A DNA stretch of 64,000 nt from an uncultured Kiloniellales bacterium (GTDB lineage: Bacteria; Actinomycetota; Acidimicrobiia; Spongiisociales; UBA5794): contig CAXMOP010000045.1 of assembly GCA_964195155.1 (NCBI GenBank), positions 23,636 to 87,635 on the forward strand, in the 5' to 3' direction. Shown here piece after piece: positions 1 through 64,000 of the stretch. Position numbers and translations under genes: made by a program. Every line of letters begins with the position of its first letter. The stretch's first letter is position 1. The notes beneath the pieces were generated by a model that had not been told where the DNA came from, made no database searches, and worked only from the letters and a program-made list of their open reading frames with translations.

Positions 1-1
1 G

Positions 2-1369
2 ATGCTCACCGGCGAGTCTCAGCCGGTGGATAAGACGGTCGGCGACGCGGTGTTCGGTGCCACGATCAACCAGCAGGGCAGGATCGAGGTCGAGATCACC
101 GGGCTCGGCGCCAACACCGCCCTGGCACAGATCCTGCGGATCGTTGAGGAGGCACAGACCTCGAAGGCGCCCGTCCAGCGGCTGGCCGACCGGGTCAGCG
201 GAGTTTTCGTGCCCACGGTCATCGGCGTCGCGGCGCTGACATTCGTCGGCTGGCTCCTCGTCACCGGGGACATCGCCGAGGCAGTACGCCCTGCGGTCGC
301 GGTGCTCATCATCGCCTGCCCGTGCGCCCTCGGTCTGGCAACGCCCACGGCCATCATGGTGGGTTCGGGCCGCGGTGCCGAGCTCGGGGTGCTGTTCAAG
401 AACGCCGAGGTGTTTGAGCGCGCCCACGACATCGACATGGCCGTCTTCGACAAGACCGGGACCCTCACCCGGGGAGCCATGACTCTTGCTGATCTTGATA
501 CCGGGGAAGATGAGGATCGATTCTTGCTGCTCATCGGCTCGGTCGAGGCCGCTTCGGAGCATCCGATCGGCAAGGCGGTTGCCCTCGGAGCCGAGGAGCG
601 TGACCTCACCCTGGTCACCCCGGAGGATTTCCGCGCGCTACGCGGGCTCGGAGTCTCCGGCCGGGTGGACGGCATCGAGGTAACGGTCGGCAAGCCGAAA
701 CTCCTTGCCGACAGAGGGCTCCAGGTTCCTGATCGATATGCGGCGTCGATGGAGCGGATGGAGGACGCCGGATACACCGCCTTCCTGGCCGGCTGGGATG
801 GTGAAGTGCGGGGTGCCCTGGCCGTTGCCGACACGGTCAGGGAAACCTCGAGCGAGGCTGTTCGCTCCCTCCGTGAACTGGACATCGGCGTCTCCATGCT
901 CACCGGAGACAACCAGCGGACCGCCAAGACGATCGCAAACAGCATCGGGATCGATTCGGTAGTCGCCGAAGTCCTTCCGGCCGACAAGGCCGAGGAGATC
1001 ATCCGCCTCCAGGCCACGGGACATTCGGTCGCTTTCGTCGGTGACGGCGTCAACGACGCACCCGCACTGGTTGCTGCGGATCTCGGGATGGCGGTCGGCT
1101 CCGGCACCGACGTTGCGATCGAGGCCGGCGACGTAGTGCTGATGTCGGGGGATCCAACGCTCGCCGTGACCGCGCTCGACCTGGCAAGAGGCACCTTCCG
1201 CACCATTCGGCAGAACTTGTTCTGGGCCTTTGCCTACAACATCGCAGCCATTCCGCTGGCGGTTCTCGGCGTACTCAACCCCATGGTCGCCGCCGCAGCG
1301 ATGGCCTTCTCATCGGTCTCGGTGGTCACCAATTCGCTGCGGCTCAGGCGATTTCAAAGTGGCCCATAG
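2..1369 (+). CDS. Heavy-metal (copper-type) translocating P-type ATPase, C-terminal fragment (5' end lies outside the window)
   Basis: CPC metal-binding TM motif (IIACPCALGLATP), phosphorylation motif DKTGTLT, hinge GDGVNDAPAL. The ORF is open at the window start. Confidence 0.85.
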   Translation: MLTGESQPVDKTVGDAVFGATINQQGRIEVEITGLGANTALAQILRIVEEAQTSKAPVQRLADRVSGVFVPTVIGVAALTFVGWLLVTGDIAEAVRPAVAVLIIACPCALGLATPTAIMVGSGRGAELGVLFKNAEVFERAHDIDMAVFDKTGTLTRGAMTLADLDTGEDEDRFLLLIGSVEAASEHPIGKAVALGAEERDLTLVTPEDFRALRGLGVSGRVDGIEVTVGKPKLLADRGLQVPDRYAASMERMEDAGYTAFLAGWDGEVRGALAVADTVRETSSEAVRSLRELDIGVSMLTGDNQRTAKTIANSIGIDSVVAEVLPADKAEEIIRLQATGHSVAFVGDGVNDAPALVAADLGMAVGSGTDVAIEAGDVVLMSGDPTLAVTALDLARGTFRTIRQNLFWAFAYNIAAIPLAVLGVLNPMVAAAAMAFSSVSVVTNSLRLRRFQSGP

Positions 1370-1476
1370 ATCGACGCCGCCTTCTCAGCAACCTGCAGGA
1401 GTCAATCTGTGGACCGCTTTACGGCTGACACGACCCGGGGCCCTCGGTACAACGCGACCTCGTTAGCCTTCGCGCC

Positions 1477-2340
1477 GTGGATGCCATACGCCGGTACACG
1501 AGACCTGCGCTTCGCAAGCCGGTGGCCATCATCGCGTTCGAGGGTTGGAGCGACGCCAGCGAAGCCGCATCGGGAGCGGTGGACCACTTGCTCGACCGAT
1601 TCAAGGTGGACGAGCCGTTTGCTGAACTCGAGCCGGAAGAGTTCTACGACTTTCAGGAACATCGGCCAACGGTTTCGATCAGCGACGGCCATGTTGACGC
1701 GATGACCTGGCCACAGGTGCAGTTCTACGCCGTGGAACGATCAGAGGCCGACCGGGACTTCATCCTGGTCACCGGGGACGAGCCAACGTTTCGGTGGAAG
1801 ACCTTCGCACGAAGCCTGACCAATGTGCTTTCCGACAGCGGTGTCGAATCGGTCATCGCGCTCGGTGCGTACATCGGACCGGTCACCCATGACACCCCGG
1901 TTCCGCTCGGTGCCGTCGCGACCGATCCCGGAATGCTCGGCAGTTCGAGCCTGGTCGGATCCGATTACCACGGCCCGACCGGGATCGTGAGCGTCCTGGC
2001 CGAGGCTTGTCGCGAGGCAGGGATACCGGCGATCAGCATTTGGGCGGCCACGCCGCACTACCTGGCAGCAAATCCCAATCCGATGGCAATGCGCGCCTTG
2101 CTCAAGGGTGCGGGCGAGATCGCAGGTTTCAACGGAGATGACGAGGAGTTGCGATTGCTCGAGGCCGATTTCGTTCAGCGGGTCGACGAGGCAGTTGAGG
2201 CCTCCTCAGAGCTCGCTGCCTACATCGAGGAATTGGCCGCCGAGACCGAAGACGCCCCCGATCAAGGACGGGGCTGGCTCGACCCCGGCCGTGGCCCCGA
2301 GCTGGTCGACGAGATCGAAGAGTTCCTCAAGGACGTGTGA
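1477..2340 (+). CDS. PAC2 (proteasome assembly chaperone-like) family protein
   Basis: N-terminal IIAFEGWSDASEAASGAV motif typical of actinobacterial PAC2-family proteins. About 287 aa. Confidence 0.5.
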   Translation: MDAIRRYTRPALRKPVAIIAFEGWSDASEAASGAVDHLLDRFKVDEPFAELEPEEFYDFQEHRPTVSISDGHVDAMTWPQVQFYAVERSEADRDFILVTGDEPTFRWKTFARSLTNVLSDSGVESVIALGAYIGPVTHDTPVPLGAVATDPGMLGSSSLVGSDYHGPTGIVSVLAEACREAGIPAISIWAATPHYLAANPNPMAMRALLKGAGEIAGFNGDDEELRLLEADFVQRVDEAVEASSELAAYIEELAAETEDAPDQGRGWLDPGRGPELVDEIEEFLKDV

Positions 2341-2443
2341 GTCCGGGTGGGACCGAGCCGCTGCTAGAACCTGACTCAACGCCAGGGACTGATACGAATC
2401 CCTAGTCTGTCATCCGCTCACGCCTAAGAGGGAAGACGGCAGC

Positions 2444-3292
2444 ATGAATCGCCCCCCGGCGCCAATGGACAAGCCGCTGACGTACCCCGGGCACACTCGA
2501 CCTGGCTCCTACCTCTTTGATGGACATGGCTCGCCAGATCTCGACATATCGGCGGGCCGACGCCTGGGCCAGGCACGCATCCGGTGGGCGCAAGAGACCG
2601 TCGGTGGTGAGCCAACGTATGTCAATCTGAACAGATACCTGCTCGAGGTAAACGCCATCACTGTGGACCACCGATTCCCGGTCATGGCCTTTGGCTCCAA
2701 CGCCAGCGAGGCCCAGCTCGAAAAGAAGTTCGTGGGCGAGCCGACCGTGATCCCGGTCATTGGCGCATCGGTGAGAGGCTTGGCGGTGGCCTACTCTGCG
2801 CACGTCGCCGACTATGGCTCAGTTCCGGCCACGCTCTATTCAATGCCCGACATGACATCACCGGTACATGTCATGTTCGTAGACGAGGGTCAAATGGCCA
2901 CTCTGGTCAAATCCGAGAAGAATTACGACCTCCGCTGGCTCGACGGCGACACGTACCCGCTCACGCTCGATGCTTCCGGGGAAGTCCTGGACGGATGCTA
3001 TGCGTTTGTCTCGAAGCATGGGGTTTTGAACCTGGGCGGTCAGCCCACGCTCATGTCCGGAATCGATGTTGGTTCCACCAATCTTCCCGACGAGAACCAA
3101 GCGGCAATTCTCGAAGAGGTGTTGAAGCGATGGAACAAGTCTCACGACCCGCAGATCGACGACGTCAGGTCTTTCAGCAACGCAATCCGTGAGGGTCGTC
3201 TTGACGCATCCCAAGTCACTAGTTGGCTCGTCGACAACTTTTCGCTCAACGCCAAGCTTGGATCATCTTCAAGGGCCTCAGAGATCGCTTAG
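2444..3292 (+). CDS. Hypothetical protein, possibly GGACT / gamma-glutamyl cyclotransferase-like fold
   Basis: RBS-like aagagggaag precedes the ATG. MAFGSNASEAQLEKKF resembles the YxxYGSN motif of AIG2/GGCT-like proteins. No other recognisable motifs. Confidence 0.35.
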   Translation: MNRPPAPMDKPLTYPGHTRPGSYLFDGHGSPDLDISAGRRLGQARIRWAQETVGGEPTYVNLNRYLLEVNAITVDHRFPVMAFGSNASEAQLEKKFVGEPTVIPVIGASVRGLAVAYSAHVADYGSVPATLYSMPDMTSPVHVMFVDEGQMATLVKSEKNYDLRWLDGDTYPLTLDASGEVLDGCYAFVSKHGVLNLGGQPTLMSGIDVGSTNLPDENQAAILEEVLKRWNKSHDPQIDDVRSFSNAIREGRLDASQVTSWLVDNFSLNAKLGSSSRASEIA

Positions 3293-3316
3293 GGGATTGG
3301 ATCGCCGCCAGCGCAC

Positions 3317-3754
3317 ATGGATCGGTTTCGTACCATCAAGGGGGGCATGCTCATCGCCTTTGTTATTGGGATGATCGATGCCCTGGTCATCTGGACCATC
3401 GCCAACCTGTTCGACGTGACCATCCTCCTCCCCGAGAGCCCCGGCTCGGAAACGCTCACCGAGCTCACGATCCCACCCGTGCTGTTCATCATCGGGCTGT
3501 CATCGGTGCTCGCCGGGATCCTCCTGTGGGTGTTGCAACGTTTCGTCCCGGACCGCGCCCTGATCATCTTCCAGATCGTCGCGGTGATCGCGCTGGCCCT
3601 GTCCCTGGTCCTCCCGTTTACCCTCGACCAACCGATCGAGGGCCAGCTTGCCCTCCTGACGATGCATCTGCTGGTGGGGTCGGCGATCATCGCCACCTTC
3701 ACCTGGGTCGCGATGAAACCGCGGCTACGCCCCCAGGACCCTGTCGAGAACTGA
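3317..3754 (+). CDS. Hypothetical integral membrane protein (4 predicted TM helices)
   Basis: Hydrophobic stretches IAFVIGMIDALVIW, VLFIIGLSSVLAGILLW, IVAVIALALSLVLPF and LLVGSAIIATFTWVA. Confidence 0.5.
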   Translation: MDRFRTIKGGMLIAFVIGMIDALVIWTIANLFDVTILLPESPGSETLTELTIPPVLFIIGLSSVLAGILLWVLQRFVPDRALIIFQIVAVIALALSLVLPFTLDQPIEGQLALLTMHLLVGSAIIATFTWVAMKPRLRPQDPVEN

Positions 3755-4870
3755 GAACAGGCGATCGACATCCGATTCGTCGCTGTAGACGTGGGGTGAG
3801 ACCCGGATCGAGTCGCCGCGAACGCTGACGAACACCCGCGCCTCTGCGAGCGCGGCGGACAGGCCGAGAGGCCACCCGCTTGCCGCGCGCATACCGATCA
3901 TGTGGGGTGCTCGATCGGTGCGCGCGATGGCTCGCAAACCTCGGGCGGTCGCCCGCTCTTCGATCGCCCCGGTCAAGCCTTGCAGCGCGGCAGCCACATC
4001 GGGGATCCCCCAGTCGAGGACTTGCTCGAGGGCAGCTATTGCCATCGGCACGAGCTGGAAACTGCTCCGCTCGCCGACGTCGAAACGACGTGCCCCCGGC
4101 GCGTAGTCGTCCTGGTAGTCGACGAGCCGGGTGAAGTCATCCGCGCCCTTTCTGACGATCCACCCCTGCTCGAGCGGCGTTCCCTCGCGATGCTGCGGCG
4201 CCATCCAGAGATAGCCGAGGCCGAACGGTCCGAGCAGCCATTTGTATCCGACTGCGTAGACAAAGTCGGGTTTGATGACGCCGGTGTCGAACGGCATGGC
4301 GCCGAGTGATTGCGATGCATCGACCACCAGCGCCGCTCCCACCGCTCGCGCGGCCCGGCCGACCGCCTCGAGGTCGACCAGGCTCCCATCGGTCCAGTGA
4401 CAGTTCGGGACGGTGACTACCGCAGTCCTGTCGTCGATAGTCTCGAGCAGCGCCTCGGTCCACGACCCCTCCGCCGGGCGCGGCACCGTCACGAGCCTTC
4501 CCCCGCCAAGATCCAGTGCCGACCGCCATGGGTACACATTCGAGGGAAACTGGTCCTCGATGACGATCACGGTCCTCCCTGGGCCAACCTCTAGGTTGGC
4601 GGTGGCGATGCCCGCGCCATACGACACCGAAGGAATGATCGCCACGCCGTCGACGTCCGCCCCGATGATCGCCGCAAAGCGCTCGCGCAGACGTTCGACC
4701 GGGGAAAAGAAGTCGTCGGTCACGATAGTCCAGGGAGCATCCGCCTGATCGAGCGCCCGCTGCGCGGCCCGGCGCCGCGAGCGGAGCTGGGGCGTCAGGT
4801 ACGACGCGTTGAGATACGTGACATCATCCGGAATGTCGAATAGGTAGCGCTGTGGTCCGGTGATCGCCAT
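3725..4870 (-). CDS. Aminotransferase class V family protein (cysteine desulfurase/epimerase-like)
   Basis: Length 381 aa. Fold-type I PLP features include a DASQSLG-like segment and an aminotransferase-V-like N-terminus. Confidence 0.7.
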   Translation of the reverse strand: MAITGPQRYLFDIPDDVTYLNASYLTPQLRSRRRAAQRALDQADAPWTIVTDDFFSPVERLRERFAAIIGADVDGVAIIPSVSYGAGIATANLEVGPGRTVIVIEDQFPSNVYPWRSALDLGGGRLVTVPRPAEGSWTEALLETIDDRTAVVTVPNCHWTDGSLVDLEAVGRAARAVGAALVVDASQSLGAMPFDTGVIKPDFVYAVGYKWLLGPFGLGYLWMAPQHREGTPLEQGWIVRKGADDFTRLVDYQDDYAPGARRFDVGERSSFQLVPMAIAALEQVLDWGIPDVAAALQGLTGAIEERATARGLRAIARTDRAPHMIGMRAASGWPLGLSAALAEARVFVSVRGDSIRVSPHVYSDESDVDRLFSVLDRVLGA

Positions 4871-4912
4871 CGGAATGCCACCACACGCCGTGAAGCGAGT
4901 GGTGCTGAGCAG

Positions 4913-5005
4913 CTACTTCTTCCGCTTGTGCCGGTTGGCTTTCACACGCTTGCGGTACTTGTGCTTGCTCATCTTTTTCCGTCGCTTCTTGATCACCGAG
5001 CCCAT
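4913..5005 (-). CDS. Ribosomal protein bS22-like (30-aa highly basic peptide, mycobacterial-type)
   Basis: The minus-strand ORF encodes MGSVIKKRRKKMSKHKYRKRVKANRHKRKK, with GAGG about 9 nt upstream of the ATG. It closely resembles the ~33-aa bS22 of mycobacterial ribosomes (MGSVIKKRRK...). The ORF track missed it because it is under 60 aa. Confidence 0.55.
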   Translation of the reverse strand: MGSVIKKRRKKMSKHKYRKRVKANRHKRKK

Positions 5006-5106
5006 GCAGGCATACCTCACTTGATTGCAGAATCGCAGTTGAGGTTAGGCATGAACGCAAACACACGACAGTCTGCTGAGGACGGCCTACCCCTATCATT
5101 CTCGCC

Positions 5107-5844
5107 ATGAAACCCGTGATCGGCATCACCGCGCAGCCAGAGTCGGTCGAAAATGCCAGCGGGCCCCTCGACTCGCACCTCATCGGCCACACCTACACCG
5201 ATTCGGTGCTGCGCGCCGGCGGAATTCCTGTGACGCTGATTCCCGTTCCAACCCAGGACATCGCCCAGGTGCTCGATACCATCGACGGCCTCGTCCTGTC
5301 GGGCGGGGGCGACGTGGACCCCTATCGCTACGGTCACGAGCGGCACGACACGACATCGAGGACCAACTTCGATCGAGATGAATTCGAGCTCGAGCTCATC
5401 AAAGCGGCCCGCGCCCGGAGCATGCCGGTTCTGGCGATCTGTCGGGGGGTCCAGGTCGTGAACGTCGCCTTCGGTGGCAGCCTCATCCAGGACATCCCAA
5501 CGGCGATCGGGTCCAAGGACCACGACGTCATGGGACAAGCCGTTTACGAAGGGCATCAGCCGGTGACGATCGCCGCCGACTCCAAGATCGCCAAGGCAAC
5601 CGGTGAAACTTCAATGCTGGTCAACTCGATCCACCATCAAGCGATCGACCAGCTGGCCGACGGTTTTCGCCCGGTGGCATGGGCCGAAGACGGCATCGTC
5701 GAAGGGATCGAACACGAGGACGAAGGCTGGGAGCTGCTCGGCGTCCAATGGCACCCGGAGTTTCTCGGCGACAACTCCGACGAACCCTCCCAACTGCTGT
5801 TCGACACCCTGGTCAAGAACGCGCACGGCCACGCTGGGTCCTGA
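5107..5844 (+). CDS. Gamma-glutamyl-GABA hydrolase-like class I glutamine amidotransferase (peptidase C26 family)
   Basis: The catalytic Cys sits in the AICRGVQVVN context, and the HHQAI His motif is present. The N-terminus MKPVIGIT matches the family start. Confidence 0.8.
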   Translation: MKPVIGITAQPESVENASGPLDSHLIGHTYTDSVLRAGGIPVTLIPVPTQDIAQVLDTIDGLVLSGGGDVDPYRYGHERHDTTSRTNFDRDEFELELIKAARARSMPVLAICRGVQVVNVAFGGSLIQDIPTAIGSKDHDVMGQAVYEGHQPVTIAADSKIAKATGETSMLVNSIHHQAIDQLADGFRPVAWAEDGIVEGIEHEDEGWELLGVQWHPEFLGDNSDEPSQLLFDTLVKNAHGHAGS

Positions 5845-5847
5845 TCC

Positions 5848-6279
5848 TTGGCGACCGTCCTCTTCGTCTGCACCGGCAACATCTGTCGGTCGCCGATGGC
5901 CGAGTACCTGGCCCGGGCGCTGGCCCGGGACGATGAGATCAGCTTCGCATCTGCCGGCACGAACACCCATTCGCGCATCGAGCCCTCCGACGGAACCCGG
6001 CAGGTGATGAAGGAGATCGGCATCGATCTCGGCGATCACCGCTCGCAGCCGGTGTGGGAGGTCGGGGCCGACGCCGATGTGATCTACGCGCTCTCTCAGG
6101 AGCATCTGGACGCGATGGCGTCGCAGTGGCCCGACCGGGCCGATGACATTCACCTGCTCCGGCTCGACGGGGCTTCGATCGCCGATCCATACGGTCTGGA
6201 CCTGGAGTCGTATCGGAAAGCCAGAGACCAGATCGAGGTCGCGATCAATGAGCGGGCCGCGACAGGCTGGGATCGATAG
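5848..6279 (+). CDS. Low-molecular-weight protein-tyrosine phosphatase / arsenate reductase family
   Basis: P-loop VLFVCTGNICRSPMAEY (CX5R) and the conserved DPY motif near the C-terminus. Confidence 0.8.
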   Translation: MATVLFVCTGNICRSPMAEYLARALARDDEISFASAGTNTHSRIEPSDGTRQVMKEIGIDLGDHRSQPVWEVGADADVIYALSQEHLDAMASQWPDRADDIHLLRLDGASIADPYGLDLESYRKARDQIEVAINERAATGWDR

Positions 6280-6323
6280 CAGAGCCAGCATCGGCCGAAC
6301 CTGCCCGGTATCGTCAACAGTGC

Positions 6324-7106
6324 ATGAAGCCGGTGCTCTTCGAGGTTCTCGGGTGGGGGGTGCCGACCCATGAGTTTTTCATCGGTATTGGCGTCGCGGT
6401 CGCGGCCCTCATCTATTTCCTGGAGGCCCGCCGCAAGGGTCAACTCGGTGAGCAGACCGCCTGGATCGCCGTCGGTGCACTGATCGGCGGAGCCATCCTG
6501 GCCAAGGTGGGCTCGGCCTGGCGTTTCGTCGGTTCCGGTGCCACCGTCGAGGAGCTCTTCCTCTTTGGCGGGCGTTCCATCCTCGGCGGGCTCGCCGGCG
6601 CATACATCGGGGCCGTTATCGCCAAACGGCTCGTCGGCTACCGGCGGAGTACCGGGGATCTGTTCGCACCCGCGGTAGCGATTGGCCTCGCCATTGGAAG
6701 AATCGGTTGCTTTCTCACAGAACAAGTCGGAACACCGACGACCATGCCGTGGGGCGTCACCGTGTCCGCCGAAGCAGCAGCTTCGATCCAGAACTGCCCA
6801 CAGTGCCTCACCGGCGAGGCGATGCACCCCTCCTTTCTGTACGAGATCGCCTTTATGGCCATCGCCTTTGCCGTGTTGTGGTGGGGGAGGGACCGGCTCG
6901 CCGCCGGGCTGAGCTTCAAGCTGTTCCTGCTCGGCTACGGCCTGCTCCGATTCGGATTGGAGTTCGTCCGCGGCAATCCAGACATGGCGTTTGGCCTGTC
7001 GGGATCACAGATCTTCCTGCTCCTCACCATCCCGCTGCTGATCGTCCATGTCGCACGTCTGAGCTACCAAGAACGGAGAATCGCGATGTCTGGAGCCCAC
7101 GCATGA
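6324..7106 (+). CDS. lgt: Prolipoprotein diacylglyceryl transferase (Lgt)-like membrane protein
   Basis: Seven-TM profile. The LIGGAILAKVGS and GRIGCFLTEQ segments resemble the Lgt signature G-R-x-G-N-F-x-N-x-E. Its stop overlaps the next ORF's start (ATGA). Confidence 0.5.
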   Translation: MKPVLFEVLGWGVPTHEFFIGIGVAVAALIYFLEARRKGQLGEQTAWIAVGALIGGAILAKVGSAWRFVGSGATVEELFLFGGRSILGGLAGAYIGAVIAKRLVGYRRSTGDLFAPAVAIGLAIGRIGCFLTEQVGTPTTMPWGVTVSAEAAASIQNCPQCLTGEAMHPSFLYEIAFMAIAFAVLWWGRDRLAAGLSFKLFLLGYGLLRFGLEFVRGNPDMAFGLSGSQIFLLLTIPLLIVHVARLSYQERRIAMSGAHA

Positions 7107-7447
7107 CCGAGGAAGGCACACCGATCGAAGACGGCGACGAATTCTTCGGGTCACAGGAACCGGATGAGCCGAAACCCAGCAAGGGCCTTGGCTGCTTCTA
7201 CGGCGGCCTCGCCGTGGTTGGCACGTTCATCGGCGGCAACATTCTCGTCGGGTTGCTCTTCGCGGCGATCGGCGACATCGGGGGCGCAGGTGCGATCTTC
7301 GGATTCATACCGCTCGGCCTCCTCATCGCAGCCGGTGTGTATTGGCGAAAGATCCCGGGCTTCCTGCTCGGAATTGGGCTCACCATCGGGATCAGCCTCG
7401 CTCTGGTGACGGCATGCACGGCGGTCCTCTTCACGAACCTGGGATAA
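7103..7447 (+). CDS. Small Gly-rich integral membrane protein (114 aa), hypothetical
   Basis: ATGA overlap with the lgt stop. Gly-zipper TM segments GGLAVVGTFIGGNILVGLLFAAIGDIGGAGAIFGF. Its stop lies 2 nt before the radical SAM ATG. Confidence 0.5.
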   Translation: MTEEGTPIEDGDEFFGSQEPDEPKPSKGLGCFYGGLAVVGTFIGGNILVGLLFAAIGDIGGAGAIFGFIPLGLLIAAGVYWRKIPGFLLGIGLTIGISLALVTACTAVLFTNLG

Positions 7448-7449
7448 CG

Positions 7450-9027
7450 ATGACCACCGGGATGCCGACCAGAGAAGACCGGATCATGCGATACGTCAAT
7501 GCGTTCTGCCCCCACTGTCACGACGAATATCCGGATCGGCCGCTCGATGAGGTGAGCCGCCTCTCCGGATACCTCAGCGTGGCAGAAGACCAGGTCTGGC
7601 TGGTGCGGGGATGCCCGGAGCACGGCAAGGTCGTCACCCTGTACGACGAGGACCCGGAGATCCTCGAGTACCTCGAGCAGTGGACCGCGCCCACCAAATA
7701 CCACATCCCGGACACACCGGGGAACTACGACCCGGTGCCGTCGGCATATCTGCGTGGTCTCGGCGAAATCCAGACCCAGCACACCTGCATCCTCCTCGAA
7801 GACGTCACCCAGGAGTGCAATCTGCGTTGCCCGACCTGTTTTGCCGACTCGTCGCCACAGCTATCGGGGGTGGTAGCGGTGGAAGACATTCTCGCCAACA
7901 TCGACCAACGGATCGGCCGCGAAGCGGGCAGGATTGATGTGCTGATGATCTCAGGCGGGGAGCCGACCATCCACCCCGATTTCATCGCCTTGCTCGATCG
8001 CGTCACCGAGCGGAACATCACCCGCATCGTCGTCAACACCAACGGCATCACGATCAGCCGCGACGATGAGCTCCTCGATGCATTCCACCGCCACAGGGAG
8101 CAAGTCGAGGTCTATCTCCAGTTCGACGGATTTCGCAGGGAGACCTACCTGCACCATCGCAACGCCGATCTGCGGACCATGAAGGAACGTGCGGTTGAAC
8201 GGATGCGCGACGCCGGCGTGTTCATGACGCTCACTATGACCGCTGCGCTCGGAGTCAATGACGACGAGATCGGCGACGTCGTCAGCTACGCCATGGAGAC
8301 GCCATACATCGGCGGGGTGTCGATCCAGCCACAGTTTGGCTCCGGTCGCTCCGGTGCCATCAATCCCCTGGAGCGACTCACCCATACCGGCGTGCTGAAG
8401 CGCCTCGGGCCCCAAACCGGCGGGATCGTCAAGTGGGATGACCTCACCGCGCTTCCGTGCTCACATCCGCACTGTTGCAGCGTCGGCTACATGATCCAGA
8501 AGGACGATGGCGAATGGCAGTCGCTGATCGGGATGATCGGCCACGAGCGGGCGAAACAACACCTCGATCTCGTGGCGAATCGGATCGCCGACGACGACCT
8601 GCCCAAGGAGGTCCGGAATGCGGTCAAGGCCTCGCTGCTCGGCCTGCTGTCGGAACAATCGTCACTCAGCCACCCCACCGTGGGGGATCTCATCCGCACC
8701 GTGTGCGAGAGCTGCGACCTCGGGGTGAGCTCGCTTTTGAGCATCGCGGCCGATGCCGGGCGAAACGGCAGCAAGCTCCGCGAGACCCTGGCGACCAGGG
8801 TCAAACGGATCACGGTCAAGCCGTTCATGGACATGAACACGATGATCGAAGAGCGCTTGATCCAATGCTGCGTGCACGTCGGCACCAAGAGCGAGGCTGA
8901 CCTCGATCAGTGCGCACCATTCTGTGCGGTGCAGGCGTGGGCTCCGCTCGGGCGCCAGAAACTGTCGGAAGTCGCGGGTAGCCGGCTCGGGTCGGTGCCC
9001 CTCACCCTGGAAAGGGCAACGATATGA
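7450..9027 (+). CDS. Radical SAM domain protein with N-terminal zinc-ribbon and Cys-rich C-terminal domain
   Basis: CxxxCxxC radical SAM motif (ECNLRCPTCFAD) with a downstream GGEPT SAM-binding motif. The N-terminus carries CPHCHDEY...GCPEHG (zinc-ribbon/rubredoxin-like). The C-terminal Cys clusters are CSHPHCC, CESCDLG and QCCVHVG...QCAPFC. The start is set at the ATG at 7450, directly after the upstream stop, rather than the track's in-frame 7342. Confidence 0.8.
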   Translation: MTTGMPTREDRIMRYVNAFCPHCHDEYPDRPLDEVSRLSGYLSVAEDQVWLVRGCPEHGKVVTLYDEDPEILEYLEQWTAPTKYHIPDTPGNYDPVPSAYLRGLGEIQTQHTCILLEDVTQECNLRCPTCFADSSPQLSGVVAVEDILANIDQRIGREAGRIDVLMISGGEPTIHPDFIALLDRVTERNITRIVVNTNGITISRDDELLDAFHRHREQVEVYLQFDGFRRETYLHHRNADLRTMKERAVERMRDAGVFMTLTMTAALGVNDDEIGDVVSYAMETPYIGGVSIQPQFGSGRSGAINPLERLTHTGVLKRLGPQTGGIVKWDDLTALPCSHPHCCSVGYMIQKDDGEWQSLIGMIGHERAKQHLDLVANRIADDDLPKEVRNAVKASLLGLLSEQSSLSHPTVGDLIRTVCESCDLGVSSLLSIAADAGRNGSKLRETLATRVKRITVKPFMDMNTMIEERLIQCCVHVGTKSEADLDQCAPFCAVQAWAPLGRQKLSEVAGSRLGSVPLTLERATI

Positions 9028-9338
9028 GACAAGAGCCGCCGGCCACATTCAGCCACCGTCCGGGCGTTGTGGACATCAGGGAAGCGCAGCAGTTCGATCC
9101 GCTCCAGCTGTGCATCTACACCACGATCGGGATCATCTCGTGGCTGATCACACCGGCGCTGACCGTTGCCATTTTCGGCGGCCTTGGCGTGGTTGGATAC
9201 GTACGCGCCCGAAGGCGCGGCCTGGCGAAGAGCCGCTGCAAGCTTGGCGACACCCGGCTGGTCATCGCCTACCTTGGCGTTGCGGCGACGATCGGCGCTG
9301 CGATCACGATCTACCGCATCGCCGAACTGATCACCTGA
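9024..9338 (+). CDS. Small integral membrane protein (104 aa), hypothetical
   Basis: ATGA overlap with the radical SAM stop. Two TM segments: IYTTIGIISWLITPALTVAIFGGLGVVGYV and LVIAYLGVAATIGAAITIY. Confidence 0.45.
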   Translation: MRQEPPATFSHRPGVVDIREAQQFDPLQLCIYTTIGIISWLITPALTVAIFGGLGVVGYVRARRRGLAKSRCKLGDTRLVIAYLGVAATIGAAITIYRIAELIT

Positions 9339-10173
9339 GCCCCTCGAAATCGACGGCGAGGACCATGACGTCCCCCTCGTCGCCAAGCACCCCCTCGAGC
9401 GCCTCGACGACGGCACCGCTCGTCCCCGGGGTGGTGAATGCAATCGCGGTCGGCCCGGCGCCAGACCAGGAAGCGTGGAGCGCTCCCGCATCCGTCGCCG
9501 CTTCGATCATCAAACCGGTGACCGGGGAAAGTCCAGCTCTGGCAGCTTCGTGCAGCTCATCGCCTCGGGCCGCGGCGAGCGCCGAGACGTCCCCCGTCCG
9601 GAGCCCCTCGACCAGTGCCACCGCCCGCGCTACCGAACGCGCCGCGGCTGCCAGCGGCACTTGGTCGGCCAGCGCCTCACGGGCCTCGTTTGTGGCCAGC
9701 CGCGCCTCCGGCACCCCGACGACGGGGATGAGCCCATCGCTGATCTCGAGCGACCGCGGCCCGTCGATCCCTACGGCCATGAGTCCCCCGAACACCGCGG
9801 CGGCGACGTTATCGCCGTGGCCTTCGATCGTTGCGATGATCTCGTAGGCCCGATCACGCCCGAGATCGGTGCCGGTCGCCCGCGCAGCAGCGGCTGCGGC
9901 GGCAACGGTAACGGCCGCCGACGAGCCGAGCCCACGGGTGCGGGGCACCTCGTTGTCCACGACAAGCGCCATCGGTTCACCGCCACCGGCGATGACCGCC
10001 CGATGGAGCATGTGCTCTTCGGCGAGTGCCTGTGGACCGTCGCCATCGTCCACCGTCATCACCGACGACGGCACAGCACGCACCCCACAACGCAGGTCAA
10101 CGGCAAGCCCGAGCACATCGAACCCTGGCCCAAGGTTGCCCGATGACCCCGGGGCGCTGGCCATGCCGATCAT
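9331..10173 (-). CDS. thrB: Homoserine kinase
   Basis: N-terminal APGSSGNLGPGFD, GHMP-kinase motif PRTRGLGSSAAV. Confidence 0.8.
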   Translation of the reverse strand: MIGMASAPGSSGNLGPGFDVLGLAVDLRCGVRAVPSSVMTVDDGDGPQALAEEHMLHRAVIAGGGEPMALVVDNEVPRTRGLGSSAAVTVAAAAAAARATGTDLGRDRAYEIIATIEGHGDNVAAAVFGGLMAVGIDGPRSLEISDGLIPVVGVPEARLATNEAREALADQVPLAAAARSVARAVALVEGLRTGDVSALAAARGDELHEAARAGLSPVTGLMIEAATDAGALHASWSGAGPTAIAFTTPGTSGAVVEALEGVLGDEGDVMVLAVDFEGLR

Positions 10174-11081
10174 CCGTCGACCGGCTCGATGAAAACCTTC
10201 CTGGCAGCAGGGACCGCGGCCCGGATCCCGGCTTCGATCTCGGCGATCGCTGCCTCCATCTGGTCGGTGTCGAGCCCGTCGTCGAACACGATGTCCATGT
10301 TCACCAGGATCTCCTCGGGGGCGAGCTGCATGGTGAGCAGCCGGTCAATACGCTGCACTTGTTCGACGCTCAGCGTCGCGGCCCGGAGCCGCGACCGTTC
10401 TTCCCGCGTGGCCGACTCTCCAATCAGCAGAGCCTTCATCTCCACGGCAATGAACCAGGCGACGCCGGCCAGCAGCAGCCCGATGAGGATGGACGCCAGC
10501 CCATCCCAAAAGGCGTCACCGGTGACGCGAGCAAGGATCAGCCCGATCGCGGCGATGGTCACACCGACGAGGGCCGCCGAGTCCTCGAACAGCACAACGA
10601 CGAGCGACGGGTCTTTGGACTCGCGAATCGATCTCGGGATCGAGCGGCCCGCGCGCAACTCGTTGAATTGCTTGAGCGCTGGGCGGAAGGCGATCCCATA
10701 TTCGAACAACGCAGCCAGGCCGAGCACCCCCATGGCAAGCCAGAAGCCCTCCTCCCCGTGGTCACCGGCGTTGAGAATCTTGGTGACGCCGGTGATGATC
10801 GAGATCACCGAGCCGCCGACAAACAAGAAGACCGCAACCATGAAGCCCCAGAAGTAGAGCTCTTTACCGCGCCCGTACGGGTGCTGGACGTCGGGTTCCT
10901 TTTCCGCCGCGCTGTGTCCGCGCAACAGGAACAGCTGGTTCCCGGTATCGGCTAGGGAATGGACGCCCTCGGCGAGCATTGCCGCGCTGCTCGACACCGC
11001 GGCCGCACCGAATTTGGTGAGCGCGATTAAGAAGTTGGCGACCAGGGCCAGGATGACGAGGCGTCTCGATTCGGCTGCCAT
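10170..11081 (-). CDS. Cation diffusion facilitator (CDF) family transporter
   Basis: Motifs ALVANFLIALTKFGAA and HSLADTGNQ, plus a C-terminal cytoplasmic domain. The start is set at the internal MAAESRRL rather than the track's 11189, which overlaps the divergent ABC gene. Confidence 0.75.
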   Translation of the reverse strand: MAAESRRLVILALVANFLIALTKFGAAAVSSSAAMLAEGVHSLADTGNQLFLLRGHSAAEKEPDVQHPYGRGKELYFWGFMVAVFLFVGGSVISIITGVTKILNAGDHGEEGFWLAMGVLGLAALFEYGIAFRPALKQFNELRAGRSIPRSIRESKDPSLVVVLFEDSAALVGVTIAAIGLILARVTGDAFWDGLASILIGLLLAGVAWFIAVEMKALLIGESATREERSRLRAATLSVEQVQRIDRLLTMQLAPEEILVNMDIVFDDGLDTDQMEAAIAEIEAGIRAAVPAARKVFIEPVDG

Positions 11082-11175
11082 GCAGAGGGAGGCTACCGGC
11101 GCCGCGTCCGGGACCCGGGCAGCTCCCGAGAACCGTAGGCTCATGGCCGAACTCAGGAACGGGAGGTAGCCGGCA

Positions 11176-12078
11176 ATGACGATGGCCATCGAGGCGGTCG
11201 GCCTGACGAAATACTACGGAGACACCCCCGGGATCATCGACCTCAACCTCGAGGTCGAGACGGGGGAGATCTTCGGGTTCCTGGGCCCGAACGGGGCCGG
11301 CAAGAGCACCACCATCCGGACCCTGCTCGACCTGCTCCACCCATCATCCGGGACCGCGACCATCCTCGGATTCGACAGTCACACGGATTCGGTTGAGATC
11401 AGACGGCGCACCGGCTATTTGCCTGGGGACCTTTCGATGTACGACCACATGACCGCACGCGAGATGCTTCGCTACTTCTCGTCGCTGCGCGGCATCGAAA
11501 CATCGGCTCGTGTCGAAGAGTTGGCCCGGCGCCTCGAACTCGACCTCGACCGGAAGATCGGGTCCTACTCGAGCGGAAACCGTCAGAAGGTCGGGGTCGT
11601 GCAAGCGTTCATGCATGACCCGGAGCTGCTGATCCTCGACGAACCAAGCACCGGGCTGGATCCGCTCATGCAGCAGGAGTTCTATGCCATGATCGACGAG
11701 GTCAAGAACGCGGGCCGCACTGTATTCCTCTCCTCACACATCCTTCCCGAGGTGGAGCGCACCGCGGACCGGATCGGGATCGTCCGCAACAGCGAGCTCG
11801 TCACGGTGCAGACCATCGCCGACCTGAAGGAAAAGGCGCGTCGACACTTCCAGATTGTCTTCGGTGAGCCCGTGGCGCCCGACGAGTTTTCCGGGCTGCC
11901 CGGCGTTCAGTCGGTGGTCTCGTCCCACGACGGCTACGGCGTCGACATCGTCATCGAGGGCCCGGTCGACGGGATCCTCGGCGCCGCCGCCAAACACCAC
12001 ATGGAGAACGTGATCTCACACGAGGGGGATCTCGAGGACGCCTTCCTCGCGTTCTATGAGGACGACGATGCTGCCTAG
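11176..12078 (+). CDS. ABC transporter ATP-binding protein
   Basis: Walker A GPNGAGKST, signature YSSGNRQKV, Walker B LLILDEPSTGLD. Confidence 0.85.
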   Translation: MTMAIEAVGLTKYYGDTPGIIDLNLEVETGEIFGFLGPNGAGKSTTIRTLLDLLHPSSGTATILGFDSHTDSVEIRRRTGYLPGDLSMYDHMTAREMLRYFSSLRGIETSARVEELARRLELDLDRKIGSYSSGNRQKVGVVQAFMHDPELLILDEPSTGLDPLMQQEFYAMIDEVKNAGRTVFLSSHILPEVERTADRIGIVRNSELVTVQTIADLKEKARRHFQIVFGEPVAPDEFSGLPGVQSVVSSHDGYGVDIVIEGPVDGILGAAAKHHMENVISHEGDLEDAFLAFYEDDDAA

Positions 12079-12192
12079 GAGGGTGCTGAGCAATCCTCCA
12101 GCGGGCCCGTCGCGGTCGCGAGAAACCGAGCCACCGCAACCCTCGAGCAAGCGGCGGCCCATGGCACCGGTCATTGTTCAGCACCCTCCTGA
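12075..12192 (+). repeat. MITE/REP-like ~117-bp element, copy A (terminal inverted repeats, CTAG terminus supplying the ABC ATPase stop codon)
   Basis: ctaggagggtgctgagcaatcc...gtcattgttcagcaccctcctga. The 5' end is nearly the reverse complement of the 3' end. Four related copies lie at ~15386, ~28733, ~30382 and ~41655. Confidence 0.7.
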
Positions 12193-12256
12193 GGCGAAGC
12201 GGATTCGATCAGCTCGCGGTACACAGGTTCGCCACCTACGAGATGAAGGCTCGTAA

Positions 12257-13927
12257 GTGATGTTTGGCTCCGTCTTCACCAAGACCATATGGGAGCGCCG
12301 GTGGGGGATGATCGGCTGGGTGCTCGGCGGGCTCGCCACCGTCATGTTCATGATTGCGGTCTACCCGATCGTTCGTGATTCCGCAGGGTTCGTCGAGGCG
12401 ATCGAGAGCCTGCCAGAGGAGTTCCTCGCCTTCGCCGGGATCGACCCGGAGCTGTTCACGACCGGGGCCGGGTTCCTGCAAGCGCAGATGTATTCGCTGC
12501 TGGGCCCGCTCTTGGTTCTCATCCTTGCCATCGGGATCGGCGCCTCGGCGACCGCAGCCGAGGAGGCAACCGGGACGGCGGACCTGCTCCTGGCTACGCC
12601 GGTCACCAGGTCACGGGTCGTGATCGACAAGGCACTGGCGATGATGTTCCTCGTCGGGATGCTGGTCCTGGCGTTCGTTGTCGGCTTGCTCATTGGCCAG
12701 GTGGTGGTCGACCTGCAGCTGGAAGCACTTGGGATCATCGGTGTCAACGTCGGCTTGCTGCTGCTCGGACTCTTCTTTGGGGCCCTCGCCCTCATGATCG
12801 GGGCCTGGAGCGGAAAGCGAGCCCTGGCGACCGCGGTGGCCGGGGGCGTTGCGGGGCTGTCGTTTGTGATCGACAGCTTTGCCCCACTGGTGTCGAGCTT
12901 CGAGACCATCCAGCCGTACACACCCTTCTCCTGGTATTCGGCCGACATCCCGATCCTCGTGGGCCCAACCAGCGGTCATCTGCTGCTCCTCGCCGGGAAT
13001 GTCCTGTTCACCGCGGGCGCCGTACTGCTTTTCCAGCGCCGCGACCTCGCGGTCTTCGCCGGGCTCCGGCTGCCCTTCCGCGTCGGGCGGGAACGGCAGG
13101 CGAGGAGCTCCACGAGCCCGCTGCTCACCACCATTGGTGGCAAGGGGATCTGGGACCGACGCCGGTCTTTCTGGTGGTGGCTCGCCGGGATCGGCGCTCT
13201 CGCGGCTGTCACCATCTCGCTGTTCCCGAGCCTGGACGAAAGCGGAGACGCATTTCAAGGCCTCCTCGAGGCCTATCCGCCCGAGCTTCTTGCCATGTTC
13301 GGAATCACCGACATCGGCTCGCTGCTGACCGGTGCCGGCCTGGTGTCGTCACGCGTCTACCAAGGCATCGGCCTGGTGGTGTTCCTCACGTTCGCCATCG
13401 GGATCGGCAAAGCAGCCCTCGCCGGCGAAGAGCAGGATGGAACCGCCGATCTCCTCCTCACCACGCCGTCGACCCGGGATCGGGTGGTCCTTGGCAAGGC
13501 GACGTCAATGATGCTGCTGCTGCTTGCCCTCGCGTTCGGCGTGTTCGTCTTCGTCTGGGTCGGTGACCTCATCGTCGACCTCGGCCTCAGCCTCGATGGC
13601 CTGATCGCCGCCAACGTGGGGATGGCGTTCCTCGCATTCCTGTTTGGTGCGATCGCGCTGGCGACCGGGGCGGCTACCGGCAAGCCCGGCGTGGCAATCG
13701 TCGTCGCTTCGGGGATCGGTGTGGTGACATTCCTCCTCAACGGGTTCGGGACCGTCGTCGATTGGCTGGAGCGTGTGCGCCCGCTCTCGCCGTTCTACTG
13801 GTATCAGGGCGACAGCAACCCCCTCAGCCAGAACCTCGGCTGGCAGCAGCCGCTGCTTCTCGCGATTGGGCTCATATTCGTCGCCGCTGCCGTCTTCCTC
13901 TTCAGGCAGCGCGACATCGGGACGTGA
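12257..13927 (+). CDS. ABC-2 type transporter permease (duplicated 6+6 TM)
   Basis: 556 aa with two homologous halves, each containing multiple TM helices. It lies downstream of the ABC ATPase. Confidence 0.7.
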   Translation: MMFGSVFTKTIWERRWGMIGWVLGGLATVMFMIAVYPIVRDSAGFVEAIESLPEEFLAFAGIDPELFTTGAGFLQAQMYSLLGPLLVLILAIGIGASATAAEEATGTADLLLATPVTRSRVVIDKALAMMFLVGMLVLAFVVGLLIGQVVVDLQLEALGIIGVNVGLLLLGLFFGALALMIGAWSGKRALATAVAGGVAGLSFVIDSFAPLVSSFETIQPYTPFSWYSADIPILVGPTSGHLLLLAGNVLFTAGAVLLFQRRDLAVFAGLRLPFRVGRERQARSSTSPLLTTIGGKGIWDRRRSFWWWLAGIGALAAVTISLFPSLDESGDAFQGLLEAYPPELLAMFGITDIGSLLTGAGLVSSRVYQGIGLVVFLTFAIGIGKAALAGEEQDGTADLLLTTPSTRDRVVLGKATSMMLLLLALAFGVFVFVWVGDLIVDLGLSLDGLIAANVGMAFLAFLFGAIALATGAATGKPGVAIVVASGIGVVTFLLNGFGTVVDWLERVRPLSPFYWYQGDSNPLSQNLGWQQPLLLAIGLIFVAAAVFLFRQRDIGT

Positions 13928-13935
13928 CCTTCCCG

Positions 13936-14583
13936 ATGGTCGAGGCCGGGGTGCTGCCATGGCTCTCGATCGAGCAGATGACGGAGGCCGATCGGCTTGC
14001 GGTCGAAGAGTTCGGCATCGAGCTGCTCCAGATGATGGAGCATGCCGGCTCCGCCCTGGCCTCAGTGGTGATGGCGATCGCACCTGAAGGACCCATCGCC
14101 GTGCTCGCCGGTGGGGGCAACAACGGCGGGGGTGGTCTGTGCGCAGCCCGCCACCTCGTGAACCGGGGCCGGTCTGTTTCGATCGTCCTCGCCACAGATC
14201 GTCCAGGGACGGCTGCCGGACACCATCTGCACACCCTCGCTGCGATGGGGATTCAGCCACTCGATGAGCCCGATGACCTGCCGATCGTGGTCGATGCCTT
14301 GGTCGGTTACGGCCTCGAAGGACCGCTACGAGGGAAGGCGGCTGAGCTCGCGGCGTGGTCCAAGGGCCGAACGGCAATTTCGCTCGACTTTCCCTCGGGT
14401 CACGGGCACGCCGGCGCGATCGAACCCGTCGCCACGCTCACACTCGCGCTTCCCAAGGAGGACCTTGGCGATGTGCGCCCGCTCTACCTCGCCGACATTG
14501 GCCTCCCCCGGAGCCTGTGGGCGGCCATGGGCCTCGACGTCGGGCCGGTGTTCAAGGCCGGAGGAGTGGTTGAGGTCGTCTGA
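13936..14583 (+). CDS. NAD(P)H-hydrate epimerase (YjeF N-terminal domain)
   Basis: LAGGGNNGGGGL motif typical of YjeF_N. The start is set at the ATG at 13936 to avoid overlap with the permease. Confidence 0.65.
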   Translation: MVEAGVLPWLSIEQMTEADRLAVEEFGIELLQMMEHAGSALASVVMAIAPEGPIAVLAGGGNNGGGGLCAARHLVNRGRSVSIVLATDRPGTAAGHHLHTLAAMGIQPLDEPDDLPIVVDALVGYGLEGPLRGKAAELAAWSKGRTAISLDFPSGHGHAGAIEPVATLTLALPKEDLGDVRPLYLADIGLPRSLWAAMGLDVGPVFKAGGVVEVV

Positions 14584-14593
14584 GGCAAAGCGA

Positions 14594-14622
14594 GAGGCCC
14601 CCGCCGGGCGGGGGCCTCCTCG
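14594..14622. terminator. GC-rich hairpin between convergent genes (putative bidirectional terminator)
   Basis: gagaggcccccgccgggcgggggcctcctc forms a perfect 12-bp stem. It lies between the YjeF_N stop (14583) and the minus-strand stop (14640). Confidence 0.5.
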
Positions 14623-14639
14623 TCGTAGGTTTGATCTAG

Positions 14640-15305
14640 CTACTCGCCCATTCGGCCCTTGGCACCGGGTGTGCCGTACTTGGCCCACCATTGCTTTGCA
14701 GCATCGATGCCTCCAACGCCGAAGGCAATCGCCAGGGCAATGCCGAAGGCGGCCACCACCAGACTGACGAGTTGGGCGGCGAACTCGATTTCAAGCAGAT
14801 CGAGCGCGAACAAGACGCCAAACACGATGATCGCGACCTGGGCGACCCAGGCGAGCCACGCAACGCCGCGGTCCGCGGCGAACGGCCGAATCAGATCCGC
14901 AGTCCAGCTGGCGACGGCCGCGGCGATGATCACAACGATCGCACCGAGGATCAGCACCGGTATCCACGCCAGTAGGCGCTCGAGCAGAGCTTCGATGCCG
15001 GAGAGGTTCAGGATCCGCACCGCCACCAAGACCAGACCCACCATCAGGTAGGCATATACCACGGTTCCGGTTATGGATGCGGCGGTCTGATCCGAGTCTG
15101 CGAGCGCGCGGTTGACGCCCGAACGCTCCCAAACCCCGTCGAGCCAGGAAACGCTAAGAACCCGCTCAATGATCCGACGGACCCATTTCAGGACCCAACG
15201 CCCAATGATCAATATCAAGAGCGCGATAGCGATCAGAATCGTCCACTCGACGAGTGTCTCGCCGAGCATGCGCAGCTCCTCCAACAGTCGATCCCAAAAT
15301 GACAA
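14640..15305 (-). CDS. Hypothetical membrane protein with repeated conserved TM helices (MscS N-terminal-like)
   Basis: Multiple long hydrophobic helices (TILIAIALLILIIGRWV, VVYAYLMVGLVLVAVRIL, AIVVIIAAAVASW, VAQVAIIVFGVLFALDLL). Confidence 0.45.
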   Translation of the reverse strand: MSFWDRLLEELRMLGETLVEWTILIAIALLILIIGRWVLKWVRRIIERVLSVSWLDGVWERSGVNRALADSDQTAASITGTVVYAYLMVGLVLVAVRILNLSGIEALLERLLAWIPVLILGAIVVIIAAAVASWTADLIRPFAADRGVAWLAWVAQVAIIVFGVLFALDLLEIEFAAQLVSLVVAAFGIALAIAFGVGGIDAAKQWWAKYGTPGAKGRMGE

Positions 15306-15385
15306 GATGTGCCTCCTTCTATCCCTGGCAGGGGACTATGGCATGCGGCACAGCCATGGGCCAATCGGATTGTGGAGACAGCTCG

Positions 15386-15502
15386 CTAGGAGGGTGTTGA
15401 GCAATCCTCTAGCGTGCCGGCGCTGACTGGAGAATCCGAGTCACCGCAACACTCAAGCGAGCGGCGGCTCAGGGCACTCGTCATTGTTCAACACCGTCCT
15501 AG
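15386..15502 (+). repeat. MITE/REP-like element, copy B
   Basis: ctaggagggtgttgagcaatcctctagcgtgcc...tcattgttcaacaccgtcctag. Its 3' CTAG supplies the stop of the minus-strand oxidoreductase gene. Confidence 0.7.
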
Positions 15503-16047
15503 TCGTCGGCCGGCGAGTCCCAGTCGGTAACGTTCTTTCCCGCTTCGCGGGCGAGAATGTCGAGGGCTGCGGTGGCTCCGGCGCCGGCGGAGATGATCGC
15601 CTGACTTCGCTCGGGCCGTGCCGATCTGCCCACCGCATAGACGCGATCCATCGAGGACGCATATTCACGGTTCACCACGATGGCCCCTGAATCGTCGAGG
15701 GCGAGGCCGAGCGACCGTGCCAGCGCCGGGTTCTTGCCCTCGGAAAAGATGAGATAGTCGTAGGTGGCGCTGTCGGACTCGGTTGCCACGGTGAATCCGC
15801 CATCGGCAGAGACTGCCGTTACCTCGTCATCGACGATGCTGCCGCCGACGGCGGTGACCTGCCCGCGGGCGATCTCTTGGAAATCCGATCCGTCGATCTC
15901 GCGGATCCCGAGGTAGTTGTGGAGATATGCGAACTGCATCGCCGTCTTGTCGGTCCCGTACACGATCGCTTCGTGCCCGTTCTTTGCCAGGAAGAGTGCC
16001 GCCGACAGACCTCCTGGCCCGTCCCCGATGATCGCAATCGATGTCAT
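15499..16047 (-). CDS. FAD/NAD(P)-binding oxidoreductase (short thioredoxin-reductase-like)
   Basis: N-terminal dinucleotide-binding motif IAIIGDGPGGLSAA and a C-terminal GAGATAA-like segment. Confidence 0.55.
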   Translation of the reverse strand: MTSIAIIGDGPGGLSAALFLAKNGHEAIVYGTDKTAMQFAYLHNYLGIREIDGSDFQEIARGQVTAVGGSIVDDEVTAVSADGGFTVATESDSATYDYLIFSEGKNPALARSLGLALDDSGAIVVNREYASSMDRVYAVGRSARPERSQAIISAGAGATAALDILAREAGKNVTDWDSPADD

Positions 16048-16097
16048 CTCGCTCCCTCTATCGCTTAGGGTCGCTCAACGCACAGATCTGCTCAGAT

Positions 16098-16388
16098 ATG
16101 CCCATGCAAGCACCGATCGCGGCAACAAAGTTCACGGTCTACGGGCGGGTGCAGGGCGTCGGTTTCCGATGGTCAACCCGACGAGTTGCCGGCGAACTAG
16201 ACCTCGCAGGCTGGGCAAGAAATCGCCCGGACGGTTCGGTTGAGACATGGGCGCAGGGTTCTGCTGAGGCAATCACGCAGATGGCATCATTCCTCGAACA
16301 GGGGCCCGCCGGCGCTCGAGTCGCGGCTGTTAAGGCTGAACAGGTTGAACCCGACCATCTGCTCGAAGGTTTCCAGATCCTCTTTTGA
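16098..16388 (+). CDS. Acylphosphatase
   Basis: VYGRVQGVGFRWSTRRVAGELDLAGWARNRPDGSVE matches acylphosphatase signatures 1 and 2. Confidence 0.8.
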   Translation: MPMQAPIAATKFTVYGRVQGVGFRWSTRRVAGELDLAGWARNRPDGSVETWAQGSAEAITQMASFLEQGPAGARVAAVKAEQVEPDHLLEGFQILF

Positions 16389-16403
16389 CTCGCGACTCGC
16401 GAC

Positions 16404-16739
16404 TCAGAGGTGCTCGTTGATCTGCACGGGGGTTCCGTCGGGATCCTCCAGCACGATCGAGCGGCCGAAGGTCTCGTCGGCAATCCCTCTCGCCGGCTGG
16501 ATGCCGTGGTCGGCGAGGCGCAGTACGACCGCCTCGAGGGGCTCGGCGGTCACCAGGGACAGCTCCACACGACCCCGCTGTGGCGAATTCTCGACGCTAT
16601 GCACCCCGAGCGTTGCCCCACCGACATCGAACGCGGTCCACATGTCGGACTCAATGGTTGGCTTCGATCCGATCACATGGCCGTACCACTCGACGGCGGC
16701 TTCGGTGTTGCCGGTGTAGATGATTGGCTGCAGTTTCAC
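16404..16739 (-). CDS. VOC (glyoxalase/bleomycin-resistance) family protein
   Basis: 111 aa. GTG start, overlapping the upstream small ORF's stop (GTGA). Confidence 0.65.
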   Translation of the reverse strand: MKLQPIIYTGNTEAAVEWYGHVIGSKPTIESDMWTAFDVGGATLGVHSVENSPQRGRVELSLVTAEPLEAVVLRLADHGIQPARGIADETFGRSIVLEDPDGTPVQINEHL

Positions 16740-16885
16740 TTCCGCTCCTTCTCGCTCAGATAGGCCTCGAGGGCGTCGGCTACGAAATCGGACAGTCGCT
16801 GTTCCGCTTCGATGGCGGCGTGCTTGACTCGCTTGATGAGCGGCTCGACCAAGTAAACATTGAATTGTTTCTTCTCTTCGGGCAT
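16736..16885 (-). CDS. Putative ribbon-helix-helix (CopG/Arc-like) small protein, 49 aa
   Basis: Encodes MPEEKKQFNVYLVEPLIKRVKHAAIEAEQRLSDFVADALEAYLSEKERK, a beta-strand (FNVYL) followed by two helices. Its stop is coupled to the VOC start. Palindromic ctagtgtgttagtgttctag lies upstream. Confidence 0.4.
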   Translation of the reverse strand: MPEEKKQFNVYLVEPLIKRVKHAAIEAEQRLSDFVADALEAYLSEKERK

Positions 16886-17041
16886 TTTGCTAGTGTGTTA
16901 GTGTTCTAGCATCTTGTCAAGGGACACCATGTCACTGGATTCCGCACCGGTGGTGTCGTTCATTGCGACCACGGACGCCGAGCTGGTTCCTGGACCCTGC
17001 TGACAACATCCTGTCGATCACTCAGCGCGGCTGATAAACAC

Positions 17042-18295
17042 TCAATCCGTGTGCACGTCCCTCGTCATGATGTCCGACAGCCCTTCGACAAAGTCTGACG
17101 TCGTGCCGAGCAGATCTGATCCCGGCCCAATCGCCCTGTTGCCGAACTTCTCCCGGAGCGCATCCACCGCCTCGTCGAGGGCTTGAAGCTCGAGCTCCTT
17201 GGGGTTGCCCGGCGATGCTTCCTCGTCGTCCACATCCAGCTCGAGCTGGAGCGCGGCACCTCGCTCCAGATTTGAGACGGAGATGCCGAGCAGGTTGAGG
17301 CCGCGATCGGGGTGATCGTCCAGGACCTTGTCGACCAGCCCCGACCCGGTTCGGTAGAGCACGGCGCTCGACGCAGTTGCGGCGCGGAGCGTCTTCGACC
17401 TGGTCACCGAGGCCATGTCGGTGAACCGTGCCCGGACGGTCATGGTTCGGCCACGCCGCCCCTTGTTCCGGAGCCGCGCCCCGACCCGCGATGAGAGCCG
17501 AGCAATCACGGCCTTGAGCTCGTCGGGGTCGCGGTGGTCTCCACCGAATGCACTCTGAGAGCCGACCGAGGAGGCGCGGCGGCTGGTCTCGACCATGCGG
17601 GCGTCGTTGTTCATCGACAGGGCCCGGAGCTGTGCGGCCTTCGCCCGGCCAACACGATCGGTGAGCATCCGCTCCGAGGTCGCCGAAATATCTCCGATCG
17701 TGGTGATCCCGAGGCTGGCCAACGCCTCCTGGGTAACCGGTCCAACCCCCCAGAGCCGTCCGACCGGCAGTGGATGGAGAAACGCGACCTCAGAGCCGGG
17801 CTCCACCACAATGAGCCCGTCGGGTTTCGCCACCTGGCTGGCGATCTTCGCCAGAAACTTCGTCGGTGCCGCACCCACCGAAACCGGAAGCTTGGTCTGC
17901 TCGCGTACCCGTCTGCGAATACTCTTCCCGATCTCTTCCGGCGTGCCGAACAGGTGCGTCGACCCCGAGACGTCGAGGAACGCCTCGTCGATCGACAACG
18001 GCTCGACGACCGGAGTGAACTCGCGGAATACCTCGAAGACGCGGTCCGAGTATTCGACGAACTCGCCGAATTCGCTGTCGAGGACGATGAGCGTTGGACA
18101 CAACTTGCGCGCCTGCCCGAGCGGCATCGCACTGCGAACACCCATCGCCCGTGCCTCGTAGGTACACGAGAGCACCACGCCACCACCGACGGCTACCGGC
18201 TTCCCGATCAGGTGCGGCGCCTTGAGCAAGGCAACGGACGCGTAGAACGCGTCGAGATCAGCATGCAGGATCGTCGGCCCGTCGGCGCGCCTCAT
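17042..18295 (-). CDS. dinB: DNA polymerase IV (Y-family)
   Basis: ILHADLDAFYASVA, catalytic SIDEAFLDV, HhH-like region. Confidence 0.85.
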   Translation of the reverse strand: MRRADGPTILHADLDAFYASVALLKAPHLIGKPVAVGGGVVLSCTYEARAMGVRSAMPLGQARKLCPTLIVLDSEFGEFVEYSDRVFEVFREFTPVVEPLSIDEAFLDVSGSTHLFGTPEEIGKSIRRRVREQTKLPVSVGAAPTKFLAKIASQVAKPDGLIVVEPGSEVAFLHPLPVGRLWGVGPVTQEALASLGITTIGDISATSERMLTDRVGRAKAAQLRALSMNNDARMVETSRRASSVGSQSAFGGDHRDPDELKAVIARLSSRVGARLRNKGRRGRTMTVRARFTDMASVTRSKTLRAATASSAVLYRTGSGLVDKVLDDHPDRGLNLLGISVSNLERGAALQLELDVDDEEASPGNPKELELQALDEAVDALREKFGNRAIGPGSDLLGTTSDFVEGLSDIMTRDVHTD

Positions 18296-18419
18296 GCGGA
18301 GATCATGTCACGCCCGTGTGACAGAACTTCCCTCTTTCGTCGATCGAATCATGGTCAAGTGCGAGCACAGCGTCGGTCGATGGACCAGAATCGACGCCGT
18401 GCCAGCCAGAATCGACACC

Positions 18420-18809
18420 ATGCCAGCCAGATTCGACGCCCTGGGAATTGTCGTCTCGGACATGGCTGCGTCGCTCACCTTCTATCGCCAACTCGGTCTC
18501 GAGTTCAGCGACGACGCGTCCGGCGAAGGCCACCTCGAAGCCACCCTTCCCGGCGGAACACGACTGATGCTCGACACCGAGGAAGTCATGGCCTCCTTCG
18601 ACCCCACGTTCCAGGCTCCCACCGGGGCAGGGCGGATCAGCCTGGCGTTTCACTGCGACTCGCCATCCGATGTCAACGGGCTGTATGCGGCCATGGTCGA
18701 TGCCGGCTACACCGGGGAGCGGGAGCCGTTCGACGCCTTCTGGGGCCAGCGGTACGCGACGGTGCTGGATCCCGATGGCAATGTCGTGGACCTGTTCGCC
18801 GTTCTGTGA
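18420..18809 (+). CDS. VOC/glyoxalase family protein
   Basis: FDALGIVVSDMAASLTFYRQLGLEF and C-terminal GNVVDLF. The start is moved to an internal ATG so it does not overlap dinB. Confidence 0.55.
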   Translation: MPARFDALGIVVSDMAASLTFYRQLGLEFSDDASGEGHLEATLPGGTRLMLDTEEVMASFDPTFQAPTGAGRISLAFHCDSPSDVNGLYAAMVDAGYTGEREPFDAFWGQRYATVLDPDGNVVDLFAVL

Positions 18810-18816
18810 GGCCGAC

Positions 18817-20655
18817 CTACTGCTGATAGATGTCGATTACCAGAGCGTCGTTTTCTGCAAGCACGACCTCACGCTTCACCTTGAGCGTCGGTGTCAATTG
18901 GCCGCCCTCGACGGTGAGATCCTCGGCAAGGATGCGGAACTCCCTGATCGACTCTGCCCGTGACACGGCCTCGTTAGCGCCATCGACTGCATCCTGGACT
19001 GCGGCCTCAAGGTCGGGATCGTCGATCAGCGCATCGAGCGTTGAGCTCGGTTTCTCGTTGGCGTGCGCCCAGGCGGGAAGCGCGTCCTCGTCGATCGTCA
19101 CCAGCGCCGCGATGAACGGCTGGGCGTCGCCGATGACCAGACATTGGCTGACCAGCGCCGAAGCCCGCAGCCGGTCCTCGAGCACCGCCGGTGCGACGTT
19201 CTTGCCGCCGGCGGTGATGAGGATTTCCTTCAGCCGTCCGGTGATGCGTAGATAGCCATCGGCGTCGAGTTCGCCGATGTCGCCCGAGTGGAACCAGCCA
19301 TCCGGCTCGATGGCGGCCCTCGTCGCCTCTTCGTTCCTCCAATAGTCGGCCATGACCCCGGCGCCCTTGATCATGACCTCACCGTCGTCGGCAATGCCGA
19401 TCGTGGTACCGGGGAGCGGGCGCCCGACGGTGCCGATTCTCTGCTCGTCGGTCGTGTTGATATTCGAGGCGCCCGTGGTCTCGGTGAGCCCGTACGCCTC
19501 GACGGGGGTGAGCCCGATGCCGCGGAAGAAGTGCCCGAGGCGGTTCCCGAGCGGGGCCGCGGACGAGATCGCATACACCAACTCGCCGCCGAAGACTTGG
19601 CGGAGCTTGCCATAGACCAGGCGGTCGAAAACAAAGTGCTGAGCCCTGGTGGTAAAGCCGATCCTTCCCTTGGCGATGCCCTCGGAATAGGCGATGGCCA
19701 CGTCGACGGCTCGGTCGAAGATCCCTCCCTTTCCCTCCGCATGGGCCTTCTGTACCGCTCCGTTGTACACCTTCTCAAAGACGCGGGGAACGGCGAACAG
19801 CCAGGTCGGCTTGACCATGGCCAGTTCCTCGAGCAGAGCGTCGACCGAGGATGCGTAGAAGATCTGTACCCCGGCGGCGATCGAGGTGATCTGGACGCTG
19901 CGCGAGGCAATGTGGGCGAGCGGTAGGAAGAGGAGGGTGCGCTCACCAGTTCGCATCATCGCGGGAACAGTGGCGTCGAGCTGGGCAATCCCGTAAGCCA
20001 GGTTGCCGTGGCTGAGCATCACTCCCTTGGGGCGCCCGGTTGTTCCCGAGGTGTAGACGAGGGTTGCCAGGTCACCGTGGTTGATCTCCTCGATCCGATG
20101 GTCGACTTCTGTGCGTAACAGGTCCGTTGCACCGTTGACGAGATGGTCCATCGCCCCATCGTCGATGACGAGCGCGTGTCGGCAGGCCGGCAGCTGCTCG
20201 GCAACCGTGTCGTACATGGCCTTCATCGCCTCGGTCTCACAGATCAGCACGAGGGACTCCGAGTCGCCGACGATCCATTCGAGTTGTTCGGTCGACGATG
20301 TCGGGAAGATGGTCACCGTTGCCGCTCCGGCGGCCCAGATCGCATAATCGAGAAGCGTGAACTCGTACCGGGTCGAACAGAAAATGGCCACGCGGTCGCC
20401 CTTTTGCAAACCGAGGGCCAGGAGGCCGGCCGCCAGTTCCTTGACCGTCGAGTGCATCTCACCAACGGTGATGTGCGCGAATCCGTCTCCGACGCGATAG
20501 CTCAGGGCGATACTGCCGGGATCCTCGCTTGCTCGCTTTGCCAGCAGCGAGACCGGATTATCGGTCGGGCCGATCGTCTGCTCCCCCGGTGTGGTGAAGG
20601 TGTGCACCGCTTCGCCTCTCTGTGTGCCTGAACCAGAGTGTATGGGGCCGCTCAC
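18817..20655 (-). CDS. Long-chain fatty-acid--CoA ligase (AMP-dependent synthetase)
   Basis: AMP-binding motif LVYTSGTTGRPKGVMLSHGNL, plus GYGLTET and ITGRLKEIL motifs. Confidence 0.8.
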   Translation of the reverse strand: MSGPIHSGSGTQRGEAVHTFTTPGEQTIGPTDNPVSLLAKRASEDPGSIALSYRVGDGFAHITVGEMHSTVKELAAGLLALGLQKGDRVAIFCSTRYEFTLLDYAIWAAGAATVTIFPTSSTEQLEWIVGDSESLVLICETEAMKAMYDTVAEQLPACRHALVIDDGAMDHLVNGATDLLRTEVDHRIEEINHGDLATLVYTSGTTGRPKGVMLSHGNLAYGIAQLDATVPAMMRTGERTLLFLPLAHIASRSVQITSIAAGVQIFYASSVDALLEELAMVKPTWLFAVPRVFEKVYNGAVQKAHAEGKGGIFDRAVDVAIAYSEGIAKGRIGFTTRAQHFVFDRLVYGKLRQVFGGELVYAISSAAPLGNRLGHFFRGIGLTPVEAYGLTETTGASNINTTDEQRIGTVGRPLPGTTIGIADDGEVMIKGAGVMADYWRNEEATRAAIEPDGWFHSGDIGELDADGYLRITGRLKEILITAGGKNVAPAVLEDRLRASALVSQCLVIGDAQPFIAALVTIDEDALPAWAHANEKPSSTLDALIDDPDLEAAVQDAVDGANEAVSRAESIREFRILAEDLTVEGGQLTPTLKVKREVVLAENDALVIDIYQQ

Positions 20656-20883
20656 TACCGTGTCGTCATGGACGGCATCGACATATTCGACCTCAATCGA
20701 CTGCTCGTCCTGATGCTGCTGGCGATCGGCCTTGCCCTCGTCGCCGGGAACGGTTTCGCCATTCTGCAGGCGCGACGGGGCCGCAAGCCAAAGGACGAGG
20801 CAGGCGAGTTCAGGCCGGCCAGGGCGTGGTGGCTGTTCGGAGTCGGCCTGGTGATGACCGTCTGGGGCCTGGCCAGCCTGTGA
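20638..20883 (+). CDS. Hypothetical small membrane protein
   Basis: Two TM segments (LVLMLLAIGLALVAG and WWLFGVGLVMTVWGLA). Start uncertain. Confidence 0.3.
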   Translation: MYGAAHYRVVMDGIDIFDLNRLLVLMLLAIGLALVAGNGFAILQARRGRKPKDEAGEFRPARAWWLFGVGLVMTVWGLASL

Positions 20884-20886
20884 ACC

Positions 20887-20938
20887 GTTCTTGCGTAGCA
20901 GACGGCCATATATCGCTCCTGGCTACGCAAGAACGGGA
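20887..20938. terminator. Perfect 15-bp inverted repeat hairpin (ccgttcttgcgtagc...gctacgcaagaacgg), terminator/regulatory-like
   Basis: Seen directly. A 15-bp perfect stem with a 22-nt loop lies 3' of the small ORF and upstream of tRNA-Gly. Confidence 0.4.
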
Positions 20939-20971
20939 GGGGCGGCCCCTCGCTAGCATTTGTCGACCACC

Positions 20972-21042
20972 GCGGGTGTAGTTCAATGGCAGAACATCAG
21001 CTTCCCAAGCTGAATACGGGGGTTCGATTCCCCTCACCCGCT
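20972..21042 (+). tRNA. tRNA-Gly (anticodon CCC)
   Basis: Cloverleaf: acceptor GCGGGTG/CACCCGC, D-arm GTTC..GAAC, anticodon stem TCAGC/GCTGA with loop TTCCCAA, T-arm GGGGG-TTCGATT-CCCCT. 71 nt. Confidence 0.8.
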
Positions 21043-21044
21043 CA

Positions 21045-21974
21045 ATGAGAGTTGCCGCCGCCCAAACCGCCCCCGTATGGGGAGACCCGCAGGCCACGGC
21101 CGATGTCGTGGTCGACTGGGTTCGCAAAGCCGCGGCCGACGATGTCGATCTGCTCGCTTTCGGCGAGACGTTCCTGAGCGGATACCCCTTCTGGATCGCC
21201 CGTACCGACGGAGCGCGCTTCAACGCCCCCGATCAGAAGGAGGCGTACGCTCACTACATCAACGGGGCCGTAGACGTCGACGGACCAGAGATCGAATCGA
21301 TCGCCGCCGTCGTCGCCGAGACTGGGGTGTTCACCTATCTCGGCATCACCGAGCGCTCAGCGAGCGGAGGCACGGTCTACGCCACCTACCTCGCCATCGA
21401 CCCGACCGCGGGCGTCGTCAGTGCGCATCGCAAGCTCATGCCGACCTACGAAGAGCGCATGGCGTGGGGAATCGGTGACGGCAACGGGTTGCGGACGCAT
21501 CGCGTCGCCGACTTCACGGTGTCGGGACTCAACTGCTGGGAGAACTGGGTGCCATCGGTCCGCCACGCGATGTACGCGCAGGGAACGACGCTGCACGTCG
21601 CCGCCTGGCCGGGATCGGTCCGGCTGACTGAGGACATCACACGGTTCATCGCACTCGAGGGACGTTGCTATGTGCTCTCAGCGGGAGGACTGCTGCGCGC
21701 CGAGTCGATTCCTACCGACTTCCCTCTCCGTGATGAAGCAGTTCAGCCCGGGGAGTTGCTCTTCGACGGCGGTTCCGCAATCGCTTCTCCTGACGGTTCC
21801 TGGCTCGTCGAACCGGTCGCCGGTGACGAACGGCTCGTGATCGCCGAAATCGACGCCGCCGTCGTCCGGGGCGAGCGGCAGAACTTCGACCCCGCCGGAC
21901 ACTATTTCCGCGGCGACGTCATCGAGGTGCACGTCGACCGGACGCGCCGCGACCCGGCGTCATTCACCGACTAG
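21045..21974 (+). CDS. Carbon-nitrogen hydrolase (nitrilase family)
   Basis: [14 protein letters not shown], catalytic Glu in AFGETF, catalytic Cys in LNCWENW. Confidence 0.75.
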
Positions 21975-22026
21975 GAGACTCGAGTCCGGCCGGAGCCGCG
22001 GACATCGATCGCTACCATCGCCGCCG

Positions 22027-22596
22027 ATGATCTTCTCCGACCGGACCATCCGCGAGGCCATCGAATCCGGACGCATTCGCCTCGATCCGTACGACCCCTC
22101 GTTGGTGCAGCCGTCGAGCGTCGACGTGCGCTGCGACAACCGATTCCGAGTGTTCGAGAACCACCGCTACGCGCATATCGACCCGAAATCGCCACAGGCC
22201 GATCTCACCACCGAAGTGAAGACCTCCGAGTCGGACCCGTTCATCCTCCATCCCGGCGAGTTCGTCCTCGGTGCCACCCTGGAGACGGTTGGCCTCGGGA
22301 ACGACGTCGTTGCAAGGCTCGAAGGCAAATCGTCCCTCGGTCGCCTCGGTCTGCTCATCCATTCCACGGCCGGCTTTATCGATCCGGGTTTCACCGGGCA
22401 GGTGACCCTGGAGTTGTCGAACGCGGCGAACCTGCCGATCACCATCTACCCGGGGATGAAGATCGGCCAAATCAGCTTCTACGAGATGACCACCGCCGCC
22501 GACCACCCATACGGATCGCCGGAGCTCGGGTCCAAATACCAGGGACAGAGCGGGCCGACGGCGAGCCGGATGCACAGCGACTTCGAGGAGGACTGA
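22027..22596 (+). CDS. dcd: dCTP deaminase
   Basis: [12 protein letters not shown]...[14 protein letters not shown]...[15 protein letters not shown], typical of Dcd. Confidence 0.85.
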
Positions 22597-22597
22597 G

Positions 22598-22954
22598 ATG
22601 GCGGAGACGCCGAGGGTCAGCGCAATCATGATGGATTGCAACGACATGGAGGCGATGGTGGAGTTCTGGGGGGCGCTACTTGATTTGGAGGTGGCGGGCC
22701 GCTATCCCGAGTTCGTTTTCATGAGCAAGGTCAACGGCGATGGTCCCACCCTCGGATTCCAGATCGTGCCGGAAGCCAAAGCGGTCAAGAACCGGGTGCA
22801 TCTCGACCTCGCCTCGCCTGACCGAGAGGCCGTGGTGGAGCGGGTGATTGAGCTCGGCGGCAAGCGGCTCGCCGATCACGGCGACGATGCGTTCAAGTGG
22901 ATCACCTGCGCCGACAGCCAGGGCAACGAGTTCGACGTGGCAGACGCCGAGTAG
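22598..22954 (+). CDS. VOC/glyoxalase family protein
   Basis: 118 aa, HLDLASPDREA... Its start ATG overlaps the dcd stop. Confidence 0.55.
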   Translation: MAETPRVSAIMMDCNDMEAMVEFWGALLDLEVAGRYPEFVFMSKVNGDGPTLGFQIVPEAKAVKNRVHLDLASPDREAVVERVIELGGKRLADHGDDAFKWITCADSQGNEFDVADAE

Positions 22955-23021
22955 AAAGCGGCCGATCGGGCTGTCGTAGACCATCGATCGAGACTCCGTT
23001 GGCTAGCTGAACCGACTCGAT

Positions 23022-24458
23022 CTATGGACCACGATCGATGGAGTACAACGTGACCGGCTCGGCGACGTTCTTGAGGTCGCGCTCGCCGAGCAGGGTGGCG
23101 GTCAGGCCTTCCTTGTTCTTGATATTCTCGTACACGACCGCCGAAACGCCGATCCCGCCCGGAGGGGCCTCGGCCTCGATGCGGGAAGCGATGTTGACCC
23201 CGTCGCCATGGATGTCGCCGTCGGCATGGATGACCTCGCCGAGATGGATCCCGATACGAAGCTGGAACCGGCCATCGTCTGAGACGGCCCTCTGGATGTC
23301 CTGCGCCGAGGCGACGGCGTCCATCACCGAAGCGAAACTGGCGAGTACCCCGTCGCCGGTCTCCTTGAGCATCCGGCCGCGGTTCCCTGCGAACGCAGTG
23401 CGGTGGATCCTGCCGTTGGCCTCGAGGATCTTCATGGTGGAGGCCTCGTCCTCGCCCATCATGGCGGTAAAGCCGACGATGTCGGAAAACAGGATCGCGG
23501 CGAGCTGCCGATCTTTTGACCCGCTGCCGGTGCGGATGGCTTCGTCGAGGTAGTGGCGCTTTCCGCTGAGTGCGCTCTGATACTCGTCCTTCGACAGAAT
23601 GTTCTCATCGAGCCGGAAGTCGGTGCGGAGCAGGTTGTCGAAGAACGCCTCGAGCCGATCCGCATCGTTCCTCACGCCTTCGCGCATGAAGTGAGTGTCG
23701 ATGTTGATGCAGATGGCTCCGACCAGTCCGTACTCGGGGCGAAAGATCGGAATCGTGGTGCACTTGAACTGCCGGGCGCCGATGTTGAGCTCGTAGTTGA
23801 CCTTGTCCTCGCCGCGCTGACGGCGGGTCTTGAGGTCGAGGACGAGGTTCGTTGCACCACTCCCCACCGATCGGCCCGTCACCTCACCGTTCTCGATGGC
23901 AACCAGGGAGCGTGATGGATTGACCAGGTTATGGAGCAGGATCTCGATGCCGGTGTGAGGGAAAGAACGGCCGAGCTGGTTGACGATCCGCCGGTAGTTC
24001 TCGAGGAATTGTTCATTCTCTGAGATCAACGAATCGCCGCCATACGCAGAGTACAGCGCCTTGTACCGGGTCAGCGCGTCGCTGGTGAACGTGTCGCGGA
24101 CCAGATTCTGCTCACCGATGACGATGAGCTCGCGAGCCGCCGTCTCCTTTCGATCCTCGAGGAAATACATCACTGCCTCGTCGAAGTCGTCCGCGTTGAA
24201 TTCGACATGGCCGTCGGGATTGATCACGAATGGGTAGAAGCCATACTCCTCGAGGCGCTTCTGGCCGGCAGCGTCGGCCGGATCCGCTGTTCTCGACTTG
24301 GTCCTGGCGCCGGTGATGTATGCGCCGACCCCCACTGCGATCACGATCACCGTGAATAATCCGATGAGTAACGGGTCCACCGATCCGACCTCCTCGAGGT
24401 CGATTCTACGCAACTGCCTCCGGCTCGGCGGCCGGGATCTTGGCAGGACCGACCGCAC
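23022..24458 (-). CDS. Membrane-anchored class III adenylate/guanylate cyclase with central sensor domain
   Basis: The C-terminal CHD carries ILFSDIVGFTAMMGE...GDGVLASF...RIGIHLGEV. An N-terminal TM (LLIGLFTVIVIAVGVGAYI) is present, with a ~200-aa central domain. Confidence 0.75.
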   Translation of the reverse strand: MRSVLPRSRPPSRRQLRRIDLEEVGSVDPLLIGLFTVIVIAVGVGAYITGARTKSRTADPADAAGQKRLEEYGFYPFVINPDGHVEFNADDFDEAVMYFLEDRKETAARELIVIGEQNLVRDTFTSDALTRYKALYSAYGGDSLISENEQFLENYRRIVNQLGRSFPHTGIEILLHNLVNPSRSLVAIENGEVTGRSVGSGATNLVLDLKTRRQRGEDKVNYELNIGARQFKCTTIPIFRPEYGLVGAICINIDTHFMREGVRNDADRLEAFFDNLLRTDFRLDENILSKDEYQSALSGKRHYLDEAIRTGSGSKDRQLAAILFSDIVGFTAMMGEDEASTMKILEANGRIHRTAFAGNRGRMLKETGDGVLASFASVMDAVASAQDIQRAVSDDGRFQLRIGIHLGEVIHADGDIHGDGVNIASRIEAEAPPGGIGVSAVVYENIKNKEGLTATLLGERDLKNVAEPVTLYSIDRGP

Positions 24459-25296
24459 CGGCCCCGGCTACGACACCTCCTGCGATGACCAGAGCGATCC
24501 CGATCCAGGTCAGCGGCTGTGGCGACTCGTCGAGGAACAGCGCCGCCCACACCACTGCCGATGCCGGCTCGAGATACATGATCACCGAAACAACGGCAAC
24601 CGGGAGCTTTGCCATCGAACTCCACCAGATCACGCCGGACAGGCCCGTGAAGATCACACCCAGGATCAGGAACTCGCCCATGAATTCATACGATTCTCGT
24701 ATGGCCTGCACGGTGAACGGGAACAGAACGACCGCGGCGGCGAGCGACTCCCACATCGCCACGGTGAGGCCGCCGAGCGCCGCAGCGGTCGGCTTGCCGA
24801 TCACAAACAGTGCCGCCAACAGCACGGCTGACACCAAACCGACCAAGACCCCCTCCAGTGTCGCTCCCGCACCGGGGCGCACCACCAGCAGCATCCCGCC
24901 GGCGGCGAGAACGAGCCCGACCCAAGCGGAGGCCCGGTTCTCTTCGCCGAGCACCGGCACCGACACCAGCGCTGCCAGGATCGGGCCGATATAGACGACC
25001 GCCAGGGCCACAGCAACGGTCGTCAGCTGGATGGCGAGGAAGAACGTCAGCCAGTGGATTGCCAGCAGAACCCCGAGCACCACCACGCGGAGGCGATTGG
25101 TCTTGGGGACGGCGAAGCGCCCCGTCGCCAGTGCCACCCCAACCAGGAACAAGCCGCCGAGGGTGACGCGCATGGCGACCAGGTGCGTCGCAGGGATCCC
25201 GGCGCGCACGATCAGGGGAATGGCGCCAAACGAGATCGCGAGCAAGGCGATCGCCATCGCGGCAATGGCTCGCTGATTCGTGTCGTACTCATGCAT
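24406..25296 (-). CDS. EamA/DMT family transporter
   Basis: 10-TM profile. Two EamA-like halves. Confidence 0.65.
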   Translation of the reverse strand: MHEYDTNQRAIAAMAIALLAISFGAIPLIVRAGIPATHLVAMRVTLGGLFLVGVALATGRFAVPKTNRLRVVVLGVLLAIHWLTFFLAIQLTTVAVALAVVYIGPILAALVSVPVLGEENRASAWVGLVLAAGGMLLVVRPGAGATLEGVLVGLVSAVLLAALFVIGKPTAAALGGLTVAMWESLAAAVVLFPFTVQAIRESYEFMGEFLILGVIFTGLSGVIWWSSMAKLPVAVVSVIMYLEPASAVVWAALFLDESPQPLTWIGIALVIAGGVVAGAGAVGPAKIPAAEPEAVA

Positions 25297-25396
25297 AGAT
25301 GCTCATCAATATGTTACTGGGCCAGCCGGCCCCATTCCGCGGGCCCGCAGCGTCATATGTCCGCCTACGAACCCTGGGTTCGTAGAGGAGGAGCCC

Positions 25397-26755
25397 TCAC
25401 GCCACCGGGACGTCGCGGCCCATGTCGGCGAAGAGGGTGAACTCCGGAAGGAACGTCATCTGCACCTTGCCGACCGCCCCCTGGCGGTGCTTGGCTATGA
25501 CGATCTCGGCGATGCCCTTGGTGTCGTTGTGGTCCGGGCTGTAGTACTCGTCGCGGTAGATGAACATGACGACGTCGGCATCTTGTTCCAACGCGCCGCT
25601 CTCGCGAAGGTCCCCAAGGCGTGGCCGCTTATCCTCGCGTTGCTCCAACGCCCGGTTGAGTTGGGAGAGGGCAATGACCGGCACCTCGAGCTCCCGGGCC
25701 AGGTTCTTGAGTGAGCGCGAGATCAGTGCGATCTCCTGCTGGCGGTTCTCGCCACCGCTGCCGTGCATCAGCTGCAAGTAGTCGACGACCACCAGGCCGA
25801 GGCCGGGGTTGCGGCGCAGCCGTCTCGACTTGGCGCGGATCTCGGTGACGGTGAGGCCGGGGGAGTCGTCGACGTATATCGGCTTCTTGTACAGGACGCT
25901 GGCGGCGTTGGACAGCTTGGTGAAATCGGCCTCATTGAGCCGTCCGGTGTTGAGTTTCTGCAGGTCGATGCGCCCGGCAGAGCACAACATCCTCGAAACC
26001 ACCTCCTCCCGGCTCATCTCCAAGGAGAAGATGGCGACCGGCTTGCCTTGCAGCGCGACGTTCTGGGCGATGTTCAGCGCCAGTGCCGACTTCCCCATGG
26101 ACGGCCGGGCGGCGATGATGATCAGGTTGGTGGAGTGGAGGCCGGCGAGTTTGCGGTCGAGATCGCGATACCCGGTGGGGATGCCGGTCACCTCGGCCCC
26201 GACGCGTTGCAACTCCTCGGCCTTCTCGATGGCCGGGCCGAGTAACGGGTCGATCGGTGCCAGACCGCCGCCGATGCGCCGCTCGGACACCAGGAAGACT
26301 TCCTGCTCCGAGCGGTCGAGCACGTCGGCGATCGGCTCCTGCATCTCCGTTGCGAGGGACCCGATCGTGCCCCCGACCCGCATCAGGCGCCGGCGGAGGG
26401 CATGCTCCTCGACGATGTCGGCGTAGTACTCGATATTCGAGGTCGTCGGCACCGTGTCGAGGAGCCGGGTGAGAAATTCGACGCCGCCCATGCGCTCGAG
26501 TGAACCGTCGCGGCGCAGCACCTCAGACACCGTCACCGCGTCGATGGGCTCGTTGGCATCGAACAGGCCCTGGATGGCCTCAAAGATCTGCTGATGCGCC
26601 GGCTTGTAGAAATCCTCTCCGTGCAGCTTCTCCAGGGCGATGTTGGCTGCGTCTGCAGACAGCAACACGGCGCCAAGCACTGATTCTTCTGCCTCGGAGC
26701 TGTGTGGTGCGGTGGGAAGCGCGCGGCTCATCGGGCGTTCGGCGACGCTGGTCAC
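25397..26755 (-). CDS. dnaB: Replicative DNA helicase DnaB
   Basis: N-terminal SEAEESVLGAVLL, Walker A ARPSMGKSALA, Walker B VVVDYLQLM. 452 aa, no intein. Confidence 0.9.
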   Translation of the reverse strand: MTSVAERPMSRALPTAPHSSEAEESVLGAVLLSADAANIALEKLHGEDFYKPAHQQIFEAIQGLFDANEPIDAVTVSEVLRRDGSLERMGGVEFLTRLLDTVPTTSNIEYYADIVEEHALRRRLMRVGGTIGSLATEMQEPIADVLDRSEQEVFLVSERRIGGGLAPIDPLLGPAIEKAEELQRVGAEVTGIPTGYRDLDRKLAGLHSTNLIIIAARPSMGKSALALNIAQNVALQGKPVAIFSLEMSREEVVSRMLCSAGRIDLQKLNTGRLNEADFTKLSNAASVLYKKPIYVDDSPGLTVTEIRAKSRRLRRNPGLGLVVVDYLQLMHGSGGENRQQEIALISRSLKNLARELEVPVIALSQLNRALEQREDKRPRLGDLRESGALEQDADVVMFIYRDEYYSPDHNDTKGIAEIVIAKHRQGAVGKVQMTFLPEFTLFADMGRDVPVA

Positions 26756-27031
26756 GAATCCTCCCTGTCCTCTCCTGGCCTGTTCCTCACACTGTCGCTA
26801 CCGGGTATGACAGAAACGCGTCAGACCACAGCGGGAAGTAAGGGAAGCGGAGTCAGTGTACGCGGCTCGCTCGAAGCGTTCCTCTCGGACCGCTTGATGT
26901 TTTTCGCGACGGGCCGCCGTCAACAGTCAACAGTCAACAGTCAACAGCGGGAAGGTATCGGAGAGTCGTCGCGCGTTCTGGCTGAAGACTGAAGACTGAA
27001 AGCTGAGGACTCCTTGCTGACTGACGACTTC

Positions 27032-27478
27032 CTACGCTGGGATCACATCCAGGGTGACGATGAACTCGACTTCGGGGTGCGGGCGGAGCGCAACCTCGTG
27101 CAGCCCAATCTCCTTGATCGGCGCATCGAGGGAAACCAGCTTCCGATCCACGTCGATCCCGGTGAACTTGGTGATCGCCGTGGCGATGTCGGCGTCGCTG
27201 ATCGAACCGAACAGCTTGCCCTCATCCCCCGCATGGGCGGCGACAACCACGCGGGTCCCCGTCAGAGACTGCGCGAACGTCTCCGCCTCGTCCCTGGCCA
27301 CACGCAGCGCTTCTTCGCGCGAGGCGCGCATCGCATCGGCCTGACGAAGCGCGCCGTCGGTGGCCTTCACCGCGAACTTACGCGGAACGAGGTAGTTACG
27401 CCCATAGCCGTCGGCGACCTCGACTACATCGCCCTTGTGCCCGAGGTCTTCGACGTCCGAGGTCAGGATGAGTTTCAT
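27032..27478 (-). CDS. rplI: 50S ribosomal protein L9
   Basis: [32 protein letters not shown]. The start is trimmed from the track's 283-aa ORF to the conserved MKLIL. Confidence 0.85.
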
Positions 27479-27765
27479 CGCCGCGATTTCGAAGTGGCCT
27501 GCTTCGTGGACACGTAGGGCAGCAGCGCCATCTCTCTGGCATTCTTGATGGCGATCGCCACCTCGCTCTGTCGCTTCGCGCTCAACCCGGTGACCCGCCG
27601 GCCCCGGATCTTTCCCCTGTCGGACATGAACTTGCGCAGCAACGCGATGTCTTTGTAATCGACGTAGTCGTCCTCGGCGAAACGGTGGACGGTGCGCTTC
27701 CTGCGCCTCGTGTCGTCCTTTTCTTTTCGCCGCGAGGGCTGTCTCCGTGATCGTGCCTTGGCCAT
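27475..27765 (-). CDS. rpsR: 30S ribosomal protein S18
   Basis: [18 protein letters not shown]...[20 protein letters not shown]. 4-nt overlap with rplI. Confidence 0.9.
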
Positions 27766-27792
27766 CGATATCTCCTCGGTCGAGCGCTTTGC

Positions 27793-28251
27793 CTAGAACG
27801 GCGCCTCGTCGGGCCCGTAGTCGGTGCGAGCGACCGGGGCGGCCGCGGGAACCTGTTCCTTGTTGCTGTTGTCGCCGGCCCACGCGCCATCACGCGGGGT
27901 CTTGGTGACGGTGGTGGTCGCCCAACGGACGGAAGGACCGATCTCTTTGATGTCGACCTCGACGATGGAGCGCTTGTCACCCTCCTGGGTTTCCCACTGC
28001 CGCTGCTGCAGCTCACCGACGACGATCACGCGAAGCCCCTTCGTGAGCGACTCGGCGACATTCTCGCCCATGTCGCGCCAACACGTGCCGCCGAAGAAGC
28101 TGGTCTCCTCTTGCCATTCACCATCGCGGTTCTGATATCGCTTGTTCACGGCGAAGCGGATTTTGGTCATCGCCACACCGGATGGCGTGAAGCGAAGCTC
28201 CGGGTCGTCGACGAGGTTGCCGATCAGGGTGACGCTGTTCACGTTGCTCAT
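27793..28251 (-). CDS. ssb: Single-stranded DNA-binding protein
   Basis: MSNVNSVTLIGNLVDDPELRFTPSGVAMTKIRFAVN, OB fold. A Gly/Pro-rich tail ends in DEAPF. Confidence 0.85.
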   Translation of the reverse strand: MSNVNSVTLIGNLVDDPELRFTPSGVAMTKIRFAVNKRYQNRDGEWQEETSFFGGTCWRDMGENVAESLTKGLRVIVVGELQQRQWETQEGDKRSIVEVDIKEIGPSVRWATTTVTKTPRDGAWAGDNSNKEQVPAAAPVARTDYGPDEAPF

Positions 28252-28320
28252 ATCGCTCTGCTCTCTTCTCTCTCTTGTGCCCCGCTGCCCCCGCATCATG
28301 ACGGGAGCCTGTGACACGCT

Positions 28321-28614
28321 TCAGCTCTCGCGGTCCACTCTGCGAAGAACCTTGTGTCGGACGACGGCGTCGGAAAGGCCCAGGGCCCGGTCGAGAGCCT
28401 CGACCAGGTTGATGTCGCCGCTGAAGTCGACCACCGAGTAATACCCCTCGGACATGTGGTCGATTTCGTAGGCGAATCGCTTCTTTCCCAGGTATTCGGT
28501 CCCGGCGACGGAACCGCTGGTGTCAATGGTCGCGGAGACTTCCTCGACCTGTTTTTGAACGTCGGCTTCGGCCATGTCGGGCCGGTGAATGATCGTCAGC
28601 TCATATGAGCGCAT
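28321..28614 (-). CDS. rpsF: 30S ribosomal protein S6
   Basis: MRSYELTIIHRPDM...KKRFAYEIDHMSEGYY. Confidence 0.85.
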   Translation of the reverse strand: MRSYELTIIHRPDMAEADVQKQVEEVSATIDTSGSVAGTEYLGKKRFAYEIDHMSEGYYSVVDFSGDINLVEALDRALGLSDAVVRHKVLRRVDRES

Positions 28615-28732
28615 GTCAGCTCCTCTGGACATCCCGTTGGGGAAGGCCCCGGCAAAAGGGCAGGACTATCGGATGTGACGCGAAGAGTAGCGGAGGGCGT
28701 CGCGTAGCCGAGTAGCCGAATATCCGGTACTC

Positions 28733-28846
28733 AGCTGGGACGGTGTTGAGCAATCCTCCAACGTGCCGGCGCTCACTGGGGAAACCGAGTCACCGCAACA
28801 CTCAAGCAAGCGGCGGCTCAGGGCACTCGGAATATTCAAGAGCTCA
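28733..28846 (+). repeat. MITE/REP-like element, copy C (in the rpsF operon upstream region)
   Basis: ctgggacggtgttgagcaatcctccaacgtgccggcgct... It is nearly identical to copy B over ~95 bp, with a degenerate 3' end. Confidence 0.65.
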
Positions 28847-28894
28847 GCCACGCGCCAGCCCGAGGCGGGGGTTACCCAAACGAGCGCACCTCGG

Positions 28895-29329
28895 CTACTC
28901 ACTCAAGGTCGTCAAGACCGAATCGGCACCCACAAACTGCAACTCATCCGCCGGGGCCTCGACCGCATAACGGTACGGCCCACCGGCGTGGTACGTCGGG
29001 CAGTCGCCGGTGGTGCATGGCTCCATGGTCAGCATGTCGACGAAGGTCCCATCGTCTGCGAAGAAGGCGATGTCGAGCGGGATCAAGGTGTCCTTCATCC
29101 AGAAGCCGCTCTCGGTGTCGGCCTCGAAGAGGAACAACATGCCATCGACTCCCCCGAGGTCGGTGAGCCCCATCAGTCCCCGGCTCCGGGCTTCCGGTGT
29201 ATCGGCGACGGCGACGACCATCTGGCGATCATCGATTGACACCGACGTCGAGAGAAGCCCTGCCAGCGTCGGCACCGGCGATGCGGTACATGCCGCGACG
29301 AATAGTGCAACGAGCGCGAGCCTCTTCAT
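28895..29329 (-). CDS. DUF192-domain secreted/lipoprotein
   Basis: Signal peptide with lipobox-like LVALFVAAC. DUF192 signature region MKDTLIPLDIAFF. Confidence 0.5.
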   Translation of the reverse strand: MKRLALVALFVAACTASPVPTLAGLLSTSVSIDDRQMVVAVADTPEARSRGLMGLTDLGGVDGMLFLFEADTESGFWMKDTLIPLDIAFFADDGTFVDMLTMEPCTTGDCPTYHAGGPYRYAVEAPADELQFVGADSVLTTLSE

Positions 29330-29356
29330 GACGCAGAAAGCTACCGCGCCGTGGCG

Positions 29357-30220
29357 TCACTGATCGGCGTGGGCCTCCAGGTCGGCGAGGCCGGCCAGGA
29401 TCTCAGCCGACTCGGCAGGCATGTGATAGGTCTCGTCCTCCCCAGGGAACACGCCGGACTCGATGTCGGCGAAGAATCGCTCCATGGCCGCGACCGCATC
29501 GTCGGCAAGGTTGGCGTAGCGGCGGACGAACTTCGGTTGGAAGTCGCCGCTGCCGAGCCCAAGCACGTCGTGGTAGACCAGCACCTGCCCGTCACAGTGG
29601 GCGCCTGCTCCGATGCCGATGGTCGGGATCGGAATCTCCCGGGTAACGATCTCTGCAACCTTCTCCGGCACCGCTTCGAGTACCAACGAGAACACCCCGG
29701 CGTTGGCCAGCGAGTGGGCGTCGCTGATCATCTCGTAGGCCGCCTGGGCCTCTTTGCCTTGCACCTTGTAGCCGCCCATGGCGTGCACGGACTGTGGGGT
29801 GAGCCCGAGGTGGCCCATCACCGGGATCTCGGCGTCGATCACCTTCTCGATCGCCTCCAGGCGCTTTCTGCCGCCCTCGAGTTTGACCGCCTCGGCGCCT
29901 CCCTCGCGCACGAAACGACCGGCGTTTCGCACGGTGTCCTCGGGCGATACGTGGTAGCTCATCCAGGGCATGTCGCCGACCACGAGCGCATCGGGCCCGG
30001 CGCGTGACACCGCTGCGGTGTGGTGGACCATCACGTCGACGTCGACCGCCAGGGTGTCCTGGTGGCCGAGAACGACGTTGGCGACCGAGTCTCCAACCAG
30101 GATGATGTCTGCTCCCGCCCGGTCGGCGATGATTGCCGACGGGTGGTCGTAGGCGGTGATCATCTTGAGCTTGAGGCCGCCCTTGCGCGAGCGAATCCCC
30201 GGGACGGTGACCTTTGCCAT
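29357..30220 (-). CDS. panB: 3-methyl-2-oxobutanoate hydroxymethyltransferase
   Basis: KMITAYDHPSAIIADRAGADIILVGDSVANVVLG, typical of PanB. Confidence 0.9.
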   Translation of the reverse strand: MAKVTVPGIRSRKGGLKLKMITAYDHPSAIIADRAGADIILVGDSVANVVLGHQDTLAVDVDVMVHHTAAVSRAGPDALVVGDMPWMSYHVSPEDTVRNAGRFVREGGAEAVKLEGGRKRLEAIEKVIDAEIPVMGHLGLTPQSVHAMGGYKVQGKEAQAAYEMISDAHSLANAGVFSLVLEAVPEKVAEIVTREIPIPTIGIGAGAHCDGQVLVYHDVLGLGSGDFQPKFVRRYANLADDAVAAMERFFADIESGVFPGEDETYHMPAESAEILAGLADLEAHADQ

Positions 30221-30381
30221 TGCTGCTCCTCTCTCCCCACCGCTTCGGGTTGGGGGAACGCTTGTGCAGTCTTCTTCCTCGTGGAACCGGAAATCGGCAT
30301 CGGCCGCCGCATGCGGTCGCCCGTGCCTGTGGGTCCTACGAGGGGAACGCTAGCAAACCGCCGGAGATTCCGGGACGGCTC

Positions 30382-30485
30382 ACGAGGGCTCTGAGCGATC
30401 CACTCGCGGTGGGTCGCCGCTCGATCCATGGCCACAGTGCCATGGCGGCGGGCCGCAGCATTTGTCATTGTTCAGAACTGTCCTA
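30382..30485 (+). repeat. MITE/REP-like element, copy D (diverged)
   Basis: gagggctctgagcgatcc...tttgtcattgttcagaactgtcctag. Both termini are shared with the other copies. Confidence 0.5.
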
Positions 30486-30495
30486 GCGTTGCAGC

Positions 30496-30978
30496 ATGGC
30501 ACGCAAAGACATCTCCATGACCGACGAGGAGCTACTGGTCTTCCTCGGAGACGGGCAGAAGACCCTCCAGGTCTCATCGAACGACCACGACGGCTTTCCC
30601 CATATCGTCCCGATGTGGTTCTTGGTCGAGGAGCCAAAGGTGGTGTTCCGGTCGTTCTCCAAGTCGCAAAAGATCGTCAACCTGCGGCGGGATCCGAAGA
30701 TCGCGGTGCTCGTCGAGGAGGGCAAGTCCTACGAAGAGCTCCAGGGGGCAATGATCAAGGGCGAAGCGACATTGATCGACGACGCCGACTACTGCCTCGA
30801 CCTCTATGTCGGCCTAGCGGACCGGTACTCGTTCTTCTCGGGCGTCGAACCCGGGGCAACCCCCGAGCAAGAGGTGCGTGAGTACTTTGCCGGCTTCGCA
30901 CCGAAACAGACTGCAGTGATCGTGGAGCCAATGGAGATCGTCTCCTGGGACTACCGGAAGCTGAGCGGTGGGTACTGA
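30496..30978 (+). CDS. Pyridoxamine 5'-phosphate oxidase family protein (likely F420/FMN-binding split-barrel)
   Basis: PNPOx-like fold hallmarks: HIVPMWF...KVVFRS...KIVNLRRDPKIAVLVEE. Confidence 0.55.
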   Translation: MARKDISMTDEELLVFLGDGQKTLQVSSNDHDGFPHIVPMWFLVEEPKVVFRSFSKSQKIVNLRRDPKIAVLVEEGKSYEELQGAMIKGEATLIDDADYCLDLYVGLADRYSFFSGVEPGATPEQEVREYFAGFAPKQTAVIVEPMEIVSWDYRKLSGGY

Positions 30979-31032
30979 GCTTCAGAAGCACCGCATCGCT
31001 CAGATTCAGCCGATCAACGACGCCCGACTCCG

Positions 31033-32394
31033 ATGATCGAACCCGGCATCGATGGCGACGCCTTTCTCGAGCATCTGGCCGAAGCGGTGCGGATCCGAAC
31101 CGTCTCGTACGAGGAAGCGCAGCGAAACCATCCCGGTCCGTTCTACGATCTCCATTCGTTCTTGCGGCACACCTATCCGCTCACAACGCAGAAGCACTGC
31201 ACGGTCGAGGCGGTCAACGATCTCTCGCTGCTGATCACCTGGGAAGGGACCGATCCGGACCTCGACCCGATCGTGCTGATGGCCCACATGGACACCGTCC
31301 CGGTTGAGGAGGGGACGGAAAAGGCCTGGGACGTCGACCCGTTCTCGGGAGACATTGTTGAGGGCGAGCTGTGGGGCCGTGGCACCCTGGACGACAAGGG
31401 CCCGCTGATTGCGGTGATGGAGGCGGTGGAGCACCTGCTCGGCATCGGGTTCGAGCCGAACCGTACGGTGATGATCGCTTTCGGCCACGACGAGGAGATC
31501 GGCGGCATCGAAGGAGCGGCCCACACGGCGGCGCTGCTGCGCGACCGCGGCGTTCGCCCCTGGTTCGTCCTCGACGAGGGGGGCTGGGTCGTCGACCATG
31601 CGCCACCGCTCACGAGCGAGCCGGTCGCTCTGGTCGGCACTGCCGAGAAGGGCTACCTCGACCTCGAGCTCACCGCCGTGGGTGAGAGCGGCCACTCCTC
31701 ATCGCCACCGCGGTCGACGGCCATCGGCAAACTCTCCGCTGCCGTCCGACGGCTCGAGGAGAACCCGTTGCCGGCCCGCGTCGAGGTGATGGAACCGCAA
31801 TTCAAGGCGCTCGGCGATCGCATCGACCGCCGGCTCCGCCCGTTCCTGACCAACCTGCGCGTCTTCGGGCCCCTCGTGTCGAGGGTGCTGGGCAGGCAAC
31901 CACAGCTGGATCCATCCATCCGGACGACGACAGCGGTGACCATGATCGAAGGGGGCGTAAAGCCGAACGTCCTCCCGCAGAGAGCCTGGGCCGTCGCCAA
32001 CTTCCGGATCCTGCCCGGCGACACGATCGCGTCGGTCACCGCGCATGTCGAGCGGATCGTCGGACCCGACATCGCCGTCGAACCCCATGGCAGAAATCGC
32101 CAGGAGCCCAGTGGGTTCTCGTCGACCGAATCCGAGGCGTGGCTGGTCTTGGAGCGCAGCATCCTCGAAACCTTCCCCGAAGCGGCCGTGGCGCCGTGGA
32201 TCGTGTATGGCGCCACCGACTCGCGATACTTCAGGGACTTCGCCGGGGATGTCTATGGCTTCAACGGCTTCACCGGAGACGGCGAGCTGCTGGGGCGGTT
32301 TCACGGGACCGGCGAGCGTATTCGCACTTCGGATGCCGAGCAGGCAGTGTCGTTCTTCTGCCGTCTGATCCGCAACGCTCAGCAGACCCATTGA
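31033..32394 (+). CDS. M20/M25/M40 family metallopeptidase
   Basis: HMDTVPV, GRGTLDDKG, HDEEIGG metal-binding motifs. Confidence 0.75.
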   Translation: MIEPGIDGDAFLEHLAEAVRIRTVSYEEAQRNHPGPFYDLHSFLRHTYPLTTQKHCTVEAVNDLSLLITWEGTDPDLDPIVLMAHMDTVPVEEGTEKAWDVDPFSGDIVEGELWGRGTLDDKGPLIAVMEAVEHLLGIGFEPNRTVMIAFGHDEEIGGIEGAAHTAALLRDRGVRPWFVLDEGGWVVDHAPPLTSEPVALVGTAEKGYLDLELTAVGESGHSSSPPRSTAIGKLSAAVRRLEENPLPARVEVMEPQFKALGDRIDRRLRPFLTNLRVFGPLVSRVLGRQPQLDPSIRTTTAVTMIEGGVKPNVLPQRAWAVANFRILPGDTIASVTAHVERIVGPDIAVEPHGRNRQEPSGFSSTESEAWLVLERSILETFPEAAVAPWIVYGATDSRYFRDFAGDVYGFNGFTGDGELLGRFHGTGERIRTSDAEQAVSFFCRLIRNAQQTH

Positions 32395-32526
32395 CGGTTG
32401 GTATATCGAACCGATATAGCTATATCGATTCGGTCAGATGGCTTTCGACGCCGACTGGCGTCGACGCCATCTTCCAAGGTGTCACCCTCCGGGTGACCCG
32501 ATCTGGCTGGTTCGCAGACCCCTGGC

Positions 32527-33309
32527 CTAGAGGCGCTCTCGCAACCAGGCGATGTCCGCGGCCTGCTGAGCGGCGTCGCCGCGGGTCTCGACGACGGCCG
32601 GAGCGTTGGCGGCCTGAACTACTCCGACCAGAAGCTCCTCAGGGATCTCTCCGTCTCCGAGGTTCTCGTGGCGGTCTCGACTTGAGCCGGCCGGGTCTTT
32701 GGAGTCGTTGGCGTGCACGAGGGCGACCCCGCCGGTGAGGGCCGTGATCAGGTCGACTGCCCCCTCCATTTCGGCGCCCGCAGCCCAGGCGTGGCAGGTG
32801 TCGAGGCACACTCCGACGTTGTAGTCGCCGATTTCCTCCCAAAGCGGGCCATAGTTGGCAAGATCCTGCATCACCGTGTTGCCGCTGCCCGCCGTGTTCT
32901 CGACCAGGATCGGGACGGTCTGTTCGAAGGAGTCCAGCGCCTTGCGCCAGCGTTCGAACCCGATTGCCACGTCCTCGTCATCCTCCACGCTGCCCCCGTG
33001 GACGATCACCCCCTTGGCGCCGATCTCGGCGGCCGCGTCGACGATATGGGCCAGGGTCTTCCGGGACGGAATTCGGACCCGGTTGTTCCCCGACGCCAGG
33101 TTCATCGGATACGGCGAGTGGACATAGATCGGCAGATCGGAGGCACGCAACGCCTCGGCATCGTCCCGTGGCTCGGGCTTCTTCCACGATTGAGGGTCGC
33201 CGAGAAAAACCTGCACGGCATCGGCGTTGCGCTCGGCCGCTGCCCGGAGCGGGTCGAGCGAGCCGACGTGGGCCCCGATGATGCCCGCACCGCGGGCCCG
33301 CTCAGCCAT
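32527..33309 (-). CDS. nfo: Deoxyribonuclease (endonuclease) IV
   Basis: VQVFLGDPQSW, IYVHSPYPMNLAS, VLVENTAGSG, CLDTCHAWAAG, VHANDSK. The start is set at the internal MAERARG. Confidence 0.7.
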   Translation of the reverse strand: MAERARGAGIIGAHVGSLDPLRAAAERNADAVQVFLGDPQSWKKPEPRDDAEALRASDLPIYVHSPYPMNLASGNNRVRIPSRKTLAHIVDAAAEIGAKGVIVHGGSVEDDEDVAIGFERWRKALDSFEQTVPILVENTAGSGNTVMQDLANYGPLWEEIGDYNVGVCLDTCHAWAAGAEMEGAVDLITALTGGVALVHANDSKDPAGSSRDRHENLGDGEIPEELLVGVVQAANAPAVVETRGDAAQQAADIAWLRERL

Positions 33310-33886
33310 CGCCGTCACCCAGCAGCCGCCGGTCCCGACGAGAGGCCTCCAACGCGACGCGGGCGTGCATGACGGCGTCTTCGGGACGACGCTCCCAGCT
33401 GCCGGCATTCACTTTCAGTCTCGTCCCGTCCCACTCGGCGTCCCATGGCTCATCGGGCAGCAGCTCGGGCCGAGCGACGTCAAACACCACAACGGCGTGC
33501 GGCGACCCCTCGTCGGGGTCCGGATCCGTTGCGGTGTAGACGTCGTCGATGGCATCCCACGGGACGAATGTCGGTTTCTCCCCCGGTTTGCCGAGCTGGA
33601 TCTCGACCCCGTCGTCGCGGACGACCAGCACCGGGTCGCGCCGCAGCAGCGAGAACATGGCGTATCCGAACAGGGCGGTTCCCCCAAAGAGCATCGGAAT
33701 CCCCCACAGGTAGTCGGCGCGCTGTTGGTTCGAGCCCGTTGTGGTGAGCGCCTCGTTGTGGGTCTCGGGCGGAGTAGAAACGCGGTGCAACCACATCACG
33801 TCGATCGCGGTGAGCAGCAACACCAACCCGACCATTCCGATGAGGAATAGCCGGATCGGCGATCGGTGAACGGTGAGCAGTTTCAC
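33302..33886 (-). CDS. Hypothetical membrane protein
   Basis: Two N-terminal TM helices, then a soluble domain. No recognised motif. Confidence 0.4.
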   Translation of the reverse strand: MKLLTVHRSPIRLFLIGMVGLVLLLTAIDVMWLHRVSTPPETHNEALTTTGSNQQRADYLWGIPMLFGGTALFGYAMFSLLRRDPVLVVRDDGVEIQLGKPGEKPTFVPWDAIDDVYTATDPDPDEGSPHAVVVFDVARPELLPDEPWDAEWDGTRLKVNAGSWERRPEDAVMHARVALEASRRDRRLLGDGDG

Positions 33887-34443
33887 GGTGCGATCCCGAG
33901 GTCTGCCGGCGTGAATAGCGAAACGTACGCCATACCGAGCCCGGCCAACCGCGCTGCGGCAGCCCCATCGCTTCGGTCAACCAGGGCGACCGCCTGGACG
34001 ACCTCGATGCCAAGATCGGTGAGCACCGCCACGGCGTCGGCGAGGGTCTCACCGGTGGTCGTCGTGTCCTCCACGACGGCAACCACATCGTTGGTCGTCA
34101 CCGGCCCAACCAACCTTCCGCCGGTGCCGTGATCCTTCGGCTCCTTGCGGATCGAGAAGGCCTGGAGCGGCCGTCGTGCCCGCGCCGCCGACATTGCCGT
34201 GGCGACAGCGATCGGATCGGCTCCCATGGTCATCCCACCCACGGCGGTGACCTCTGGTTCAACAACGGCAAGGATCGCCTCGCCGACGAGGATCGCCCCC
34301 CACCCGTCGAAAGTGGTCTGGCGGGCGTCGATGTACCAATCGGCGACGACTCCGGAGGCCAACGTGAACGGACCGTCGGTCCGAAGCGCGTGGGTGCGAA
34401 GATGCTCGATCAGGTGCCCTTTTGGGTCGATTTCCGCTGCCAA
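33883..34443 (-). CDS. pyrE: Orotate phosphoribosyltransferase
   Basis: PRPP-binding motif VVAVVEDTTTTGETL. Type I PRTase. Confidence 0.85.
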   Translation of the reverse strand: MAAEIDPKGHLIEHLRTHALRTDGPFTLASGVVADWYIDARQTTFDGWGAILVGEAILAVVEPEVTAVGGMTMGADPIAVATAMSAARARRPLQAFSIRKEPKDHGTGGRLVGPVTTNDVVAVVEDTTTTGETLADAVAVLTDLGIEVVQAVALVDRSDGAAAARLAGLGMAYVSLFTPADLGIAP

Positions 34444-34617
34444 GAAAAACCTCGAAAGTTGCTCAAGGAGATGGGGGGTGGGGTCGATACGTTACCTAGA
34501 CAGGATGCCTTCCTACCTCCCGTCTAGCCCGAGCCGAGGCCGCCGCAAGGCGGCCTTCGGTTCGTCCGGAGGAAGTCCGGAGTCGACTCCACAGTCGAGC
34601 GCCCTATCTTCACGCCC

Positions 34618-35304
34618 ATGGAACTCCTTTTCGTTCGCCACGGCCAGCCGGCCTGGTCAAACGTCGAAGGGTTCTCCCAAAGAGATCCCGAGCTCACCGA
34701 TCTCGGGCATCGACAGGCCGATATGGCTGCGGCCCGGATCGCCAACAGGGAGCGGCCCCTCACCGAGCTCGTCGTGTCCCCGGCACTGCGCTCCCAGGAG
34801 ACGGCGAAGCCGATCGCAGCCAAGACCGGTCTCCCCATCGAAACCGTCGACGATCTCGTCGAGATTCAGATGCCAGATTGGTCCGGGGAGCTCGAAGAGT
34901 CGGTGCAGCGGATCTTCATCGATGCCAAGCACCGTCCTCCAGAGGAATGGTGGGAGGGAATGGCGGGCGGCGAGTCGTTCCGCGACTTTCACGACCGGGT
35001 CACCCGGTCGATCACCCAGGTGCTTGGCGCACGCGGGGTGCACCCGGACCCGGACCGGGAGCACCTGTGGACCGCAGAGAACCCGGAACAACGCATCGCC
35101 ATCGTTGCGCACGGAGGGACCAACGCCGTCGTCATCGGACACCTGCTCGGAGTCGACCCGACGCCGTGGGAGTGGGAGCGGTTCATCCTCTACCACGCCT
35201 CGTTCGCCCGGATGCGGACGATTCCGCTCGCCGGGGAATACGTCTGGTCGTTGCGCACCTTCAACGACCGCGAACACCTGCCCGAGGACGCAAGGACGCG
35301 ATAA
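34618..35304 (+). CDS. Histidine phosphatase (phosphoglycerate mutase-like) family protein
   Basis: RHG motif LLFVRHGQP. Catalytic His in VAHGGT. Confidence 0.7.
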   Translation: MELLFVRHGQPAWSNVEGFSQRDPELTDLGHRQADMAAARIANRERPLTELVVSPALRSQETAKPIAAKTGLPIETVDDLVEIQMPDWSGELEESVQRIFIDAKHRPPEEWWEGMAGGESFRDFHDRVTRSITQVLGARGVHPDPDREHLWTAENPEQRIAIVAHGGTNAVVIGHLLGVDPTPWEWERFILYHASFARMRTIPLAGEYVWSLRTFNDREHLPEDARTR

Positions 35305-35507
35305 GCCCCTCTCGAGCCGTCCTCGATGCAGAGTGGGAAAATCCCTCCCGACCGCCGTGCGCAACTGCGGATGCCGGACGATCCGCTCAGATCAACACAA
35401 GCAAGAGACCACCAGCCCGCATCCGCTGCGCTCCCGGAACCGGCACGGAGATGATGTGCACCTCACCTTGGAATGTTTCCCCCCGAGGAGGGAGCGGCGA
35501 AAGATTC

Positions 35508-36299
35508 CTATTTGCCGTAGCGGCGCTTGCGTCGGGTGAAATCCCGCAGGGCGCGCAGGAAGTCGACGTGCCGGAACGCCGGCCAGTAGACGTCGACAAA
35601 CGCATACTCGGCGTACGCCGCCTGCCAGAGCAGGAATCCGGAGAGTCGCGCCTCCCCAGAAGTTCGGATCACAAGATCGGGATCCGGCAACCCCGCGGTG
35701 TACAGGTTGGCGCCGATACCGTCGGCGTCGATGCGGCCGACGATCTGGTCTGAGGAAACCCCTTCGTCGGCAAGGGTACCGATGAGGTCGCGCACGGCGT
35801 CGACGATCTCCTGGCGGCCCCCATAGGCCAGAGCGATGGTCACTCGGCGCTGCCCATCCGGCATCTGCTCCTCGAGGCGCTTTGCTGCGGCGACGAGGTC
35901 GGGCGGCAGCAGGTCGAGGCTGCCGATGAAGCGCACTCCGACGTCGTGACGACTGAGGGCAATTGGGATCTGCTCGAACAGCTCACCGAGCACCTCGTAA
36001 TAGGGGACCAGCTCCTCCTGGGGTCGTTGCAAGTTCTCCTTGGAAAGCAGCCAGCAGGTCACGGCCGGAATCTCGAGGTCCTCGGTCCAATCGAGAAACT
36101 CGATGAACTTGGTCATCCCTACCCGGTACGACGCCGCATAGTCGGGAAGGCCCTCGCTTCTGGCATAGCGACGATGACCGTCGTGGATGACGCCGATGTG
36201 GTCGGGAAGCTTGGTCCGGTCCAGTTCAGAGAGGAGGCGGTCTTCGTAGATGCGGTACAGCGGGCGAGTGGCCAGGTCGCGAAATCCCATGTGCGGCAT
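35508..36299 (-). CDS. uppS: Isoprenyl transferase (cis-prenyltransferase / UPP synthase family)
   Basis: HIGVIHDGHRRYA, WLLSKENLQRP, ALAYGGRQEIV. Start chosen at the internal Met. Confidence 0.75.
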   Translation of the reverse strand: MPHMGFRDLATRPLYRIYEDRLLSELDRTKLPDHIGVIHDGHRRYARSEGLPDYAASYRVGMTKFIEFLDWTEDLEIPAVTCWLLSKENLQRPQEELVPYYEVLGELFEQIPIALSRHDVGVRFIGSLDLLPPDLVAAAKRLEEQMPDGQRRVTIALAYGGRQEIVDAVRDLIGTLADEGVSSDQIVGRIDADGIGANLYTAGLPDPDLVIRTSGEARLSGFLLWQAAYAEYAFVDVYWPAFRHVDFLRALRDFTRRKRRYGK

Positions 36300-36412
36300 G
36301 GTAGGAGCGTCGACGCCAAGAGCGAATGAGTCGACCGTCCTATTCGTCCCGGGGTTCTCAGTGCAACCGGCAAGTGGCAACATGGGGACGAGACATTGAA
36401 GAGGGAGCCGAT

Positions 36413-36811
36413 ATGGCGATGTCCGACGAACACAAGGCGGCGCTGGCCCAGGGTCGCGCCGAATCGAGAGCGATCAAGGCCTATTTGGCGGTGGCGACCG
36501 CCCCAAAGAAGCGGGGCCGGCCGGTGACGCGCGCATCGCTCGAGGAGCGGATCATCGCCCTCGACGCCAAGGTAAGCACCGAGGACGACCCGCTTGCCCG
36601 AGTGGACCTCATCCAGGCACGAATCGATGCCCGGCGAGCCCTCGACGATCTCGACTCGGCAGCGGATCTGGAGGCGCTCGAAGCGGGATTCACCAAATAC
36701 GCCGCCTCCTACTCCGAGCGCAAGGGCATCACCTGGACGGCGTGGCGGGAGGCCGGCGTCACGGCCGCAACGCTGCGACGCGCCGGTATCAAACAAACCC
36801 GACAACGCTGA
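36413..36811 (+). CDS. Hypothetical protein (basic, KKRGRP AT-hook-like motif)
   Basis: ORF with a plausible ATG. No recognised family. Confidence 0.35.
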   Translation: MAMSDEHKAALAQGRAESRAIKAYLAVATAPKKRGRPVTRASLEERIIALDAKVSTEDDPLARVDLIQARIDARRALDDLDSAADLEALEAGFTKYAASYSERKGITWTAWREAGVTAATLRRAGIKQTRQR

Positions 36812-36974
36812 GGCTGCACCAAAAAGCGCGTGCCCAGGGTTCCAGACCCCCCCGTATACGCTGACCTGAACCCTGGGTATGGGGAACTAACCCGTTTGGG
36901 CGCCGAAATATGACTCTTGTTTTGGGCCGGGCGCACCATCAACCCAACCCTCGATTCCGGCCGATATCAGTGAT

Positions 36975-37700
36975 ATGGCAGCACCAGTCCTGGAATCCGT
37001 TATCGAGGCGCATCAGTACGCTGCGGATGTGAACTTTCGGCTGCGGCGCTGGTCGATCGGCAAGATGCAGAACCCGGTTCGTGGATTCCTTCACGGCACG
37101 ACGGCCGTGCTGGGAATCCTCGGCACCGCACTCCTCTTGATGAACGCCGACACCTTGACGCACCGACTCGGGGTGCTGGTGTTCGGGCTAGCGATCGTTG
37201 GCCTGTACACCACCAGCTCGCTCTACCACTCCATCCCGTGGCGGGAGCGGTGGAAGAAGCGAATGCAACGAGCCGACCGGTCGATGATCCTGGTCCTGAT
37301 CGCCGGCACCTATACCCCGTTTGCGGTCATCGTGCTCGACGCCCCGCTGCAATGGGTAGTGCTTGGCCTCGCCTGGGGCCTCGCCATTGCCGGGACCATC
37401 CAGCAGGCCTTCTTCCCCAAGATTTCCGGATCGGTGCCGGTGGCGCTCGCCACCGTGCTCGGCTGGCTGTCGCTGCTCTTCATCGTGCCGCTGATCGACC
37501 GGCTCGGTTGGCTACCAATCGTTCTCGTCGGAATCGGCGGGGTCATCTACACGATTGGCATGGTGTTCCTCGTCACCAACCGCCCCCGCCTGTGGCCGAG
37601 GGTGTTTTCGTACCACGAGGTCTTCCACGTCATGACCGTTGCCGCCACGGCGCTGCACTTCATCGTGATCTGGCAATGGGTCGTGCCGTTCGCGTCCTAG
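36975..37700 (+). CDS. Hemolysin III / PAQR family membrane protein
   Basis: 7-TM profile. SSLYHS and LVLIAGTYTPF motifs. Confidence 0.75.
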   Translation: MAAPVLESVIEAHQYAADVNFRLRRWSIGKMQNPVRGFLHGTTAVLGILGTALLLMNADTLTHRLGVLVFGLAIVGLYTTSSLYHSIPWRERWKKRMQRADRSMILVLIAGTYTPFAVIVLDAPLQWVVLGLAWGLAIAGTIQQAFFPKISGSVPVALATVLGWLSLLFIVPLIDRLGWLPIVLVGIGGVIYTIGMVFLVTNRPRLWPRVFSYHEVFHVMTVAATALHFIVIWQWVVPFAS

Positions 37701-37718
37701 TTCTCCCGAGCCTCTGGC

Positions 37719-38117
37719 TCAGGAGGGTTCTTCCGCCTTCTCGAAGCCAAGCGACGCCGAGTTGATGCAGTAGCGAAGCCCGGTGGGGTTGGGCCCATCG
37801 TCGAAGATGTGGCCGAGATGGGCGCCGCAGTTGTGGCACACCGCCTCGGTGCGCTTCATCAGCAGGCTCCGGTCGTCCTTGGTGTCGACTGCGGCGTCAT
37901 TGCTCGGCTGATAGAAGCTCGGCCAACCGCTGCCGGACTCAAACTTGGTGTCGCTGGAGAACAGCGCCTCGCCGCACACCACACAGGTATACGTGCCGTC
38001 GTCGTGGTTGTCCCAGTAGATGCCGGTGAACGGGCGTTCGGTGCCGGCCTCCTGGGTGACGTGAAACTGGAGGTCGCTCAGCCGGTCGCGCAGGGTGGAT
38101 TTCGTGTTGTCGCTCAT
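37719..38117 (-). CDS. msrB: Peptide-methionine (R)-S-oxide reductase
   Basis: [28 protein letters not shown]...[16 protein letters not shown]. Confidence 0.9.
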
Positions 38118-38187
38118 ACGGGAAGGCTACCCCCGGTCGGTTCGATCGGAGACGCTGCGCTGCGAACACTGCACCTAGAGTTGGTCG

Positions 38188-41100
38188 GTGACCGTGATTT
38201 GCCCTTCGTGTAGTGCAACAGCCGATGCCGGGGCCAGATTTTGCGCGACCTGTGGCACGTCGCTTGTGGCGACCTGCCCCATGTGTGGGGCCGAGACGGC
38301 ACCAGGAGCAGCGTTCTGTGCTTCCTGTGGGACCTCGCTGACCCCGCAGGAGGCCGTAACGGAGACCAGGGCGGTGGAGGAGCGCAAGGTGGTGTCGGTC
38401 CTGTTCGCCGACCTCGCCGGGTTCACCGAGCGCACCGAACGCTCCGACCCCGAGGACGTTCGAGCCCGCCTCACCATCTATCACAAGACGGCCCGCGAAC
38501 AGGTCGAGGCTCATGGCGGCCGAGTCGAGAAGCTGATGGGCGACGGAGTCTTCGCCATCTTCGGGGTCCCCGCCGCCCACGAGGACGACCCGGAACGGGC
38601 GGTGCGCGCTGCGCTGCGGCTTCAGGAGGCAATCGCAGTCCTCAACGAAGACGACCCGGATCTCGCATTGTCGGTACGGGTGGCGGTCACGACCGGCGAG
38701 GCGATCGTCCAACTCGATGCCGATGACCAGGACCGCGAGACGATCATCGGTGACGTGGTCAACACCGCATCGCGCCTCGAGGCGATCGCTCCCCCGGGCG
38801 GGATCGTCGTCGACGAGCGCACCTACCTGGCGTCACGCGCCGACATCTCCTTCGAAGACCTCGACACGGTCGACCTGAAGGGCAAGGCCGACGCCACCGC
38901 TATCTGGCTCGCCACCGGAGCCCGGGCACGCCACGGCGTTGCTGTGGAAGAGCGGCACAAGGGCCCGTTCGTCGGTCGGAGCACCGAACTCGCCGTGCTG
39001 GTCGACTCGCTCGACCGGACCATCGCCGCCCAAACCGTTCAGCTGGTGACGATTATGGGTGAGCCGGGAGCGGGAAAGAGCCGGCTGCTCCACGAGTTCA
39101 AGGCCGTCCTCGACACGAGGACCGACACGATGTGGTGGAAGCAGGGCCGCTGTCTCCCCTATGGGGAAGGCATCACCTTCTGGGCGCTCGGCGAGATCGT
39201 CAAGGCGCAGGCCGGGATCCTCGAGACCAACAGCGAGACCGACGCCGATCGCAAGCTTCGCCACGCCGTGGTCACGCTGATCGACGACCCGGCCCAGGCG
39301 GAGTGGGTTGTGTCGCGCCTCGCCCTGCTCGCCGGTGGGACCGGTGAAGACCAGCAGATCGAACAGGGGGAGTTGTTCTCGGCATGGTCGCGGTTCTTCG
39401 AAGCGATGGCGCACCGCCACCCGCTGGTGATGGTCGTGGAAGACATCCACTGGGCAGACCAAGCCCTGCTCGACTTCATCGAGTACGTCGCCGAGTGGGC
39501 CGTCGACGTGCCGATCCTGCTGGTCGCCGCGGCCCGACCGGAACTGCTCTCGAGCCGTCCGAGCTGGGGCGGTGGCATCCGCAATTCGGCCACCATCAGC
39601 TTGGCACCACTCGCCAACGACGATGCGGCCGTTCTGCTGGCAGCACTGCTCGATCGCGCCGTGCTCCCGGCCGAGACCCAACAGCTCATCCTGGAGCGGG
39701 CCGGCGGAAACCCGCTCTACGTGACCGAGCTGGTTCGCCTCGCCGCAGACGCCGATCTGTTGGATGAGGCCGGCAAGATTGAGGAGCTCGCCCTACCCGA
39801 CTCGGTCCAGGCCATCATCGCCGCCCGGCTCGACCTTCTCGACACCGAGGAGAAGGAGTTGCTCCAGGCGGCCGCGGTGATGGGCAAGGTGTTCTGGTCC
39901 GGGGCCCTCGCGGCGCTCAGGCCGTCCGCGCACTCGGCGCCGACGGTTCGCGAGCTGGTTCGCCGGGAGATGATCCGGCCGATCCGCGACGCTTCGATGC
40001 AAGGGCAAGAGGAGTATTCCTTCGTCCACGCCCTCGTTCGCGATGTGGCGTACGGCCAGATCGCCCGCGACGACCGGGCCGAGATGCATCAGGCAGCAGC
40101 GACATGGATCGAGGCGGTGAGCGGCGAGCGGGGTGTCGACGTGGCCGAGTTGCTCGCTTACCACCTCGGCGAAGCGCTATCGCTGACCACCGACCCCGAT
40201 GCCGAACTTCGGGCGCGGGCCTACCGGGTGCTGATGCAGGCCGGTGAGCGAGCCCGCGGGCTCAACCCGACCCAGGGGGCCTCCTACTACCTCAAGGCCG
40301 TCGACGCGGCCGACGTCAACACCGATCGGGCCGAGGCGCTGTTGTGGGCAGGACAGCTCAGCCAGGACGATCTGGAGAAGTCCAAACGGTGGCTCGAGGA
40401 GTCCCTCGCCCTCTACCAGGAGGCCGGCGATCCCGAGGGGCAGGCCGATGCCCTCACACAGATGTCAGGCTGGAGCTGGTGGCGAGGCGAGACCGAACGC
40501 GCCGACGAGCAGATCCACAAGGCAATCACACTGCTCGAAGACCGGCCCGACTCCGAGGCCAAGGCGGAGGCCCTGGTGGCCAACGTCGGCAAGCTGTTTC
40601 TCCGCGGACGTGATGCGGAGGCCGTCGCGGCCGCGGACCTGGCTGCTCCCGTCGTCGATGCCGCTGGGACCGCGGAAGACCAGATCAAACTGCTGTCGCT
40701 CAGGGGTGCCGCCCTGGCCAACTCCGGGCTCAACGAGGAGGGACTTGAAGACATGGCAACGGCGATGGGGATCGCAGACGACCGCAACTTCTCGTTCCAA
40801 TCGGTGACGATTCGCAACAACCTCGCAACGCTGACCCACCAGCTTCGATCGCCACAGGATGCCGTGGCGATCATCAATGAAGGCATCGAGCTTTCAAACG
40901 AGCGAGGCCTCCCGGCGTCTACCGACTGGTTGCGCTTCACCAAGTCCGAGATACTCATCTGGACCGGAGACTGGGACGAGTCGGTCGCTCTCGCCCGGGA
41001 GGTCATCGAGGCCGACGACGAGCGCGGCGGGAGCCAGGCCGGGATGGGCGCCCGATCGCACATCGGGATCATCGAGCACTACCAGGGGGTCGAACACCCC

Positions 41101-41658
41101 TCGGTGCGGTGGGTGGAACTCATCGAGCACGCCCGGGAGGTCCAGGATCAACAAGTGCTCTCACCGGTGCTGGCGATCGCGGTGATGATGGCGTACGACG
41201 CCGGTAACCAGACCGACGCGGTGCGCCTTGCCGACGAATACCACGCGGCTGCGATCGACCTGTATCGGACCTGGTTCCTCCCGTGGGTGACCGGACCGCT
41301 CGCCCGTATTGGCGACGTCGATCGAATCGAGGCCCTCCTCGAAGGGTCACCTGTCAACGGAAGCCACGCAAAGGTGGGTCGGGACCGTGCCGAAGGCCAT
41401 CTAGCCGAGGCCCGAGGCGATCATGGAGCGGCAGCAGATCGGTTCTTCGACGCGGTCGCCACCGCCGGGCAATTCGGCCGACCGCTCGACGCCGCCCTCG
41501 CCCGGATCGACGCGGCGAGGGTGCTCACGAACGACGATCGGTTTGACGACACCGTGGCCGCGGCTCGTGAGGAGGCGGAGCGGATGGGTGCAGACCGGCT
41601 CCTGGCGCAGCTCGACGAGATCGAAGGCCACGGGCGGTCTCAGGCTGCGGGGGCCTAG
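38188..41658 (+). CDS. Multidomain regulatory protein: double zinc-ribbon + class III adenylate/guanylate cyclase + STAND/AAA ATPase + TPR
   Basis: Two C4 ribbons (CPSCSATADAGARFCATCG, CPMCGAETAPGAAFCASCG). CHD region VVSVLFADLAGFTERTE...KLMGDGVFAIFGVP. P-loop GEPGAGKSRLL. A long helical TPR-like C-terminus. No LuxR HTH is evident. Confidence 0.8.
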   Translation: MTVICPSCSATADAGARFCATCGTSLVATCPMCGAETAPGAAFCASCGTSLTPQEAVTETRAVEERKVVSVLFADLAGFTERTERSDPEDVRARLTIYHKTAREQVEAHGGRVEKLMGDGVFAIFGVPAAHEDDPERAVRAALRLQEAIAVLNEDDPDLALSVRVAVTTGEAIVQLDADDQDRETIIGDVVNTASRLEAIAPPGGIVVDERTYLASRADISFEDLDTVDLKGKADATAIWLATGARARHGVAVEERHKGPFVGRSTELAVLVDSLDRTIAAQTVQLVTIMGEPGAGKSRLLHEFKAVLDTRTDTMWWKQGRCLPYGEGITFWALGEIVKAQAGILETNSETDADRKLRHAVVTLIDDPAQAEWVVSRLALLAGGTGEDQQIEQGELFSAWSRFFEAMAHRHPLVMVVEDIHWADQALLDFIEYVAEWAVDVPILLVAAARPELLSSRPSWGGGIRNSATISLAPLANDDAAVLLAALLDRAVLPAETQQLILERAGGNPLYVTELVRLAADADLLDEAGKIEELALPDSVQAIIAARLDLLDTEEKELLQAAAVMGKVFWSGALAALRPSAHSAPTVRELVRREMIRPIRDASMQGQEEYSFVHALVRDVAYGQIARDDRAEMHQAAATWIEAVSGERGVDVAELLAYHLGEALSLTTDPDAELRARAYRVLMQAGERARGLNPTQGASYYLKAVDAADVNTDRAEALLWAGQLSQDDLEKSKRWLEESLALYQEAGDPEGQADALTQMSGWSWWRGETERADEQIHKAITLLEDRPDSEAKAEALVANVGKLFLRGRDAEAVAAADLAAPVVDAAGTAEDQIKLLSLRGAALANSGLNEEGLEDMATAMGIADDRNFSFQSVTIRNNLATLTHQLRSPQDAVAIINEGIELSNERGLPASTDWLRFTKSEILIWTGDWDESVALAREVIEADDERGGSQAGMGARSHIGIIEHYQGVEHPSVRWVELIEHAREVQDQQVLSPVLAIAVMMAYDAGNQTDAVRLADEYHAAAIDLYRTWFLPWVTGPLARIGDVDRIEALLEGSPVNGSHAKVGRDRAEGHLAEARGDHGAAADRFFDAVATAGQFGRPLDAALARIDAARVLTNDDRFDDTVAAAREEAERMGADRLLAQLDEIEGHGRSQAAGA

Positions 41659-41770
41659 GAGGGTGCTGAGCAACCTCAAGCGGGGCCTCGCGGTCGGGAG
41701 AAACCGAGTCACTGCAACAGTCGAGCTAGCGATGGCCCGTGGCACTCGTCATTGTTCAGCACCGTCCTAA
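41655..41770 (+). repeat. MITE/REP-like element, copy E
   Basis: ctaggagggtgctgagcaacc...gtcattgttcagcaccgtcctaa. Its 5' CTAG supplies the stop of the 1156-aa gene, and its 3' end supplies the stop of the minus-strand RidA gene. Confidence 0.7.
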
Positions 41771-42153
41771 TCCTCGATAGCGGCCTGTACCTCGATCTCG
41801 ACCTTCCACCCCGGGTCAAGCAGCGCGGCGACGACCACCATCGTGGCTGCCGGGGCGGCGTCGCCGAAGAGCTCGCGATGGGCCCTCCCGATGTCGTCGG
41901 CATCTGCGGGGTCGGTGATATACATCCGGGTCCGCACGACCTCGGCGGCCGTGGCGCCGAGCTCCTCAAGCGCGGCGATGGCGATCGCGCCGCAGCGGAG
42001 CATCTGCTCGTAGGCCCCATCCGCGACCGGCTCACCATCGGGCGGGATCGGAGCCGTGCCTGCTATCTCGATGCGGTTACCGGCAGCGACTCCCCTCGAA
42101 AACCCATAGGCCGCTTCGTAGGGAGATCCAGACGTGGCATGGCGTTTTGGCAT
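41767..42153 (-). CDS. RidA/YjgF family protein
   Basis: RIEIAGTAPIP...RTRMYITD...VEIEVQAAI. Start set at the internal Met. Confidence 0.7.
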   Translation of the reverse strand: MPKRHATSGSPYEAAYGFSRGVAAGNRIEIAGTAPIPPDGEPVADGAYEQMLRCGAIAIAALEELGATAAEVVRTRMYITDPADADDIGRAHRELFGDAAPAATMVVVAALLDPGWKVEIEVQAAIED

Positions 42154-42540
42154 GATCAGGATGCTACGGCGCGTTTCTGTCACACCCGCTCGATACGGTA
42201 TCCGCATGACGAAGCAGAACACACCAAATACGCGTTCAGACCAGGCGATCGAGGCGTTCTTCGCTCACATGGGCCTTGCCGTTGAAGTTGTCGACCGGTG
42301 CCCGATTGCCTCGTGCGAGCACTGCCGGATAGAGCTCCACGAAGCTGCATGAGTTTGCGCCGGACCCGAGGGATTGCACAGCTAAACCGGGTTTGCGGGC
42401 ACTACCTTGGCCGCCATGGCGCTAATGCTCCACGAGACCGACAGCGGCTTCGTCTGGTGGGACGAAGCATTGATCTTTGCGGTCCCCATCGTGATCGCGG
42501 TCGCCACGGTGTTGTGGCTCGCCAGGCGATCGCGCGTCGA

Positions 42541-43941
42541 TCAGTCTGAAGAGGACTGACCCCGGCCCCACTCGTCGAGCATCGCCAAGGCCTCTTCCTC
42601 CGAGTACGGGCCGTCTTCGATGCGCTTCTCCAACAACATGTCCATGATCTTGCCGATTTCGGGGCCGGGCTCGAGACCCAGGTATTCCATCACCTGGTTG
42701 CCGTCGATCGGCGCCCGCATGGCATCGAGCTCCTCCTGCTGGCGAAGCTCGTCGATCCGCCCCTCCAGCTCGTCGATGCGACCGGCGATCGCCCGCGCTC
42801 GTTTTTCGTTTCTCGTGGTCACGTCGCTGCGCACCAACTCGTTGAGGTCATCGAGCATCGGCCCGGCGTCCCGCACGTAGCGGCGCACCGCAGAGTCGGT
42901 CCAGCCCATCTTGTAGGTGTGCGGGCGCATGTGGAGAAACACCAGCCGCGACACGTCCTCGGTCATCGCCTTGGGATATCGGAGCTCGCTCATTCGCCGC
43001 TTGGTCAGGCGGGCCCCGACCACCTCGTGGTGGTGGAACGAGACACCGCCCGGGCCGAACTCCCTGGTGTCCGGCTTGCCGATGTCGTGGAACAATGCGG
43101 CCAGGCGGAGACGGAGTCGGGGTGACGCCTTCTCCACCACCGCAATGGTGTGGGCCAGCACGTCCTTGTGATGATGCACCGGATCGGCTTCGAGCGCCAG
43201 CGCCGGGAGCTCCGGGATGAACTCGCCGGCCAGGCCCGTGTCGACCAGCCCGGCAAGCGCAGGTCCGACGTGGTCGCCGATCAGCAACCGATCGAGCTCA
43301 CCGTTGATCCGTTCCCTCGACACGATCTCGAGCCGATCGTGCATGCCTCGCACCGCACTCATCGCGTCCTCGCTTGGTGCGAAGCCGAGCGTTGACACGA
43401 AGCGAAACAAGCGCAGCATCCGCAGCGGATCGTCGCCGAACGAGATCTCCGGGTCGAGTGGTGTGCGCAGTGTTCTGACCTGCAGGTCAGCGAGCCCACC
43501 GGTGGGATCGATCATTTCGGGCGTTGACGAACCGTCGGTCGGTATCCGCAGCGCCATGGCGTTAACCGTGAAGTCGCGGCGGGAGAGGTCTTCATCGATG
43601 TTGTCCGAGAACACCACCTCGGGCTTTCGCGAGTCGTCGTGATAGACCTCGGAGCGGAAGGTGGTGATCTCGTGCACCTGCCCGTCCTTGATGACACCGA
43701 CGGTGCCGAACTGCTTTCCGGCCAGGTAGACGTCCGAAGCCCAGGGCGCGACCAGCCGCTCGATCTCGTCCGGCCTTGCATCGGTAGCGAAGTCGAGATC
43801 GGCGATCGGACGATCGAGCAGCGCATTCCGAACGCTTCCGCCGACGAGAAAGAGGCGGTGACCGGCCTGGTCGAAGAGTGTGGCCAGCTTCCGTGCCGGC
43901 GTCCCGTCGGTGAGAACGGCCTCGAGGCGAGCCGGGATCAT
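42541..43941 (-). CDS. cca: CCA tRNA nucleotidyltransferase (HD-domain type)
   Basis: Pol-beta NT motif LFLVGGSVRNALLDRPIADLDFAT and HD motif LAALFHDIGKP. Confidence 0.8.
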   Translation of the reverse strand: MIPARLEAVLTDGTPARKLATLFDQAGHRLFLVGGSVRNALLDRPIADLDFATDARPDEIERLVAPWASDVYLAGKQFGTVGVIKDGQVHEITTFRSEVYHDDSRKPEVVFSDNIDEDLSRRDFTVNAMALRIPTDGSSTPEMIDPTGGLADLQVRTLRTPLDPEISFGDDPLRMLRLFRFVSTLGFAPSEDAMSAVRGMHDRLEIVSRERINGELDRLLIGDHVGPALAGLVDTGLAGEFIPELPALALEADPVHHHKDVLAHTIAVVEKASPRLRLRLAALFHDIGKPDTREFGPGGVSFHHHEVVGARLTKRRMSELRYPKAMTEDVSRLVFLHMRPHTYKMGWTDSAVRRYVRDAGPMLDDLNELVRSDVTTRNEKRARAIAGRIDELEGRIDELRQQEELDAMRAPIDGNQVMEYLGLEPGPEIGKIMDMLLEKRIEDGPYSEEEALAMLDEWGRGQSSSD

Positions 43942-43943
43942 GC

Positions 43944-44010
43944 CCAGTTCCCAGTTGCCAGTTGCCAGTTGCCAGTCAGAGCCGACTCGCGACTCGCGAC
44001 TCGCGACTCG
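43944..44010. repeat. Compound heptamer tandem repeat (CCAGTTG)x~5 + (CGACTCG)x4 filling the rnhA-cca intergenic
   Basis: cccagttcccagttgccagttgccagttgccagtcagagccgactcgcgactcgcgactcgcgactcg. Confidence 0.8.
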
Positions 44011-44014
44011 TCGC

Positions 44015-44608
44015 TCACTCTCGCCATCGGTTCGCCAACCCGTCGGCGTATTCGTTCCACGTGAAGTCGGCGTGGCCCTTGATCCACTGCAGCGTGATCT
44101 CGGGACGGGCCCGGTAGCCCCGGTAGGCCTCCTTCACCAGGTCGAGGTTCTTCGGGACCTTGGACCCGTCAGGCCCCGCCCTTTTTCGCATCCAGCCGCG
44201 CTGCTCCCATCCGGCCGCCCATTCGTTGATGGTGCGCACCGCCAGATTCGAGTCCGAGTAGACCGTTACGGGGCTGCCTTCGGGAACGAGCTTCAGGCCT
44301 TCGATCAAGGCCAGCAGCTCCATCTTGTTGTTGGTCGTATCGGGATCGAAGCCGTGAGCCTCCTCGATGACCTCACCGTCGATCACATAGACTGCCCCCC
44401 AGCCGCCTGGACCGGGATTGCCGGAGCAGGCGCCGTCGGTGAAGACCCCGCTCTGCGGGTCATCGACACCGCCGGAGCCACCCTTCGATCGGCTTCCCTC
44501 ACCGCGGCACGACCGGCAATGCCGCGGCACCCATCCCGGGTATTGATCAAGGACGGACTGCGGCAGCAAGAAGGTGTCCCCACAGCTCTGACAAGTGAAA
44601 TCCGCCAT
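44015..44608 (-). CDS. rnhA: Ribonuclease HI with N-terminal zinc-ribbon
   Basis: FTDGACSGNPGPGGWGAV...NNKMELLALIEGL...YADGLAN. N-terminal CQSCG...CRSC. Start set at MADFTCQSCG. Confidence 0.75.
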   Translation of the reverse strand: MADFTCQSCGDTFLLPQSVLDQYPGWVPRHCRSCRGEGSRSKGGSGGVDDPQSGVFTDGACSGNPGPGGWGAVYVIDGEVIEEAHGFDPDTTNNKMELLALIEGLKLVPEGSPVTVYSDSNLAVRTINEWAAGWEQRGWMRKRAGPDGSKVPKNLDLVKEAYRGYRARPEITLQWIKGHADFTWNEYADGLANRWRE

Positions 44609-44705
44609 CCCGTGGAGGGTACCGGCCGGGGCCTTGTGTAGCCGCATAGCTGCGGCGATCCACCGCTTCCAAAGCACACGCGGCTACTCAGCTACTCGGC
44701 TACTC

Positions 44706-45809
44706 CTAGGTAGCGACGCGCTCGAGACGTCTGCCCTGCACTGCCGCCTTGAAGTCCTGGATCGAGGCAGCGTGCGCCGATGCGGAGTCGTAGCTGATCT
44801 CACCGCTCTCGTACAGCTTGAGGATCGCCTGGTCGTAAGAGCGCATCCCGAAGAAGTCGCCTTCGGCGATGTCTTCGACGATCTTGTCCATTCCGTCGAC
44901 ATCGGCGATCCGCTGTGCCACGCGCTCGGTGTTCACGAGCACTTCGACCGCCGCCACGCGACCCTTGCCGTCGGCGCGTGGGATGAGCTGCTGGCTCACG
45001 ATGCCCTTGAGGTTGGCGGCGAGGGCCTTGCGGGTCTTTTGTTGTTTGTGCGGCGGGAAGTATTCCACCAAGCGATTGATGGTCTCGATTCCGTCGAAGG
45101 TGGCGACCACCGCGATTACCAGATGACCCGTCTCTGCGGCATCAAGCGCAGCAGTCACCGTTTCCTCATCGGGCAGCCCACCGACAAAGATCACATCGGT
45201 GTCCTGGTTCACCGCCGAAGCCAGGCCCGAGGCAAACGACGACGTATCGCTGCCGAGCTCGCGCTGGGAGACGATCGATTGCTGGTCGGGAAAGAGGATC
45301 TCGATCGGATCTTCCAGCGTGACGATGCTGGTGCGGCGTGTGGCGTTGATCCGATTGACCACGGCACCGGCCGTCGTCGTCTTGCCAGACCCGGCGGGAC
45401 CGGTAACGAAGACCAGGCCCGGGCGCTCATCGGCGAGTTTCTCGAGAACGTCGGCCGGGAGGCCAAGTTCCCGAAACGTGCCCTTGACGGGTGACACTCT
45501 GCGCAACACCAGGCTGACGGAACCGCGCTGTCGGTAGGAGGAGACCCGGAAACGCCCCCGCCCCGGCCGGCTGATGGCGAAGTCCGCATCGCCGCCATTA
45601 TCAAAATCCTCTTGTGCCCGATCGGTGATGATGCCCTTGAAGTAGTGCTCGGTGTCCTGAGGGGCAAGCACGGGCAGCTCGGCGCGATGAACTACCCCGT
45701 TGATCCGGAACACGGGAGGCGAACCAACCTTCAGATGAAGGTCCGAGCCCCCAACAGCACTCAGTTTGTCCAGCAGTTCATCGAGAGAAGGTAACGATGA
45801 GCTCACAGG
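44706..45809 (-). CDS. pilT: PilT-family type IV pilus retraction/secretion ATPase
   Basis: GSDLHL, Walker A GPAGSGKTTT, Asp box IVTLEDPIE, His box. GTG start chosen (VPVSSSLPSLDELL). Confidence 0.65.
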   Translation of the reverse strand, partial: PVSSSLPSLDELLDKLSAVGGSDLHLKVGSPPVFRINGVVHRAELPVLAPQDTEHYFKGIITDRAQEDFDNGGDADFAISRPGRGRFRVSSYRQRGSVSLVLRRVSPVKGTFRELGLPADVLEKLADERPGLVFVTGPAGSGKTTTAGAVVNRINATRRTSIVTLEDPIEILFPDQQSIVSQRELGSDTSSFASGLASAVNQDTDVIFVGGLPDEETVTAALDAAETGHLVIAVVATFDGIETINRLVEYFPPHKQQKTRKALAANLKGIVSQQLIPRADGKGRVAAVEVLVNTERVAQRIADVDGMDKIVEDIAEGDFFGMRSYDQAILKLYESGEISYDSASAHAASIQDFKAAVQGRRLERVAT

Positions 45810-45865
45810 CACCCCTAACAAGCATTCCCATACAGGTTCGACTATCGGCAGTCGCACTGCGCGGC

Positions 45866-46876
45866 TTAACCCAGATCCCAATACGGGGCAAGGGTTTCCA
45901 CTATTTGGCTCAGGACACGGTTCGTGGGTTCTGACCCATTCGCCGGTGGTTCGGTCCCCCCCAATCCGGCGTGACCGTTCAGCGTGGCGGAAATCGATCC
46001 ACGCAAGGCGTCGAGATCGTATCCCCCCTCCAGGAAGAACACCGTTCGCTGCTTCGGAATCAGAGTGTTCAGTGCCCCCGCCATCCAGGCATAGTCGCCC
46101 TCAACCAACTCAATCTCCGCCAGGGGATCGCTGCGATGAGCGTCGTATCCTGCGCTCACCAGCATCCAATCCGGCTCGAACTGACGGATGATGGGAATGA
46201 CCACCCTGGCGAAGGCTTCGGCATACATGAGCCCATCGGCGCCTGCTCGCATCGGCAGATTCACGGTCGTACCCCGGGCAGCGCCCTGGCCGATCTCGGT
46301 GGGCAGCCCGGTGCCAGGGTAAAACGGATGCTGGTGGAGCGAGACGTAGAGAACGTCGGATTCGGCGGCAAAGATGCGCTGTGTCCCGTTGCCGTGGTGG
46401 ACATCCCAGTCGACAATGGCGACTCGCTCACCGGCCCTCGCCAGCTCGGCCGCAGTCACTGCCACGTTGTTCAACAGACAGAAGCCCATCGCCTGCCCGC
46501 GTTCGGCGTGATGACCCGGGGGTCGCATCGCCAGGAAGGCGACATCTGCCGAGTCGGACCGGAGCGAACGCACCGCGGCGGCGCCGGCCCCTGCCGCGTT
46601 CAGCGCGGCAGGCCACGAGGCGCCCACGGCGAAGGTATCGGCATCGATGGCCCCACCTCCGCCGGCGCAGAACCGCTCCAGCGCGTCGACAAATGATGCC
46701 TCGTGGACCTCGAGAAGGCTCCGGCGTTCAACAGGCTCGGCGGTGACCCGCACCACCGTCAGCGAGGACTCCTCGACGCCCTCCACCGCGGCCGATACCC
46801 GCTCGGGGCGCTCCGGGTGCTGAGGCGGACCCCGATGATCGAAACTGGAGGGGTGAGTCACCAACGCCACACGCAT
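45866..46876 (-). CDS. Histone deacetylase / acetoin utilization (AcuC) family protein
   Basis: VDWDVHHGNGTQ, the GHH-like charge relay and YEGGY-like LEGGY. Confidence 0.75.
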   Translation of the reverse strand: MRVALVTHPSSFDHRGPPQHPERPERVSAAVEGVEESSLTVVRVTAEPVERRSLLEVHEASFVDALERFCAGGGGAIDADTFAVGASWPAALNAAGAGAAAVRSLRSDSADVAFLAMRPPGHHAERGQAMGFCLLNNVAVTAAELARAGERVAIVDWDVHHGNGTQRIFAAESDVLYVSLHQHPFYPGTGLPTEIGQGAARGTTVNLPMRAGADGLMYAEAFARVVIPIIRQFEPDWMLVSAGYDAHRSDPLAEIELVEGDYAWMAGALNTLIPKQRTVFFLEGGYDLDALRGSISATLNGHAGLGGTEPPANGSEPTNRVLSQIVETLAPYWDLG

Positions 46877-46977
46877 AAGGGCAAGAGTCGAGAATCAAGA
46901 GTCGAGAGTCAAACCCGAACCGTGAACCTCGTTTCCCGCAGTACCCTCGTCGTGTCGCCGGCCAGCGTGGAGGTGCA

Positions 46978-47709
46978 ATGTCGGTCGCGGAGAGCGCCCC
47001 GCCGGTACAGGCGCGCGGTTCCTGGCCGCAGCCCATCAGGCTTCGACGCGGCTGGGCAAAGGGTGAGGCGCGGCGATGGAACGATGCAACACCCGACGCC
47101 ACCTTCCGTCTCGTCCGGGGCAGCAGAACCTTCTTGGACGCCTGCACCGAATACCTGCTTGGAATCGGCGCCCCATCCGTGCTGTCGCCGCCGCTGCCTC
47201 GTTCGTCGTCCGAGGCCTGGAAGTCGGTCGGGTATCGCGAGTTCGTCTCCCTCGCCCTCATGCGGGCCGAGCTCATTCGCCGGCCGGCAGCGCCAGACCA
47301 TGGTATCGCCAGCGGCGATGTCGACCTCGACCTGCTGTTGAGCATCGATCGGGCGGCGTTCGACGATTTCTGGCAATTCGACGAGTTCGGGCTTCGAGAA
47401 GCGATCGACGCAACATCAACGAAGGTGACACTGACAATCACTGGACCGGACGGGGTCCCGATTGCCTACGCCGTGGTCGGTCTCGGACAAGCCATCTCGT
47501 ATCTCCAGCGCCTCGCGGTGCACCCCGACTTCCAGGGAGCCGGGATGGGGCGGTCGTTGGTACGGGCTGCGCTCCGGGCGGCGCTTGGCGCGGGAGCGAG
47601 GGCGATGGTGCTCAACACCCAGCAAGACAATCAAGCAGCGATCGCCCTGTACCGCTCTGAGGGCTTCGTCGTCCAGCCCGACGGACTCGCCGTGCTGCGC
47701 AGGGAGTGA
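46978..47709 (+). CDS. GNAT family N-acetyltransferase
   Basis: LAVHPDFQGAGMGRSLVRAAL, acetyl-CoA binding motif A. Confidence 0.55.
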   Translation: MSVAESAPPVQARGSWPQPIRLRRGWAKGEARRWNDATPDATFRLVRGSRTFLDACTEYLLGIGAPSVLSPPLPRSSSEAWKSVGYREFVSLALMRAELIRRPAAPDHGIASGDVDLDLLLSIDRAAFDDFWQFDEFGLREAIDATSTKVTLTITGPDGVPIAYAVVGLGQAISYLQRLAVHPDFQGAGMGRSLVRAALRAALGAGARAMVLNTQQDNQAAIALYRSEGFVVQPDGLAVLRRE

Positions 47710-47715
47710 GCCGCC

Positions 47716-49002
47716 GTGCCCCCACGCCTCCCTGAGCGGTATCGGCTGAACGTACGTCTTGGCGCCGACGGTGACGTAGAAGAGTGGCTGGCCACCGACG
47801 AGCACCTGGAGCGGCCTGTGCTCATTCGCTTTCCGGGCCCGGCCGGATCCCGCAAGCGGATGGAGCAATTCTTGGCGTCGGTACGAGCAGCAGCGGCCAC
47901 CAATCATGCCCACGTCCAGACCGTGTTCGCCGCTGGTGAGCTCCACGGCTCGGCTTTCGCGGTATCCGAGTGGGATGGCGCGGTGACCGTCGCCGACCGT
48001 CTCCGGGCCGGTGAGACCATTCCGGTGAGCGAATACCTGCCCAATGCAGCCGGACTCGCCGAGGGCCTGGGCGCGTTCCACGCAAAGGGCGGGATACATG
48101 GGTCGATCGACACCTCGGCGATCCACTTCTCGGCAGCGCATCCGGCGCGCCTTGCCGGCTTCGGGCGAATTCCGACCACGACCAGCCAGGAAGATGACAC
48201 GGTGGCACTGGCCAACGTGTTGCGCACCGCCATCACCGGCAGCGAAAACCCCTGGGTTCAGCCCTCCCAGGTCGCTGAAGGGCTACCGCGGGCAGTGGAT
48301 GAGGCGTTGACCGCCGCAGCGGCAGGAGGCGCCGGCGCCGCCGGGCTCGCCGACTCGCTGCGAACGATCCCGTACTCGCCCAAGCCGGAGCCGACAACCT
48401 CATGGTCGCCACGCGGGCTGATCGTCTTTGCCGGAATCGTCGCCGCCATCCTCGCCGTCGCCGCGCTCGGTCTTGCCGTCGATATCGACCCCGACTCGGC
48501 GTTCCTGTATCCGGCCGCGCCGGCGGAAACCCCGACCCCCGCACCGGACACCACCATCCCGGTCGTCGAGGATCCGGTCAACGAGTCGATCAGCGCCTCG
48601 GCTACCGCATTTGATCCGCTCGGCGACGGCGCCGAAAACGACGGAGACGCTGCTGCTTCCATCGACGGAGACCAATCGACCAACTGGGAGACCGAGCGAT
48701 ACCCGGATCCCATTTCCACCACCAAGACCGGTGTCGGTCTGATCCTCACTGCTGAAGGGCCCATCTCGGTGATCGAGATCACCGGCTCGCCCGGTACCCG
48801 ATACTCGATCGGCTGGGCGAGCGAACATCTCCCAACCCCGGACGAATGGCAGATGGTCGGCACCGGGACGCTGCTCACCGGCACCACGCGTCATCAGGTA
48901 CCAAAGAGCCAAGGCGTGTGGCTTTTGTGGCTGACCAGCTTGCCCGAGCAACCGGACGGGACCTTTGCAGCGCGAATCTCCAACGTCTCAATGATTCCGT
49001 AG
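47716..49002 (+). CDS. Protein kinase-like (probable pseudokinase) membrane protein with extracellular C-terminal domain
   Basis: Degenerate kinase fold (HAKGGIHGSIDTSAIHF replaces HRDLKPxN; no GxGxxG). One TM (LIVFAGIVAAILAVAALGLAV). ~190-aa extracytoplasmic domain. GTG start. Confidence 0.5.
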   Translation: MPPRLPERYRLNVRLGADGDVEEWLATDEHLERPVLIRFPGPAGSRKRMEQFLASVRAAAATNHAHVQTVFAAGELHGSAFAVSEWDGAVTVADRLRAGETIPVSEYLPNAAGLAEGLGAFHAKGGIHGSIDTSAIHFSAAHPARLAGFGRIPTTTSQEDDTVALANVLRTAITGSENPWVQPSQVAEGLPRAVDEALTAAAAGGAGAAGLADSLRTIPYSPKPEPTTSWSPRGLIVFAGIVAAILAVAALGLAVDIDPDSAFLYPAAPAETPTPAPDTTIPVVEDPVNESISASATAFDPLGDGAENDGDAAASIDGDQSTNWETERYPDPISTTKTGVGLILTAEGPISVIEITGSPGTRYSIGWASEHLPTPDEWQMVGTGTLLTGTTRHQVPKSQGVWLLWLTSLPEQPDGTFAARISNVSMIP

Positions 49003-49012
49003 CATCCCCACA

Positions 49013-49588
49013 ATGACCGGCCGAGCCGAAGAAGACCGAGCGCTCATCCGTCGCTATCTGGGTGGCGACGTAGATGCCTTTGAGACGCTCATGGCGGCGC
49101 ATGAGCAGCGCGTTTTCTCGATCTGTCTGCGCATGTTGCGGGATCGCAACGCCGCGCTCGATGCCACTCAGGACACCTTCCTGACCGTGTTTCGCAAGGC
49201 GGATCGCTACAAGGAGCAAGCCGCCTTCAGCACCTGGCTGTATCGGGTGACCGTCAACACGTGTTACGACCACCTCAGACGCGAGAAGCGGAAACGCACC
49301 GAGCCGATGCCTGAGCACTTCGACCCGGATGATCCGCGCAGTGGCGACCCGCTCCACGCGGTCGAGTTGCGGCCCGACATCGAGGAGGCCCTCGAGCGCA
49401 TTCCACCCGAGTTCCGTGCCGCCACGATCCTGGTCGATCTCGCAGGGATGTCGCTAGAAGGGGCCGCCGATACCCTTGAGATCCCGATCGGCACGGTGAA
49501 GAGCCGGGTGTTCCGCGCCAGACGGCTGCTTGCAGAAGAGCTCGGGAACCTTGGCCCGCCTAAGAAGCATCTAAGAGAAGAGCCATGA
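49013..49588 (+). CDS. ECF RNA polymerase sigma factor (SigM-like by synteny)
   Basis: Region 2 FLTVFRKADRYKEQAAFSTWLYRVTVNTCYDHLRR. Region 4 near the C-terminus. Confidence 0.85.
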   Translation: MTGRAEEDRALIRRYLGGDVDAFETLMAAHEQRVFSICLRMLRDRNAALDATQDTFLTVFRKADRYKEQAAFSTWLYRVTVNTCYDHLRREKRKRTEPMPEHFDPDDPRSGDPLHAVELRPDIEEALERIPPEFRAATILVDLAGMSLEGAADTLEIPIGTVKSRVFRARRLLAEELGNLGPPKKHLREEP

Positions 49589-50430
49589 ACGACAACGACA
49601 TCGACCTCATCACATCGCTGATCGGCGGGGAACTCCCGGAGTCAGAGGCGGCAGCTGCGATCGCTCGCATCGGGTCCGACCCTGAACTCCGGGCGGCCCA
49701 CGACGAGCAGGTCGGAGTCGCCTCGATGCTCGGTTCCGCTCCCGTGGTCGCGATGACCGCGGAGGAGACTGCCTCGCTGCACGGATCGCTACGCACCGAG
49801 CTCCAGCTCGACGATCAGCCGGCGGCCGTGGCTGCGGCAGCGTCCGGCTGGAGCCGATGGTGGGCGCCAATGACCGGCCTCGCGGTAGCGGCAGTCGTGA
49901 TCTTCGCCATTGCCGTCCTGCCCGATGCACTCGACGGAACCGATTCTGCTGAGGTGGTGAGCGCACCTCCTCCAGAGACCACGGCGCCCGCATCCGAGCT
50001 GGATACACAGAGCACCGGCGGTGCGCTGGTCCAGCCCGAGGACGACAACACAAGCGACGCCTTTACGACCACTACCGCGGCCAGCGAGTCCGCGGCCGTC
50101 GAGGAGTTGGAGGATGCGACGATGTCGCAATACTTCATGGTGCCTCAAGCCGCACGAGCAAGCGAGCTCGAGCTGCCGATCCTCGAAGAGACTGCGGTTG
50201 CCGCCTCCGGCTTCGACAGCGCGCTAGGCCTGGCAACCGAATCGGCGAGGGTCAACGTCGCTGCGCTCACGGCGTGCTTTCCCGGCGGCGCTGCGGGCAG
50301 CGCACTCGACCCCATTGGGGTTACCCCGGATCTTTCTGTGGTGTACGCAATCGCAACCGACATCGAAACCGGATTCGAAACATCGGTAACGATCGACTTG
50401 TCTAGCTGTGAAATAGCAGAAGCCGGCTGA
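49585..50430 (+). CDS. Putative anti-sigma factor (membrane, Ala-rich)
   Basis: ATGA overlap with the sigma gene. Single TM (GLAVAAVVIFAIAVL). Confidence 0.5.
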   Translation: MNDNDIDLITSLIGGELPESEAAAAIARIGSDPELRAAHDEQVGVASMLGSAPVVAMTAEETASLHGSLRTELQLDDQPAAVAAAASGWSRWWAPMTGLAVAAVVIFAIAVLPDALDGTDSAEVVSAPPPETTAPASELDTQSTGGALVQPEDDNTSDAFTTTTAASESAAVEELEDATMSQYFMVPQAARASELELPILEETAVAASGFDSALGLATESARVNVAALTACFPGGAAGSALDPIGVTPDLSVVYAIATDIETGFETSVTIDLSSCEIAEAG

Positions 50431-50458
50431 ATCGCACGGCTGACTAACCTCGCCCTCC

Positions 50459-50764
50459 ATGACCGATCGCGATCCAGACTATCCGACCCAGATCGCCGAG
50501 TTCCTGGAAGAGCTGGCGGTCAAGATCCGCTCGATGACGGTTGATCGGGCCGAGAGCGCGGTCACGTGGACCGCCCTGGGAATCATGTTGGCGATCATCT
50601 TGCTCCTGGGCATCATCTGGCTGCTCGTCGGCTTCTTCCGGGCGTTCGGAGCGCTCGTCGGCCAGGAAGTCGCCTACGCGATCACCGGGGGCATATTGAT
50701 CGTCGTGGGTGCGTTGCTATGGATGCGTAGATTCCCTGCCGACGACGCCGGGAGCGAGGAATGA
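50459..50764 (+). CDS. Hypothetical small membrane protein
   Basis: Two TM helices. Overlaps the trxB start (ATGA). Confidence 0.4.
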   Translation: MTDRDPDYPTQIAEFLEELAVKIRSMTVDRAESAVTWTALGIMLAIILLLGIIWLLVGFFRAFGALVGQEVAYAITGGILIVVGALLWMRRFPADDAGSEE

Positions 50765-51684
50765 CCGAGAAGATTCTGATCATCGGATCCGGGCCCGCAG
50801 GGCTTACCGCAGCGATCTATGCGGCGCGTGCCGACCTCGCCCCACTGATGATCGAGGGCTATGAACGCGGCGGACAGCTCATGCTGACGACCGACGTCGA
50901 GAACTACCCCGGATTCCCCGACGGCATCATGGGTCCCGACCTGATCGAGTCGTTCCGCAAGCAGGCTGAGCGATTCGGAACCAGGATCATCTCGTCAGAC
51001 GTCACGAGGGTCGACCTCTCGGAACGCCCGTTCAAAGTGTGGGTCGGCGAGGACCCCTACGAGGCGGAGACACTGATCGTTTCCACCGGGGCAGCGGCCC
51101 GCTGGCTCGATGTTCCCGGTGAGACACGGCTCCGCGGTTACGGCGTTTCCGCATGCGCAACGTGCGACGGGTTCTTCTTCCGCGACAAGACGCTTGCGGT
51201 CATCGGCGGCGGCGACAGCGCGATGGAAGAGGCGATCTTCCTGACCAAGTTCGCCAGCAAGGTGACAATCATCCACCGGCGAGATCAATTCCGGGCGTCG
51301 AAGATCATGTCGCAGCGGGCGATCGACCACGAGAAAATCGAGGTGATGTGGAACTCCGCGGTCGAGGAGGTACTCGGTGACGACCTGGTGACCGGGGTCC
51401 GAGTCAGGAACGTGGAGACGGATGAGGAGTCCACGCTCGACGTCGATGGTGTCTTCCTCGCTATCGGCCACGATCCGAATACGGGTGTCTTTCGAGACCA
51501 GCTCGAGTTGGACAAAGCCGGCTATATCGTCACCGATCCCGACACGACCATGACCTCGGTGGAAGGCGTGTTCGCCGCCGGCGATGTGGTCGATCACGTA
51601 TATCAACAGGCGGTAACTGCAGCCGGACAAGGGTGCGAGGCCGCGCTCGACGCCGAGCGTTGGTTGGAATCCAGGGAAATTTGA
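50761..51684 (+). CDS. trxB: Thioredoxin-disulfide reductase
   Basis: IIGSGPAGLTAAIYAAR, redox CATCDGFFF, NADPH site GGGDSAMEEA. Confidence 0.9.
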   Translation: MTEKILIIGSGPAGLTAAIYAARADLAPLMIEGYERGGQLMLTTDVENYPGFPDGIMGPDLIESFRKQAERFGTRIISSDVTRVDLSERPFKVWVGEDPYEAETLIVSTGAAARWLDVPGETRLRGYGVSACATCDGFFFRDKTLAVIGGGDSAMEEAIFLTKFASKVTIIHRRDQFRASKIMSQRAIDHEKIEVMWNSAVEEVLGDDLVTGVRVRNVETDEESTLDVDGVFLAIGHDPNTGVFRDQLELDKAGYIVTDPDTTMTSVEGVFAAGDVVDHVYQQAVTAAGQGCEAALDAERWLESREI

Positions 51685-51735
51685 TAGGCCGATTGCGGTT
51701 GCAGTAGGACCGGCCGCCAACAAGGAGGAACCCGA

Positions 51736-52062
51736 ATGGGCCAGAACACGACCGAAGCCACCGATGCCACCCTCGCGGGGCTCGTCGCCGAATCCACCCC
51801 CACCCTGGTGGACTTCTGGGCGGAGTGGTGCGGACCGTGCAAGATGATGGAAGGACCGCTCGACGAACTCGCCGGAGAACAGGCGGGAAAGCTGAACGTC
51901 TTGAAGCTCAACGTCGACGAAAACCAGTCGACCGCGATGGAATATGGTGTGATGAGCATCCCGACCATGATCGTGTTCCAGGACGGCCAGGAAAAAAAGC
52001 GCCTCGTAGGAGCCCGCAGCCGCAGCCAACTCGAATCCGAGCTGTCTGAGTTCGTTGGCTAG
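51736..52062 (+). CDS. trxA: Thioredoxin
   Basis: WAEWCGPCKMM active site. Confidence 0.9.
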   Translation: MGQNTTEATDATLAGLVAESTPTLVDFWAEWCGPCKMMEGPLDELAGEQAGKLNVLKLNVDENQSTAMEYGVMSIPTMIVFQDGQEKKRLVGARSRSQLESELSEFVG

Positions 52063-52117
52063 CTTTCTCGCAGCCAGCTTTCTCGTGCCGACGTCCCCCG
52101 GTGGCTAACTTCACGGT

Positions 52118-53092
52118 GTGAGGCAGTACCACGTTGGAGACCGCGGCGAGCCGATTCGCGACATCCAGCACCGTCTCAACCTCCTCGGCCACGACACCGA
52201 CCCGGATCCGCTGGGGACCTTCGGCGACGGGACCGGGCACGCCGTCACCGACTTCCAGCGGTCTCGTGGCATCCATGCCGACGGGATCGTCGGCGACCAT
52301 ACCTGGCAATCCCTGGTAGACGCCGGCTACGGCCTCGGTGACCGGATGCTCTACCGGCGTGTGCCGCTGATGCGCGGTGACGATATCTCCGCATTGCAGC
52401 AGGCGTTGAACTCGCTCGGTTTCGACGCCGGCAAGGTCGATGGGTTGTTCGGGCCGGAATCCCTTGCCGCAGTTCTGGACTTTCAACACAACCGTGGCAT
52501 GGCAGAGGACGGGATCGTGGGCACCGCCGTCGCCGCGGAGCTGACGCTGATGCAGCGAGAGACCTCGAAGCGGGGTCGGGAGGCGGTGCGGGAACAGGCC
52601 TGGATTGCGTCGCTCCCCCAACCGATCGCCGGTGCTCGCGTCTATCTCGACCCGGCGTGGGACGACCAGGGAGCCGCAGGGATCTGGGAGACCGCCATGG
52701 CCGCAGCCGGCGCCCTTCGCCGCGCCGGCGCCATGCCGCTGTTGTCGCGCAGCATCGACACCTACCCCGACGAACATGTCCGCGCCAGGCGGGCGAACCG
52801 ACTTGATGCCGATCTCGTGGCTTCGTTCGAAATAGCCAAGTCTTCCGATGCGGGCGTTTTCTACTTCGGAACCGACCGATCCTCGAGCCCGGCGGGACGG
52901 CTCCTCGCCGAATCACTCGGTCGCCGACTCGACATGAGCGTGGAAGCGAGAGCGACGCCGATCCTCCGCGAAACCCGTTCGCCCGCAGTGGTCGTCGCCG
53001 TTGCGCGGGCAACCGAGGAGGCCGGGATCGTGCTGGCCGAGGTGATCGAACAGCTCTACCTGCACGGGGTCCCTGAGCGGCTCCGTAAATAG
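52118..53092 (+). CDS. cwlM: N-acetylmuramoyl-L-alanine amidase (CwlM-like; two PG-binding domains + amidase_3)
   Basis: Two PG_binding_1 repeats (VTDFQRSRGIHADGIVGDHTW and VLDFQHNRGMAEDGIVG). The C-terminus is amidase_3-like. Synteny with trxBA. Confidence 0.7.
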   Translation: MRQYHVGDRGEPIRDIQHRLNLLGHDTDPDPLGTFGDGTGHAVTDFQRSRGIHADGIVGDHTWQSLVDAGYGLGDRMLYRRVPLMRGDDISALQQALNSLGFDAGKVDGLFGPESLAAVLDFQHNRGMAEDGIVGTAVAAELTLMQRETSKRGREAVREQAWIASLPQPIAGARVYLDPAWDDQGAAGIWETAMAAAGALRRAGAMPLLSRSIDTYPDEHVRARRANRLDADLVASFEIAKSSDAGVFYFGTDRSSSPAGRLLAESLGRRLDMSVEARATPILRETRSPAVVVAVARATEEAGIVLAEVIEQLYLHGVPERLRK

Positions 53093-53233
53093 GGGGCGAT
53101 GCGCTCGCCGCAGGTGGTGCATTTGCTGAGCCGGGGCCCGAGCGGCCTGCGCCATGTTTGTTGGGCGGCTCGCCGGGGCTCGCCGCCTGACTGCGTGATC
53201 GCGACAGAGCTAGTCGAAAGCAATTCAGTCGGG

Positions 53234-53260
53234 CTCGCGACTCGCGACTCGCGACTCTCG
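53234..53260. repeat. Heptamer tandem repeat (CTCGCGA)x3 in the cwlM-parB convergent intergenic, flanked by ~27-bp direct repeats at 53124-53150 and 53264-53290
   Basis: gggctcgcgactcgcgactcgcgactctcg. The direct repeats are tgctgagccggggcccgagcggcctgc and tgcctgagcccgggcccgagcggcctgc. Confidence 0.7.
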
Positions 53261-53356
53261 TGTTGCCTGAGCCCGGGCCCGAGCGGCCTGCCACGAAGTG
53301 GCAAGAGCGGGAAACGAAACCGCTGGTTCACCACCTTCGAGACGACGGGCACCCTC

Positions 53357-54205
53357 TCAGGAGAACAACGCCCGATAGATCTGCTCGAGGTCATCGAGTG
53401 ACGAGTAGCGGATCATCAACCGCCCGCCTGCCCCCTTCGGCTTGATCACAACCGTCGTCCCCAACCGCTCCGACAGCCGCTCTTCCAGCTCGATGATTGC
53501 CGCCGGCCGCATGTCGGGCGTCTTGCGAGTCGACCGCGTTGTGACACCCTCCTTGGCGGCCTCTTCCACCAAGCGCACCGACCAGCCCTCATCGACGGCC
53601 TGCCTGGCAATCGCAAGCGCCTGGGCCGGATCCTCCACCGAGAGGAGGGCCCTGGCGTGTCCTGCCGAGAGCTCACCGCGGTCGAGCATGCCCTGAATCG
53701 CCGGCGGCAACTGGAGTAACCGCAGGGTATTGGTGACCGAGCTCCGGCTCTTCGCCACCCGTTCGGCGACTCCCTCGTGAGTCATGCCAAAATCTTCCAG
53801 GAGGTTTCGATATGCGGCGGCCTCCTCGAGCGGTGACAAGTCGGTGCGCTGCAGATTCTCGATCAGTGCCTCGGTGAGGTTTCCCGCGTCGTCGGCCGAC
53901 GTTCGGATCACTGCCGGCACTCGACGCAGACCGGCGAGCCCCGCGGCGCGCAGCCGCCGCTCGCCGGCTACCAACACGTAGGTGCCCTCGCCATCTCCGG
54001 CGCGCACGACAATGGGCTGCAGGACCCCGACCTCCCGGATTGAAGCGGCGAGCTCCTCCAACCCGTCCTGATCGAACCGGCGACGAGGCTGCTGTGGATT
54101 TGGCGAAACCGATTCCAGGTCGACCTCGGCGAAGCCGCCCACGGGATGGTCAACCGGGATCAGCGCATCGAGGCCGCGGCCCAGCCCGCTCTTACGTGCG
54201 GCCAT
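53357..54205 (-). CDS. parB: Chromosome partitioning protein ParB
   Basis: GERRLRAA ParB box, HTH region, N-terminal GLGRGLDALI. Confidence 0.9.
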   Translation of the reverse strand: MAARKSGLGRGLDALIPVDHPVGGFAEVDLESVSPNPQQPRRRFDQDGLEELAASIREVGVLQPIVVRAGDGEGTYVLVAGERRLRAAGLAGLRRVPAVIRTSADDAGNLTEALIENLQRTDLSPLEEAAAYRNLLEDFGMTHEGVAERVAKSRSSVTNTLRLLQLPPAIQGMLDRGELSAGHARALLSVEDPAQALAIARQAVDEGWSVRLVEEAAKEGVTTRSTRKTPDMRPAAIIELEERLSERLGTTVVIKPKGAGGRLMIRYSSLDDLEQIYRALFS

Positions 54206-54980
54206 GGCGCCTCCGGAATTCGCTCGCCAACTCCCGGTAGGCGATTGCCCCGCGATTCATGCGGTCATAAGCCTCGATCGGCTCACCGTGGGAGGGCGCC
54301 TCCGACAGACGAACCGTTCGCGGGATCACGGTTCTGTAGGCCGTCTTGCCGAAGTGATCGCGGACCTCGCTCGTCACCTGTTTCGAGAGCGTGGTGCGGC
54401 CATCGAACATCGTCAGCACCACACCTTCGACGTCTAGTTGAGGGTTAAGGCTGCTCTGCACCAGATGGATGTTCCGTATCAGCTGGCCCACCCCTTCAAG
54501 TGCGTAGTACTCGCATTGGATCGGGATGAACACCTCGTCGGCAGCCGTCAGGGCGTTGATGGTGAGCAAACCCAACGAAGGCGGGCAGTCAATGAGGATG
54601 TAGTCGTACTCCGCAACAACGGACTTCAGTGCATTCGCCAGCCGATGCTCGCGAGAAAACATCGACACCAGCTCGATTTCAGCACCAGCCAGCTCGATCG
54701 TTGCCGGGATGACAAAGAGCCCCCCAACCGATGACGGCTCCACGACGTCTTCGGTTGCGATCTCGTCAACCATGAGATCGTAGGTCGAGAGCTCAATTGC
54801 CGAGCGGTCGACACCGAGCCCGCTCGTGGTATTGCCCTGCGGGTCGAGGTCCACGAGAAGGACGCGTTCGCCTTGAAGGGCCAAGCCGGCACCCAGGTTG
54901 ATTGCGGTGGTCGATTTCCCGACGCCACCCTTCTGATTGGCTATGGCGACGATGGTTGCGGCGGACTTGGCGATGCTCAA
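54192..54980 (-). CDS. parA: Chromosome partitioning ATPase ParA
   Basis: Deviant Walker A IANQKGGVGKSTTAINL. Confidence 0.9.
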   Translation of the reverse strand: MSIAKSAATIVAIANQKGGVGKSTTAINLGAGLALQGERVLLVDLDPQGNTTSGLGVDRSAIELSTYDLMVDEIATEDVVEPSSVGGLFVIPATIELAGAEIELVSMFSREHRLANALKSVVAEYDYILIDCPPSLGLLTINALTAADEVFIPIQCEYYALEGVGQLIRNIHLVQSSLNPQLDVEGVVLTMFDGRTTLSKQVTSEVRDHFGKTAYRTVIPRTVRLSEAPSHGEPIEAYDRMNRGAIAYRELASEFRRRHGRT

Positions 54981-54986
54981 ACCCTT

Positions 54987-55619
54987 TCAGCGTACGGTCA
55001 TCCTAAGGTGCCAGGCCGCTGAGTCAAGTACTCCCTCGTTCGTCCTGAGGATCTCGATGACGGTGTCTGGTATGGGATCGGGGATGGTAGGTCGACTCGG
55101 TCCGCGGCGGAGACCGATCACCGCCACACCCCCTGGCTCCAGCAGCCGCGCCGCGACCGCCATGGCCCGATCGGCCGGGTAGCTGGCGCGAAACACTGCC
55201 GCCGCATAGCGCTCTTCATGGTGGTCGGCATCCTCGATGACCACCGACACCTCTTTGAGGGCAAGGATTCTGATGGCGCGGTGCGCAAGATCGGCCCGAC
55301 GCTGTGAGCGGTCCAGCAAGGTCACCACGGTCCCCGGTTCAGCGATTGCCAGCGGGATACCCGGCAATCCGACGCCGGATCCAACATCGATCAAGCTTGC
55401 CGGAGCATCGAGCCATCCGGAGGCAAATACCAGCGAGTCGGCGAGGTGGCGGTCGAAGATCCGCTCGGCTTCATTGGGACCCATAGCACCGGCGGGAATC
55501 GCTTCCTCGATCAGCCAATCTGCGTAGGCGACCAGGGTCGCCAGCTGCTGGGTATCGAGGCTGTTGCCGGCCCATTCCGCAGCCCGGTGCAGGGTGTCGG
55601 CGTGTACTGAATCGTCCAT
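54987..55619 (-). CDS. rsmG: 16S rRNA (guanine527-N7)-methyltransferase RsmG (GidB)
   Basis: SAM-binding LIDVGSGVGLPGIPLAIA. The start is trimmed to the internal MDDSV so the parS-like site at 55678-55693 stays intergenic. Confidence 0.75.
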   Translation of the reverse strand: MDDSVHADTLHRAAEWAGNSLDTQQLATLVAYADWLIEEAIPAGAMGPNEAERIFDRHLADSLVFASGWLDAPASLIDVGSGVGLPGIPLAIAEPGTVVTLLDRSQRRADLAHRAIRILALKEVSVVIEDADHHEERYAAAVFRASYPADRAMAVAARLLEPGGVAVIGLRRGPSRPTIPDPIPDTVIEILRTNEGVLDSAAWHLRMTVR

Positions 55620-55677
55620 TTCGCTTCCGATCACTTTCGAGTGACCGACTCCTCGCCGGCCCCTCGATCTCGGAAAA

Positions 55678-55693
55678 TGTTTCACGGGAAACA
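55678..55693. promoter_or_regulatory. parS-like centromere site (TGTTTCACGGGAAACA; 15/16 match to actinobacterial parS TGTTTCACGTGAAACA)
   Basis: Seen directly. It is palindromic apart from the central position and lies upstream of rsmG-parAB. Confidence 0.6.
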
Positions 55694-55862
55694 TGTCCCG
55701 TGCCCAAACGGTCGGTGTTCCGGCCCCCAGCCGTTGTTTCGCAGGTGATCGGCGGCGGGGTCCCGTGAGCTTCGACGATCGCAGAGTAGTTGCGGATCGT
55801 CTGCCGAGACGGGCCTTGGTGCCCCCGACCGCGGGAAGGGGGCCATCAGCGCATAGCGCTGG

Positions 55863-56750
55863 CTAGCCCGCATCGCCTCCGAGCGGCGAAATCACGACGG
55901 CGCGACGGGGGTCATCGCCCTCCGAATGGGTGCGAACACCCTCAATATCTGTGGCGGCGTCGTGAACGACCTTGCGATCAGCGGCGTTCATCGGCTCGAG
56001 CATGATCTCCCCACCGTCGGCAAGCACCTGGTCGGCGAGCTTCTTGGTGTAGATGGTCAGGGCTTCGCGTCGACGCGCCCCATAACCGGCAATGTCGATG
56101 CGCATCCTCGGGGCACCGAAGGTCTTACGCTGTACCGTGGTTCGCGTCAATTCGAGCACCGAGTACATGGCAGCACCCTTCTGCCCAACCAACGCCTCGG
56201 TCTGCTCACCGACGACATCGAGGTAGAGCACCTCATCCTCGATCCGGGATTCGACCTTCCCCTCCAGGCCGAATGCATCGAGCAGCCCATCGAGAAATGC
56301 GGTCGCCACTTCTGCCTGCTCCTCGATCGGCGCCGGCTCCGGGCGCTCACGCTTATCGTCCTGAGATGTATCCATTCGACTCTCCCCGTCCTGCTTGGCC
56401 GGCCGATCCTTCGCCTGGTTCGATGCGGTTTTTCCTTGGTACTGCTTGCTTTTCTGACCCTTTTGAGTCCCTTGACGCTTCTGGTTTCGTTGGCCGCCCT
56501 GGCTCTTCTTCGCCTGCTGCTGCGAGCTCCCCGTGCTCGCCCCGCCGCGCCGTCCGCGACGGCGGCCGCCCTTTCTTGGACTCTTGACCACCTTCACGAT
56601 GGCGGGCTTGCTGCCAACGCCGAGAAACCCTCCGGTCGCCTGTTGCAGAACCTCGACCTGGGCATCCTCGACGGATTCGATGCCCAACTCCTCGAGGGCT
56701 GCCTCCACGGCAATATCCACACTCCCGCCGGTCACTTCAACCCACTCCAT
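55863..56750 (-). CDS. Jag/SpoIIIJ-associated RNA-binding protein (KH + R3H domains)
   Basis: A C-terminal R3H region and a basic Gly/Arg-rich linker. Synteny downstream of yidC. Confidence 0.7.
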   Translation of the reverse strand: MEWVEVTGGSVDIAVEAALEELGIESVEDAQVEVLQQATGGFLGVGSKPAIVKVVKSPRKGGRRRGRRGGASTGSSQQQAKKSQGGQRNQKRQGTQKGQKSKQYQGKTASNQAKDRPAKQDGESRMDTSQDDKRERPEPAPIEEQAEVATAFLDGLLDAFGLEGKVESRIEDEVLYLDVVGEQTEALVGQKGAAMYSVLELTRTTVQRKTFGAPRMRIDIAGYGARRREALTIYTKKLADQVLADGGEIMLEPMNAADRKVVHDAATDIEGVRTHSEGDDPRRAVVISPLGGDAG

Positions 56751-56754
56751 CGGT

Positions 56755-57615
56755 CTACTTCCTCCTCCGACCCTTTTTCTTCTTGCTGGTATTCGGCGGG
56801 GGGCCCTTCGCATCGCCATCTTCGGGCAGCGCTTCAGGTTGGCCCTCTCCTGCCTGTCGCAGACCTTCCTTCAAACGGGACACCGGGTTCCGATCATCCA
56901 TCCAGAAGATCAATGACTGCTGTCCGATACGAAAGACGCTCGACGTGGCGAAATAGATACCGAGCCCCGAGGTCAACGACCACGTGATGAACCCGAAGAA
57001 CAACGGCATGATTTTCATGGCCGTTTGCATGCTCTGCTGTTGCGCCGTCTTTTCCACTACCTCGCCGTTGCTACTCCGCATCTGGGTCGTTTGGTATTGC
57101 TGGTAGAACCCGGCCGCCACGATGAAGATCAACAGGACGATATAGGGTATGGCCGCCAGGATGTCCCCGCTACTGAAAGCGTCTGGGATGGCGCTACTCG
57201 GAGACACGGTGAGATCCATGCCGAGGAACTGGGTGTTGATCGACTCACCGGGGGGTACCTCGATGTACTGCTCGGTGTCCCCCAACACCCGGAACAAGGC
57301 AAACCAGATCGGCATCTGGACGATCAGCGGCAAACACCCGGCGGCGGGGTTAACGCCCTTCTCCGAGTACAGGGCCATCAACTGCTTATTCAACACCTCG
57401 CGATCACCCTTCAGCTCCTTCTGGAGTCGCTTCACCTCCGGCTGAATCTCTTGCATGGCACGCATCGAACGGGTCTGCTTCAGGGTGAGCGGGAACATCA
57501 GCAGCGACAGCATGATGGTGAGCAGGATGATCGCGATGCCCAGATTTGGAATAATTTGGTAAAAGAAGTTGAGCGCATCGCCAAGGAGTTGCTGGAGCAG
57601 CGTCCACGGATTCAT
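56755..57615 (-). CDS. yidC: Membrane protein insertase YidC
   Basis: Conserved TM2/TM3 region [24 protein letters not shown]...[16 protein letters not shown]. Confidence 0.85.
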
Positions 57616-57890
57616 GGCGAGGCCATCCCGGGCTCGTCGCCCATCCCCGGTGGCACCGGATCGAGCCCGCCCTCATGGAACGGCTGACAGCGGCCGATGC
57701 GCTTGACGGCCAACCAGCTGCCCTTGACCGCGCCGTGCACCTGGATGGCTTCGTAGCCATAGTGGGAGCACGAGGGATAGAACCGGCAATTGCCCCCCAT
57801 GAATGGTGACAACACGATCTGATATCCCCGAACGAGCCACAACAGCAGACGAGCCGCAGGCCCCACCCGCGGTTGCTCTTGCTCGGTCAT
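57612..57890 (-). CDS. yidD: Membrane protein insertion efficiency factor YidD
   Basis: [27 protein letters not shown] signature. Confidence 0.8.
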
Positions 57891-58225
57891 CGATCGTTCT
57901 CCTCGGTTTCAACTATCGCCCGGCCCAAACCCGAGATCAAGGCCTCAAAAGGTCGCTCGACGGTGTCCGTCGAAGCAACCACGACGTATGCCGTGTCCGG
58001 CTGCAACTCCACCTGGCGGATCGCTTGCCTGAGCCGCCGCTTGGCGCGGTTTCTGGCGACCGCGTTCCCAACGCCACGCCCGGCAACGATACCCACCTGA
58101 GGTGGGCCCGATTCCCCAACACCTTGAATCACCAGCAACCCGCCGATCTCTGATCGCCGCCCCCGCCGGTAGAGCCCACCAAATCGGGAAGAGGCCAACG
58201 AGACGTATTTCGTTGTGCGGGCCAT
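57887..58225 (-). CDS. rnpA: Ribonuclease P protein component
   Basis: [23 protein letters not shown]... The RNR-motif region [14 protein letters not shown] is present. Confidence 0.8.
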
Positions 58226-58369
58226 ATGCCGCCGGCTCCTCCACGCTGTCCATCGGTTCGCTCGCGTCGGCGGCCCGTTGGAGAACTCCCAAGCGCCCTC
58301 GGGCGAGGGTACTTGCAAATGACTCGTGCTGCGGGCTTGAGCCCGATTGAGGATTCCCAAGTACCCTCG

Positions 58370-58504
58370 TCAGGCAGTGAGCCGGCGCCGGCCTTTGAGT
58401 CGGCGATTCTTGACGACGGCGCGTCCACCACGAGTTCGCATGCGGACGCGATACCCGTGCTTTCGCTTACGACGTCGAACGTTTGGCTGGTACGTACGCT
58501 TCAT
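58370..58504 (-). CDS. rpmH: 50S ribosomal protein L34
   Basis: The minus strand encodes [44 protein letters not shown] (44 aa), a canonical L34. It is not in the ORF track. Confidence 0.85.
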
Positions 58505-58926
58505 GATGAGGTGCGCTCCCCAAACGCAGGGGAGCCATGGGGTCGAACACCGATAGTGTACCGCGGCGGTCTACCTACCCGTCTCCGCCAGGCACCTCGG
58601 GGTGTAGCCGGGACGCAACGCGACCGTGGACGCGAAAACTCCCACTTGGTCGCGAAACAACAGACAGGGGGCCTTTGCACCGTTCCGTGTCGAACTCGCG
58701 AAATCAATCCTTGGTGAGACCGGTCTGTTTCCCTTGCCCTCTATGAGTTTTTCGACTCACCGACCGGCGGCTCGACCCCCAGTAGCCGCGGATTTGCCGT
58801 TCTTGCTGCGGCGTTCGCCATCGCCATATACTCGCCGCCGCCTCAGCAACCGTCGCTGCTTCTCCGTCGAAGGAGGTTCAGCTCCCGGGCACCGGCTCTG
58901 ATGGCGGCCAGGAAGAGAAACCGAAG

Positions 58927-58958
58927 TTCTCCACAGCCTGTGGACAGGTATGTGGACA
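58927..58958. promoter_or_regulatory. Cluster of three DnaA boxes (TTCTCCACA fwd; CTGTGGACA and ATGTGGACA = TGTCCACAG/TGTCCACAT rev) at the dnaA 5' end
   Basis: Seen directly. They match the actinobacterial TTGTCCACA consensus in 7-8 of 9 positions. The third box overlaps the first in-frame ATG of dnaA. Confidence 0.55.
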
Positions 58959-60356
58959 GGAGCTGTGGTGGAAGAGGAGTTGGGAACGTTGGGGGAGGCG
59001 CAATCTACGACGGCCGAGTGGGACGCATTCCATAACGAGCTGCGCCAGCGTATTCCCGCCGCGGCCTGGCAGACCTGGATCGAGCCACTTGAGTCGTCCG
59101 CCGAATCAGGGTTAGTGCGGGTGACCGCGCCAACCGAATTCCATTACCGCTGGGTAGGGGACCGATACCTTCCCGTGCTCCAGGAAACCGCCCATGAGGT
59201 CCTCGGTGTCGATCTCGTGCTTGACTTCCGAGAAGATCCCGTGGCACCGGAGTCCACCGGACCGCCGGCCCCACCGGCCTCAAACCAATCGGAACTGCCC
59301 CTGGCCACGCCGCCGGCGCATCGGTTTGGCGATCCGCGCTTGGTTCCCAAGTACACGTTCGACAACTTCGTAGTCGGCCAGTCGAACCGGTTCTCCCACG
59401 CGGCGGCTCTCGCCGTGGCCGAACAGCCGGGGAGTAACTACAACCCGCTCTTCATCTACGCAAACGCCGGCCTTGGCAAGACCCACCTGCTTCACGCTGT
59501 GGGCCATCACCGCCTCGAGATCGATGAATCAGCGCAGATTCGCTACGTCTCCTCCGAGCAGTTCTTCAACGAATTCATCAACGGCATTCGCCGCAAACGC
59601 ATGGATGAGTTCAAAGATCGCTACCGCAAGATCGACGTTCTCTTGCTCGACGACGTGCAGTTCTTCGAGGGTAAGGAACAGATCCTCGAGGAGTTCTTCC
59701 ATACCTTCAACAGCCTGTACGAGGCCGGCAAGCAGCTCGTGATCAGCTCTGATCGTCATCCGAAGCACCTGTCGACGCTCGAGGACCGCCTCCGCAGCAG
59801 ATTCGAGTGGGGCCTGCTCACCGACATTCAGACCCCCGATGTCGAGACCCGGCTCGCAATCTTGCGCAAGAACGCCGAGTTTGCCCCGACTCCGGTTCCA
59901 CGAGAGGTACTGACCTACATCGCTGAGAACGTTCACCAGAACATCAGAGAGCTCGAAGGAGCGCTGACCAGGGTCACTGCCTATGCCGCCCTCACCAACG
60001 AGCGGATCACGCTCGCGATGGCCCAGGAGGTGCTGTCCGACATGATCCGGCACCACGATGACGCACCGCCGACGGCGGACCGGATCATTGCCGTGACCGC
60101 AGAACACTTCAATACGACCCCGTCCGACCTCATCGGCCCAAGCCGGAAACAACCCCTGGCTAGATCTCGTCAGATTGCCATGTACCTGTGCCGGGAGAAC
60201 ACCGAACTCTCCCTGCCCAAGATCGGAAAGGCCTTCGGGGGGCGGGACCACACCACCGTCATCCACGCGGTCAACAAGATCCAGACGCTCATGGGAAGCG
60301 ACAAGCAGGTATTCAACGAGGTTTCACAACTCGGACAGAAGCTGAGGACAACATGA
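58950..60356 (+). CDS. dnaA: Chromosomal replication initiator DnaA
   Basis: AAA+ motifs GNAGLGKTHLLHA, VDVLLLDDVQF, and C-terminal HTH (DHTTVIHAVNKI). The true start may be a downstream GTG (VVEEELG). Confidence 0.9.
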   Translation: MWTGAVVEEELGTLGEAQSTTAEWDAFHNELRQRIPAAAWQTWIEPLESSAESGLVRVTAPTEFHYRWVGDRYLPVLQETAHEVLGVDLVLDFREDPVAPESTGPPAPPASNQSELPLATPPAHRFGDPRLVPKYTFDNFVVGQSNRFSHAAALAVAEQPGSNYNPLFIYANAGLGKTHLLHAVGHHRLEIDESAQIRYVSSEQFFNEFINGIRRKRMDEFKDRYRKIDVLLLDDVQFFEGKEQILEEFFHTFNSLYEAGKQLVISSDRHPKHLSTLEDRLRSRFEWGLLTDIQTPDVETRLAILRKNAEFAPTPVPREVLTYIAENVHQNIRELEGALTRVTAYAALTNERITLAMAQEVLSDMIRHHDDAPPTADRIIAVTAEHFNTTPSDLIGPSRKQPLARSRQIAMYLCRENTELSLPKIGKAFGGRDHTTVIHAVNKIQTLMGSDKQVFNEVSQLGQKLRTT

Positions 60357-60533
60357 TTGTTTTCCCCAGGCCGACCGCGCCCGCCCGGTGTCCTGGGGAG
60401 AACATCGTTTTTGCCAACACCTGCTGTGGAGGAGAGTGGCCTTACGTGTCAAGGGTTCTCTTGACTTTTCCTCAATCCACACCCCCTACTACTACCACTA
60501 TCGTTTTCATTCATTAGGAAAGTAGAGACAACC
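60357..60533. promoter_or_regulatory. Candidate oriC (dnaA-dnaN spacer) with DnaA-box-like sites and an AT-rich unwinding stretch
   Basis: ctgtggagg (60423-60431) and tcaatccaca (~60472-60481). AT-rich actaccactatcgttttcattcattaggaaagtagagacaa lies at 60489-60529 in an otherwise 66% GC genome. Confidence 0.5.
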
Positions 60534-61613
60534 GTGCGCATCCGAGCTGAAAGAGACGACCTGGCAGACGTGCTGACCAGGGCCGGGCGGGCGGTGGGGA
60601 CACGGTCGCCGTTGCCGATCTTGCAGGGAATCTTGCTCGAGGTCGAGGGCGGCCGTCTCCAGGTCACCGGCACCGACAACGAGGTGACGGTGCGGTCCTT
60701 TCTCGATGTCGAGGGTCTCGAGGACGGGGCAACGGTAGTCCAGGCCAGGTTGGCGGCCGATGCGGTTCGCAAACTCCCCCTGGGGGCGGTCTCGATGACC
60801 GCCGCCGATGGAGAGGTGGAGATCACCGGCAACGGGCCGCGCTTCCGGTTGCGCGAAATGAACGTCGATGACTTTCCCACCGTTGCTGACAAGTCCGAGG
60901 GTGACAGCGTCGAGGTGGCGGGCAAGGACTTGATCGAGGCTTTGAGCCAGGTTGGCGTTGCCGCCTCGGGTGACGAGGCGAGGCCCACCCTGACCGGCGT
61001 GTTGTTCGAGGAGAACGACGGGGCACTACGGCTGGTCGCTACCGATTCGTACCGACTCGCCGTTCGAGACGTGCCGTCAATCGGTGCGGAAGGCTCGCGC
61101 CTGGTGCCGTACCGGGCGTTGCGTGAACTACAGCGGACCGTGGGAGACGGGAAGATGACGGTCACGCTGGGCGAACGTGAGGCAACGTTCGAGACGGAAC
61201 GGGGCCGGCTCACCGCACGCATCATCGACGCCACGTTCCCGAACTATCGCCAGCTCCTCCCGGACGAGTACCCGAACTCGCTTGAGGTGTCCAAAGAGGC
61301 GTTGCTCGAAGCGGTGGGCAGGGCCGCCCTCGTCGCCGAGGATCACATTCCGGTGCGCCTCAACCTGCATGACGGGGGCGTGGAGCTGAGCGTCATTCGC
61401 CAGGAAGTCGGCGAGGAAACTGAGCACATCGAGGGAACGTACAAGGGTGAGGAAATGACGATCGCATTCAACACGCGATACCTCACCGACGGAGCGACCG
61501 CGGTGGCCGGTGACACGGTGGTGCTCGAGACTACCGATGGGTTGAAACCCGGGTTGTTGCACGGGGCGGATGGCGACCAGTTCCGCTATCTGCTCATGCC
61601 TGTCCGGCTGTAG
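60534..61613 (+). CDS. dnaN: DNA polymerase III beta sliding clamp
   Basis: GTG start. Three-domain beta-clamp length (359 aa) and N-terminal RIRAERDDLADVL. Confidence 0.9.
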   Translation: MRIRAERDDLADVLTRAGRAVGTRSPLPILQGILLEVEGGRLQVTGTDNEVTVRSFLDVEGLEDGATVVQARLAADAVRKLPLGAVSMTAADGEVEITGNGPRFRLREMNVDDFPTVADKSEGDSVEVAGKDLIEALSQVGVAASGDEARPTLTGVLFEENDGALRLVATDSYRLAVRDVPSIGAEGSRLVPYRALRELQRTVGDGKMTVTLGEREATFETERGRLTARIIDATFPNYRQLLPDEYPNSLEVSKEALLEAVGRAALVAEDHIPVRLNLHDGGVELSVIRQEVGEETEHIEGTYKGEEMTIAFNTRYLTDGATAVAGDTVVLETTDGLKPGLLHGADGDQFRYLLMPVRL

Positions 61614-61622
61614 CTCGGTCCG

Positions 61623-62756
61623 GTGGAGCTCATCTGGATCGAGCTTGCCGGATTCCGCTGTTACGACACCCTCCGATTCGAACCCGAACCCGGGGTCAAC
61701 GTGCTGAGCGGAGACAACGGAGCGGGGAAAACTTCGGTGCTCGAGGCCATCGGCTATCTCGGTTTGCTGAGGTCCTTTCGCGGCACCAGCGACGAGTCCC
61801 TTGTTGCCGTAGATGCTGAATCCGCAGTGGTACGCGGGGAGTTTTCGGTGCCCTCCGGCACCGTCCTCGTCGAGGTCGAAATCCCACGGGAAGGACGGCG
61901 GCGCATCCAGCTGAATGGCAAGCGGCCACAACGAAACCGCGACGTTCTCGGTCAGGTGCCTCTGGTGGTGTTTCAGCCGGACGACCTCGACCTCGTGAAA
62001 CGGGGACCGGGTCTGCGTCGAGGGTATCTCGACGATCTCGCTGCCCAGCTCTGGCCGCAGGCCGTGGCCGATCAGCACGACTTCGATCGGGCGCTGCGGC
62101 AGCGAAACGCTCTACTGAGGCAGGAGGGGCGAGCTGCTGACCGCACGACACTCGATGCGTGGGACACCCAACTCGCTGCAGCGGGGGCGAGGGTCTTTGC
62201 CCACCGTCTTCGTTTGCTCGGGGAGCTCGAATCGCGCCTGGACGACGCCTATCAGGGTGTCGGCGCCGAGGGGCGACCCACATGGAAGTACTTGACGAAC
62301 TGGGGTGCCACCGCTGAATCCAGCGAAGTGGAAGCCGGCCAACACCTTGTCGAAGCGCTTACCAGGCGTCGCGAACGCGACTTCGATCAGCGGACCACCA
62401 CGGGTGGCCCACAGCGCGACGACGCCATGCTGATGGTCAGCGGCCGGCCGGCGCGCAGTATGGCCAGCCAGGGTGAGCAGCGCACGGTGGCATTGGCATT
62501 GAGAATCGCCGCCTATCGAGCCCTTGCCGCGCAACGGCCATCGTTGCCGGTGCTGCTGCTGGACGACGTCTTCTCCGAGTTGGACCCTTCACGATCGGAG
62601 GGTGTCCTCACGCTGTTTGACGAGGGGCAGGTTTTTGTCACTACCGCGAGAGATGATGCGGCAGCTGTGCAAGGCAGACGTTGGTTCGTCCGGGGAGGTG
62701 CCCTCAAGCGGGATGACTCAGGAGATGGGCTCGGGCGTGATGTTGGGGGTGGGTAG
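61623..62756 (+). CDS. recF: DNA replication/repair protein RecF
   Basis: Walker A GDNGAGKTSVLEAI, signature/Walker B LLLDDVFSELD. Confidence 0.9.
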   Translation: MELIWIELAGFRCYDTLRFEPEPGVNVLSGDNGAGKTSVLEAIGYLGLLRSFRGTSDESLVAVDAESAVVRGEFSVPSGTVLVEVEIPREGRRRIQLNGKRPQRNRDVLGQVPLVVFQPDDLDLVKRGPGLRRGYLDDLAAQLWPQAVADQHDFDRALRQRNALLRQEGRAADRTTLDAWDTQLAAAGARVFAHRLRLLGELESRLDDAYQGVGAEGRPTWKYLTNWGATAESSEVEAGQHLVEALTRRRERDFDQRTTTGGPQRDDAMLMVSGRPARSMASQGEQRTVALALRIAAYRALAAQRPSLPVLLLDDVFSELDPSRSEGVLTLFDEGQVFVTTARDDAAAVQGRRWFVRGGALKRDDSGDGLGRDVGGG

Positions 62757-62820
62757 ATGAGAGGGCGTGGTGTTGGGGTGGGTGAATGAACGGGCGTGGT
62801 GTTAGGGGTGGGTAAATGAC
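62733..62820 (+). repeat. G-rich ~30-bp tandem repeat x3, each unit ending in stop+ATG (TAGATGA / TGAATGA / TAAATGA)
   Basis: gggcgtgatgttgggggtgggtagatgaga | gggcgtggtgttggggtgggtgaatgaac | gggcgtggtgttaggggtgggtaaatgac. The recF stop is the TAG of unit 1, and the dciA ATG lies directly after unit 3. Confidence 0.8.
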
Positions 62821-63174
62821 ATGGTGAGAGCGAAATACTACAGCGGGGAGGAACCTCGCCGCGACCCCGAGGAGATCACCGAGGTGCTGGGATCGATCAT
62901 CGAAAGGGTGGGAACCGGCGCCGGCCCGGCCGGCGCAACCCTCGTTGCCGAGTGGGATGCGATTGCACCGGAGCGATGGAAGCTGGACGCCCGGCCCGTC
63001 GGTATCCGCCGTGGTGTGCTGCTCGTCGAGGTGTCATCCGGGGCGTCAGCAACCCTGCTCCGCCACGATACCGCCGCCCTGTTGAGCCGGGTCTCGAAGC
63101 GCCTCGGAGTCGGTGTCGTGGAGACAGTGAGGGTACGGGTTTCCAGCCCGTCGTCTCGGCGGAAAAACCTATGA
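62821..63174 (+). CDS. DUF721-domain protein (DciA-like, helicase-loading factor candidate)
   Basis: Position between recF and gyrB, as for mycobacterial Rv0004. DUF721-like LVAEWDAIAPERW...RRGVLLVEVSS. Confidence 0.65.
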   Translation: MVRAKYYSGEEPRRDPEEITEVLGSIIERVGTGAGPAGATLVAEWDAIAPERWKLDARPVGIRRGVLLVEVSSGASATLLRHDTAALLSRVSKRLGVGVVETVRVRVSSPSSRRKNL

Positions 63175-63255
63175 AAATCAAGGGAATTCGGTCGATTTGC
63201 GCTATCATTGACTGTAGGGAAATCGCCCCCGGAACCGGCCGGTGGGGGCACGCCA

Positions 63256-64000
63256 AAGGAGCTCCGTGACCCAGCCCCAACGCGACGCGAACGCGTCCTA
63301 CGAAGCAAAAGACATCAAGGTCCTCGAGGGCCTCGAGGCGGTCCGGAGACGGCCCGCGATGTACATCGGATCCACCGGTCCAAAGGGTCTCCACCATCTC
63401 GTCTGGGAAGTAGTTGACAACTCCGTTGACGAGGCGATGGCCGGCTACGGCACCCGGATCGAAGTAGCGCTGCTCGCCGACGGCGGCGTTCGTGTGCGCG
63501 ACAACGGGCGGGGGATTCCCGTCGCCAAGCATCCGAAGACCAAACAGTCGGCGCTCGAGACGGTGATGACCACGCTTCATGCGGGCGGCAAGTTTGATTC
63601 CGGCGCGTACACCGTGTCCGGCGGGTTGCACGGGGTCGGCGTCTCGGTGGTGAACGCCTTGGCCAAACGGCTCGACGCCGACGTGGTTCGGGACGGGTAT
63701 CGCTGGTCCCAAAGCTACGAGTATGGCGATCCGGTTGGCGGGGTGAAGAAGGGGCAAGAAGCAAAGCGAACGGGCACCCAGATCGTGTTCTGGGCCGATC
63801 CGGAGATCTTTACCGACGGTGTGGACTACGACACGAAGACCGTCGTCAACCGGCTCCGAGAGATGGCGTTTCTCAACAAGGGTCTCGAGATTCGGTTCCG
63901 CGACGAGCGCGGCGAGGACCCGGTCGAGGAGGTGTTCAAATACAGCGGCGGAATCGTCGACTTCGTCCAGCACCTCAACGCCAGCCGTGAACCGATTCAC
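63256..64000 (+). CDS. gyrB: DNA gyrase subunit B (N-terminal part; runs off the window end)
   Basis: GTG start. [50 protein letters not shown]...[15 protein letters not shown]. Confidence 0.9.

Follow-up and report, generated by a model that had tools for sequence, protein, structure and literature searches.

For the insertion sequence IS630, the target is the TA within 5'-CTAG-3', and this dinucleotide is duplicated, by the account of Tenzen and Ohtsubo (1991) as relayed in a later paper (PMC2170065), and IS5-group elements also use CTAG targets, of which they duplicate 4 bp (PMC9241763). Among MITEs, the pneumococcal RUP is an IS630-type element of 107 bp that is thought to be mobilised in trans by IS630-Spn1 (PMC2229807). 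Other small elements with inverted ends, Correia/NEMIS in Neisseria and QMITE1/2 in Coxiella, adjoin gene 3' ends or extend across them and form hairpins when transcribed along with the genes (PMC2229807; PMC5896051), and the overlap of MITEs with gene 3' ends at unchanged protein size is already known from Coxiella (PMC5896051).

The repeat analysed here, present as copies A to E in the window (the whole stretch of 64,000 nucleotides that was analysed; Table 1), resembles each of these systems in part. It has the target behaviour of IS630, with a 2-bp TA duplication and a preference for CTAG, but IS630 is ∼1.1 kb long and encodes its own transposase. Like RUP it is ∼110 bp long, non-coding and multi-copy, with terminal inverted repeats and with insertion at, and duplication of, TA; RUP belongs to another phylum, shares no sequence similarity with it and has a parent known through matching inverted ends, and the strong CTAG preference and stop-codon occupancy seen here are undescribed for RUP. 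Whereas the overlaps made by Correia/NEMIS and QMITE replace C-terminal residues, the target of the present element is the stop codon and no residue is changed. MIRU, the mycobacterial interspersed repetitive units, are actinobacterial repeats too, lying between genes and reaching with their ends into the adjacent stop and start codons; they differ in being tandem direct repeats with small ORFs in operons and in having neither inverted ends nor a TA duplication. On the reading that we hold to be very probable, a non-coding Acidimicrobiia MITE inserts at the TA of CTAG, which is often part of an existing stop codon, and rebuilds the stop on both sides of itself while leaving the proteins unchanged.

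Table 1. Positions in the window of the five MITE copies, the target duplications of copy E and the genes whose stop codons adjoin copies A, B and E.
Feature	Position	Strand	Remarks
ABC transporter ATPase gene (ABC_tran, Pfam)	11176-12078	+	300 aa; stop TAG = TA + first G of copy A, within the left CTAG of copy A (12075-12078)
MITE copy A	12078-12189	+	112 nt; flanks TA (12076-7) left, TG (12190-1) right
MITE copy B	15389-15499	+	111 nt; TA 15387-8 and TA 15500-1, CTAG on both sides
Oxidoreductase gene (Pyr_redox_2, Pfam)	15499-16047	-	182 aa; stop TAG = complement of 15499-15501, within the right CTAG of copy B (15499-15502)
MITE copy C	28738-28849	+	left flank decayed to TG; right end degenerate
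MITE copy D	30383-30483	+	divergent, ∼101 nt; flanks CA left, TA right (30484-5)
Zinc-ribbon / adenylate-guanylate cyclase / AAA_16 / TPR gene	38188-41658	+	1156 aa; C-terminus ...SQAAGA before the stop
Left TA duplication of copy E	41656-41657	.	with the first G of the element = cyclase TAG (41656-41658)
MITE copy E	41658-41767	+	110 nt; ends GGAGGGTGCTGAGCAA and TTGTTCAGCACCGTCC
RidA (Ribonuc_L-PSP) gene	41767-42153	-	128 aa from ATG at 42153; convergent with the cyclase gene
Right TA duplication of copy E	41768-41769	.	with the last C of the element = RidA TAG (complement of 41767-41769)

That the repeat is a dispersed insertion element, as a preliminary description had proposed, is borne out by five full-length copies that align from end to end in the window and by empty sites in relatives. 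The stretch from 41655 to 41770 reads gggggcC-TA-GGAGGGTGCTGAGCAA...TTGTTCAGCACCGTCC-TA-Atcc, and the repeat first delimited there is real, but the element proper lies within it and the flanking TAs of copy E are target duplications. The element ends are imperfect terminal inverted repeats of ∼20 bp (GGAsGGTGyTGArCAAT), and the window contains a 16-nt end motif 10 times where 2.0 occurrences are expected, a count reached in 0 of 100 shuffles, so that chance does not account for the repeat. Copies are 100-112 nt long, within the size of a MITE (<300 bp), and have no conserved coding frame; those in the window fold through their inverted ends into long hairpins on either strand (z-scores -3.6 to -5.3). 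Divergence is 4-6% in the inverted ends and 14.7% in the interior, and subfamilies with unrelated interiors have common ends; such conservation of the ends over the interior is expected if mobilisation requires the ends alone. An Rfam scan of the window at gathering score found no family for the element, the sole match being a tRNA at 20972-21042. With its inverted ends, its TA duplication of fixed length and its presence or absence at orthologous sites, the repeat is a MITE. Copy C sits between the rpsF upstream region and a DUF192 gene and overlaps no stop, and the ATG (30496) of a PNPOx-like gene is 10 nt downstream of copy D.

The target had been guessed to be TA or CTAG, and the guess was correct: TA is duplicated and C-TA-G is preferred. 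Paired copies have TA on both flanks in 78 of 107 cases among the matches listed from genome blocks and in 31 of 49 from metagenomes, and the remaining pairs mostly have one base of one TA changed, typically to TG or CA. When the target is rebuilt, C precedes the TA in 77-93% of cases and G follows it in 76-88%. The G and C inside the TAs are invariant, and in ∼30% of copies the left and right outer bases disagree, even among near-identical ones (CTA with TAA, TTA with TAG and CTA with TAC are examples of left and right flanks). Because the inner bases are fixed and the outer bases vary, the duplication is one of 2 bp (TA) and not of 4 bp; models of a 4-bp CTAG duplication and of a 3-bp duplication were both ruled out by these flank statistics.

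The same features bear on the notion of a REP/BIME-type palindrome spread by a RAYT (tyrosine-type) transposase, or of a structured small-RNA gene, in place of a DDE-type MITE. Either would suit a repeat that is dispersed, intergenic and hairpin-forming. REPs, however, are 20-40 nt long and are not known to make a target duplication, and the element is a unit of ∼110 nt, bounded by 20-bp inverted ends, that targets CTAG and consistently duplicates the 2-bp TA. Both ideas are further opposed by the lack of an Rfam match, by the presence of both orientations and by the absence of covariation. We regard both as scarcely credible for this repeat. The REP/RAYT system is described in PMC2817692.

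The MITE reading can be put in terms of a mechanism, for which a trans-acting DDE transposase would presumably be responsible. Such an enzyme would make a 2-nt staggered cut at TA in the target DNA, with a preference for 5'-CTAG-3' sites. Since the first base of the element is G, its last base is C and a TA stands on either side, the product has the form C-TA-[G...C]-TA-G, and each junction again reads CTAG. Where the target TA came from the TAG or TAA of a gene, that gene keeps its stop at the same codon, now as TAG, and a convergent gene sharing that TA on the other strand likewise keeps its own. In this genome of ∼65% GC, CTAG is rare and about one-third of the CTAGs outside coding interiors are stop codons; insertions at stop codons would be harmless, and so would be expected to persist.

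Site E, between the cyclase gene and the convergent RidA gene, provides the fullest comparison with relatives. Pfam domains Guanylate_cyc, AAA_16 and TPR were found in the 1156-aa protein and Ribonuc_L-PSP in RidA. Cyclase orthologues (74-86% identity) all end in ...AAGA or ...AARA, as does the protein in the window. In the closest relative (L121, 86%), which is without the element, the site reads GGGGCC-TA-ACC, that is, the window sequence minus the element and one TA; the site is also empty in L007 (84%; GGGGCT-TA-ACC) and L123 (74%; GCGCC-TA-GTC), and in all three relatives the cyclase and RidA stops overlap by 4 nt on one TA. The length of RidA is unchanged without the element, the protein ending in ...VEIEVQAAIED in the window against ...VEIEVEAAVGG. 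The site-E TA is also filled in L008 (81%), L014 and L100, with identical orientation in all, and the insert in L008 belongs to a subfamily whose interior differs; in L122 and L011 this position is taken up by short spacers of unrelated sequence. With L121 empty, no fewer than two of the site-E insertions must have been independent, and one TA has thus been hit recurrently. A single old insertion common to the filled lineages was considered and ruled out, since three relatives, the closest among them, lack an insert and that of L008 is from another subfamily.

Sites A and B agree with site E in the proteins that they leave behind. Site A is empty in L115 (94%) and L116 (86%), where the orthologous ATPases are 300 aa long and end in ...DDAA, and site B is empty in L116, where the oxidoreductase is again 182 aa long (ending in VTDWDSPSED against VTDWDSPADD in the window). 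Empty sites, whose comparison the preliminary description recommended, have thus been found for A, B and E. Site A is the less regular of the two. The right duplicate of copy A is TG, which with the next base forms TGA (12190-12192), the stop codon used by the relatives; the element plus TG amounts to 114 nt, or 38 codons, so the downstream TGA is still in frame. It is possible that the element landed in a TAA and that the right copy mutated later, and it is also possible that it landed in TG and that a G-to-A change on the left restored the stop. The ATPase protein is the same under either history, and at this site the simple TA-target model requires extra mutations, or the insertion was non-canonical.

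The preliminary description had located the stops correctly, placing those of the cyclase and RidA genes in the left and right ends of copy E, that of the ATPase gene in copy A and that of the oxidoreductase gene in copy B. From this it had concluded that the CTAG termini of the element donate stops to the flanking genes and that insertion has reshaped the C-terminal ends of at least four proteins. The present stops do consist of TA and one element base, and the TAG in use at site A is new, with the TGA of the relatives now 114 nt downstream. All four proteins, however, have the same length with or without the element and end at the same residue as their element-free orthologues, an outcome that the earlier account had itself named as evidence against the idea; the stops pre-exist in relatives lacking the element, the TA is part of the target, and only the third base (G) is element-derived. 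The same is seen when the pre-insertion codon is rebuilt (flank, TA and flank) for every junction stop with an intact opposite TA: the codon was already TAG or TAA in 34 of 37 cases. It was TAC in the other 3, so a few insertions may have truncated genes, and at six ends in the MAG APA_bin_98 a gene reads on into the element for 11 nt and stops at a TGA that occupies element nt 10-12. For the four window genes the orthologues refute a remodelling of C-termini by donated stops, and as an account of the element this view is very improbable.

There is reason to think that more than target preference brings copies of this MITE to stop codons. Three of the five insertion sites in the window are on stop-codon TAs, and the window has 10 CTAGs inside coding sequence, 9 at stops and 18 between genes. 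Of the 43 unique sites from metagenomes, 25 (58%) are on a stop-codon TA, three of them on two convergent stops, against 10.3 (∼24%) expected (binomial P ∼2e-6). The expectation was derived from the fraction of TAs outside coding sequence that belong to stops, taken separately for each C/G context, and under the gene calls used, which came from a crude GC3-based caller, the excess is real. The stop-codon share in APA_bin_98 is only ∼14%, and many copies there are away from gene ends. Occupancy of stops above this estimate of their availability implies a contribution beyond target preference, and the rarity of CTAG together with selection for harmless sites is probably the explanation of the excess, a compact genome offering no less damaging position than a stop codon.

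Two further explanations of the excess were considered. One is that the host has put the element to use as an RNA hairpin at 3' ends, acting as a terminator, an insulator of convergent genes or a stabiliser of mRNA. The whole element does give a stable hairpin on either strand, the share of sites exactly at gene ends is more than twice that expected, and the convergent cyclase/RidA pair has been hit repeatedly, in the same orientation, in three lineages. Yet neither a T-run nor a terminator-like site was found in 41400-42000, no Rfam family corresponds to the element, and in an RNAalifold analysis of 12 copies the covariation term was positive, which is no support for a conserved structure beyond the pairing of the inverted ends, with few compensatory changes, mainly in those ends. 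Divergence in the interior is also some three times that of the ends, many copies (chiefly in APA_bin_98) are away from gene ends, and close relatives have empty sites with genes that are functional without the element. A promoter scan around copy E detected none. Recruitment of this kind appears improbable to us. The second explanation is that stop codons are an adapted safe landing site, in that G...C termini and TA duplication regenerate TAG on both strands, so that the high occupancy and the repeated hits between cyclase and RidA reflect real homing to stop codons, or service to the host as a spacer or an insulator where genes converge, and not just the survival of insertions that do no harm. 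We think this unlikely as well, if less so than a recruited hairpin; were it true, stop codons, and especially the 4-nt overlaps of convergent genes, would be colonised without cost. On the reading that we prefer, the stop-sitting habit of the family is neat but explainable.

It had also been suggested that the element could create translation starts, through an AGGA(C/G)GG-N8-ATG motif in the reverse complement of its 3' end. The motif is present, as AGGAsGG-N10-ATG, and the end with GAACAATGAC reads AGGAGG-N10-ATG. The frame from this internal ATG is open across the element in 41 of 52 copies and ends exactly at the far-junction TAG in 25 copies, giving 32 codons; at this GC content, chance alone would leave a frame of 31 codons open in almost half of all sequences. 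A small protein made from this start was rejected, since divergence is equal at codon positions 1, 2 and 3 (0.150, 0.148 and 0.147) and an internal stop interrupts the frame in 11 of the 52 copies. The RBS-like GGAGG is directed into the element, and therefore does no service to neighbouring genes, and the suggested creation of starts is not supported. One might speculate that the internal ATG is a relic of the start codon of a parent transposase.

The source of the window is an uncultured Acidimicrobiia bacterium, and named homologues of its proteins bear that label. A scan with a right-end 20-mer, using one genome per species, found the right-end pattern in at least 103 genome blocks, and a metagenome scan with the same pattern found 64 loci. 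Among the matches listed, most blocks (>80 of the fetched 8-kb blocks) are from APA_bin_98, ∼10 are from the Acidimicrobiia BMS9Abin07 and a few are from bins labelled Acidobacteria or Kiloniellales. The two contigs labelled Acidobacteria (L014 and L100) are syntenic with the window, the contig labelled Kiloniellales (L084) has a near-consensus copy, and six metagenome contigs from other samples have the identical RidA plus the element. In the literature searched, no paper connects MITEs with Acidimicrobiia, and this is apparently an undescribed, abundant MITE family of marine and sponge-associated Acidimicrobiia.

A parent was sought in the same material. The ∼1.3 Mb of fetched loci yielded neither an autonomous element with these ends nor a transposase gene present in several copies. 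Pairs of ends 0.2-4 kb apart in the 103 genome blocks listed, or 0.4-3 kb apart in the 64 metagenome loci, proved in every case to be adjacent MITEs or members of other subfamilies, and all-against-all blastn and blastp for multi-copy sequences and proteins returned SDRs, response regulators and syntenic orthologues, with no transposase among them. Multi-copy IS elements are frequently missing from MAG assemblies. A solo end in the complete Acidimicrobiia chromosome OZ246890 was rejected as a parent because it is a decayed MITE; blastn against a plasmid collection gave matches of 25-37 nt that are attributable to chance, one in Streptomyces lying inside an ordinary gene; and a scan of viral contigs gave four matches to one phage gene, where the 18-mer serves as RBS and ATG, again by chance. 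As no autonomous copy was found, we can only infer mobilisation in trans and the family assignment.

The parent may be IS5-like or IS630-like, the ends being IS5-like but the behaviour at TA in CTAG being of the IS630 type. The ends of IS5A in MG1655 are GGAAGGTGCGAACAAG, also given as GGAAGGTGCGAA(C/T)AAG, and in a single comparison GGAAGGTGCGAACAAG of IS5 and GGAGGGTGCTGAACAAT of the element match at 14 of 16 positions with one gap. The subfamily in L008 has the end GGAAGGTGCTGAAGAAT, and by the comparison with IS5A the element ends are of the GGAAGGTG... type that marks the IS5 group. That group differs in its 4-bp CTAG/YTAR duplication, whereas the element duplicates TA only. The IS427 group, which belongs to the IS5 family, is listed with 2-4-bp repeats.

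For annotation, these results mean that the stops beside the element are genuine ancestral stops and that the proteins are intact, so that such genes need no flag as truncated or fused. At site E, overlapping convergent stops that shared one TA have been split by 112 bp with neither protein altered. The family offers a clean case in which target preference (TA in CTAG), genome composition, where CTAG is rare and C-preceded TAG stops are common, and probably selection jointly concentrate a selfish element on stop codons.

At site A, where copy A of the MITE (a non-coding repeat of ~110 nt) lies at the ABC ATPase stop, the right-hand 'duplicate' is TG rather than TA and belongs to a TGA that serves as the ATPase stop in the element-free relatives L115 and L116. 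The element and this TG together measure 114 nt, or 38 codons, so that the former stop TGA has kept its reading frame and now follows downstream of the new TAG. A non-canonical TG insertion combined with a rescuing mutation may account for the site, as may two successive mutations. The ATPase–permease spacer of L115 (a 94% relative) holds a different insert, which is bounded by a 17-bp perfect inverted repeat (GAGGCGAAGCGGATCGG...CCGATCCGCTTCGCCTC) and could be another short palindromic element; the window retains the left arm alone.

Among the matches listed, many MITE copies in the metagenome-assembled genome APA_bin_98 adjoin a recurrent flank, tagtgtcccgagtcggaagttcgtcacaga or its reverse complement (examples in the table), and a repeat of ~330–450 nt is common to loci L020, L077, L079, L082, L089 and L101. 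In this genome the MITE has gone repeatedly into a different repeat family, at its ...GGGACAC-TA end. Elsewhere elements abut one another with a single common TA (...CCCTCC-TA-GGAGGG...), as one would predict if the restored CTAG of each junction can in turn serve as a target.

Coordinates of features in the window and in fetched loci
Feature	Locus	Positions	Strand
TG 'duplicate' and TGA, site A	window	12190-12192	
ATPase stop TGA	L115	5898-5900	
ATPase stop TGA	L116	5901-5903	
Spacer with insert	L115	5901-6056	
Retained left arm	window	12192-12205	
tagtgtcccgagtcggaagttcgtcacaga flank	L020	4624-4653	
tagtgtcccgagtcggaagttcgtcacaga flank	L034	1130-1159	
tagtgtcccgagtcggaagttcgtcacaga flank	L050	5444-5473	
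tagtgtcccgagtcggaagttcgtcacaga flank	L029	65-94	
tagtgtcccgagtcggaagttcgtcacaga flank	L030	110-139	
Abutting elements	L135	986-1000	
Abutting elements	L143	4975-4990	
Abutting elements	L174	5494-5508	
Abutting elements	L149	3722-3736	
Cyclase start region	window	38188-38280	
Short Pyr_redox_2 gene	window	15499-16047	
Short Pyr_redox_2 gene	L116	9144-9692	
Motif upstream of start codon	window	18292-18326	+
Motif upstream of start codon	window	26791-26820	+
Motif upstream of start codon	window	42170-42209	-
Third MITE subfamily	L103	1989-2091	

In the metagenome annotation the cyclase is called from an internal ATG, as a protein of 1125 aa (P0001). Orthologue lengths of 1153–1155 aa, and a double zinc ribbon (Pfam DZR, residues 5–48) encoded only with the GTG start at 38188, make the longer reading from that GTG the likely one. 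The window's Pyr_redox_2 protein is only 182 aa long. Its match to the Pfam model covers the FAD-binding start and the final third but skips the NAD(P)H part between them, and L116 has a protein of this same short form.

Three window sites have in common a ~35-nt motif, GTCATGCGGA..N..GGTGTGACAGAAACGCG, located 20–30 nt upstream of start codons that include the RidA ATG (42153). Its 11-mer core occurs 3 times in the window versus 1.1 expected, a count reached in 7 of 100 shuffles, and the motif could be a promoter or operator. The 18-mer GGAGGGTGCTGAACAATG was found in one phage gene family on IMG/VR contigs L124–L127, where it apparently serves as ribosome-binding site and start codon; these matches look like chance occurrences with no relation to the MITE.

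Two Acidobacteria-labelled loci, L014 (JADFIY01) and L100 (JACZST01), are syntenic with the window at 75–80% nucleotide identity, and Kiloniellales-labelled L084 (CAXMPL01) carries a near-consensus copy. All three contigs have probably been binned or labelled wrongly; horizontal transfer of the MITE is the less likely reading. In a third subfamily, an unrelated interior lies between related ends (GGAGGGTCCTGAAAAAC...GTTTCTCAGCGCCCTCC) with TA flanks, and one transposase specificity appears to be common to several MITE lineages.
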